Positions 1 to 32,000 of a DNA stretch of 32,000 bases are shown here, piece by piece. Position numbers and translations under genes: made by a program. The stretch is from the NCBI RefSeq assembly GCF_000012345.1, contig NC_007205.1:1140001-1172000 (forward strand), in the 5' to 3' direction. The first letter of the stretch is position 1. The number at the start of each line of letters is the position of its first letter. This DNA is from Candidatus Pelagibacter ubique HTCC1062. Lineage in GTDB: Bacteria > Pseudomonadota > Alphaproteobacteria > Pelagibacterales > Pelagibacteraceae. The notes beneath the pieces were generated by a model. The model did not search any database. It saw only the letters and a list, made by a program, of their open reading frames with translations, and was not told the DNA's origin.

Positions 1-461
1 ATCCATTCCATTTCTCTTTCAGACGTTCCGACATCTGGAGCTGGAACATTTAATGCTGGAGAAATAAAACCTTTATTAATTAATTTACTAGCAAACGCTT
101 TAGTAATTTCTCTAAGTTGAGGCATTGTGTAATTTTTAGGATTAATTTTTAAACCCCCTTTAGCTCCTCCAAAAGGGATATTAACTATTGCACATTTGTA
201 AGTCATCAAAGATGCTAGAGCTTCAGTATCATCTTGATCAACCGTTTCTGAATATCTTAGTCCACCTTTAGTTGGAAGAATGTGCTCTGAGTGAACAGCT
301 CTCCATCCAGTAAAGTTATTAATTTTGCCATCTAAGACAACACCCACATTTACTTTAATTAATGAGTGAATAGATTTTAAATGTTCAAGTAAATCATCAC
401 TAAAGTTTAGTAATTTAGCTGATTTATCTACATGTAAATTGACGTTATCTTTAAAGCTCAT
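1..461 (-). CDS. Glu/Leu/Phe/Val-family amino-acid dehydrogenase (glutamate-dehydrogenase-like), N-terminal part; gene continues beyond the window edge
   Basis: Not in the ORF track because it runs off the window. Manual minus-strand translation from ATG at 461..459 gives MSFKDNVNLHVDKSAKLL...ALASLMTYKCAIVNIPFGGAKGGLKINPKNYTMPQLREITKAFASKLINKGFISPALNVPAPDVGTSEREMEW. The IPFGGAKGG (catalytic Lys, Gly-rich) and VPAPDVGT blocks are hallmarks of the GDH superfamily. Confidence 0.75.
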   Translation of the reverse strand, partial: MSFKDNVNLHVDKSAKLLNFSDDLLEHLKSIHSLIKVNVGVVLDGKINNFTGWRAVHSEHILPTKGGLRYSETVDQDDTEALASLMTYKCAIVNIPFGGAKGGLKINPKNYTMPQLREITKAFASKLINKGFISPALNVPAPDVGTSEREMEW

Positions 462-478
462 TAATAATTATTATATCT

Positions 479-967
479 TTAATTTATTTTTTTCCAATAA
501 CCATAAACACAACGTGTGCCCCGTCTAGAGCAATCATATGTATCATGCAAGACACCATCTTTGACAACCGTTATGTGCTTTGAACAAGATACAATTAAAG
601 TCCCACTTGGAAGTTCATCTTTCTTTAAATGAACTTTACAACCTTGACCAATAAACATAGTTGGCGTCCACTGCCACCCAAGTTTTTCAAGATATTTTTT
701 AACCACCACTCTATGAGTGCCTGATCTTGGGCTATCATTTTTTTGTTTTAGGCTTCTAGCAAGTTTTGTTCTTGATGTGGTTCTAAATTCTTCATTTGCT
801 TTATAAAGATCATCATAAATTTTTTGATAAGGAAGATTTGTTACAATTGCAATAGATCTAACTACACAGTCTCCAGCTTTACCTTTATATCCAGCAGCAG
901 CTCTGCCTCCATCATTGATTTCTAGTTCTAAATTGCTACTTGAAAATAATCTTTTAAAGAAATTCAC
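479..967 (-). CDS. Hypothetical protein, 162 aa, possible Cys/His hydrolase fold
   Basis: Long ORF with a 4-nt ATGA overlap to the upstream ORF. Motifs KAGDCVVRSIAIV near the N-terminus and CSKHITVVKDGVLHDTYD near the C-terminus have the order expected for a Cys-His-Asp hydrolase. I recognise no family. Confidence 0.55.
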   Translation of the reverse strand: MNFFKRLFSSSNLELEINDGGRAAAGYKGKAGDCVVRSIAIVTNLPYQKIYDDLYKANEEFRTTSRTKLARSLKQKNDSPRSGTHRVVVKKYLEKLGWQWTPTMFIGQGCKVHLKKDELPSGTLIVSCSKHITVVKDGVLHDTYDCSRRGTRCVYGYWKKIN

Positions 968-1269
968 GATTTAGTTTTATGATCTAAGATCTCGATCATA
1001 CACTGGGTTGCATATTCACGCCATTCACTAGCAGTTTTGCCTTTAAGACTATCAAGCTGTTGCTTGTTACTATTAATGCTTTCTTGGTATTTAACTTTAT
1101 CAGTTTCTTCTAGATTTTTTTCCATGTTAGCAAGATTGGTTTCCATGGCACTAATCCAACCATTACCAAGTTCAACACATTTAACATCATCTTTCTCATC
1201 ACAAACTTGCTTGAAGAAATTGAAAATAACATCATCTGTTTTAATCTCTTTGCTCATCTTATCTGCCAA
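964..1269 (-). CDS. Hypothetical small acidic, probably helical protein (101 aa)
   Basis: ORF translationally coupled to 479..967 (ATGA overlap). It overlaps the SulP stop by 11 nt. Composition is rich in E/D/K with heptad-like stretches (NLANMEKNLEETDKVKYQESINSNKQQLDSLKGK). No recognisable family. Confidence 0.45.
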   Translation of the reverse strand: MADKMSKEIKTDDVIFNFFKQVCDEKDDVKCVELGNGWISAMETNLANMEKNLEETDKVKYQESINSNKQQLDSLKGKTASEWREYATQCMIEILDHKTKS

Positions 1270-2869
1270 AAATACCTAATTTAACATCATAATCAACTGC
1301 AATTCCATAATCAGGATCATCATCACTATCAACTACTAATTGGCCTGCTCTACTTAATAATCTATGACAATCACGAGTTAGATGTCTAAGTTTAACTTTT
1401 TTTCCAAAACTATTATATTTATCAGCAATGTCTTCAATTGCTTTTAATGCAGATTGATCAATTACTTTTGATCCTGCAAAATCTATAATAATTACATCAG
1501 GATCTTGTTCTGGTTTAAATAATTCTAAAAAACTATCTGTTGAACTAAAAAATAGCGGTCCTTCTATTTCATAAACTTTAGCACCCTTTTCTCTAACGGA
1601 TGCTCTCTCAACTGCTCTAATTCTTGATGCAGATTTCCAAGCAAACACTAATGCTGATACAATAACACCAACAATTACAGCAACGGCTAAATCTTCTAAA
1701 ACAGTTACAACAGTTACAAGAACAATTACTAATGCATCACTCTTTGGTACAAAAAATAATATCTTTAATGAGTTCCAGGCAAAGGTTCCAATCACTACCA
1801 TAAACATTACACCAACTAGTGCTGCAATTGGGATCATCTCAATATAGTTTGATGTATATAAAATAAAAATTAATAAGAATACTGCTGCAGCTATTCCTGC
1901 AATTCTTGTTCTACCGCCTGATTTTACGTTAATCATAGATTGACCAATCATCGCACATCCACCCATACCCCCAAAAAAACCAGTAACTGTATTTGCAAAG
2001 CCTTGTGCTAAGCATTCCTGACTAGCCCCACCTCTTTTATTAGTAATTTCACCAACTAAGTTAAGAGTTAACAGGCTTTCAATTAAGCCAATGGCTGACA
2101 ATATAAATGCATAAGGAAAAATGATCTTTAAAGTTTCAAAGTTTAAAGGAACACTTGGAATTGAAAATATTGGTAATCCTCCTTTAACACTTGCAAGATC
2201 TCCAACACTTGGAATATCAATCTTTAATGCTAAAACTAATACAGATGTAACTAAAATTGCAGCAAGTGTTGCTGGAACCGCTTTAGTAATCTTTGGTAGT
2301 AACCAAATGATTAACATCGTTAAAATAACGAACCCTACTGAATAATATAAAGTGTTTCCTGAAATCCATTCTAATTGCCCCATTGCATTAAGGGTTTTAA
2401 ACTGACTAAGTTGTGAAATACCAATAACAATTGCAAGGCCATTAACAAAACCTAACATTACCGGTTGGGGTACCATTCTAATAAATTTTCCAAGCTTAAA
2501 GACACCCGCTAATAATTGTAAAATTCCCATCAAAACTACGGTTGCAAACAAATACTGTGCACCGTGATCCATAACAAGGGACACCATAACAACAGCTAAA
2601 GCACCGGTTGCTCCTGAAATCATTCCAGGTCTTCCACCAAACACAGCTGTAATTAAACCAACAATAAAAGCTGCATAAAGCCCTGATAAAGGTGCAACTC
2701 CTGCAACAAAAGCAAAGGCAATAGCTTCAGGAACTAACGCTAAAGCAACTGTTAAACCAGATAAAACTTCAATTCTAAATAAAGAAAAGGATGCCCCTTC
2801 TTTTGGAATATAATTTTGTGAATTAAAACCAATAGATTTTGCAAATGATGAGAGTGTGGTTTTAATCAA
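1259..2869 (-). CDS. SulP-family anion permease with C-terminal STAS domain
   Basis: 536 aa with multiple TM segments. SulP-like N-terminal region (GLTVALALVPEAIAFAFVAGVAPLSGLYAAFIVGLITAVFGGRPGMISGATGALAVVM). Cytoplasmic STAS-like tail (KVYEIEGPLFFSSTDSFLELF...IIIDFAGSKVIDQSALKAIEDI). Start is TTG in the track. Confidence 0.9.
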   Translation of the reverse strand: MIKTTLSSFAKSIGFNSQNYIPKEGASFSLFRIEVLSGLTVALALVPEAIAFAFVAGVAPLSGLYAAFIVGLITAVFGGRPGMISGATGALAVVMVSLVMDHGAQYLFATVVLMGILQLLAGVFKLGKFIRMVPQPVMLGFVNGLAIVIGISQLSQFKTLNAMGQLEWISGNTLYYSVGFVILTMLIIWLLPKITKAVPATLAAILVTSVLVLALKIDIPSVGDLASVKGGLPIFSIPSVPLNFETLKIIFPYAFILSAIGLIESLLTLNLVGEITNKRGGASQECLAQGFANTVTGFFGGMGGCAMIGQSMINVKSGGRTRIAGIAAAVFLLIFILYTSNYIEMIPIAALVGVMFMVVIGTFAWNSLKILFFVPKSDALVIVLVTVVTVLEDLAVAVIVGVIVSALVFAWKSASRIRAVERASVREKGAKVYEIEGPLFFSSTDSFLELFKPEQDPDVIIIDFAGSKVIDQSALKAIEDIADKYNSFGKKVKLRHLTRDCHRLLSRAGQLVVDSDDDPDYGIAVDYDVKLGIFGR

Positions 2870-2995
2870 TGTGTTTAAATTTTAATTATTTATGAGTCGG
2901 TGTGTTATCTATTTAGTAAAGCAAGCAGTTGATAAAGTCTAGTTTCAATTAATACGTGTTAACAAATTTGGGACGAATCAGATACATAATGATTA

Positions 2996-3027
2996 AGAGG
3001 TAGTGGCGGGAGACTAAAACTACCTCT
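2996..3027 (-). terminator. Perfect 9-bp stem-loop directly after the HIT gene stop; possible terminator or leader structure of the SulP mRNA
   Basis: AGAGGTAGT (2996..3004) pairs perfectly with ACTACCTCT (3019..3027), with a 14-nt G-rich loop. It lies 4 nt downstream of the HIT stop on the minus strand. There is no convincing U-tract, so terminator function is uncertain. Confidence 0.35.
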
Positions 3028-3031
3028 GTCT

Positions 3032-3436
3032 TTATCCCTTAAAATACTTTTTAATTTTTGAAATAGTTTTCGCTAATAGAACTTTTGAATAAGGTTTTCC
3101 TTTAATAACCCAAACCGATAGTGGCCACGTACTGTCTTTAGTAGATCTTGCAATAATATGAATATGTAATTGAGGAACAATATTGCCAATTTTTTCAACA
3201 TTAAGTTTTTTTGTTTTAAATATTTTTTTCATTAACTTGCTGCAATGAACAATTTCTTTCATTAATAACATTTGATCTTTTGAATTAAGTTCTGAGATAT
3301 CGGTTATATTTTTTCGCTTTGGAATTAAAATGATCCAAGGAAATTTAGCATTATCAATTAAACGAATACTACATAATTTTAATTCAGTTATTAAATGAGA
3401 ATCTTTTAGAAAACTTTTACTTACTTTATTTGCCAT
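3032..3436 (-). CDS. HIT (histidine triad) family nucleotide hydrolase/transferase
   Basis: 134 aa with the histidine triad motif VPQLHIHIIAR (H-x-H-x-H-x-x). Confidence 0.85.
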   Translation of the reverse strand: MANKVSKSFLKDSHLITELKLCSIRLIDNAKFPWIILIPKRKNITDISELNSKDQMLLMKEIVHCSKLMKKIFKTKKLNVEKIGNIVPQLHIHIIARSTKDSTWPLSVWVIKGKPYSKVLLAKTISKIKKYFKG

Positions 3437-3438
3437 AA

Positions 3439-4224
3439 CTACAGTTTGAAATATTCATATAAAAATTTTGCAGCAATGATAAGTAAAAATATTCCAAAAT
3501 ATTTACTAATTCTATTCTTATCAATTGTATGAACTGTTCTTGCACCAATTCTAGCCATAAAGGTTGTAATCGGTATAAAAATTAAAAAAGCAGGAATATT
3601 TAAAAAACCAATACTTAATGGAATATTTGTTTTTAAATAACTGCCAGTTATCAAAAATCCGATTGCGCCAAATAATGCTATTAAAAAACCAATAGCTGCA
3701 GCGCTACCTATAGCTCTATTAATTGAGTAACCAAAAAACTTTAGAATTGGAACATTCATAACAGCCCCTCCAATACCCATGGGTGCCGAGATAAAACCTA
3801 CTAAAAATCCTAAAATAATTTTCAAATGAAGCTTAATTTTAAGAGTTATATTTTTTTCCTTTTCTTTTAATAATAAAAGATAAATACTTAATAAAAATAT
3901 TACGATTGCAAAGAAAAGAACTAAGGTTTTAGTTTTAAGAGTTGCTGCAAAAATTGTTCCAAAAATAACACCAAGTACTACAAATATTCCATAACTTTTA
4001 ACTATATCAAAATCCACTGCTTTAAATTTATGATGAGTTAAAACTGAGACAGTTGAGGTTGGTATTATGATTGCAAATGATGTTCCAACTGCAAGGTGCA
4101 TGACATATTGTTGATCAATCCCTAAAGAATTAAAAATATAAAACAAAAATGGAACTGTAATTAATCCACCGCCAATACCAAATAAACCTGCAACAAATCC
4201 CACAGGAATAGCGGTTAAGGCCAT
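3439..4224 (-). CDS. TauE/SafE (TSUP, DUF81) family membrane anion exporter
   Basis: 261 aa, about 8 TM segments. Internally duplicated Gly-rich helices (GLFGIGGGLITVP and PMGIGGAVMNVP) are typical of the TSUP/TauE family. Confidence 0.8.
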   Translation of the reverse strand: MALTAIPVGFVAGLFGIGGGLITVPFLFYIFNSLGIDQQYVMHLAVGTSFAIIIPTSTVSVLTHHKFKAVDFDIVKSYGIFVVLGVIFGTIFAATLKTKTLVLFFAIVIFLLSIYLLLLKEKEKNITLKIKLHLKIILGFLVGFISAPMGIGGAVMNVPILKFFGYSINRAIGSAAAIGFLIALFGAIGFLITGSYLKTNIPLSIGFLNIPAFLIFIPITTFMARIGARTVHTIDKNRISKYFGIFLLIIAAKFLYEYFKL

Positions 4225-4264
4225 TAGTAGGCTAAAGTATATGTACTCGTTAGATAAAAGAGAA

Positions 4265-5257
4265 CTAAGCAGATTGACTTACCGACGTGTCGACATTGTT
4301 ATATTTAATCTTATCCATGATGTGATCAATCTTTTTAACATCGGCATCTCTAACACACATATTTTCGCTTAAATACCTTTTCCAAAAGCTAGATCCTGTT
4401 TGACCATGAAATAATCCAAGTGTATGTCTCATAATTTGATTTAAACGTGTTCCTTTTTTTATTTCTTCTCTAACGTACGGTAGCAACTGTTCAATTACAT
4501 CTTGTCGACTTGGTACATTTTCATTATTAAATATATCTCTTTCAATATCAGCTAATAAATAAGGAGTATGGTAAGCAGCACGTCCGATCATAACTCCATC
4601 AACTTTATCTAAGTGATCTTTCATTTGATCGGTTGTGGTAATTCCACCGTTAATAATGATTTCTTCATTAGGGAAATCTTTTTTTAATCTATAGACAAAA
4701 TCATACTTTAAAGGAGGAATGTTTAGATTTTGTTTAGGGGTAAATTTTCCAAGAATAGCTTTTCTTGCATGAATGATGAAAGTTTTAACACCAGTGCTTT
4801 TTAAAGTTGAAATAAAACGATGTAAGTTTTCATAGTCTTCAGTATCATCGTAACCAATTCTTGTTTTAATCGTGACCGGTAACTTTGTAACCGATTGCAT
4901 TTTACTCAAGCAGTCTGCAACCAAATTTGGTTCTTTCATTAAACATGCACCAAATTTATTTTTCTCAACTTTTTTTGAAGGGCAACCAAGGTTTAAATTT
5001 ATCTCATCATAACCAAAGTCTTCACCCACTTTCGTTGCCTCTGCAAGTAAAGTTGGAGACGATCCACCAATTTGAAGGGCTATTGGTTTTTCATTTATAT
5101 TAAATTCTAATAGTTTTTTTTTATCCCCTCGATGAATAGCTTCAGAGACAACCATTTCACTATAGAGCAATGTATTTTTACTAATCAGTCTTAGAAAAAA
5201 ACGTTCATGACGATCAGTACAATCCATCATAGGTGCAACGGATACTTTCCTGTTCAT
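4265..5257 (-). CDS. dusA: tRNA-dihydrouridine synthase A
   Basis: 330 aa. The N-terminus VSVAPMMDCTDRHERFFLRLIS is the characteristic DusA signature. TIM-barrel FMN motifs are present (INLNLGCPS, TIKTRIG, IIHARKA). Confidence 0.9.
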   Translation of the reverse strand: MNRKVSVAPMMDCTDRHERFFLRLISKNTLLYSEMVVSEAIHRGDKKKLLEFNINEKPIALQIGGSSPTLLAEATKVGEDFGYDEINLNLGCPSKKVEKNKFGACLMKEPNLVADCLSKMQSVTKLPVTIKTRIGYDDTEDYENLHRFISTLKSTGVKTFIIHARKAILGKFTPKQNLNIPPLKYDFVYRLKKDFPNEEIIINGGITTTDQMKDHLDKVDGVMIGRAAYHTPYLLADIERDIFNNENVPSRQDVIEQLLPYVREEIKKGTRLNQIMRHTLGLFHGQTGSSFWKRYLSENMCVRDADVKKIDHIMDKIKYNNVDTSVSQSA

Positions 5258-5279
5258 ACTAAACTTTTATATTATTTTT

Positions 5280-5822
5280 TTAGCTATTTGTAGTCTCTGA
5301 ATCGTCAGAGTTTACTTCAGTTGTTTCAGCTTCTGTTTCAGCTTCAGCTATTTGATCTAAAGAAACTGCTGTCTCTTCATCTCCCACTTCTAACTCTGCA
5401 TCAACGTCAACTTCTGGCTCTGCCTTTGCAGTTAATTCTTCTAAATCATCAGAGGATACTTGAATTTTTTCAGGAATTTTTCTAGCTCTTTTAGATGGTA
5501 AAATAGGAGTTCCACTTTTAGAAATTTCACCTTTGTACATACTTTCAAAATCATCACCAATAATTTCATCATCATCAGTACCATCGTCAACTTGCTCAAC
5601 GTGTTTTCTAAGTTTGTGAATAGCGCTATCTGTTAAGTCTGAAACTTTAATAGTGTCTGCTGCAATTTCTCTTAAAGATATAACTGTGTTTTTGTCATTA
5701 TCTCTATCTAAAGTTGGTTCTAAACCAGAATTTAATTGAACGGCTCTTTCTTTAGCAACTAAAACTAATTCGTAAGGACTTTCTACTTTATCTATGCAAT
5801 CTTCTACTGTTACTCTAGCCAT
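5280..5822 (-). CDS. rpoZ: DNA-directed RNA polymerase omega subunit with a long acidic C-terminal extension
   Basis: N-terminus [30 protein letters not shown] is the canonical omega fold. The rest (about residues 75-180) is D/E-rich low complexity. Confidence 0.9.
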
Positions 5823-5865
5823 GCGCAGTATCTATACAGTAGTTAAAAAAAAATCAAGGATAATT

Positions 5866-7074
5866 CTATAAATAATCAGGATTAAGCTTATTCTTTACAA
5901 GGAATAACAACAATATTGCTATTAAAATATAAGATCCTGAAACAAGAGCAATTTGCTCAATAGAAAGGCTATTATCAATCAAAATTCCAAAGAGCGCTGT
6001 ACCAAATGCAGTTGAAAATACCATTAACGCTGTGGTTAATGCTTTAATGGAACCAATATATCTCACTCCATAAATCTCAGCCCAAGTAGCAGAACCTAGA
6101 ACATTTGCTAAACCGTTTGAAATCCCAATTAAACCTAAAAATACAAATGATGAAATTGGTGAGTTAAAATAATAAAGCACAAACGTTGCAACTAATAAAG
6201 GAATGTTCATATAAATTATTAATTTTCGACTACTAAACTTATCAATTAAAAAGCCTGTTAAAAATAAAGTAATCACTGATAAAATTGAATACACCATAAA
6301 GGATTGGGCAATAACATATGGTCCCCAACCTTTAGATGACACTATAAAAGATTGATAAACAAATGTACCCGTTGCAATCCAAGGCATCGCTAACATGCTT
6401 AAACATATAATATAAAAGCGATAATCTTTTAAAACTTCACCTCTCGTCCATTGTTTTATATCTTTAGTTTTAATATTTGTGGCAATAGATGTTTCTCTTG
6501 AGTCTAATTTAACGTTTTTAACTAATGTAACAATGACAATAGGTAAAATGATAATAACTGAAATTGATATGGCTATCCAAATATTTCTCCAATCAATAAA
6601 AGTTAATAAAAAAATAATTAATAAGGGTAAAATAAATTCAGCTAACGATAAACCAAGCCAAGTTGTGCTTAATGCACGTCCCCTAGTCTTTTCAAAAAAT
6701 CTTGATATTGTTGTGGTTGCAGTGTGAGACATTAGTCCTTGACCTGATAACCTCATTAAGAAAATTGATAAAAATAAGAAAGCGACTGATGAAATTTTAG
6801 AAAATAAAAAACAAGAGATCGCTAGTAACGCAATGACATAAGATGCAAATTTTAAAATATTAAAGTCATCTATTTTTTTACCAACCCAAACAAGTATAAA
6901 ACTACTTAATAGAGTAGCAGATGCATAGATAGATCCAAACTGACCATGCGTGATAGAAAGCGCGTCTCTTATGCTTGAATTAAATAATCCTAGAAAAAAA
7001 CTCTGTCCAAAGCTTGAAAAAAATGTAAATATAAATCCAAATAAAATTACTTTAAAATTCAAACTTTTAAACAT
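5866..7074 (-). CDS. MFS-type transporter
   Basis: 402 aa, about 12 predicted TM helices with a central loop. No substrate can be inferred. Confidence 0.75.
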   Translation of the reverse strand: MFKSLNFKVILFGFIFTFFSSFGQSFFLGLFNSSIRDALSITHGQFGSIYASATLLSSFILVWVGKKIDDFNILKFASYVIALLAISCFLFSKISSVAFLFLSIFLMRLSGQGLMSHTATTTISRFFEKTRGRALSTTWLGLSLAEFILPLLIIFLLTFIDWRNIWIAISISVIIILPIVIVTLVKNVKLDSRETSIATNIKTKDIKQWTRGEVLKDYRFYIICLSMLAMPWIATGTFVYQSFIVSSKGWGPYVIAQSFMVYSILSVITLFLTGFLIDKFSSRKLIIYMNIPLLVATFVLYYFNSPISSFVFLGLIGISNGLANVLGSATWAEIYGVRYIGSIKALTTALMVFSTAFGTALFGILIDNSLSIEQIALVSGSYILIAILLLFLVKNKLNPDYL

Positions 7075-7088
7075 AGGAAATAGAAATT

Positions 7089-7955
7089 ATGAGCAATGTT
7101 GCATTTATAGGTTTAGGTGTCATGGGTTATCCAATGGCAGGATATATATCAAAAGCAGGTCACAATGTAACTGTTTATAATAGAACAGCTGCAAAAGCTG
7201 ATAAATGGGTTGCTGAATATAAAGGGTCAAAAGCAGATACTCCTGCAAAAGCTGCTGAGGATGCTGACTTTGTGTTTACCTGTGTTGGTAATGATAACGA
7301 TTTACGAGAAGTAACTTTTGGTGACAACGGTATCTTTAAAACAATTAAAAAAGGCTCAGTTTACATTGATAACACAACCGCTTCTGCAACGATTGCTAGA
7401 GAAATTTATGAGCATTCATTAAAAAGTGAATTTGGTTTCTTAGATGCACCGGTATCAGGTGGACAAGCTGGTGCTGAAAATGGTGCTCTAACTGTTATGA
7501 TTGGTGGAGATCAAGCAAACTTTGATAAAGCAAAAGACATTATTGATTGTTACAGCAAAAAGATGAAATTATTAGGTGGTGCTGGTAATGGTCAATTAGC
7601 AAAAATGGTTAACCAAATTTGTATTGCAGGTCTTGTTCAAGGTTTATCAGAAGCAATTAACTTTGGAAAAAAAGCAGGTTTAAATATGGAAGATGTAATT
7701 GAAGTTATATCTAAAGGTGCTGCTCAATCTTGGCAAATGGAAAACAGATATAAAACGATGATTGATGATCAGTTTGAATTTGGTTTTGCAGTTGATTGGA
7801 TGAGAAAAGATTTAAAAATTGCTATGGATGAAGCTAAAAATAATGGCTCTCAACTTCCTGTAACTGAAATCGTTGATAAATATTACGGTGAAGTTCAAGA
7901 AATGGGTGGAAACCGTTGGGATACTTCCAGTTTAATTAGAAGACTAAGTAAATAA
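7089..7955 (+). CDS. NAD(P)-dependent 3-hydroxyisobutyrate dehydrogenase / beta-hydroxyacid dehydrogenase family
   Basis: 288 aa. Rossmann motif VAFIGLGVMGYPMAG at the N-terminus. Family blocks DAPVSGG..GAENGALTVMIGG and GNGQLAKMVNQ. Confidence 0.85.
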   Translation: MSNVAFIGLGVMGYPMAGYISKAGHNVTVYNRTAAKADKWVAEYKGSKADTPAKAAEDADFVFTCVGNDNDLREVTFGDNGIFKTIKKGSVYIDNTTASATIAREIYEHSLKSEFGFLDAPVSGGQAGAENGALTVMIGGDQANFDKAKDIIDCYSKKMKLLGGAGNGQLAKMVNQICIAGLVQGLSEAINFGKKAGLNMEDVIEVISKGAAQSWQMENRYKTMIDDQFEFGFAVDWMRKDLKIAMDEAKNNGSQLPVTEIVDKYYGEVQEMGGNRWDTSSLIRRLSK

Positions 7956-7961
7956 TCTCGT

Positions 7962-8561
7962 ATGCAACCAGCGTACTACGAAGATTTTGAAGAGATCAAA
8001 AATAAAATCTGGTATATGCTGGATAATGCTATCAAAGATAGAGGGTCTCAATTTAGAATTCCTGTATTTATTTGTGGTGGTCAAGATGACTTTGATGGAA
8101 GAATTGTAGTCCTTAGAAAATCAGATAGAGAAAACAATATTATCCAATACCATAGTGATATCAGATCAGATAAAATTGCTAAATTAAAAGCAAATAAGAA
8201 TGCATCAATGTTATTTTATGACAAGGATGAGAAGATACAAGTTAGACTTAAAGTTGAGTGCACCGTTAATCATGAAAATGATATTACAAAACAGTCCTGG
8301 TTAAAAACAGGACACATGAGTAGAAAATGTTATTTAGTTGATAACGGACCAGGAACATTATCTGAAACCCCTACTTCAGGACTAAAGCCTGAACTAGATA
8401 ATTTTGAATTTACAATGGAGCAAAGTGAAGTGGGATATAAAAATTTTACTGTTATTCAATGTAAAATTAAAAGTATGGAATGGCTTTATTTAGCAGCCAA
8501 AGGTCACCGTCGTGCTAAATTCGATTTAGAAAATAACAAGGATACCTGGTTAATTCCTTAA
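7962..8561 (+). CDS. Pyridoxamine-5'-phosphate-oxidase-like FMN-binding family protein
   Basis: 199 aa. The pattern GRIVVLRKSD...IQYHSDIRSDKIAKLKANKNASMLFYD...IQVRLK resembles the split-barrel PNPOx family. Confidence 0.55.
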   Translation: MQPAYYEDFEEIKNKIWYMLDNAIKDRGSQFRIPVFICGGQDDFDGRIVVLRKSDRENNIIQYHSDIRSDKIAKLKANKNASMLFYDKDEKIQVRLKVECTVNHENDITKQSWLKTGHMSRKCYLVDNGPGTLSETPTSGLKPELDNFEFTMEQSEVGYKNFTVIQCKIKSMEWLYLAAKGHRRAKFDLENNKDTWLIP

Positions 8562-9109
8562 AAAACTGATTTAGAATATTTTTTCCAATTATCTTGGTAA
8601 TGAATTGCATTTTCAGTAATTGACTTTGCCTCTTCTGTTGAGACTTGTCTTACAATTTTACCAGGGGATCCAATCACTAGAGAATTGTCGGGAATGACTT
8701 TGTTTTCTGTGATCAATGCATTAGCTCCTATGATGCAATTTTTTCCAATCTTTGCACCATTTAAAATTACAGCACCAATTCCAATTAAAGAATTGTCTTC
8801 AATCGTGCAGCCATGCAACATAACCAAGTGACCAATAGTTACATCTTTACCAATTTTTAAAGGGTAACCTGGATCGGTATGCAATACACTGCCATCTTGT
8901 ATATTGGAGCCTTCACCGATATGAATATTTTCAACATCCCCTCTTAAAGTTACATTAAACCAAATGCTGGTATTTTTTTCTAGCGTGACATCACCAATGA
9001 TAGATGCATTAGATGCAGACCAATTATCACCTAAATTTTTAACTTTTTTATCTTCCAAATCATAAAACATAACATATATATTATTATAACATGCCGTTAA
9101 AAACTCCAA
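8558..9109 (-). CDS. Gamma-class carbonic anhydrase-like / left-handed beta-helix (hexapeptide repeat) protein
   Basis: SIWFNVTLRGDVENIHIGEGSNIQDGSVLHTDPGYPLKIGKDVTIGHLVMLHGCTIEDNSLIGIGAVILNGAKIG is the typical YrdA/PaaY-type LbH pattern with conserved His residues. The true start is probably the internal MFYDLEDKK (about 9070), which removes the divergent overlap with the next gene. Confidence 0.85.
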   Translation of the reverse strand: MEFLTACYNNIYVMFYDLEDKKVKNLGDNWSASNASIIGDVTLEKNTSIWFNVTLRGDVENIHIGEGSNIQDGSVLHTDPGYPLKIGKDVTIGHLVMLHGCTIEDNSLIGIGAVILNGAKIGKNCIIGANALITENKVIPDNSLVIGSPGKIVRQVSTEEAKSITENAIHYQDNWKKYSKSVF

Positions 9110-9645
9110 TATGTGATTTTGGACAAGCTGCTAAAAGCTTTGAATTAAAGTCCACTAATAACGAAATTATTAAATTAAATGATGTTAAAGGGACAAATGG
9201 AACTTTGGTTATGTTTATTTGTAACCACTGCCCTTATGTAAAAGCAATTATTAAAGACATTGTTGAAGATTGCAAAAATTTAGAAAAACATGGAGTAAAA
9301 GCTGTGGCTATTTCAGCAAACGATCCGATAAATTATCCTGAAGATAGTTTTGAAAATATGATCGAATTTGCAAGAAAACATCAATTTAATTTTCCATATT
9401 TATTTGATGAAACTCAAAATGTTGCAAAAAGTTATGATGCAGTATGCACTCCTGATTTTTTTGGATACAATAATAATTTAGAATTACAATACAGAGGTCG
9501 TATAAGAGAATTGGATAATTTAAAACCAGTAAGAGCTGGTGATAGTGATTTATTTACTGCAATGAAACAAATTGCAGAGACGGGCAAAGGTCCTGAAACG
9601 CAAATTCCAAGTGTTGGCTGTAGTATCAAATGGTTAGATAATTAA
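9091..9645 (+). CDS. Thioredoxin-fold AhpC/TSA-family thiol-disulfide oxidoreductase
   Basis: 184 aa. VMFICNHCPYV has a CxxC active-site context. The overall length and pattern fit redoxin-like proteins. Confidence 0.75.
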   Translation: MPLKTPICDFGQAAKSFELKSTNNEIIKLNDVKGTNGTLVMFICNHCPYVKAIIKDIVEDCKNLEKHGVKAVAISANDPINYPEDSFENMIEFARKHQFNFPYLFDETQNVAKSYDAVCTPDFFGYNNNLELQYRGRIRELDNLKPVRAGDSDLFTAMKQIAETGKGPETQIPSVGCSIKWLDN

Positions 9646-10727
9646 TGTACTTAATAGTTACAAAAACGTTCCCTCCAGAAGTTGGAGGTATGCAGAATTT
9701 AATGTGGGGTTTAGCAAACGAACTTTCAAAACATTACATGATAAAAGTATTCGCTGATTATCATGAAAATCATAAATTATTTGATGAGCAAGTTTCTTTT
9801 TCAATAGAGCGTGTTGGTGGCATAAAACTTCTTAGAAAATATAGAAAAGCTCAATTGATTAATGAATTTATTAAAGAAAATAAAATTGATGGTATAATTG
9901 CTGATCATTGGAAAAGTTTAGAACATCTTAAAACTAATAAAAAAAAGATATGCTTGATCCATGGTAAAGAAATTAATCATGAAAAAGGTACCTCTCTTAA
10001 TAAAAGAGTATTGGAGGTTTTAGATAGTGTTGAAACCATCGTTGCTAATTCTGAGTACACTAAAAATTTAGCTATTTCATTGGGAGTTCAGCAAGATAAA
10101 ATTGTAGTTATAAATCCAGGTGTTGATCCTGTTGAAGAATTAGATAAAAAAACTTTAGATAAAGTAGAGAATTTATTAAAACATAAGTCTCCAAAATTAA
10201 TTACTGTTTCTAGATTTGATAAAAGAAAAAACCATGAAAAAGTAATCATGGCGCTTCGAAATTTAAAACAAATCTACCCTAGTATTATTTACATTTGTGT
10301 GGGTTACGGCGATGAAGAGGAAAATATTAAAAAATTAGTAGCAGAATTGGGCCTTCAGCCACAAGTGATGTTTTTTAAAGATATTTCTAACGAATTAAAA
10401 AATGCACTAGTTGCTAAATCTAATATTTTTGTCATGCCATCTATTGTTCATAAAAAATCTGTTGAAGGATTTGGGATAGCTTATGTTGAAGCTGCTCAAT
10501 ATGGATTGCCCTCTCTTGGTGGAAAAGATGGAGGTGCAGCAGATGCAATCGAGCATGAAAAAACAGGTTTAATCTGTAATGGCAATGAATTAGATGAAGT
10601 GTATTCATCAATTAATTTAATGTTAGAAAATAATAAATTCCAAGAGTATGGAAAAGCTGCCAAAGAAAATTCTGCTAAATTTAAGTGGAGTACGATTATT
10701 GAAGAATATAAAAAAATTCTAAACTAA
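9645..10727 (+). CDS. Glycosyltransferase family 4 (GT-B fold)
   Basis: 360 aa. The C-terminal block FVMPSIVHKKSVEGFGIAYVEAAQYGLPSLGGKDGGAADAIEHEKTGLIC contains the E-x7-E type GT1/GT4 signature. The start codon shares one base with the preceding stop. Confidence 0.85.
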   Translation: MYLIVTKTFPPEVGGMQNLMWGLANELSKHYMIKVFADYHENHKLFDEQVSFSIERVGGIKLLRKYRKAQLINEFIKENKIDGIIADHWKSLEHLKTNKKKICLIHGKEINHEKGTSLNKRVLEVLDSVETIVANSEYTKNLAISLGVQQDKIVVINPGVDPVEELDKKTLDKVENLLKHKSPKLITVSRFDKRKNHEKVIMALRNLKQIYPSIIYICVGYGDEEENIKKLVAELGLQPQVMFFKDISNELKNALVAKSNIFVMPSIVHKKSVEGFGIAYVEAAQYGLPSLGGKDGGAADAIEHEKTGLICNGNELDEVYSSINLMLENNKFQEYGKAAKENSAKFKWSTIIEEYKKILN

Positions 10728-12226
10728 ATTTTTTTATTTTTAATTGTTTTATAAATTTGCCAACTAACAATTAGAATTGTAACTCCTATAATTGATGCGG
10801 TAAGAGGTCTGTCCCATAAAAAAGTCCAAGAACCATCGCTTATTAATAAAGATCTTCTTAAATTTTCTTCCATTAATCCACCGAGGACAAAGGCTAATAT
10901 AAGTGGTGGCATTGGAAAATCATATAAGCGCATAAACGTTGCAACAACTGCAATTCCAATCATTAAATAAATGTCAAAATTATTAAATGACATTACGTAA
11001 ATTCCTGTAATTGAAAAAAATAAAATAAGTGGAATTAAATAATTTTTAGGTACAGCAAGTATTCTTGCTATGTAAGGTATTAAGGGCAAGTTTAGAATAA
11101 GTAATACTACCATTCCAATATACATCGACATAATAACTGACCAAAAGATTTCAGGATTAGTTATATAAAGTCTAGGGCCTGGTTGAATTCCAAATCCTAA
11201 TAAAGCACCAAGCATTACAGCGGTTGTTCCACTTCCAGGTATTCCTAAAGTTAATAAAGGCACAAAAGCTCCAGAACATGCTGCATTGTTTGCAGTTTCT
11301 GGTGCAGTTAAGCCATGAACACTACCTTTACCAAATTTTTCTTTCTCTTCATCACTAACAAAATTTCTTTCCATTCCATAGGCTAGAAATGAAGCAATAG
11401 TTGCACCCGCACCTGGTAAAACTCCAATTAAAAAACCAATAACTGAGTTTCGAGGAATAGCTTTTAACATTTTGGTTCTTTCTTCCTTGTTAATTTTAAT
11501 CGAACCAAGTTCTGTTAATGAAACTTGTTTGGCAACTGCAGATGGATCATTTCGTTTTAAAATAATTGTTAAAGCTTCACTCATAGCAAAAGTTGCCATT
11601 ACAACTAAAACAAAACTTATCCCATCGGATAAATTCATATTGTTAAAAGTAAATCTTGAAATATCAGATAAAGAATCTTGACCAACTGATGCTAACATTA
11701 AACCTAAAACAACCATCATCATTGCTTTTAAAAATTGCCCCTTTGATGAAAAAGCTGCAATGGCTGTTAAACCTAAGATCATTAAAGCAAAATAATCTGG
11801 TGATCTAAAAGATAAACTTACTTTAGATAAGCTTGGTGCAAGAAATAATAAATATATTGAAGCAAGGGTTCCACCTGCAAAAGAGCTCCAAGCAGCAATC
11901 GCTAACGCTTTTCCAGCTTTACCTTGTTGAGCCATAGGATATCCATCAAATGATGTTGCAACAGTTCCAGGAACGCCTGGAGCATTTAATAAAATTGATG
12001 AAGTTGATCCACCAAACACTGCACCATAATAAACACCTGCCATTAAAATTAATCCGGTAGCTGGATCAAAACCATAAGTAATAGGTATCATTAATGCAAT
12101 TGCCGTCATTGGTCCAAGACCTGGGAGCATTCCAATGATGGTTCCAAAAAAACAACCAATCATAACCATAAATATGTTTTGAAATGTAAGAGCTGTTTTT
12201 AAACCAATTAAAATGCCTTCAATCAT
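10724..12226 (-). CDS. tctA: Tripartite tricarboxylate transporter, large permease TctA
   Basis: 500 aa polytopic membrane protein. It has the TctA-like N-terminus (GLLPGLGPMTAIALMIPITYG, GVYYGAVFGGSTSSILLNAPG) and is followed by tctB and tctC in the canonical order. Confidence 0.9.
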   Translation of the reverse strand: MIEGILIGLKTALTFQNIFMVMIGCFFGTIIGMLPGLGPMTAIALMIPITYGFDPATGLILMAGVYYGAVFGGSTSSILLNAPGVPGTVATSFDGYPMAQQGKAGKALAIAAWSSFAGGTLASIYLLFLAPSLSKVSLSFRSPDYFALMILGLTAIAAFSSKGQFLKAMMMVVLGLMLASVGQDSLSDISRFTFNNMNLSDGISFVLVVMATFAMSEALTIILKRNDPSAVAKQVSLTELGSIKINKEERTKMLKAIPRNSVIGFLIGVLPGAGATIASFLAYGMERNFVSDEEKEKFGKGSVHGLTAPETANNAACSGAFVPLLTLGIPGSGTTAVMLGALLGFGIQPGPRLYITNPEIFWSVIMSMYIGMVVLLILNLPLIPYIARILAVPKNYLIPLILFFSITGIYVMSFNNFDIYLMIGIAVVATFMRLYDFPMPPLILAFVLGGLMEENLRRSLLISDGSWTFLWDRPLTASIIGVTILIVSWQIYKTIKNKKI

Positions 12227-12693
12227 CCCATAACTCCAATTAGTTTTAAAAATGGATCTCTTAAATAAATTTCAAGCACTCCATGCAAAAGATACATAAA
12301 AGCACCCACAAAAGGGAAAGAGAGTAAAAATATTAACTTCCACCTCCTCTCACCTAACGCATAATAAGAAGATGCTAGAAATAGAGAAGTCGTTAAAAAA
12401 TAACCTACTTTTAATATAGTTACTCCATAAATAATTGCTATGAGCACAAGTATAGCTGTTTTTTTATACTCTAAGTTTTTATGATTAACTTTAATGGTAT
12501 TGGGCTCTGGTAAAATAATCTTTAAGCCAGAAAAAAATAAACCTGCATAACCTAAATAAATTGGAAATGTTCTGGCATTAAAAGGTGCATTTTCATCAAA
12601 AGAAAAAACCTGAATTTGATACGCAATATATAAATAGAATGCTGAGAAAATAAAAAAGAGCAGTGATATAATTTTAGTAGTATTTATATTCAC
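12223..12693 (-). CDS. tctB: Tripartite tricarboxylate transporter, small membrane subunit TctB
   Basis: 156 aa, 4 TM protein between tctC and tctA, with a 4-nt overlap to tctA. Confidence 0.75.
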   Translation of the reverse strand: MNINTTKIISLLFFIFSAFYLYIAYQIQVFSFDENAPFNARTFPIYLGYAGLFFSGLKIILPEPNTIKVNHKNLEYKKTAILVLIAIIYGVTILKVGYFLTTSLFLASSYYALGERRWKLIFLLSFPFVGAFMYLLHGVLEIYLRDPFLKLIGVMG

Positions 12694-12722
12694 TGCTCTA
12701 ATTTTTAAATAATCCTAAAGGA

Positions 12723-13703
12723 TTATATAACTCCTAATTTCTTCATAAGAGCTGTCATTTCTACAGTTTGTGCATCTAAGAATTTAACAAAATCCTTATC
12801 TGAGTTATAAATATTAACCCAAGCATTTCTTTTTCTAACAGCTTCCCATTCAGGAGTTTCCATCACTTTACCTAACATTGTAGATAAAGCTTTTTTATCT
12901 TTATTGCTCATATTTGGAGGTCCAAAAAATCCTCTCCAGTTTACGAACTGAACATCATATCCTTGTTCTTTTAGAGTTGGTGCATCCGGTGCATCAGCTA
13001 TTCTTGAAGGAGCAGTAATACCAATAATTCTTACTTGGTCTCTTGCACCCATAAGTTCACCTAAACCTGTAGAGATAATTTGAGTTTCTCCAGATAAAAG
13101 TCCAGCTAACGCTTTTCCACCAGCATCATAAGGAATATAAGCAACATCATTTGGATTAGCACCAGCAGCTTGGAAAGCTAAAGCGCCAATTAAATGGTCC
13201 ATACTTCCTCTTACTGATCCACCAGCCATTTTAATAGAGCTTGGATTCTTTTTATATGCATCAACTACATCTTTAAAGTTTTTATAAGGTGAGTTTTTTG
13301 CAACTGCAATCGCACCATAGTCACCAATTACACCAGCGATCGGTGTAACATCTTTATAAGATAAAACTCCAGATCCTGTAACATAACCTTCGTGTCTAGT
13401 AATAGATCTTAAAACTAGCGGCGTAGATTGTACTAAAATTGTATTTTTAGGTTGAGTGTTAATCATGAAAGCTAAAGCTTTTCCTCCACCACCACCTGAC
13501 ATATTTTCAAATGATGCACTTTTTAACATTCCTGATTTTGTTAAAGCTTCTCCAGTACCTCTAGCAGTTCCATCCCATCCACCACCAGCACCACCACCAA
13601 TTACGAAATGGATTTTTTCCATTGCGATTGAATTTGTTGCTGTTGCAGAAAATAATAGAATTGCTGAGAATAATACTGAAACTAATTTTTTAATGTTTTT
13701 CAT
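12723..13703 (-). CDS. tctC: Tripartite tricarboxylate transporter substrate-binding protein TctC (Bug family)
   Basis: 326 aa with a signal peptide (KKLVSVLFSAILLFSATATNSIA). Bug/TctC-like blocks are present (GGGWDGTARG, MSGGGGGKALAFM, VNWRGFFGPP). Confidence 0.85.
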   Translation of the reverse strand: MKNIKKLVSVLFSAILLFSATATNSIAMEKIHFVIGGGAGGGWDGTARGTGEALTKSGMLKSASFENMSGGGGGKALAFMINTQPKNTILVQSTPLVLRSITRHEGYVTGSGVLSYKDVTPIAGVIGDYGAIAVAKNSPYKNFKDVVDAYKKNPSSIKMAGGSVRGSMDHLIGALAFQAAGANPNDVAYIPYDAGGKALAGLLSGETQIISTGLGELMGARDQVRIIGITAPSRIADAPDAPTLKEQGYDVQFVNWRGFFGPPNMSNKDKKALSTMLGKVMETPEWEAVRKRNAWVNIYNSDKDFVKFLDAQTVEMTALMKKLGVI

Positions 13704-13903
13704 TATATTCCTCTATTGTTAGTTTTTAATATTTGCAGTTAATTATACTATGGTCTTGAAAGCAAGTTTTTGAATAGAATGCAACTTAACGTTGATTTTC
13801 TTTCCTTAGGAAATAAGTAAGTGTTATCTCAAATATTTTATTAATAAAAAAATAGATATCTTTAATTACGGAAGTTTCTTTTCTGTTATCTTTTTTAAAG
13901 TAA

Positions 13904-15001
13904 ATGATAAAAGAATATTTGTTAATGAAAAATTCTTCTATTCAATTTAATTCCTTTAACATTAAAGAATTATTTTCTAAAAAATTTCTATTAGTTATTT
14001 TAATTTCTATCCCGAGCGCAATTGTAGCTGACTATTTTAATATCCCATTAGCGTGGATGCTTGGTCCTATGCTTGCAGTTTCAGTTGCAGCCTTAAGTGG
14101 ATTAAAAATTAAAATGCCAAAACTAGCTTTAAGTTCAATTTTAATAGTTCTTGGTCTTCATATTGGAAATTATATAGATCAAAATTTAATCAATCAGATG
14201 ACTGAATGGGTGTGGACTTCAATAATAATGTTTGTCTATATTTTAATAAGTATTTTAATTGTTTCAAAATATTTACAAAAATTTTCAGGTTATAATGTCA
14301 AAACATCTATTTTTTCAGCAGCACCAGGCGCTTTAGGACCTTTGATGATATTAGCAGAGCATGAAAAATCTGACTTATCGCAAGTTGCTACATCACATTT
14401 AATTAGATTAATTATAATAATAACTGTCATTCCCTTTTTTGTTGTTAATTACTCAACAAATGAAGCCCTAACAATTGAAAAATTTAATTATCTTGATCAA
14501 AACCATTTTCATCTTTTAATTCTCTTAATAGGTTCGATTTTATTAATTTTCTTATTTGATAAAATTGGTGTGCCTGCTGCATTATTATCTGGGACATTAG
14601 TTGCAAGTGGAATTTTACAAATAACGGAAGTTGCCTCCTACAAACTGCCGGATGAAAGTATAAATTTTTGTTTGCTTATTTTAGGTGCCTCTGTGGGTTG
14701 TCGTTTTGCAGATAAATCATTAAAAGAAGTTGCGGGTAATTCATTTCATAGTTTAGTTGCAACTGTAATACTTGTAGCTCTTGGATTATTAGCTGCAATT
14801 GTTGCAACATATTTTGTTGATACCAATTTCTTAACTCTACTTTTATCTTTTTCTCCTGGGGGAATTTATGAAGTAGCAGTTATAGCAATTGCTTTTGATT
14901 TAGACCCTAACTTTGTAGCATTTCATCATATTATTAGATTACTGATGATACTCTTCACTGTTCCTGTAATATTGAAAATTATTGGTAAGAAATTAAATTA
15001 A
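13904..15001 (+). CDS. AbrB-family (putative ammonia-monooxygenase-like) duplicated membrane protein
   Basis: 365 aa, about 10 TM. Internally duplicated blocks (NIPLAWMLGPMLAV and IGVPAALLSGTLVAS) are typical of the membrane AbrB duplication family. The real start may be the second Met (MKNSS). Confidence 0.65.
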   Translation: MIKEYLLMKNSSIQFNSFNIKELFSKKFLLVILISIPSAIVADYFNIPLAWMLGPMLAVSVAALSGLKIKMPKLALSSILIVLGLHIGNYIDQNLINQMTEWVWTSIIMFVYILISILIVSKYLQKFSGYNVKTSIFSAAPGALGPLMILAEHEKSDLSQVATSHLIRLIIIITVIPFFVVNYSTNEALTIEKFNYLDQNHFHLLILLIGSILLIFLFDKIGVPAALLSGTLVASGILQITEVASYKLPDESINFCLLILGASVGCRFADKSLKEVAGNSFHSLVATVILVALGLLAAIVATYFVDTNFLTLLLSFSPGGIYEVAVIAIAFDLDPNFVAFHHIIRLLMILFTVPVILKIIGKKLN

Positions 15002-15925
15002 TATTTTTTCTAAAACTTTAGCTGCACTTAATTTTTCTAAATCATCAACTTGTATTGCTTTAAAGTTTTCTCGCTCAATACTAACTTTAAAAGCTGTTGT
15101 ATGTTTACCAAATAAAGTCAAACCTTTTACTCCAAGATGAGCAGTCATATGAGCTGGTCCTGTATCATTTGCAATAACAAATAAGCTTTCTTTAATCAAG
15201 CTTGCAAGTTGAGAAATATCTAAAGCTTTACCTTTATCTAAAATTGAAATGGCATTAATGTTTTTTGCATCATCGATTTCAGAGGGTCCAGGTGCTACAA
15301 TAACTTTAATTTGATCTTTATATTTATTTTTAATTAATTCTATTAGCTCATTATAATGGGGCCACTTTTTATGTGTTAGATGCGCTGAACAAAATGGAAA
15401 TAAGACAATGTATTTGTCTAACTTAAATTCTTGTTTAATATGATCAATGTTAGTCACAGCCCAACTAAAGTTTGGTTTCATGGTGTACTCTGTTTTAATT
15501 CCAGAGGTTTTAAGTTGATGATCAAATCTATTTAAAACTGGGTCTTTATCAAATTCATCTTTTGAAATATTACTTGGTAAAGTTGTTTCTGAGCTAGACC
15601 AAGTATTAAAATTTGCTTTTGGAAATAAAATATTTTTATAAAATTTTGTTCTAGATGAGTTTTGTAAATCATAAACTTTTCTAAAATTCTTCTTTTTCAA
15701 GTTTCTCATTAACATATATAGATAAATTAAATTAAATCTTGATTTACGTTTGTCTAAAATAACATTGTGTACAAATGGGTTTTTCCTAAATAATTCAAAA
15801 TAAGGTTTTGTTGTTAAGATATGTATTTGATCTTCAGGGTGGTTTTCAGAAATATCTTGAATTGCCCCACAAGCTTGGGCTATATCTCCTAAAGAACCAT
15901 GTTTGATAACTAAAATATTAGACAT
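14993..15925 (-). CDS. Glycosyltransferase family 9 (LPS heptosyltransferase-like)
   Basis: 310 aa. The N-terminus ILVIKHGSLGDIAQACGAIQDI and the C-terminal IANDTGPAHMTAHLG are classic GT9 motifs. Confidence 0.85.
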   Translation of the reverse strand: MSNILVIKHGSLGDIAQACGAIQDISENHPEDQIHILTTKPYFELFRKNPFVHNVILDKRKSRFNLIYLYMLMRNLKKKNFRKVYDLQNSSRTKFYKNILFPKANFNTWSSSETTLPSNISKDEFDKDPVLNRFDHQLKTSGIKTEYTMKPNFSWAVTNIDHIKQEFKLDKYIVLFPFCSAHLTHKKWPHYNELIELIKNKYKDQIKVIVAPGPSEIDDAKNINAISILDKGKALDISQLASLIKESLFVIANDTGPAHMTAHLGVKGLTLFGKHTTAFKVSIERENFKAIQVDDLEKLSAAKVLEKILI

Positions 15926-15957
15926 ATTTCTAACAACTTAACATAGTATAAATTTTT

Positions 15958-16347
15958 ATGAATAAAATTCTAGTTGAAGTATCAGTTGGTGAACTTTTAG
16001 ATAAAATTTCTATTTTAGAGATTAAACAAGAAAAAATTAAAGATCCTGAAAAATTAAAATTTATTAATGATGAGCACAGTATTTTAAAAAATCAATTAGA
16101 TAGCAATGTTAAATCTGATGAAAAACTTAATACACTTTTTCAATCCCTGAAAGATATTAATGCAAAATTATGGGTGATAGAAGATGACAAACGATTGTGT
16201 GAAAAAAATTCTGATTTTACTGAAAAATTTATAAAATTATCAAGGGATGTTCATTTTTTAAATGATGATCGTGCTAAAATAAAATTAGAGATGAATAATC
16301 ACACAGGCTCTAAGATTAAAGAGATTAAAGAATATACTTCTTATTGA
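15958..16347 (+). CDS. Conserved hypothetical helical protein (129 aa)
   Basis: ORF divergent from the GT9 gene. The N-terminus KILVEVSVGELLDKISILEIKQEKIKD resembles small proteins I recall seeing next to heptosyltransferases, but I cannot name the family with certainty. Confidence 0.5.
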   Translation: MNKILVEVSVGELLDKISILEIKQEKIKDPEKLKFINDEHSILKNQLDSNVKSDEKLNTLFQSLKDINAKLWVIEDDKRLCEKNSDFTEKFIKLSRDVHFLNDDRAKIKLEMNNHTGSKIKEIKEYTSY

Positions 16348-17015
16348 AAACTATATTTCTTTTCTAAATATTTTATCAAGTTGTGAAAAATAAAAGTCAT
16401 AAATAAATAAATTCCACCTGCTAAAAGAAACACTTCTAAAGGTTTATAAGTCGTTGATACAATATGTTTTGCAACTCCTGTAATATCCATTAAGGTTACC
16501 GTGCTTGCAAGAGATGTGCCCTTCATCATTAATATAATCTCATTACCATAAGCTGGTAAAGATTGTCTGATCGCTACAGGAATTTGAATTTTATATAAAA
16601 TAATTTTACTTGATATCCCTAAACTTTTACCCGCTTCAATTATTCCAGGTTTTATAGTTTGAAAAGCTGATCTTAAAATTTCTGAAGTATAGGCCCCAGT
16701 ATTTAAGGCAAATGCAATAATTGCGCACCAATAGGGTTCTTTTAAAATGACCCAAAGAAAAGTTGATCTTAACCACTCGATTTGTCCAAGACCATAATAA
16801 ATTATAAATATTTGAACTAGTAATGGAGTGCCTCTAAATAAATAAGAATACCCATAAGCAAACTTATTAATAAATGGGTTCTTATTTAATCTTAAAACTG
16901 CAAATAAAAATCCAATAAATAAACCAATGATTAAAGATGCTGATAATAGTTTTAAAGTAATAACTGCAGCACTTAGAAGTTTTGGCAAACTTGTTATCAT
17001 TAAATCAAAATCCAT
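16341..17015 (-). CDS. ABC transporter permease, polar amino acid/opine (HisM/OccM-like) family
   Basis: 224 aa, 5 TM. Has an EAA-loop-like segment (IEAGKSLGISSKIILYKIQIPVAIRQSLPAYGNE). Confidence 0.85.
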   Translation of the reverse strand: MDFDLMITSLPKLLSAAVITLKLLSASLIIGLFIGFLFAVLRLNKNPFINKFAYGYSYLFRGTPLLVQIFIIYYGLGQIEWLRSTFLWVILKEPYWCAIIAFALNTGAYTSEILRSAFQTIKPGIIEAGKSLGISSKIILYKIQIPVAIRQSLPAYGNEIILMMKGTSLASTVTLMDITGVAKHIVSTTYKPLEVFLLAGGIYLFMTFIFHNLIKYLEKKYSFQ

Positions 17016-17707
17016 TAAAAGCCCCTACTATATTTAACTTCAAGTCTGTTAATTAGCTTCATGCTTAAAAATGTTAGCATCAAATATAAAACCGCAGCAA
17101 AACAATAAAAGAATAAAGGATCTCTAGTAGAACCTGCTGCAATATAAGATTGTCTCATAATCTCAACTAAACCTGTAACTGATATTAAAGATGTGTCTTT
17201 TAAAGTGATTTGCCAAACATTGCTTAAGTTTGGAATAGCAAGCCTTAACATTTGAGGTAGAATTATTTTATAAAATTGTACAAATTTACTAACCCCTAAA
17301 ACTTTGGCAGCTTCAAATTGACCTTTATCTATTGATTGTATCGCTCCTCTAAATACTTCTGTTGAATAAGCGCCAGATATAATACCGATTGCAACTGAGC
17401 CCGTAATAAATGCATTAATCTCAATATATTCAAAGTATCCAAAAATTGAAGCAACGTACATTATGGCTCCACTACCCCCAAAAAAGAAAAGATAAATTAC
17501 TAATAATTCTGGAACGCCCCTGATTACTGTAGTGTACGTATTACCAATAAAATTTAGAAATTTATTATTTGATAATTTAAGTGGCGTAAAGATTAATGAA
17601 AATAAAAAACCAATTAACATTGCAGTAACTGCCACTGCAATTGTCATTAGAGTTGCATAAAACAACTCGTCTCCCCAGCCTGTTTTTCCGAATGATAAAA
17701 GATCCAT
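17015..17707 (-). CDS. ABC transporter permease, polar amino acid/opine (HisQ/OccQ-like) family
   Basis: 230 aa. EAA loop FEAAKVLGVSKFVQFYKIILPQMLRLAIPNLSN. 1-nt overlap with the downstream permease gene. Confidence 0.85.
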   Translation of the reverse strand: MDLLSFGKTGWGDELFYATLMTIAVAVTAMLIGFLFSLIFTPLKLSNNKFLNFIGNTYTTVIRGVPELLVIYLFFFGGSGAIMYVASIFGYFEYIEINAFITGSVAIGIISGAYSTEVFRGAIQSIDKGQFEAAKVLGVSKFVQFYKIILPQMLRLAIPNLSNVWQITLKDTSLISVTGLVEIMRQSYIAAGSTRDPLFFYCFAAVLYLMLTFLSMKLINRLEVKYSRGF

Positions 17708-17712
17708 ATCGA

Positions 17713-17740
17713 AAGGGCGACTAAATAAATAGTCGCCTTT
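17713..17740 (-). terminator. Intercistronic stem-loop between the binding-protein and permease genes (attenuator or mRNA-stabilising hairpin)
   Basis: GGCGACTA (17716..17723) pairs with TAGTCGCC (17730..17737), with a 6-nt loop. The stem is extendable by one G-T and two A-T pairs. On the minus strand it is followed only by TTT. This position, after the SBP gene, is typical of ABC importer operons. Confidence 0.45.
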
Positions 17741-17752
17741 TCAAAATATTAT

Positions 17753-18616
17753 TTACATAGAAGCGTCAAAGCCAAAATGCTTGATCGCTAATTTGCTGAT
17801 GATTCCTTGTTTTCTAGCAGTGTTAATTGCTTTGTTGAAATCTTTAAGAAGTTTTGCATCTCTTGTACCGATTGCATCATCTCCACCTTGTCTAATTCCA
17901 ACACCAACACCATTACCAAAAGCACCACCTGAAAAAGTAGGTCCAACTAATACTACTGGTTTTCCTGATTTATCCGCATAATCAGTGAATGCAACAGCTG
18001 CAGCTAATGCAACATCACATCTACCAGAAGTTAAGTCTAAGTTTACTTCATCTTGAGTTTTGTAAGTTCTAACATTTACTTTACCTACATCACCCGACTC
18101 TAAAAAGTTTTGGTGAATAGTTCCAGTTTGTGTACAAACAGTTTTTCCAGCAAGTGCAGCAGTTAAAGTCTTAAGAGTTTTCTTAACAGCACTTCCACCT
18201 AAAGTTAAATTAATACCTTCTGGTGTATCCATGCTCTCTAAACTTGAACCTTTCATTACTGCAAGGGCTGCAACTTCGTCTGCATAACCTTGTGAAAAAG
18301 TAATTGTTTTTTGTCTTTCAGCAGTAATTGACATTCCTGCCATGATCGCATCAAACTTTCTCATTAACAAAGCTGGAATCATTCCATCCCAATCTTGTTC
18401 AACGATAGTACACTCACGACCCATGATTTTGCATAGCTCTTCTGCTAACTCAACCTCAAAACCAATAAGAGCACCTGAAGCATCCTTAGAGTTCCATGGT
18501 GGGTAAGCACCTTCTGTTCCAATCTTTATTTTATCAGCGTAAACATTTCCGATTAATAATAAAGAAGCAAGAACACTTAATATTGTTTTTTTAAATATAT
18601 TCATTTTTTCCTCCAT
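17753..18616 (-). CDS. Periplasmic substrate-binding protein, family 3 (octopine/nopaline / Lys-Arg-Orn type)
   Basis: SBP_bac_3-like blocks IKIGTEGAYPPWNS, GFEVELAEELCKIMG, WDGMIPALLMRKFDAIMAGMSIT. The likely true start is the MNIFKK Met at 18604, which has GGAGGA 6 nt upstream and begins a signal peptide. Confidence 0.85.
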   Translation of the reverse strand: MEEKMNIFKKTILSVLASLLLIGNVYADKIKIGTEGAYPPWNSKDASGALIGFEVELAEELCKIMGRECTIVEQDWDGMIPALLMRKFDAIMAGMSITAERQKTITFSQGYADEVAALAVMKGSSLESMDTPEGINLTLGGSAVKKTLKTLTAALAGKTVCTQTGTIHQNFLESGDVGKVNVRTYKTQDEVNLDLTSGRCDVALAAAVAFTDYADKSGKPVVLVGPTFSGGAFGNGVGVGIRQGGDDAIGTRDAKLLKDFNKAINTARKQGIISKLAIKHFGFDASM

Positions 18617-18665
18617 ATGATTATGAGGATTTATTTCACAATTTTAATAATTTAAAAAGAAATTT

Positions 18666-19706
18666 TTAGTGATTAATTGATGATGAAAAGTTCCAAGAAC
18701 AGTCAAAACTTGGGATGTAAACCCTATCCAAAGTTGTATTTCCAAAATTCTTATTGAAAACATCTAACCATTTCTCTACTTGCTCTGGTTTCTTATCTTG
18801 GCTACCCACTTGAGCGGTAATTACTCCATTAGGTTTTAATATTCTAATTAATGAGTCCATATTTTTGGCAGCAAGATCAATACAAAACTGATCATCGTTA
18901 AGATCTACAAAAATTTTATCGTACTTATCGTCTTCAACAGACTTTATACTTTCAAAAGCATCTCCCCAAATACATTTAACTGAATTTTTCTCAGTTGATT
19001 TATTGCCAATGCTTCCAAGGTGTTTATTGCAAACCTCAACTACTTCTGGATCAAGTTCATACCAGTCTATAAAATCAAAACCTTTAGACGTACACTCTCT
19101 TGCAACTCCTCCATCACCACCACCAATGATAGCAGCTGTTCCCATGTCTTTATTTAATTTTAAAGCAGCGTTTACAAATGTTGAGCTATACAAAACTTCA
19201 TCATTTGTTGCGACTTGAATTTCGTTATCAATAAATAATGATTTACCAAATTGTTCTAAATCTAATATTTCAATATGTTGACCTACTTTAGATTTAAAAT
19301 CCTCTAAAACTTCATTTACAACATACGATTTTTGTAATCCAGGCGAACTGTAAATGTCATGATATAAAGACTTAGTATCCCTATCAAAAGCTTTTGTGAC
19401 AATTCTCTTATGTTTAAATTCTTTTTTAACAATATCGAGGGCGATAGAAGGACTTACCTTCCCGCATGTGAAAAAATCAAAACTAATAATTCCTTTTTCT
19501 GGAAACGTATGAAAACTGATATGACTTTCCGCTAATAAGGCAAGGATAGTAAAACCTTGCGGTTCAAATTTATACTTTGAAATTTCAAGAATTGTAACTT
19601 CTGCAGCTTTTGCAATTTTACGAATTACGTTCTCGTAAACTGAAGGGTCATACTCTTGAGTAGTGCCTATGATGTCTAAAGTTATATGCTCGCCTACTTT
19701 AGTCAT
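18666..19706 (-). CDS. Fusion protein: pyruvoyl-dependent S-adenosylmethionine decarboxylase (SpeH-type, N-terminal) + spermidine synthase/aminopropyltransferase (C-terminal)
   Basis: The N-terminal ~115 aa (GEHITLDIIG...GFTILALLAESHISFHTFPEKGIISFDFFTCG) carries the class-1 AdoMetDC self-cleavage site E/SH. The C-terminal part has IIGGGDGGVARE, ELDPEVVEVC, WGDAF and FVDLND, which are aminopropyltransferase motifs. Confidence 0.85.
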   Translation of the reverse strand: MTKVGEHITLDIIGTTQEYDPSVYENVIRKIAKAAEVTILEISKYKFEPQGFTILALLAESHISFHTFPEKGIISFDFFTCGKVSPSIALDIVKKEFKHKRIVTKAFDRDTKSLYHDIYSSPGLQKSYVVNEVLEDFKSKVGQHIEILDLEQFGKSLFIDNEIQVATNDEVLYSSTFVNAALKLNKDMGTAAIIGGGDGGVARECTSKGFDFIDWYELDPEVVEVCNKHLGSIGNKSTEKNSVKCIWGDAFESIKSVEDDKYDKIFVDLNDDQFCIDLAAKNMDSLIRILKPNGVITAQVGSQDKKPEQVEKWLDVFNKNFGNTTLDRVYIPSFDCSWNFSSSINH

Positions 19707-19818
19707 AAAAATTATTCCCTCTTATAATTTTTTATTAATATTAAGTTGCTCGGTTTTATATAGGTGTATTGATAATTTTCAACAATTAATCAATTTTTTG
19801 ATATTTTACTTAATTAAA

Positions 19819-20343
19819 TTAAAACTGAGTATTAATTAAACTAGCAAATGCACTAGCCCCTTTTGCTAGATTTTTGTTCCAATCATTATCAGCATTTTCA
19901 TCTGCATTATCAGATATGTATTTAAAACATTTAAATTCAATTTTCTCTAACTTGCAAACTTTTGCAATAGCGTAGGCCTCCATATCAACTACATCAACTT
20001 CTATATCTATTTTTTTATTAACAAAACTATCTCCTGTTCCACAAGAATAACCTTCTTTTGATGTAATAATTTCTTTAATTTTATCAAAAGGTGTCTCACC
20101 TAATTCAAAATCTAACCCTCTAACATCCATATCTCTTTGATAAAATTTGGTGCATTCAACGATTCCTTTTAACTTAGTATTAATTGCACCTGCAGTACCA
20201 TAATTGATAATTAGTTTTGGTTTGTAAATATTGATTAACTTTAATGTGTTATAAGTTGCATTAATTTTTCCAACTCCAACATGGTTAAAATAGTCTAATC
20301 CAATCGTTTCTTCTTTAATTGCTGCTAGGAATAATTTGTCCAT
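19819..20343 (-). CDS. Compact PNP/UDP-1 family nucleosidase, MTA/SAH-nucleosidase-like
   Basis: 174 aa. GVGKINA, NYGTAGA, GTGDSF, VVDMEAYAIAKVC and ISDNAD match the MtnN/Pfs motif order. It is shorter than the usual ~230 aa. Confidence 0.7.
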   Translation of the reverse strand: MDKLFLAAIKEETIGLDYFNHVGVGKINATYNTLKLINIYKPKLIINYGTAGAINTKLKGIVECTKFYQRDMDVRGLDFELGETPFDKIKEIITSKEGYSCGTGDSFVNKKIDIEVDVVDMEAYAIAKVCKLEKIEFKCFKYISDNADENADNDWNKNLAKGASAFASLINTQF

Positions 20344-20380
20344 AGATTTTTTTTACTAAAGATATAAATATATTAATATC

Positions 20381-20908
20381 ATGAATTTAAAAGATTATAT
20401 TAGATCTATTCCAGATTATCCAAAAAAAGGAATTTTATTTAGAGATATTACAACTTTAATTAAAGACGCAGATGCATTTGAAGAATGTATTAATCAAATA
20501 ATTGAAAGATCAAAAAATTATAAAATAGATAAAATTGCTGCAATTGAGTCAAGAGGATTTGTATTTGCTTCTGCTGTTTCTTATCTTCTTAAAAAACCTT
20601 TTATTATGTTTAGAAAGAAAAACAAACTTCCGGCTGAAACTCATTCAGTTGATTTTGAATTGGAGTATGGAACTGCAACTATTGAAGTTCATAAAGATTC
20701 AATTGACAAAGATGACTCAGTTTTAATTATAGATGATTTAATAGCAACAGGTGGAACAGCTGAAGCAGCAGCTAAACTTGTGGAAATGTCTAATGCCAAA
20801 ATTGCTGCATTTGTTTTTGCAATTAATCTTTTTGACCTAGGTGGATCTGATAATTTAGTTAAAAAAGGTTATAAGGTTGAAAACTTAATGGATTTTCCAG
20901 GGCATTAA
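20381..20908 (+). CDS. apt: Adenine phosphoribosyltransferase
   Basis: 175 aa. IRSIPDYPKKGILFRDITTL, IAAIESRGFVFASAV and the PRPP loop VLIIDDLIATGGTAEAA are textbook Apt. Confidence 0.92.
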   Translation: MNLKDYIRSIPDYPKKGILFRDITTLIKDADAFEECINQIIERSKNYKIDKIAAIESRGFVFASAVSYLLKKPFIMFRKKNKLPAETHSVDFELEYGTATIEVHKDSIDKDDSVLIIDDLIATGGTAEAAAKLVEMSNAKIAAFVFAINLFDLGGSDNLVKKGYKVENLMDFPGH

Positions 20909-20940
20909 AGTTTAAAAGGAGATAGAATACAAAAATCAGT

Positions 20941-22149
20941 ATGAAGCTAAGTTTTGATGAAATATTACTACTTGTAAAAGATAAACAATTTAAAGAATCT
21001 TTAAAATATATAAACAAACTGATATCTGAAAATGGTGATAATTTTAATTATCTACACTTAAAAGGTACACTAGAATTCAATGTAGGTGAATTTTCAAATG
21101 CTATAACAAGCTTTTCATCTGCATTAGAACTAAAAAAAAATGATCATAATATTCATCATTTAAGAGGTATTACTTATTATAACTTAAACAAATTTAGCGA
21201 AGCTAAAAAAGATTTAGAAAAAGCAATTTCATTAGAAAATAATTTTTCTGAAGCTTATTTTTCTCTTGGAGTTTTGTATTTTGAGCATTCTAAAAACACT
21301 GAAGCAATAGAGAGCTTTATAAAATCAATTGAAATAAATAAAAATTTTAAAAAACCAATAAAACATTTAATTAAGGCACTAGCACGTACTAATAATATTA
21401 AAGAAACAAATTCAAGTATTGTATCTAAACATAATGAATTGAATAAAATTAATCTTTATTATAACTCAACTGAATATTTAGATGATAAAATTATAAGTAA
21501 TTTTGTAAAAGAAACAGATGAAATTATTGGAAAAAATTTTCAAGATTTAGATTTTAAAGAAACACAAATTTATAGAAGGAATCAAGATTTTCTAAATTGC
21601 AGAAGACATAAAAAAGTATTTAATACTTATGATGTCATACCCAAATTTTGTTTCAATTGCTATAAGGTTCAAATCGAACCAGATAACTTAGTAGATTTAA
21701 TTAAACTCTATATAATATTTGACAACATTATCTTACCAAAAAACAATATAAGAAAATGTATGATCGAAAATAGAGCAAATATTTCAGGAAATTATAAAGG
21801 ATTAATATATTGTAGTTCCATCGAAGAATCTCAATTAATAGAAAAAAAACTTAACGTAATATTAAAAAATAATTTAAATAAATCAATAGTTTGTAAAATT
21901 AAAAGAGGATGCTCTGAATTTGCATTAAAATATCCTAAATATAATAGTTTTGAAAAAGACTCATTAAATTATAAAGAAGATTGGAAAAATTATGAAGCGC
22001 TAATCGATAACAAGTACTCACACTTAACTTTTGATAAAAAAACAATACCAACAATCAAAGGTATTTCTTTAAACGATGTATTAATAATAAGAAATTGGAT
22101 AACTTTTGCTAAAATGAGAGGTGACGATATTCATAAATTAATCACATAA
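20941..22149 (+). CDS. TPR-repeat protein with an uncharacterised Cys-motif C-terminal domain
   Basis: The N-terminal ~150 aa contain TPR units (AITSFSSALELKKNDHNIHHLRGITYYNLNKFSEAKKDLEKAISLENNFSEAYFSLGVLYFEHSKNTEAIESFIKSIEINKN). The C-terminal ~200 aa contain NCRRHKK...FCFNCYKV and KRGCSEF. I cannot assign a family to that part. Confidence 0.7.
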   Translation: MKLSFDEILLLVKDKQFKESLKYINKLISENGDNFNYLHLKGTLEFNVGEFSNAITSFSSALELKKNDHNIHHLRGITYYNLNKFSEAKKDLEKAISLENNFSEAYFSLGVLYFEHSKNTEAIESFIKSIEINKNFKKPIKHLIKALARTNNIKETNSSIVSKHNELNKINLYYNSTEYLDDKIISNFVKETDEIIGKNFQDLDFKETQIYRRNQDFLNCRRHKKVFNTYDVIPKFCFNCYKVQIEPDNLVDLIKLYIIFDNIILPKNNIRKCMIENRANISGNYKGLIYCSSIEESQLIEKKLNVILKNNLNKSIVCKIKRGCSEFALKYPKYNSFEKDSLNYKEDWKNYEALIDNKYSHLTFDKKTIPTIKGISLNDVLIIRNWITFAKMRGDDIHKLIT

Positions 22150-22228
22150 TAAATATATTGAACTCAATAAATAAAATTAATTACATTAATAAAGAGACAA
22201 AACTACACTAAAGGTTAAAGGTATCTTG

Positions 22229-23077
22229 CTATAAGTACCCAAGTTCTTTCATTTCTACATAAAACTTAAGCTCAATTTCATCTTTGATTTTTTTATTTAA
22301 ATTATTTTCCCAATTATTTTTCGGCCCAAGATTAAAAAATTTTTTCTTTGTATCATTTGTGTCGTAAGCATTTTCATCAAAACCACCTTTTTCCTCTAGG
22401 TTTTGGAGATAATTAAAACTAGTGGTTTTAATAATGTTTTTATTTTTAATTTCATCTGTTTGGATAGGAGTAAATCTTTTAATAAATGCAATAATTTTAT
22501 CTAATTCAGAATTTGTATTATTAATTAAATCTTCATATTTTATTAATAGAAAATTTTCATTATTATTTTTCCAAAAATTATAATGTTCATTCCAAGTACC
22601 TAAAAGAGTTATTAAGCTACCATTATCTAAATCATCCTCTTTTTCAAATTTCGTAATAATTTTTGGAGCAAATAAAAAATTTTTTGAATCTTCTACAGAT
22701 TTACTAAAGTGATTTGAAATTGAATTTACTAAATTTCTAGGATCTCGAGTAATGTATATTGTTGCAAGTGTATTTTTTTTACTAGTAAAGCTGTACTGAC
22801 CAATTTTACAGTTAATATGATGTGTTTTAAAAAATTTTACTTTATTATCTAAATTTATAAAATCTTGCGCAGATTCCCAATATTTTTTAATTTCATGAAT
22901 ATTTTCAAAATCATTTGTAAAATCTTTAAAATACTTTTTACTTGGAAATTGTTTAATTTGATTTAGTAATTCAAATTTAAATACACCATCATTAGTATGC
23001 ATTAAAGCGGCTATTATAGATCTTACCCATGTATTGCCACTTTTAGGGTAAGATGCTAGCCATATAATCATACTCAC
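22229..23077 (-). CDS. PAPS-dependent sulfotransferase family protein
   Basis: 282 aa. 5'-PSB loop WLASYPKSGNTWVRS and 3'-PB motif IYITRDPRNLVNSISNH are the two canonical sulfotransferase PAPS-binding motifs. Confidence 0.88.
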   Translation of the reverse strand: MSMIIWLASYPKSGNTWVRSIIAALMHTNDGVFKFELLNQIKQFPSKKYFKDFTNDFENIHEIKKYWESAQDFINLDNKVKFFKTHHINCKIGQYSFTSKKNTLATIYITRDPRNLVNSISNHFSKSVEDSKNFLFAPKIITKFEKEDDLDNGSLITLLGTWNEHYNFWKNNNENFLLIKYEDLINNTNSELDKIIAFIKRFTPIQTDEIKNKNIIKTTSFNYLQNLEEKGGFDENAYDTNDTKKKFFNLGPKNNWENNLNKKIKDEIELKFYVEMKELGYL

Positions 23078-23149
23078 TTATAATATTTAGATTAAAAAAA
23101 TCAATGTTGCTAAATAATTAAAAATTACAGGTTAAGATCATTTTATTAA

Positions 23150-23194
23150 AAAAATTATAATATTGAAAACTTAATAAATTTTCCAGGGCATTAA
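23150..23194 (+). pseudogene. apt: Relic of the apt 3' end (last ~14 codons plus stop)
   Basis: In-frame reading gives KNYNIENLINFPGH*, against KKGYKVENLMDFPGH* at the end of the live apt gene. It is preceded by an in-frame stop, and its stop codon lies 1 nt from the tRNA fragment. Confidence 0.8.
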
Positions 23195-23195
23195 A

Positions 23196-23248
23196 TGGTA
23201 GCGGGAAGTGGAATCGAACCACTGACCTCAGGCTTATGAGTCCTGCGC
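23196..23248 (-). pseudogene. 3' fragment (53 nt) of tRNA-Met(CAU); direct repeat of 26596..26648 (att-like island boundary)
   Basis: Perfect 53/53 identity with the 3' part of the intact tRNA (anticodon arm through CCA). The sequences diverge completely after 23248/26648. Confidence 0.9.
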
Positions 23249-23311
23249 CATGACCCTTGGAGCCAACGCATCCTGCAAGAACATCTTCAAAACTCCTTTG
23301 TCTCTGCTCTT

Positions 23312-23387
23312 TTCTTTCTAGACTCAGATTTACATAAACTTAGACTCTAGTCAACTTCTATTGGAGCATTGGAGCATGAGTGGAGCA
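23312..23387 (+). repeat. Repeat module R1 (diverged, expanded copy) with three TGGAGCA units
   Basis: The 21-nt core CATTGGAGCATGAGTGGAGCA (23367..23387) is identical to the R2 and R3 cores. R1 has an extra ATTGGAGC unit and a diverged or expanded 5' part that starts with TTCTTTCTAGA (R2/R3 start with TTCTTCTAGA). Confidence 0.8.
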
Positions 23388-23620
23388 CAGATTTTATATC
23401 AATAGAGGTACCAAGTGGATTTCGAAAATTGAAAGTTGTTATGACCCCACCACCCTTTTTTATAAATGGGACTCCTTATATCTATACGTAAATAAGAATG
23501 TAAAAATATTATTGCTATTCTTGTAAGAGAAAGTGGTTTTTAAATATCATTAGTTTATTAAACCTAAAATGGACGTCTTTTGATATAAAAAGATACATCA
23601 AGTCAATTATAATTTTAAAA

Positions 23621-24238
23621 ATGAAAGTTATAAATAATAAAAAAGGTTTTACCTTAATTGAATTATTAGTGGTAGTTGCCATCATTGGTATTTTATCATC
23701 TGTCGGGGTTGTTGCTTATAATGGGTATACAGCTGGGGCTAAAGAATCAGCTTGCAAAGGTAATTTTAGAACCTTAGTTAAATCTGTTTATGAAAATATA
23801 ATGTGGTGTGAGCTTAACCCAACAATTAATTTTATAGGGGGTAATGATAAACAAGTTTGGGAATATGATTGTAATACTATGTTCGTTGGCGGCATGTCAG
23901 TTTCGTCTCAGCTTGGGTACACGACAAATGAAAAAATAGCCCACCTTACTATAACTGAAATTAGTAATCGAGATAGACATAGAGAACCAGACTCAACAAT
24001 AGGTTCAAGAACAACACTTAACACGATTTCTAATCCCTACACTGGTCGTTATGTTTATGATGACACACCCAGTGAATATTATTATGGAGATAAATATGAT
24101 ATGAGAGGTAAATTATCTCTTAGAAAAAGAGATAGTAGTGGAAATGAATTAAGCAATAATTGGCAGTCAGAGGGACAACTGTATCTAATAACTAGATGTG
24201 GTGATAAGGTGATAGAACACGAATTTGATATCTATTGA
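23621..24238 (+). CDS. Type IV pilin-like protein (prepilin N-terminal cleavage/methylation domain), paralogue 1
   Basis: MKVINNKKG/FTLIELLVVVAIIGILSSVGVVAY has a short basic leader, the G/F cleavage site, Glu5 and a hydrophobic helix. The C-terminal domain is unique and has 4 Cys. Confidence 0.85.
   Translation: MKVINNKKGFTLIELLVVVAIIGILSSVGVVAYNGYTAGAKESACKGNFRTLVKSVYENIMWCELNPTINFIGGNDKQVWEYDCNTMFVGGMSVSSQLGYTTNEKIAHLTITEISNRDRHREPDSTIGSRTTLNTISNPYTGRYVYDDTPSEYYYGDKYDMRGKLSLRKRDSSGNELSNNWQSEGQLYLITRCGDKVIEHEFDIY
23645..23692 (+). repeat. 48-nt block identical between the two pilin genes (copy 1)
   Basis: GGTTTTACCTTAATTGAATTATTAGTGGTAGTTGCCATCATTGGTATT is 48/48 identical to 25714..25761. 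Nucleotide identity drops abruptly after the block even though the proteins stay homologous for about 20 more residues. Confidence 0.9.
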
Positions 24239-24251
24239 AAATTTATATGTT

Positions 24252-24302
24252 TTCTTCTAGATAACGCTATGACCAATTCTCATTGGAGCATGAGTGGAGC
24301 AA
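24252..24302 (+). repeat. Repeat module R2 (51 nt) 13 nt downstream of pilin 1
   Basis: TTCTTCTAGATAACGCTATGACCAATTCTCATTGGAGCATGAGTGGAGCAA is 50/51 identical to R3 (26503..26553). It contains TCTAGA, the inverted repeat CCAAT/ATTGG, and two TGGAGCA units spaced 11 nt start to start. Confidence 0.9.
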
Positions 24303-24384
24303 AAAAAGTTAGTTCCAATCACTAACAGCTTTAACTTATCAAAATTATTAAAAGCTTTCAAATAAAACCCAAAATAAACATAGT

Positions 24385-24786
24385 ATGACTTTGATTACAT
24401 TAAATATAAGTATATATTTTAAAATTATGACTCAAACACTATTTGAAAAATATGGCGGAAAAAAAACAGTTGGTCAAATTGTTATTAATTTTTATCAAAA
24501 GCTTATGGCTGATGAAAATTTAAAAAAATTTTTTACAAATTCTGATATGAAAGTTTTGATTTCACACCAAACTAATTTCATTTCCCAAGCTTTAGGTGGG
24601 CCAAAAGAATATACTGGTCTTGATATGAAAACTGCTCATCAAGGCATGAAAATATCTCAAGAAGACTTTAATGGAGTTGCTGGACATCTAAAACAAACCT
24701 TGGAAGAACTAAATGTTGAAAGCCAAGATGTTGACACCATCATTGGTGTTGTCGCTCCACTTTCAGAACATATTGTATCAAAATAA
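24385..24786 (+). CDS. Truncated (2-on-2) haemoglobin, group I (trHbN-like)
   Basis: LFEKYGGKKTVGQIVINFYQKLMADENLKKFF...HQTNFISQALGGPKEYTGLDMKTAHQGMKISQEDFNGVAGHL shows both Gly-Gly hinges, the B9-B10 Phe-Tyr and a proximal His context. The likely real start is MTQTLFEKYGG at 24427. Confidence 0.85.
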   Translation: MTLITLNISIYFKIMTQTLFEKYGGKKTVGQIVINFYQKLMADENLKKFFTNSDMKVLISHQTNFISQALGGPKEYTGLDMKTAHQGMKISQEDFNGVAGHLKQTLEELNVESQDVDTIIGVVAPLSEHIVSK

Positions 24787-24825
24787 CAGAATTCATAATT
24801 AATAAATTTTGGCAATATTTATTTA

Positions 24826-25692
24826 ATGATAAAAATAAATAATTGGGAAGACTTAATAGCATTAGCAAAAGAACAAGGGCTCACACCTAAGGAAGCATGG
24901 GAAAGAATTGAAAAAACAAATCTAAAATTTTTAAATAGAAAAAGTTCAGCAGAAAAAGAACTTAAAAAAGGAACAAGAGTACAAAAACTAATGTTTCCAA
25001 AGAATAATGAGGAAAATATTCTTTTAGCAAAAAATGTACCTTCTTTGGATGTTTCTGGTGATTTTTATAATTTTAAAAATATAGGAGATAAAATCTTTTT
25101 TACTCTTGGCGATGTTTCTGGCAAAGGAGTGGATGCAGGACTCATTATGGCAAGAGTTACCGCATTGTTTGAAATCCTTGTTGAGGAAAAAAAGAGTCTT
25201 ATTGAAATTGTGTCATTAATAAATGATAATTTATATAATTTACGTTCAGGAAAATTTTTAACAGGAATATTTGCTGTATACGATAAAAAATCTAAAAATC
25301 TTGAATTTATTAATGCTGGCCATTCAGAAAGTATAATTTCAGAGAATAAAAAAATTACTGAACATGTTTCTAGCAAAATTCCGCCGCTTGGAGTTCAGCC
25401 TATTAATCTTGATTTAAATAGTGTTTTAAATAAAATTTCATTGAAGGATAAAATTTTTTATATATACAGCGATGGCTTAAGCGAAAGTAAAGATTTTGAA
25501 GGAAATGAAATTGAAGCTGAGGGTATAATAGATTTGTTAAATAAGAATAAAGATCACGATATTGCAACACAATTGGAAAATATTTTTATAGAAATTTCCG
25601 CGTTTGGTGCATTGCAAAATATGTCAAATGAAGAACAAAGTATAATTAAGGATGATCTTACAATTTTAGCTATTAATGGGAAAAATATTTAA
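24826..25692 (+). CDS. PP2C-family SpoIIE/RsbU-like serine phosphatase with a short N-terminal region and no recognisable sensor domain
   Basis: VQKLMFP...LDVSGDFYNF...FFTLGDVSGKGVDAGLIMARV...FLTGIFAVYD...LEFINAGHSE...PPLGV...IYSDGLSES...KDDLTILAI is the full SpoIIE-domain motif series. Confidence 0.85.
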   Translation: MIKINNWEDLIALAKEQGLTPKEAWERIEKTNLKFLNRKSSAEKELKKGTRVQKLMFPKNNEENILLAKNVPSLDVSGDFYNFKNIGDKIFFTLGDVSGKGVDAGLIMARVTALFEILVEEKKSLIEIVSLINDNLYNLRSGKFLTGIFAVYDKKSKNLEFINAGHSESIISENKKITEHVSSKIPPLGVQPINLDLNSVLNKISLKDKIFYIYSDGLSESKDFEGNEIEAEGIIDLLNKNKDHDIATQLENIFIEISAFGALQNMSNEEQSIIKDDLTILAINGKNI

Positions 25693-25695
25693 TCA

Positions 25696-26454
25696 ATGAA
25701 AAAAATTAAAAATGGTTTTACCTTAATTGAATTATTAGTGGTAGTTGCCATCATTGGTATTCTTGCAAGTGTAGGTATTGTTAGTTTTCAAGGTTACACT
25801 AAAATGGCAAAGAACAGGGTGCTTGTTGCAAATTGGAAAACAATTTCAAAAGTAATTGAGTTAGAATTAGCTGCTGCAAACAATGGTCTTGATAGTTTTA
25901 TTGCAGAATATGATGAAGATGGAAATATGGTTAGTGAAAAAATGGATGGAAATACAACTTGTAATAATTTTGCATTTTCAGTCCAACAACATTTTAGTCA
26001 TTTTAAAAACCCATACAATCTAGAATGGGAGTCTGTAACAGTTGATACATTAGCGCAATCACAACATAGGAAAGGACAAATTCAATTAGTGTGCTATTCA
26101 CATTTTGCAAGTTTCGGTGACGGTGGAGGATGTCCTATTTCATCTGATGCATGTAGATTGTTGTTGATTGCTTATAAAGAAGATAGAGGACGATGGAATA
26201 CACCTGATGGAAAGTGTGATAATACAATTGTTTCAACCACTGGTGATGGCTGGCAACGTAATAAGAGAGAATTTGTAAATGATTGTTATAATCAAATACT
26301 TGTAGGTGGAGACCAAAGAGAAAGTCAAGCTCAAGCACAATCTGATTGTGGTTGGGATTCAAGTATCCATGGCTCTTGGGCAGTAAATCAAAATAGTATC
26401 AGAGATGAAGCAGGTGGAAAATGTTCAGGTTCAAGTGGAACACCTTGTTCTTAA
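25696..26454 (+). CDS. Type IV pilin-like protein, paralogue 2 (Cys-rich C-terminal domain)
   Basis: MKKIKNG/FTLIELLVVVAIIGILASVGIVSFQGY has a prepilin leader and methylation motif. The unique 200-aa C-terminal domain has 9 Cys. The gene starts 3 nt after the phosphatase stop. Confidence 0.85.
   Translation: MKKIKNGFTLIELLVVVAIIGILASVGIVSFQGYTKMAKNRVLVANWKTISKVIELELAAANNGLDSFIAEYDEDGNMVSEKMDGNTTCNNFAFSVQQHFSHFKNPYNLEWESVTVDTLAQSQHRKGQIQLVCYSHFASFGDGGGCPISSDACRLLLIAYKEDRGRWNTPDGKCDNTIVSTTGDGWQRNKREFVNDCYNQILVGGDQRESQAQAQSDCGWDSSIHGSWAVNQNSIRDEAGGKCSGSSGTPCS
25714..25761 (+). repeat. 48-nt block identical between the two pilin genes (copy 2)
   Basis: 48/48 identity with 23645..23692. Confidence 0.9.
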
Positions 26455-26502
26455 ATTTTTAATTAATCTGTTATCTAACACGTGCTTCTCACTTGTTATT
26501 TC

Positions 26503-26553
26503 TTCTTCTAGATAACGCAATGACCAATTCTCATTGGAGCATGAGTGGAGCAA
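26503..26553 (+). repeat. Repeat module R3 (51 nt) downstream of pilin 2 and 42 nt from the tRNA 3' end
   Basis: 50/51 identical to R2, with TGGAGCA at 26535..26541 and 26546..26552. Confidence 0.9.
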
Positions 26554-26595
26554 TTAATATTTGAAAATGTTCAACCTTAAATAAGGCTTGTTAAT

Positions 26596-26672
26596 TGGTA
26601 GCGGGAAGTGGAATCGAACCACTGACCTCAGGCTTATGAGTCCTGCGCTCTAACCGACTGAGCTACCCCGCC
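26596..26672 (-). tRNA. tRNA with CAU anticodon (elongator Met by default; Ile2/lysidine identity cannot be excluded), CCA encoded
   Basis: Minus-strand sequence GGCGGGG-TA-GCTC-AGTCGGTTA-GAGC-G-CAGGA-CTCATAA-GCCTG-AGGTC-AGTGG-TTCGATT-CCACT-TCCCGCT-A-CCA folds into a 77-nt cloverleaf. The acceptor stem has two G-U pairs, and there is an A31/G39 mismatch at the loop-proximal end of the anticodon stem. It lacks initiator features (no C1-A72 mismatch, no three G-C pairs in the anticodon stem). Confidence 0.9.
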
Positions 26673-26736
26673 ACTTAATTCTTGATGATTTATAATAGGT
26701 TTTTAATTTAGATCAATCAACTTTTGATCAATATGA

Positions 26737-26964
26737 TTATTTTATAACCACTATAAAAGTTGAAAAAAGAGTTAATGCTAAAATTACTGAACTATAAAAA
26801 ACGATTTGTCTTTTAGTTTCGTTTTTCTTATCTATTTTTACTCGGTTCAATAATTTATTGATGTCTACAATTCTCTTTTGATCAATATACTGTACTGGAA
26901 TAGTTTTTTTATGAACTTTTTTTTCACTGGTATGTTTTCTGTCATGAAAATAAGTTTTTTGCAT
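26737..26964 (-). CDS. Small hypothetical protein with a basic N-terminus and a C-terminal TM anchor (75 aa)
   Basis: ORF fills the gap between the dehydrogenase gene and the tRNA. There is a clear hydrophobic C-terminal helix (IVFYSSVILALTLFSTFIVVI). No homology recognised and no obvious SD. Confidence 0.4.
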   Translation of the reverse strand: MQKTYFHDRKHTSEKKVHKKTIPVQYIDQKRIVDINKLLNRVKIDKKNETKRQIVFYSSVILALTLFSTFIVVIK

Positions 26965-27005
26965 GAGATTATTTAACCATCAATTATTAAACTCGGCAAC
27001 TAAAA

Positions 27006-29450
27006 TTATAACAATCTAGCACGTTTATCTTTTAGGGGAGCGATCTCTACTAGTGCTGGTAATTTCTGTTTAGCAACTTCAATATATAGGTTCATTTTTG
27101 AAAGTTCTTCATTTGAATGTATTGAGCTTACATATCCAAAAGACAAGTTTTTTTTATAATTAAAGGAATAATTGCCGGATGTTGTTCTCCCAATAATCTT
27201 ATCTTCTAGATAAATTGGCTCTTCATGTAGTAATAGAGGTGTGCCTGGCTTACTATCTTTAAGTGACAGTATAATAAATCTTCTATTTAGCTTTTGATCT
27301 TTTATTTTTAATAAGCTTTCTTTACCAATAAAATTGGTTTCTTTTTTATAGCTTATTGCAAAATTTAATCCTGCCTCGTATTGGTTTTCTTCAGGTGAAA
27401 TATCATGACCCCAATGTAAAAAACCACTTTCCATTCTCATAGTATCCATTGCATGAGAACCACAATGAGATAAATTATGATTTTTTCCCTCTTCAATAAT
27501 TAATTGATAAATTTCTTTAGCATCTTTATTTTCAATATAAAGTTCAAATCCTAACTCACCCACATAAGATAATCTTTGGGCCCAAATTTTTTTTGAACCA
27601 AGCGTTACAAATTTGCCATAACCAAATTTAAATGTTTCATTGCTAAAATCATCATTTGAAATTTTTGAAATTAAATTTCTACTTTTTGGTCCAAAAATTC
27701 CCAAACAAACAAGATCATCCGTAATATCTTTAAATTCTAAATTAGGTGATAAATGTTTTAAAATATGTGCTTTGTCGTGAGTTCTTGTTGCAGCTGAGCT
27801 TATTATTCTAAAATGATTTTTATCAATACAAATAACTGTTAAGTCTGTTTCAATTCCTCCACCCTCATTTAACATTTGGGTGTAAGTTGATCTTCCTATT
27901 TCATTTTTAATATTTGCTGTACATATTCTTTGTAATTCACTGTGTGCATTTTCTCCTTTTATTTCATATTTAGAAAAAGGAGAGAGTTCAAAAAGACCAA
28001 CATTGGTGATTGTATTTTTTGTTTCAAATTCAACTGAAGGGTACCAATTTTGATAATCAAAACTATATTTGTATTCTGCTTTTTCATTACTTTTTGCATA
28101 CCACATCGGTCTTTCGTATTCACCTGATACACCAAAGCATGCTCCCTCTTTTTTTAACTCTTCATGATAAGGTAAAAGTCTTTGATTTCTTGATGTGTTA
28201 TGTTGTTTATAGGGCCAGTGCATTCCATATAAATCACCAAGAGTTTCCGTTACCCTTTCCATAATAAATTTTTTAGATGAATGAAATTTTTGAAATCTTT
28301 TAATATCGAGTGAAAATAAATCTTCATTCATATATCCATTAATCATCCATTCAGCAGTAACTCTGCCCGCACCCCCAGAACTTGCGATCCCAATGCTATT
28401 AAATCCACAACACGTAAAAAGGTTATTCACTTCAGGAGTTTCTCCTAAAAGATATTGCGTGTCAGGGGTAAAAGATTCAGGCCCTGAAAAAAATTTTCTA
28501 ATTCCAGCAGTTTCTAACATGGGTAATCTTTGAAATGATTTTTCAAGATAAGGCTCAAAGTGATCAAAATCATCTGGAAACTCTCCAAAAGAAAAGTCCA
28601 GTGGCACCACTCCTTTGTCTTTAAATGCAGGTTTTGCATTAGGTTCAAATATTCCAACTAACATTTTCCCAGCATCTTCTTTTAAATAAAGACAGGAATT
28701 ATAGTCTCTCAAAACTGGTAAGTTTTTAGGTAATTTATCTAATGGTTCTGTGATTATGTAAAAGTGCTCATTTGGATATAATGGAATACTTACACCAATA
28801 TCTTCTCCAATTTGCCTCGACCACATCCCAGTTGCAATTACAACGTATTCACAATCAATTTTGCCAAATTTAGTTTGAACACCAACAATTTTTTTGTCTT
28901 TAACCAATATTTTTTCAACAGGAGTTTTCTCAAATATCTGAGCCCCTTCCATCTTTGCAGCTTTAGCTAATACATTAGTAACCCCTATAGGATCTGCCTG
29001 ACCATCTTCTGGCATATAAACTCCACCTAAAATGTCATCATCATTTATAACGGGATAGAGTTCTTTTATTCTTTGTTTATTAACGCTTTCAACATTAACA
29101 TCAAACAACTGCGCAGCTGTTGCTTGTCTTAATAATTCTTGTAATCTTTCGGGTGTACTTGCAACTGTGATTGCACCATTTTGTTTTAATCCAGTTGATA
29201 ATCCAGTTTTTTTTTCTAATTCTTTATAAAGATTTAAGGAATATTTTCTAAGCCGTGTAATAGTGGCTGATGCTCCTAATTGACCAACAAGTCCTGCTGC
29301 ATGCCAAGTAGTTCCTGAAGTAAGTTGATCTCTTTCTAATAATATAGTGTCTTTCCAACCGTATTTTGCAAGGTGATAAGCAACAGAACAGCCAGCAACA
29401 CCCCCTCCAATAACTACTACTTTAGCTGATTTTGGTAATACGGCTGACAT
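27006..29450 (-). CDS. Dimethylglycine/sarcosine dehydrogenase family (FAD oxidoreductase + GcvT-like folate-binding aminomethyltransferase domains)
   Basis: 814 aa. N-terminal FAD motif VVVIGGGVAGCSVAYHLAK and the HAAGLVGQL region. The C-terminal half has GcvT-type blocks (LSYVGELGFELY, MRMESGFLHWGHD). Confidence 0.9.
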   Translation of the reverse strand: MSAVLPKSAKVVVIGGGVAGCSVAYHLAKYGWKDTILLERDQLTSGTTWHAAGLVGQLGASATITRLRKYSLNLYKELEKKTGLSTGLKQNGAITVASTPERLQELLRQATAAQLFDVNVESVNKQRIKELYPVINDDDILGGVYMPEDGQADPIGVTNVLAKAAKMEGAQIFEKTPVEKILVKDKKIVGVQTKFGKIDCEYVVIATGMWSRQIGEDIGVSIPLYPNEHFYIITEPLDKLPKNLPVLRDYNSCLYLKEDAGKMLVGIFEPNAKPAFKDKGVVPLDFSFGEFPDDFDHFEPYLEKSFQRLPMLETAGIRKFFSGPESFTPDTQYLLGETPEVNNLFTCCGFNSIGIASSGGAGRVTAEWMINGYMNEDLFSLDIKRFQKFHSSKKFIMERVTETLGDLYGMHWPYKQHNTSRNQRLLPYHEELKKEGACFGVSGEYERPMWYAKSNEKAEYKYSFDYQNWYPSVEFETKNTITNVGLFELSPFSKYEIKGENAHSELQRICTANIKNEIGRSTYTQMLNEGGGIETDLTVICIDKNHFRIISSAATRTHDKAHILKHLSPNLEFKDITDDLVCLGIFGPKSRNLISKISNDDFSNETFKFGYGKFVTLGSKKIWAQRLSYVGELGFELYIENKDAKEIYQLIIEEGKNHNLSHCGSHAMDTMRMESGFLHWGHDISPEENQYEAGLNFAISYKKETNFIGKESLLKIKDQKLNRRFIILSLKDSKPGTPLLLHEEPIYLEDKIIGRTTSGNYSFNYKKNLSFGYVSSIHSNEELSKMNLYIEVAKQKLPALVEIAPLKDKRARLL

Positions 29451-29496
29451 TTATATTTAAACAATATTAAAATTTTTAAATACAAACAACTAAATC

Positions 29497-29940
29497 TTAA
29501 TGTTCAGCTCTAAATTTTGAGTGACAAGCTTTACAGCTACTCCACATATATTTTCCAAGAGTTGCCTTCATATCTTCTGCCCCATCAATGACAGACGTTA
29601 ACTCGATCATATTGCTTGAAGCTTTTGTCATTAATAAATTAAATTCATCTTTATTTTCCCAAATAGAAGGTAAAGCCTCTGTTTTAAATCCTACTTTTGA
29701 ATTTTCAGGAAAAAGATCAATTAATCTTTTATAATTATCGCTCATTTCAATCATTAGTTTTTTTGCTTCGTCTAAACTTCCATTAGAAGCAAGACCTTGG
29801 ACTCTTTTGGCAGTTTTGTAATTTTTACTAAAAATAGATTTTCTTTCTTTGATAATCTCTTCAACCGTTTGTTCTGAAAAAGCACTGAAGCTATAAAATA
29901 ATATAAATATAAAAAATAAAGTGTTTTTAATTAATGTCAT
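29497..29940 (-). CDS. Class II cytochrome c (cytochrome c'/c-556-like four-helix bundle)
   Basis: 147 aa with a signal peptide (LFFIFILFYSFSAFS). A single haem motif CKACH sits 10 residues from the C-terminus, which is the defining class II arrangement. Confidence 0.8.
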   Translation of the reverse strand: MTLIKNTLFFIFILFYSFSAFSEQTVEEIIKERKSIFSKNYKTAKRVQGLASNGSLDEAKKLMIEMSDNYKRLIDLFPENSKVGFKTEALPSIWENKDEFNLLMTKASSNMIELTSVIDGAEDMKATLGKYMWSSCKACHSKFRAEH

Positions 29941-29943
29941 AAT

Positions 29944-30486
29944 ATGTTTAATTTAAACATGTCTATATTTAACAACATATCAAAATATGGATTACTTGCC
30001 AAATTAATCCATTGGCTAACTGCCGCAGGATTACTAATTCAAATACCTTTGGGGTTTTATTTGGTTGATTTAGACTTTGATCAATTTAGGGTTGATATAG
30101 AAAATTATCATATATTATTTGGATTAATCCTATTTTACACAACTCTAATAAGGCTAACTTTTAAACTATTATCTCCTACACCAAATTTCAATGACAATGC
30201 TTTTCCTGGTCAAAAAGTTTTAGCAAAGTTAAACCACTTTTTTTTATATTTAGCTTTATTAACAATAACTATATCGGGTATTTTTAAGAAATTATTTAAT
30301 GGTGAAAGTTTAGTTATTTTTTTCAAAAAAGTTAATCTAACTTATAATTTTGAACTCTCAGAACAGTTTTATTCAATTCATGTATTAGCAAATTATGTAT
30401 TAATTGGATTAATTGCATTACATATTTTAGCAGTACTGTTTCATAAATTTTTATTAAGGGAAAATATTTTAAAGAGAATTTTATAA
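29944..30486 (+). CDS. Cytochrome b561 (CybB-like) membrane di-haem protein
   Basis: 180 aa, 4 TM. His residues are placed in the helices (LIHWLTA, YHILFG, IHVLAN, LHILAVLFHKF) as in the b561/Ni-hydrogenase b-type family. Confidence 0.75.
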   Translation: MFNLNMSIFNNISKYGLLAKLIHWLTAAGLLIQIPLGFYLVDLDFDQFRVDIENYHILFGLILFYTTLIRLTFKLLSPTPNFNDNAFPGQKVLAKLNHFFLYLALLTITISGIFKKLFNGESLVIFFKKVNLTYNFELSEQFYSIHVLANYVLIGLIALHILAVLFHKFLLRENILKRIL

Positions 30487-30489
30487 TTT

Positions 30490-31194
30490 TTAATTATCAA
30501 ATGCACATCTAAAACCAACATAGATTGCATAAAAGTTCGAGGGTTTATATTGAGCTCCATTAATACTGGTCTTTGAACCTCCATACCACCAGGAGGCCCC
30601 TGCTGTTAAAGAGTTATTTTTTTCCTGATCATCGACCCATTCCCACACATTACCACCCATTGCGACTAGCCCATTTATACCTTCTGGTAATGTTGTTACA
30701 TCAACATGCTTGTCATAATTTAATAAACCTTGGGAGTTCATTTCTTTAGCTATATCTCCACTAGGGTATCTATAAGTTTTATCTTTATCAAATTTATTGG
30801 ATGCAAATATTTGAGTGTAAGCTGCATAAGACCATTCCTCAAATGTAGGCAATCGGCCATTTATAAATTTGCAATAATTCTCAACTTCAAATCTACTTAG
30901 ATGAACAGCGGGCTCTAATTCACTATCAGGTTTTTTTCCATAAGGTGTTTTATAATTCCAATTATCACGTTTAACCCAACCAGCACCCCATTCGTAACCT
31001 CCACCATTTTTTTCAGCTTCTGTAATGACTTCGTTTTTAATTGTATAATTATTAAACTCCATAATTGTTACTTCATATTTATTTAGTGAAAATTTTCCAA
31101 AGTTAATTTTCTCATTTTCAAAACTAAATACTTTAATTGGTAAGATTAATATAAATATCGAGAAATACTTTATAGTTTTGTAAATATTATGCAT
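30490..31194 (-). CDS. Formylglycine-generating-enzyme (SUMF1/FGE-sulfatase) domain protein, secreted
   Basis: 234 aa with a signal-like N-terminus. RLPTFEEWSYAA and GGNVWEWVDD...YVGFRCA are FGE-domain signature blocks. Confidence 0.8.
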   Translation of the reverse strand: MHNIYKTIKYFSIFILILPIKVFSFENEKINFGKFSLNKYEVTIMEFNNYTIKNEVITEAEKNGGGYEWGAGWVKRDNWNYKTPYGKKPDSELEPAVHLSRFEVENYCKFINGRLPTFEEWSYAAYTQIFASNKFDKDKTYRYPSGDIAKEMNSQGLLNYDKHVDVTTLPEGINGLVAMGGNVWEWVDDQEKNNSLTAGASWWYGGSKTSINGAQYKPSNFYAIYVGFRCAFDN

Positions 31195-31883
31195 TTAAGC
31201 TTATCGTTGAATAAAATATTTTTTTTATAATTTAGATTAATCTCATTAATTCCGTTAGAAATTTGAAGTGAATTAAAATTTAATAAAGTAGATATATAGC
31301 GTTGTTTTATCATTTTTAAATATACGTTTTTCTTAATATTAACTTTAAAGTTAAAGCTAGCAGTACTTTTTTTTATATTAAGCTTAAGTAGTTTTTTCCA
31401 AATAAGACTATCTCTTTTAAAAGATTGGTTAAGTTTTTGTTTCATCAAGGAAAATGTGGGTATTTCATTATCTTTTGTATCTAAAGTTAAAATTAAAATA
31501 ATCCCTCCTACTTCTAAACTAGAGTATGCATAAGTTAAAATTTTCTTAATATCTTTTAGATTAAATAAATGAATAGTTTGTTTAATTAATATTAAATCAA
31601 ATTTCTTTTTATTATTTCCTAGATATTGAATTGCATTTATTTTTTTAAAACTAATTCTTTTGTCAAAATCTTTGTGATTTTCAATATCAAGTCCAACAGG
31701 CTTATTAATTAATTTGAGTTTAGAGGATAACGAACCCATTATCTTACCTCGGCCACAACCAATATCTAGAATTTTTGAGTATTTAGTTAGTTTTTTTTGC
31801 TTTAATAAAAAATTATTAAAGGACTGGATATATTTAGCTGATGAAATCCAAGTTTTATTATCCCAATTTTTTATACTTAACAT
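31170..31883 (-). CDS. Class I SAM-dependent methyltransferase
   Basis: 237 aa. Motif I is ILDIGCGRGKIMG, followed by a GLDIE acidic loop. The 3' end overlaps the FGE-like start by 25 nt. Confidence 0.75.
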   Translation of the reverse strand: MLSIKNWDNKTWISSAKYIQSFNNFLLKQKKLTKYSKILDIGCGRGKIMGSLSSKLKLINKPVGLDIENHKDFDKRISFKKINAIQYLGNNKKKFDLILIKQTIHLFNLKDIKKILTYAYSSLEVGGIILILTLDTKDNEIPTFSLMKQKLNQSFKRDSLIWKKLLKLNIKKSTASFNFKVNIKKNVYLKMIKQRYISTLLNFNSLQISNGINEINLNYKKNILFNDKLKCIIFTKL

Positions 31884-32000
31884 TACCTAATTTAAAACAT
31901 TTTAACTTATATTTAAATAAAGTATTAGTAACTCATGTTTAAAAAGTTGCATATATTTCTTGGCGCAACTGTTGCAGATGCAGCAGCCCGACCTTTGCAC

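Follow-up and report, generated by a model that had tools for sequence, protein, structure and literature searches.

The pilin islet in hypervariable region 4 of Pelagibacter ubique HTCC1062 is probably an integrase-less remnant of integrative elements inserted in tRNA-Met

The pilin islet of Pelagibacter ubique HTCC1062 is probably what remains, without the integrase, of one or several small integrative elements inserted into a tRNA-Met gene by a tyrosine integrase, and the short TGGAGCA repeats found in it would be the arm-type sites of this enzyme. We base this reading on the anatomy of the islet within the 32-kb window (i.e., the whole stretch of DNA analyzed here; Table 1), on homology to the 5' ends of integrase genes, on contiguous attP forms in related elements, and on repeat units that change with the integrase lineage. 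The gene order of the islet is that of HVR4 (SAR11_1216-1219; PMC2217521), one of four hypervariable regions in the SAR11 type strain HTCC1062 and “flanked by tRNA genes”, a remark that is all this source offers on its origin (PMC2217521). The features described below show HVR4 as a putative fossil of tRNA-Met-specific integrative elements, and ordinary att arm sites could explain how this variable pilin islet was built. The proposed mechanism is conventional and lambda-like.

Table 1. Features of the islet and its boundaries, with positions given in the window
Feature	Position	Strand	Basis
53-nt exact copy of tRNA-Met 3' half, att core (B-O), distal junction	23196-23248	-	equals 26596-26648
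P' arm block containing R1	23249-23440	+	~95% conserved in L002, L007
Degenerate tRNA 5'-half-like stretch	23249-23272		follows 53-nt tRNA-Met copy
Three direct TGGAGCA repeats of R1, candidate P' arm-type sites of the integrase	23362-23387	+	repeat positions
Cargo region, four genes	23621-26454	+	Pfam N_methyl, Bac_globin, SpoIIE
Pilin 1	23621-24238	+	Pfam N_methyl among cargo matches
R2, decayed integrase leader copy (~24257-24280) and two TGGAGCA units (24284, 24295)	24246-24302	+	57 nt, 95% to R3
Truncated-globin-like protein	24427-24786	+	Pfam Bac_globin among cargo matches
SpoIIE/PP2C phosphatase	24826-25692	+	Pfam SpoIIE among cargo matches
Pilin 2	25696-26454	+	Pfam N_methyl among cargo matches
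Fossil 5' end of tyrosine integrase gene, ~27 decayed codons	26445-26531	-	alignment to intact integrase 5' regions
R3 units, two TGGAGCA in 11-nt phase, proposed P arm-type sites	26535-26552	+	repeat positions
Spacer, P-arm units to tRNA 3' end, 42 nt	26554-26595	.	42-43 nt in most loci
Intact tRNA-Met (CAT), integration target, proximal junction (P-O-B')	26596-26672	-	ARAGORN; Rfam tRNA 65.8 bits

Three repeat modules in the islet, R1 to R3, share the 21-nt core CATTGGAGCATGAGTGGAGCA on the + strand at 23367-23387, 24281-24301, and 26532-26552, and the 32-kb window holds no fourth copy at up to 3 mismatches (0 expected, 100 shuffles). The TGGAGCA unit occurs 10 times in the window compared to 2.7 expected occurrences, and the copies in the modules start at 23362, 23370, and 23381 in R1, at 24284 and 24295 in R2, and at 26535 and 26546 in R3. 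The pairs of R2 and R3 and the last pair of R1 therefore follow an 11-nt phase, so that the spacing of one helical turn proposed in a first-pass annotation of this DNA holds for these pairs but not for the extra unit of R1, which is offset by 8 nt. R2 and R3 are indeed identical at 50 of 51 positions, and their similarity extends to 57 nt at 95% identity (24246-24302 versus 26497-26553) with a local-alignment score that was reached by 0 of 2000 shuffles. The 5' half of R1 had been read as diverged from that of R2 and R3, a relationship that we abandon with 262 of 2000 and 111 of 2000 shuffles reaching the local-alignment score. Nor do the modules obey a single grammar: TCTAGA and CCAAT/ATTGG of R2 and R3 fall within a decayed integrase leader and first codons, where intact relatives read TCTAAACGTTGCCATTTAATTTACCTC, i.e., codons, start codon, and ribosome-binding site, and R1-type arms carry tctaaattc, tctatatta, or tctgagtcc instead of a conserved TCTAGA. 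Both features are incidental.

In intact elements, the units of the P arm are located just upstream of the integrase ribosome-binding site. At R3, the integrase gene is reduced to a fossil, which has a mutated ribosome-binding site and no start codon any more and which overlaps the stop codon of pilin 2. When the fossil is aligned locally with the 5' region of the L005 integrase, the z-score is 8.7 and none of 1000 shuffles reaches the score; with L004, the z-score is 4.7. The first-pass annotation had allowed that the modules could be the conserved tail of a small gene, which is half right in that what the left halves of R2 and R3 conserve is the beginning of an integrase gene that has been lost. 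A tblastn search (E <= 10) detected no integrase in the 32-kb window, which is why we describe the islet as an att-flanked fossil, and if it still functions today, it would depend on an integrase acting in trans.

R1 and R3 lie just inside the two tRNA-derived boundaries, as had been noticed before, with R1 starting ~63 nt past the tRNA copy and R3 ending 42 nt before the tRNA gene. The copy starts at the 3' end of tRNA-Met and includes the anticodon stem, and identity falls to ~48% just beyond; an APRT 3' end followed by a tRNA-Met 3'-half fragment is seen in L002, L033, and other loci. The P' arm block that contains R1 is found in at least 18 metagenome loci, and its flanks in L002 and L007 are unrelated on both sides. 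Among R1-type arms that were sampled passively, i.e., not chosen by core search, the three units are kept and the 4-nt spacer varies (tgag, tcag, ccag, tgtg, ttag, atat, or ctat). From the anticodon to the nearest R1 unit we count 123 nt, the same distance as in the attP of L213. Regarding the crossover site itself, the 53-nt block of exact identity stops at the anticodon stem, and junctions restoring the tRNA 3' part as well as junctions restoring the 5' part both fit an exchange at the anticodon region. In a second class of elements, it is the 5' part of the tRNA that travels with the element, and the old site is left with a broken tRNA (L027, L029, L083). As far as these junction sequences tell, crossover would take place in a separate core site within tRNA-Met, in the region of the anticodon stem and loop.

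Contiguous P-O-P' arrangements with a single tRNA half and cores 235 nt apart are present in two loci of the window family (L081, L057). In L213, a circular or concatemeric element of 6,977 bp, four units are followed by 123 nt, the tRNA half, two units, and the integrase, and L072 is a 3.5-kb element of the same carrier kind. Across 127 anchors, TGGAGCA occurs in forward orientation only and is confined to two intervals relative to the anticodon (-110 to -70 and +100 to +140). The islet of the window has the 53-nt core at both ends together with an exact P arm (two units) and P' arm (three units) and no recombinase gene. Among 120 fetched contigs, a scan designed for other purposes revealed no circular junction of an integrase-less islet.

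We propose that the ancestral attP would have read integrase gene, 12 nt, two TGGAGCA units, 42 nt, tRNA-Met 3' half, ~123 nt, and three TGGAGCA units. Integration would split it, placing the three-unit P' arm (R1) at the far junction, next to the tRNA half that was displaced, and leaving the two-unit P arm (R3) flanked by the integrase and the rebuilt tRNA. Most likely, the TGGAGCA units are arm-type binding sites, predicted to be bound by a small N-terminal domain of the integrase that would bridge the arms to the core in integration and excision. The integrase probably also represses its own gene because the P-arm pair abuts its ribosome-binding site. In the genome of the window, the integrase would have been deleted down to the ~27 decayed codons, and R2 may represent a copy of decayed leader and core at the place where two cargo segments fused. 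Integrase binding to the units, autoregulation, and the way in which R2 arose are inferences. The earlier suggestion that the modules are protein-binding sites of the recombinase arm type rather than a terminator is thereby strengthened, with R1 (P') and R3 (P) as the arms of a split attP and units that look arm-type-like across many loci. A response-regulator operator, the other option raised at the time, is unlikely because the unit sequence shifts with the integrase lineage.

A 20-mer of the core has ~138 exact copies in genome and metagenome loci, most of them with an integrase start or remnant upstream and tRNA-Met 42-43 nt downstream, and the remaining ones are three-unit arms beside a tRNA-Met fragment. 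The Pelagibacter loci with this arrangement number ~130. Because exact matches to the core served to collect the loci, its apparent invariance stems in part from the collection. In a scan of 185,579 species genomes we found seven stretches, of which five lie in Pelagibacter-type tRNA-Met contexts and two in unrelated ones (Cupriavidus L001 and the Alphaproteobacteria MAG L006), with ~1 expected by chance for a 20-mer according to our estimate. Each Pelagibacter genome record with the core, including a complete 1.36-Mb genome, has one match, always at tRNA-Met, and the core is absent from IMG/VR. It is thus not dispersed over many unrelated loci as a REP-like element would be.

In other loci, 39 intact full-length integrase ORFs of ~327 amino acids start 11-12 nt from the core, which also persists beside decayed integrase genes. 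These ORFs match Pfam Phage_integrase at 2.6e-21, and the members of 784 related protein clusters are, where named, tyrosine recombinases/integrases of Pelagibacter. The predicted structure (AlphaFold, pLDDT 84.5) aligns over 344 columns with full-length lambda Int (1z1g), and residues 1-45 of the model (pLDDT 76-85) form three beta strands and a helix; Pfam Arm-DNA-bind_4 matches 8 of 12 integrase members, though below its curated cut-off (best E = 4.6e-4). No relative with more than 33% identity was detected in 50,697 phage records or in IMG/VR. Related integrases at 56-63% identity, which were fetched by protein and not by core, all adjoin tRNA-Met, and in each of them a pair of 7-nt direct repeats with 11-nt phasing immediately precedes the ribosome-binding site. 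Their units are specific to the lineage (TGGTCCA, TGCGTC(T/A), TGGCACA/TGCCACA, and TGATCACA), so that six integrase lineages display six unit types with constant layout and 11-nt phase. The N-terminal strands of the integrases vary in accord with these units, e.g., the TGCGTC type is twice paired with a MAGYRKR N-terminus (L040, L211).

R2 is located where the pilin-1 segment meets the globin-PP2C-pilin-2 segment, and its downstream flank sits behind other upstream flanks in L033, L106, L117, and L024. It is no independent integrase fossil because the upstream flanks of R2 and R3 have derived mutations in common. The idea that the modules delimit two sub-cassettes holds for L106 and L117 (98-100% identity to the window), in which the pilin-1 segment is absent and the R1 upstream flank is joined to the R2 downstream flank at the core, but other islet variants break elsewhere, i.e., in the conserved pilin 5' end, at 24256, or at 24355. 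More generally, the flanks around the core are mosaic, with upstream flanks of the R1, R4, decayed-integrase, or integrase type joined to downstream flanks of the R1, R2, or tRNA type. The classical model alone does not predict such mosaics, so additional deletions or exchanges between repeated cores are needed.

This shuffling of flank types exactly at the core, with all four combinations of R1 or R4 upstream and R1 or R2 downstream, could also mean that the core itself is the crossover site of an integron-like gain and loss of cassettes and that the tRNA halves are old scars. The junctions of L106 and L117 at the core and an ATGAGT common to the core spacer and the anticodon loop region point the same way, but we consider this quite improbable. 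Mosaics are explained by deletion between 21-nt direct repeats, and many islet variants break outside the cores; moreover, the repeats are direct, whereas a tyrosine-recombinase crossover should be flanked by inverted ones, no attC-like hairpin is present, and an integron-type integrase is rejected (TIGR02249, 34.8 versus a cut-off of 265 bits; PRK15417, 12 versus 435). New integrase-bearing elements (L081, L057, L213) have both cores intact around a single tRNA half, and insertion therefore occurs in the tRNA. It is likewise improbable that the core is no more than a promoter, an operator, or a 5' leader for the integrase gene, recognized by RNA polymerase or a non-integrase regulator, with the other copies as passive duplicates. 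Its invariable position 11-12 nt from the integrase ATG, beside the ribosome-binding site, and its retention next to decayed integrase genes would suit such a role. However, three to four copies of the unit lie ~250 nt away across the tRNA core, with no gene start and at a conserved distance, the units of both arms change jointly following the integrase lineage, and scanning the modules for a promoter consensus revealed no such site.

Pilins are a recurrent cargo at the tRNA-Met locus, and both R2 and R3 follow a pilin gene as first described, R2 8 nt past the pilin-1 stop and R3 43 nt past the pilin-2 stop. Over a 99-nt stretch at the 5' end, the two pilins are 82% identical (with ~48 identical nt), and the two pilin bodies of L024 are swapped relative to the window with breakpoints in this 5' stretch and at an R module. 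R2 and R3 could hence be read as 3' homology modules that act with the conserved pilin 5' end in pilin replacement, comparable to the repeat downstream of Neisseria pil loci, which we regard as highly improbable. The left half of the module is derived from an integrase, the module is missing from other island pilins (those of L069, L081, and L049 and the second one of L024), and the association with pilins is secondary because most core copies have an integrase and no pilin nearby. Finally, short conserved intergenic repeats downstream of genes frequently are dispersed REP-like elements, terminators, or small structured RNAs, but all three readings are effectively refuted here. Each Pelagibacter genome record with the core has a single match, always at tRNA-Met, no terminator-like site was found over the modules, RNA folding of R1 to R3 on both strands gave no significant result (z of -1.2 to +0.3), and a search of Rfam matched the tRNA alone.

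Within our preferred reading of the islet as a remnant of tRNA-Met elements, a rather unlikely extension is that it still is a working cis-element, i.e., that integrases of sister elements, either resident in the same cell or newly arriving, could act on its intact att cores and arm repeats to cut out, relocate, or join the pilin and globin-phosphatase segments, with the arm cores as preferred break-and-join points. An integrase-bearing sister element is indeed located next to an identical R1 arm in L081, and such activity would amount to a dedicated cassette-exchange system for SAR11 surface genes at tRNA-Met. Beyond the islet, a large family of tRNA-Met integrases with lineage-specific arm-site repeats circulates in marine Pelagibacter; to our knowledge, recent SAR11 work found almost no canonical mobile elements, and these streamlined organisms are thought to lack them. 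The attP layout (two units, tRNA half, 123 nt, three to four units) provides a search pattern for further elements and their scars, and the model offers a testable mechanism for the turnover of pilin and other surface genes.

The closest analogy is the attP of lambda-type heterobivalent tyrosine integrases with its arm-type sites P1, P2, and P'1-3 (structures 1z1g, 5j0n). Both systems have short direct-repeat sites on both arms ~60-130 nt from the crossover core, a total span of ~250 bp, arms that are divided between the junctions upon integration, and an integrase with a small N-terminal beta-sheet domain (predicted here), a core-binding domain, and a catalytic domain. Unlike in lambda, the sites are TGGAGCA units in 2 + 3 copies, the core is the anticodon region of tRNA-Met, the P-arm pair abuts the integrase ribosome-binding site, and the carriers are tiny non-phage elements (the 3.5-kb L072 and the 7-kb circle L213), with no evident excisionase gene. 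Integrase-less, att-flanked derivatives of integrative elements are known as cis-mobilizable elements (CIMEs) in streptococci. Like them, the islet keeps both att junctions including arm repeats without the recombinase gene and has an integrase-bearing neighbor of the same family in tandem in related genomes (L081); for the islet, mobilization in trans is a hypothetical step.

Genomic islands integrating at tRNA genes carry a duplicated tRNA 3' part, as does the islet with its 53-nt copy of the tRNA 3' half at the far end, and relatives have the integrase beside the intact tRNA and arrays formed by accretion; the differences are the arms and repeat units defined here and the second element class with the tRNA 5' part. 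Partial tRNA repeats have been reported inside SAR11 islands (PMC11796062). The islet also resembles integrons in that an integrase adjoins an array of small cargo segments with a repeated short site between them and gain or loss at repeats, but it differs by direct repeats without hairpin-forming attC and by insertion in a tRNA. Wilhelm et al. found no attC in SAR11 hypervariable regions (PMC2217521). Pelagiphages of the HTVC019P type integrate at tRNA-Cys, tRNA-Leu, and tRNA-Arg, and some of them complement the disrupted tRNA with a phage-borne part (bioRxiv 10.1101/410191). They share SAR11 hosts, tyrosine integrases, and tRNA targets with the elements described here, whereas the target of the islet is tRNA-Met.

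The 21-nt core CATTGGAGCATGAGTGGAGCA shared by the modules R1, R2 and R3 is found at no other place in the 32-kb window when up to three mismatches are tolerated, and chance predicts none. R2 and R3 have 57 nt in common at 95% identity, which together with the confinement of the core to three sites of the window bears out the first-pass annotation in that three core-bearing modules exist. They lie in sequence of Pelagibacter type (ca. 30% G+C), where the genes follow the order TPR protein, sulfotransferase, pilin, globin, phosphatase, pilin, small ORF and sarcosine/dimethylglycine dehydrogenase; an identical order has been tabulated for hypervariable region HVR4 of ‘Ca. P. ubique’ HTCC1062 (PMC2217521). 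A role of the modules as terminators or structured RNAs was rejected, given that we found no terminator-like sites, non-significant fold z-scores and a single kind of Rfam match, the tRNA. A tmRNA-like or tRNA-like gene in the R1 block was likewise rejected because neither ARAGORN nor Rfam gave a match there; its tRNA-like sequence is a tRNA 3′ half followed by a decayed 5′ half.

Coordinates of the modules and neighboring features in the window
Feature	Position	Strand	Remark
R1	23312-23387		core at 23367 (+); TGGAGCA units start at 23362, 23370, 23381
R2	24252-24302		core at 24281 (+); TGGAGCA units start at 24284, 24295
R3	26503-26553		core at 26532 (+); TGGAGCA units start at 26535, 26546
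tRNA-Met (CAT)	26596-26672	minus	
Exact 53-nt copy of tRNA-Met 3′ half	23196-23248		
Genes between tRNA-Met and tRNA-half copy			pilin 1, globin, SpoIIE/PP2C phosphatase, pilin 2
CCAAT-N3-4-ATTGG	24270-24285; 26521-26536		
AAGGAG motif	23293-23298	minus	reverse complement
AAGGAG motif plus 16-codon ORF MFLQDALAPRVMAQDS	23234-23298	minus	ATG at 23284
42-nt spacer past tRNA 3′ end	26554-26595		
Shared 5′ stretch of pilin genes	23632-23730; 25701-25799		99 nt
Adenine phosphoribosyltransferase-like gene	20381-20908		3′ end copied: 20850-20908
Decayed copy of that 3′ end	23130-23194		
TPR/sulfotransferase block	20941-23077		low GC

Scanning one genome per species with a 20-mer of the core yielded matches in seven stretches. 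Five are of Pelagibacter type with a single copy each, including one complete genome and one stretch (L003) filed under another MAG label, while the remaining two have unrelated sequence contexts and look like chance matches. This single-copy occurrence led us to reject a dispersed repeat, and the generic REP-like element at many unrelated loci that the annotation had named as one outcome refuting its reading did not appear in the species genomes. In metagenomes, at least 120 stretches carry the 20-mer. Among the matches listed, we classified about 138 core copies by their flanks: 44 have an integrase start upstream and a tRNA downstream, 13 combine such a start with a downstream tRNA-Met whose 3′ end is missing, and nine have the decayed leader of the window upstream and a tRNA downstream, while 18 are of R1 type (tRNA half, conserved block, then three units). 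The rest of these listed copies are mosaics of such flanks, other contexts and a few unrelated, chance-looking matches. In L004, a locus syntenic with the window, the core lies 42 nt from the tRNA-Met 3′ end and precedes, by 11 nt, the ATG of an intact tyrosine integrase of 327 aa. Full-length integrase ORFs starting 11-12 nt from the core number 39 among the matches listed, alongside eight that run off their contig and some sixteen truncated remnants.

The window itself encodes no integrase gene. The 65-90 nt upstream of the R3 core nevertheless align to the integrase gene from its ribosome-binding site through the start codon to about codon 27 (z = 8.7 against the integrase 5′ region of L005, a score reached by none of 1000 shuffles), with start codon and Shine-Dalgarno sequence mutated in this fossil. 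R2 carries the core-proximal 37 nt of the fossil including its derived changes, so its leader appears to be a copy of the R3 leader and no independent relic. On its own, the R2 upstream flank shows non-significant similarity to the integrase and was rejected as a separate fossil; what ties it to the gene is solely the 95% identity between R2 and R3. R1 has a 5′ half unrelated to those of R2 and R3, and the similarity of this half to them or to the integrase is not significant. Two elements of the proposed module grammar, the TCTAGA palindrome and the CCAAT/ATTGG inverted repeat, fall within the decayed leader. In intact integrase genes, TCTAGA corresponds to the codons TTT AGA (TCTAAA on the plus strand) and the CCAAT arm to the spacer and ribosome-binding site, and both would therefore be by-products of decay rather than parts of a grammar. 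As a separate observation, CCAAT-N3-4-ATTGG abuts the first unit in R2 and R3 and recurs in R4-type arms of L033, L067, L068 and L080. It is thus found in two otherwise different upstream flanks, the decayed integrase leader and a P′ arm with ‘gaaccaatgtc’, and is missing from intact integrase leaders and from R1.

R1 and R3 are best read, from comparison of these loci, as the two arms of a split attP, with R3 as the two-unit P arm beside the integrase fossil and R1 as the three-unit P′ arm. The tRNA half, the following 63 nt, R1 and a further ca. 50 nt are ca. 95% conserved in L002 and L007, where both flanks are unrelated. The window's own sequence family is found in one piece in L081 and L057, with cores 235 nt apart and the order intact integrase, 12 nt, two units, 42 nt, tRNA 3′ half, decayed 5′ half and three-unit R1 block. 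The contig of a more distant relative, L213, is 100% identical to itself when shifted by 6,977 nt and so points to a circular element. Its integrase is 60% identical and its unit is TGGTCC in place of TGGAGCA, with an unchanged layout: four units, 123 nt, tRNA-Met 3′ half, 29 nt, two units and integrase. In both L213 and the window, 123 nt separate the anticodon from the nearest P′ unit. Over the 127 tRNA-type anchors among the matches listed, every TGGAGCA is in forward orientation, and the units form one cluster on each side of the anticodon. This geometry and the layouts of L081/L057 and L213 argue for insertion in the tRNA, as do the end of the identity block at the anticodon stem and the existence of two classes of element, one restoring the 3′ part of the gene and the other its 5′ part. 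The tRNA would thus be the insertion point, and the TGGAGCA clusters would be putative arm elements of attP.

As a circular or concatemeric 7-kb element with a tRNA-Met-type integrase, an AAA_25 primase-helicase-like gene and ca. 8 small ORFs, L213 looks like the free form of a SAR11 integrative element. In the second element class (L027, L029, L032, L039, L042, L089; core +43 nt onward), the dehydrogenase-side tRNA-Met lacks the 3′ acceptor and T-arm strand, and a working tRNA must therefore be rebuilt at the other junction; L083, L093 and L061 carry an attP matching this class, with the tRNA 5′ part. Direct repeats of GTGTGCCAAG and GAGTCAAGA lie ca. 60-90 nt past the tRNA 5′ end on the dehydrogenase side (L005, L050, L115, L008, L051), at the place held by three-unit TGGAGCA arms in L013, L055 and L125. 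Their position hints at additional integrase lineages that use this tRNA. Several lineages have a G+C-rich hairpin (e.g., gaccgcgggcttattgggacaggttcccgcggtc) just after the P′ units of the three-unit arm (L083, L049, L031, L059, L013, L055, L125) that has no counterpart in the window. The P′ arm also contains a strongly conserved AAGGAG motif with an ATG 8 nt past it, opening a 16-codon frame that ends at the anticodon-loop TAA. Motif and frame are found again in other lineages; a leader peptide and a site for an accessory protein are both conceivable, as is a coincidence due to the pseudo-tRNA. Within the 42-nt spacer past the tRNA 3′ end, in the window and in ca. 40 loci, lies a short hairpin whose loop, TTATTTAA, is conserved and which has a short T-run behind it; this hairpin may be the tRNA terminator or a bending-protein site. 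Its stem sequence varies among lineages, and RNAalifold returned no consensus structure for the spacer because the stems lie in different registers.

The units behave, to judge from their variation, like protein recognition sites co-evolving with the integrase. In passively sampled arms, i.e., those other than the copy matching the search pattern, the units are kept and the 4-nt spacer is variable, and one variant family has GACGCA in place of both units in P and P′ arms alike. Relatives at 56-63% integrase identity, gathered by protein sequence alone, all adjoin tRNA-Met, and in each of them a pair of 7-nt direct repeats in 11-nt phase lies shortly before the ribosome-binding site, with a repeat unit specific to each integrase lineage. 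The N-terminal strands of the integrase vary in step with the unit type. In the predicted integrase structure, residues 1-45 form three strands and a helix that precede the core-binding and catalytic domains, and the model aligns end to end with full-length lambda integrase, while the Pfam arm-binding model scores below its curated threshold. We infer that the integrase may bind the units. The suggestion of recombinase arm-type sites thus gains support from the split attP, the units on both arms and the lineage-specific units with matching integrases.

By analogy, the system would work like a lambda-type heterobivalent integrase site targeting a tRNA gene. An integron was ruled out by integrase-type and fold tests. 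A phage origin was rejected as well, since the core is absent from IMG/VR and the integrase is at most 33% identical to anything in INPHARED or IMG/VR; known pelagiphages differ in targeting other tRNAs with integrases unrelated to the one described here. Published work on SAR11 has placed tRNA genes next to HVR4, described partial repeats of tRNAs in some islands and found hardly any integrases (PMC2217521, PMC11796062). The literature searched held no prior description of these repeat units or of HVR4 att arms. The islet between tRNA-Met and the tRNA-half copy fits the definition of an att-flanked, integrase-less remnant, and its relevance is mainly to SAR11 genome biology.

The sequence downstream of R2 represents the native distal end of the globin-phosphatase segment. 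In L033 this flank comes after a different two-unit P′ arm, itself right behind a tRNA half. L106 and L117, which are 98-100% identical to the window, have it joined to the R1 upstream flank; these two loci therefore lack the pilin-1 segment, with the junction exactly at the core. R2 could have arisen at a tandem junction of L081 type by deletion from the P core of one element to the P′ core of the next, which would remove the middle tRNA half and fuse the two elements. Alternatively, R2 may have been duplicated or converted along with the pilin gene. Integrase-mediated recombination at the core is disfavored, being unneeded to explain R2 and the breakpoint variants and at odds with the intact P-O-P′ junctions, i.e., contiguous attP sites around the tRNA half. 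Whichever route produced R2, aligned variants point to the cores as real population breakpoints, among others. The idea that the modules delimit two sub-cassettes consequently holds for the junctions of L106 and L117 and fails as a general rule, as other islet variants have their breakpoints within the conserved pilin 5′ end or at positions 24256 and 24355.

Pilin 1 and pilin 2 have a 5′ stretch in common, with ca. 48 identical nt. The metagenome contig L024 has their bodies in exchanged positions, and its entire cluster is flanked by kdsB and pyrG, with no tRNA-Met. L064 and L087 carry a fusion of the pilin-1 5′ end to the pilin-2 body. Immediately left of the tRNA half, ca. 65 nt duplicate, in decayed form, the 3′ end of the adenine phosphoribosyltransferase-like gene, and the position of the TPR/sulfotransferase block between these two gene-end copies points to a separate insertion event.

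Follow-up and report, generated by a model that had tools for sequence, protein, structure and literature searches.

What might a free-standing haemoglobin be doing when its gene lies directly ahead of that of a serine phosphatase with no sensor of its own, on a small mobile islet in a streamlined genome? SAR11 bacteria are the ocean's most abundant heterotrophs and possess almost no regulators, and it is in one of them that the question arises: the window discussed here, a stretch of 32,000 nucleotides (32 kb), is hypervariable region 4 (HVR4) of 'Candidatus Pelagibacter ubique' HTCC1062. The genes of HVR4 were already tabulated in 2007, with SAR11_1216–1219 given as pilin, globin, phosphatase and pilin (PMC2217521); this order is previously known, and no function has hitherto been proposed for it. 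The original prediction, made from the DNA letters, read the globin, the phosphatase and the second pilin as one signalling module in which a gas or redox signal is relayed in trans to the phosphatase and perhaps on to a pilus component or pilin-related target. In this article, I will argue that the first two genes form a conserved unit, that the pilin is not a conserved member of it, and that a core partner switch is the likely recipient of its signal.

The globin and the phosphatase

All four genes were confirmed on the plus strand, at the coordinates given below. The globin open reading frame (SAR11_1217) is listed as 24385-24786, but its homologues all begin MTQTL or MSQTL, and translation therefore almost certainly starts at the ATG at 24427, for a gene of 24427-24786 and a predicted protein of 119 aa. 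It matches the Pfam family Bac_globin (E=5.5e-24; 85.1 bits, cut-off 21), its best solved relative is Mycobacterium tuberculosis HbN (1idr, E=8e-24), and its top PDB matches all belong to group I (HbN, GlbN and the Chlamydomonas and Tetrahymena proteins), with groups II and III far lower. Aligned residue by residue with HbN, the protein retains the Gly-Gly motifs, the B9-B10 pair Phe-Tyr, Leu at E7, Gln at E11 and the proximal His at F8; its segments KYGG, NFYQ, HQTNF, ALGGP and AHQG match up with HbN position by position and are conserved in intact homologues. By sequence, then, SAR11_1217 belongs to the group I truncated haemoglobins (trHbN, 2-on-2) and is predicted to bind haem and ligand, and the original prediction of such a globin with intact haem-pocket motifs is borne out by the retention of TyrB10, GlnE11 and HisF8. 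The gene is under purifying selection, with dN/dS of 0.05-0.19. A globin-coupled sensor, defined by a 3-on-3 sensor globin fused at the N-terminus of a transmitter, was considered and rejected, since this single-domain 2-on-2 protein of 119 aa is of the wrong fold class and unfused. The next-nearest globin (57% identity) adjoins a histidine kinase gene; the N-terminus of that kinase appears PAS-like by eye, hence it would have its own sensor, which weakens it as a clean sensor-less parallel.

The phosphatase gene (SAR11_1218, 24826-25692, 288 aa) begins 39 nt past the globin stop, and its product matches Pfam SpoIIE over aa 88-283 (E=3.6e-29, 102.5 bits against a cut-off of 25), the same Pfam search finding zero domains besides this one. 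The metal-binding and catalytic motifs SGDFYN, DVSGKG, NAGH, YSDGLSE and KDDLT are present; G99-K100-G101, N163-G165-H166 and D216-G217-E220 are invariant among 54-55 sequences, in which D79, D276 and D277 are nearly so, and D96, D216 and D277 are invariant in a narrower alignment. AlphaFold2 models the PP2C core with pLDDT above 90 and places three helices ahead of it at low confidence (7-16, 21-37 and 42-56, a minimal N-terminus of aa 1-56), and the closest solved folds found by Foldseek, namely RssB 3f79, SiaA 6k4e (TM 0.69/0.80), Rv1364c, SpoIIE and RsbX, are partner-switch phosphatases. SAR11_1218 is, on these motifs and models, an intact RsbU/SpoIIE-type PP2C with predicted phosphatase activity, and the sensor-less enzyme with a short pre-catalytic region that had been foreseen is what Pfam and the model return. 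It too is under purifying selection (dN/dS 0.07-0.20), and among closer relatives its N-terminus is conserved at least as well as the catalytic domain (pN 0.00-0.05 versus 0.005-0.09).

Now considering that in every other SAR11 PP2C paralogue seen this helical linker is preceded by a fused Amt, GAF or CHASE2 sensor, and that SAR11_1218 has only its three helices in that place, the arrangement fits a sensor supplied in trans. Natural fusions were also sought: none of the 120 PP2C relatives listed is fused to a globin domain (PF01152), and the candidates P0015 (444 aa), P0012 and P0019 proved to be assembly chimaeras. As a separate observation, the globin and the PP2C share a reading frame, 399 nt apart.

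A mobile pair and its changing neighbours

The islet that holds these genes in HTCC1062 is bounded on the right by an intact tRNA-Met(CAU) gene (26596-26672, minus strand; tRNA detection and Rfam), which is the integration site, and on the left by an exact 53-nt copy of its 3' part, an attL-like direct repeat at 23196-23248 (minus strand; repeat search, Rfam partial tRNA match of 27.4 bits), so that the two bracket the globin, the PP2C and two type IV pilins. Pilin 1 (SAR11_1216, 23621-24238, plus strand; N_methyl E=2.2e-9) is a separate cassette upstream of the pair, and pilin 2 (SAR11_1219, 25696-26454, plus strand), with its N_methyl prepilin motif, begins 3 nt after the PP2C stop, just as predicted; both match N_methyl and TIGR02532 and possess a class III signal peptide with a G/FTLIE motif. 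A 57-nt repeat, detected by repeat search on the plus strand, follows the pilin-1 gene (24246-24302) and occurs again, 95% identical, between pilin 2 and tRNA-Met (26497-26553). Its 21-nt core, CATTGGAGCATGAGTGGAGCA, recurs at 23367-23387 (3 matches versus 0 expected) and takes the same position before tRNA-Met in two related loci (L001, L002) and after pilin 2 in a third (L106); it is probably a cassette-boundary sequence. Structured RNA and terminators were dropped as explanations of the repeats, given fold z-scores of +0.4 to -1.6, no Rfam family above threshold and no terminator-like sites.

In three other SAR11 genomes (L026-28), tRNA-Thr direct repeats of 50-52 nt flank the pair alone, in islets of 1.45 kb that contain just globin and PP2C, which upholds the earlier idea of a self-contained unit on a mobile islet. 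None of the four ORFs of the window islet is an integrase or recombinase and the tRNA-Thr islets likewise hold only the pair. The pair is cargo that moves in small integrase-less islets anchored at tRNA genes. Carriage by phages was rejected: none of the viral contigs searched encodes a relative of the pair, and the phage collection yielded a match to the tRNA-Met gene itself only. Similarly, a defence-system reading of the islet was dropped when PADLOC returned zero matches for all four proteins. Such tRNA-anchored islets are also seen here to stack unrelated cargo, including a restriction-modification system, an HNH-like gene and pilins.

How general is the pairing? In all 36 of the informative loci, that is, related loci whose flanking DNA suffices to judge adjacency, the globin lies directly upstream of the PP2C, with a gap of 22-40 nt and zero counter-examples, an adjacency far beyond chance; the neighbourhood survey that the original prediction proposed therefore finds anything but a peculiarity of one genome. 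At least six genomic contexts are occupied: the tRNA-Met islet with pilins (window, L001-4, L106), the tRNA-Thr islet with the pair alone (L005, L026-28) or with the pair then a pilin (L007), a site between M50/HlyD genes and pyrG (L016-25), one next to a GT2 gene (L108-113), and positions between rsbW and pilC (L107) or between rsbW and a pilin (L008). Synonymous divergence is alike in the two genes (dS 1.08 versus 1.04 and 0.55 versus 0.51, for example), and no solo copy of either was found among the loci examined. The cassette is rare, occurring in 3 of 185,579 species representatives, which counts against the signalling role proposed below. The evidence supports a truncated haemoglobin and a sensor-less PP2C that together form a conserved, self-contained, horizontally mobile two-gene unit.

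The pilin behaves differently. It follows the PP2C at 3 nt in the window, L001-4 and L106, at ~36 nt in L008 and at ~150 nt in L007, and is missing where the pair adjoins tRNA-Thr (the pair-alone islets), pyrG, the GT2 gene or pilC, which is to say in most contexts; in L001 and L002 it is the pilin-1 homologue that is located downstream of the PP2C. Pilin 2 is linked in this lineage without belonging to the conserved unit, so that of the proposed globin-PP2C-pilin module the first pairing stands and the third gene falls away.

The partner switch of SAR11 and a proposed role for the globin

What, then, could the phosphatase act on? No STAS or kinase genes occur within the 32-kb window, as the original prediction had noted, but the HTCC1062 genome has two STAS genes and rsbW at SAR11_0055-0057 (rsbW being SAR11_0057), in the pilus cluster, partners of the kind that it had proposed to look for. 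The gene for this RsbW-like kinase is a core SAR11 gene that adjoins the two STAS genes between a pilin and pilC/B/Q, the core order being pilin, STAS, STAS, rsbW, pilC, pilB, pilQ; the STAS protein passes TIGR00377 (71.8 bits versus 53.45), and no sigma-factor gene adjoins the rsbW cluster, whose neighbours are the pilin and pilC/B/Q. In four independent assemblies (L006, L008, L010, L107) the junction is identical, with the globin start codon 9 nt after the stop of the gene for an RsbW-like kinase (HATPase_c_2, E=3e-19) upstream of the pair; these contigs end inside the kinase, and the STAS genes upstream are visible only in the core loci L039 and L046. STAS and rsbW are distant from the pair in most contexts, the window included.

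A phosphoproteome of HTCC1062 reports about 1000 Ser/Thr/Tyr sites and describes rsbW as the sole annotated Ser/Thr kinase (PMC13198564). Both STAS proteins, AAZ20880 and AAZ20881, carry phospho-Ser54 in vivo in a canonical DSSG motif, the supplementary phosphopeptides being ...YMDSSGISVLIESHQK (S54) and ...YMDSSGISIIIESNQR (S54/S55), and sites are also given on the core pilin AAZ20879 (T97/T99) and on PilB AAZ20884 (T543) (PMC13198564). The GenBank accessions were mapped via peptides that match the sulfotransferase of the window and, in related loci, the STAS and PilB proteins, AAZ22022-22027 being equated with SAR11_1216-1221 by accession order only. By that order, globin, PP2C and pilin 1 are absent from the protein quantification table, which covers six conditions, and pilin 2 is present; air-saturated cultures may therefore express the pair only weakly. 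Since phospho-STAS exists in HTCC1062 and the pair follows rsbW by 9 nt in relatives, the likely substrate is STAS~P and not, as first suggested, a pilin-related protein, though other substrates are possible given about 1000 phosphosites, and three other SAR11 PP2Cs could serve STAS~P.

These observations suggest the following scheme. RsbW would phosphorylate the STAS proteins at the serine of the DSSG motif; the globin haem would report O2, NO or redox state; the globin would bind the PP2C at its short helical N-terminus and linker, much as RsbT does on RsbU or RsbQ on RsbP, and switch the enzyme on or off; the PP2C would remove phosphate from STAS~P; and the altered partnering of STAS and RsbW would change an output that is probably pilus-linked, whether piliation or DNA uptake. 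I infer that the globin controls the phosphatase, and consider there to be an even chance that the cassette serves a pilus-linked partner-switching circuit of SAR11 as an accessory input phosphatase that senses gas or redox state. The more specific proposal, in which a free-standing group I truncated haemoglobin is the sensor subunit of a horizontally transferred two-gene input module for RsbW and its two STAS proteins, I hold more tentatively, at rather less than even. Energy-starved HTCC1062 cells kept in the dark produce abundant pili (PMC3090418).

The globin could also be simply an enzyme. A purely catalytic role is possible, judging by the sequence, as SAR11_1217 keeps every feature of an enzymatic trHbN of the NO-dioxygenase type: its nearest solved relative is the NO dioxygenase HbN, the full TyrB10/GlnE11/HisF8 pocket is kept, and a 50%-identical globin stands alone amid metabolic genes. 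On such an account the globin would detoxify NO or handle O2, and the PP2C would be independent of it, the two being linked merely by a shared cassette of the kind that stacks restriction-modification, HNH-like and pilin genes. Hitch-hiking of this sort leaves unexplained the adjacency in 36 of 36 loci, the many contexts, the tight spacing and the matching dS, as well as a minimal islet that contains exactly these two genes, neither of which is found solo; furthermore, a PP2C without sensor, partner or dedicated substrate would have no regulated function. I regard this account as unlikely.

Less probable still is a reading in which a pilin or pilus-machine protein is the direct target of a globin-controlled PP2C, and globin, PP2C and pilin form a functional operon. 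The short distances to the downstream pilin and the phosphosites on the core pilin and PilB speak for it, but most contexts of the pair are without a pilin, the order of the pilin cassettes is shuffled among close relatives, and mature pilins, being membrane-bound or extracellular, would be poor substrates for a cytoplasmic PP2C, quite apart from the phospho-STAS already present in HTCC1062 and from the STAS proteins that RsbU/SpoIIE-type PP2Cs characteristically target (PMC11418112). The wiring could even be reversed, with the globin as output of the switch: RsbW might phosphorylate it and the PP2C remove the phosphate, for example, or RsbW might sequester it like a sigma factor. In L107 the globin comes directly after rsbW, in the place of sigB in rsbV-rsbW-sigB-rsbX operons, and is followed by the PP2C. 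I consider this very improbable, since the core STAS-rsbW genes are present in many SAR11 genomes that have no globin, so that the partner of RsbW must be a core protein, and the part of the published tables examined contains no globin phosphopeptide (PMC13198564). I know of no precedent for a globin as the regulated target of an RsbW/PP2C switch.

If the globin is indeed a sensor subunit, cassette-bearing strains would make pilus production or DNA uptake depend on O2 or NO, and a truncated haemoglobin would act as a signalling partner and not as an NO detoxifier, a new role for the family and the first in which a 2-on-2 globin is a sensor; to my knowledge, the group I 2-on-2 globins have no established sensor member. 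Likewise, if a cassette of 1.45 kb supplies a core circuit with one more sensory input, this would be a clear instance of modular signal acquisition in a streamlined genome, with sensory inputs exchanged as cassettes. Also, the 2025 phosphoproteome paper states that HTCC1062 has no recognisable protein phosphatase (PMC13198564), a claim on which the bona fide PP2C of the window and three sensor-fused PP2Cs at related SAR11 loci bear directly. The SAR11 PP2Cs are tied by position to the sole kinase and the pilus genes, and the phosphatase question raised there is therefore directly testable.

Relation to known systems

The islets resemble the tycheposon-like, tRNA-anchored islands of marine picoplankton in that direct repeats of the 3' part of a tRNA bracket small stacked cargo within a hypervariable region, a likeness by analogy; they differ in having no integrase or replication gene in or beside them and no viral carriage that was found. 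The globin is alike to M. tuberculosis HbN (1idr), its closest solved sequence relative, in identical haem-pocket residues, but HbN, an NO dioxygenase, has a pre-A extension and a gate at PheE15, whereas SAR11_1217 lacks the pre-A and has Ile at E15, and the SAR11 globin is always coupled to a PP2C. Comparable in part are RsbR, the stressosome sensor of Vibrio with a haem globin (PMC4976288, PMC9237108), and the globin-coupled sensors, in which a haem globin upstream of an RsbU-type phosphatase pathway reports O2, as SAR11_1217 might by analogy; those globins are 3-on-3 and fused to STAS or other outputs, unlike this free-standing 2-on-2 group I protein.

For the circuit as a whole, HmpU/HmpV/HmpW of Nostoc punctiforme is an Rsb-like set of PP2C, STAS and kinase in which a sigma output is not obvious and which controls, and is needed for, pilus-dependent motility (PMC6495340); it is cyanobacterial, non-mobile and without a globin, and its link to pili is genetic where that in SAR11 is positional only. 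RsbT activates RsbU through its N-terminal domain and coiled-coil linker (PMC12143880), and the SAR11 PP2C would be comparable as an enzyme with a helical N-terminus and linker, no ligand-binding domain and a protein partner in trans, the SAR11 contact being putative, although RsbT is a kinase-fold protein released from a stressosome and the N-domain of RsbU, a four-helix bundle, is larger. Another close analogue is RsbQ-RsbP, the sensor pair of Bacillus subtilis energy stress (PMC3183031). There RsbQ, an alpha/beta hydrolase, acts via the PAS domain of RsbP, whereas the SAR11 partner is a haem-type truncated globin, its PP2C has about 56 helical residues in place of a PAS domain, and the module is mobile cargo; what the two would share is a small separate protein paired with an adjacent PP2C that feeds a STAS~P/RsbW switch.

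The globin-phosphatase pair

The original prediction described a globin, a PP2C phosphatase lacking a sensor domain and a pilin in tight order, and that observation is confirmed: the phosphatase gene (SAR11_1218) starts 39 nt past the stop of the truncated haemoglobin gene (SAR11_1217), the two together spanning 24427-25692, and pilin 2 (SAR11_1219, 25696-26454), which has a class III signal peptide, starts 3 nt past the phosphatase stop, a spacing that does not prove equal expression. Profile searches gave a Bac_globin match for the first protein (E=5.5e-24) and a SpoIIE match, with no second domain, for the other (E=3.6e-29). Since all homologues open with MTQTL or MSQTL, we place the true globin start at the ATG of 24427; the alignment of the protein with M. 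tuberculosis HbN (E=8e-24) is free of gaps and retains both Gly-Gly motifs, PheB9-TyrB10, LeuE7, GlnE11 and HisF8. The phosphatase has the complete set of catalytic motifs; its AlphaFold2 model (mean pLDDT 78.8, with the PP2C core >90) places three low-confidence helices (residues 7-16, 21-37 and 42-56) ahead of the core, and the nearest solved folds, RssB, SiaA, Rv1364c, SpoIIE and RsbX, are all partner-switch phosphatases.

These genes have long been on record. The order at 20941-29450 (TPR protein, sulfotransferase, pilin, globin, PP2C, pilin, a 75-aa ORF and an 814-aa sarcosine/dimethylglycine dehydrogenase) is identical to the gene list of hypervariable region 4 (HVR4) of HTCC1062, SAR11_1214 to SAR11_1221, in Table 9 of Wilhelm et al. 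(2007; PMC2217521), and the 146-nt intergenic region of Meyer et al. (2009) between SAR11_1216 and SAR11_1218 (genome 1164239-1164384) is window 24239-24384. Annotations of the pair as "bacterial-like globin" and "phosphatase, sigB regulator" date from 2005-2007, and Vinogradov et al. (2006) remarked that HTCC1062 had the smallest globin-bearing genome, its globin being a 2/2Hb1; in the literature we found neither a proposed function for the pair nor any link between a truncated haemoglobin and a PP2C.

Among relatives gathered from metagenome and genome contigs (PP2C 66-98% identical over full length, globin 86-100%), the gene immediately before the phosphatase is the globin in 36/36 loci with enough flanking DNA, at a spacing of 22-40 nt, and five seeming exceptions are truncations by contig ends. 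The settings differ: a tRNA-Met islet that carries one or two pilins and adjoins the dehydrogenase (the window, L001-L004, L106), a tRNA-Thr islet (L005, L026-L028), a site flanked by an M50/HlyD gene and pyrG, the gene for CTP synthase (L016-L025), a position after a family 2 glycosyltransferase (L108-L113) and the pilus cluster itself. The dS values of the two genes are near equal (1.08 and 1.04 between the window and L016, 0.55 and 0.51 between the window and L026), and both genes are under purifying selection (dN/dS 0.05-0.20). By these comparisons of sequence, a group I globin with an intact haem pocket and an intact RsbU-type phosphatase have been inherited and transferred together, and the pair is very probably a functional unit. 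It is also rare, occurring in 3/185,579 species representatives, and in Sargasso Sea data Wilhelm et al. could find nothing that matched the globin well. Three database PP2C relatives considered as variant architectures (P0012, P0015, P0019) were rejected as chimeric metagenome assemblies, each broken inside the PP2C gene, in one case at a shared SGDFYNF motif joined to a GAF-PP2C paralogue.

Of the proposed three-gene module, then, the globin and phosphatase stand as a conserved pair, but the pilin drops out of the core. A pilin follows the phosphatase only in the tRNA-Met lineage, L007 and L008, and the homologue of pilin 1 (SAR11_1216, 23621-24238), which precedes the pair in the window, lies downstream of the phosphatase in both L001 and L002. 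This placing shows the pilins to be cassettes of their own, subject to shuffling.

Islets and their cargo

The islet lies in a window of ~30% G+C and is bracketed on the left by 53 nt that exactly repeat the 3' part of tRNA-Met (23196-23248) and on the right by the intact tRNA-Met (26596-26672). A 57-nt sequence, with no significant RNA fold, follows each pilin gene (24246-24302 and 26497-26553) and may be a cassette boundary or recombination site. Its 21-nt core, CATTGGAGCATGAGTGGAGCA, recurs at 23367-23387, making three copies in the islet against none expected, and in relatives the core motif keeps its place: it directly precedes tRNA-Met in both L001 and L002, and in L106 it comes after pilin 2. 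Outside the tRNA-Met repeat lie the genes for the TPR protein and the sulfotransferase (20941-23077); their G+C is only ~22%, and they are missing in L106 (globin 97% identical), where a phosphoribosyltransferase gene abuts a decayed tRNA repeat copy. The 75-aa ORF by tRNA-Met (26737-26964, minus strand) is probably SAR11_1220, or AAZ22026, by accession order; the published proteome has AAZ22026 up ~4.8-fold in 1/6 conditions and down in 5/6.

In three different SAR11 genomes (L026-L028) the globin and phosphatase sit alone, in ~1.45 kb, flanked by the intact tRNA-Thr(UGU) and a 50-52-nt partial copy of it, and L005 and L007 have the same left end. This supports the view that exactly these two genes are the minimal cargo, kept by selection, and with it the expectation that the mobile islet carries a self-contained function. 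No integrase was found in the tRNA-Met or tRNA-Thr islets, and the pair is absent from viral contigs and deposited phages. The tRNA-Thr hotspot of L027 (5590-9016) also holds a Dam-type methylase, an AlwI-type endonuclease and an N6/N4 methylase, and L005 (1-307) has an apparent HNH-type ORF, judged by eye, set off from the pair by a partial tRNA copy.

A kinase switch in the pilus cluster

In three independent assemblies (L006, L008, L010) the globin gene begins 9 nt past the stop of an RsbW/SpoIIAB-type serine kinase gene (HATPase_c_2, E=3e-19); the junction is identical in all three, and scanning metagenome contigs for it yielded a fourth assembly, L107 (78-5796), in which kinase, globin and PP2C are followed by convergent pilC, pilB and pilQ. 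The kinase is a core SAR11 gene (57-92% identical) and comes after two STAS genes in L039 (15123-20678) and L046 (16383-20114), with pilQ-pilB-pilC to one side of the block and, in L046, a pilin to the other; judged by gene order, the pair extends this STAS-STAS-rsbW operon in some genomes. Together, these STAS and kinase genes make up a full partner-switching set within the core SAR11 pilus cluster. The STAS protein is recognised by the anti-sigma-antagonist model TIGR00377, and kinase and STAS genes, named RsbW and anti-anti-sigma factor, occur on hundreds to >1000 contigs. A few kb upstream, this core cluster (also L029, 8687-16792) includes pilD and three paralogous PP2Cs that share 31-37% identity with the window phosphatase; one is a fusion with an ammonium transporter, one with a GAF domain and one with a CHASE2 domain.

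The original prediction saw no STAS or anti-sigma partners nearby, and the 32-kb window indeed holds no STAS or kinase gene, but the genome has both, for a 2025 phosphoproteome identifies rsbW (SAR11_0057) as the sole Ser/Thr kinase of HTCC1062 (PMC13198564), and its supplement lists two STAS neighbours phosphorylated on the DSSG serine (AAZ20881 S54; AAZ20880 S54/S55), so that phosphorylated STAS is present in this strain. The supplement also lists phosphosites in RsbW, PilB (AAZ20884, T543) and the core pilin (AAZ20879, T97/T99), and phosphorylation may thus reach pilus components directly. The same paper states that the genome lacks an annotated protein phosphatase; the obvious candidates are SAR11_1218 and the PP2C paralogues with fused sensors, the latter apparently overlooked there.

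Proposed function and known systems

We propose that O2, NO or haem redox state would be the signal, that the globin would act on the short helical N-terminus and linker of the phosphatase to control it, taking the role of the sensors covalently attached to the paralogues, and that the phosphatase would remove phosphate from phospho-STAS, with an output concerning the type IV pilus. Phospho-STAS is probably the substrate; regulation by the globin has a slightly less than even chance, and the pilus output, suggested by the location of the switch within the pilus cluster and the lack of an adjacent sigma-factor gene, is more tentative still. The composite model we regard as evenly balanced, and each of its steps has a supporting precedent among known systems. 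HTCC1062 starved of energy in the dark has abundant pili, with pilA up 2.2-fold (PMC3090418), a physiological setting that would join respiratory or oxygen status to piliation.

The globin could instead be an enzyme of the NO-dioxygenase type, every hallmark of which it keeps, yet this would leave its strict coupling to the phosphatase unexplained. Direct action of the phosphatase on pilin, as first suggested, is weakened, since most contexts of the pair have no pilin and phosphatases of the RsbU/SpoIIE class are usually specific for STAS proteins, as described in PMC11418112; the phosphatase is likely to target the phospho-STAS/RsbW module of the pilus cluster, and the original interpretation is partly supported. 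In the HTCC1062 protein quantification table for six culture conditions, globin, PP2C and pilin 1 are missing and pilin 2 is present (PMC13198564), by a mapping of islet genes inferred from accession order and anchored on a sulfotransferase peptide; the pair may therefore be expressed at a low level in air-saturated batch culture.

Like the haem-globin sensors of stressosomes, the SAR11 globin is placed upstream of an RsbU pathway, but its fold class and its lack of a fusion partner exclude it from the globin-coupled sensors. We know of no established sensor role for any truncated haemoglobin. The next-nearest globin (57% identical; L013, 3386-4908, on a contig of ~42% G+C) has a HisKA/HATPase_c histidine kinase, its N-terminus PAS-like by eye, 56 nt downstream, a second instance of this globin clade adjoining a signalling enzyme. 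The actinobacterial "photoglobin", a non-haem protein, is predicted to pair with SpoIIE outputs (PMC8717448), and in Nostoc the HmpU/V/W partner switch, whose STAS protein is the output, is needed for pilus-dependent motility (PMC6495340). Parallels in design are RsbQ-RsbP, a two-gene pair of sensor and phosphatase (PMC3183031), and RsbT-RsbU, where RsbT orders the flexible RsbU linker into a coiled-coil dimer and so activates it, a mechanism proposed as general for sensor-linked PP2Cs (PMC12143880); like them, the SAR11 pair would comprise a trans-acting partner and a PP2C feeding a STAS/RsbW switch.
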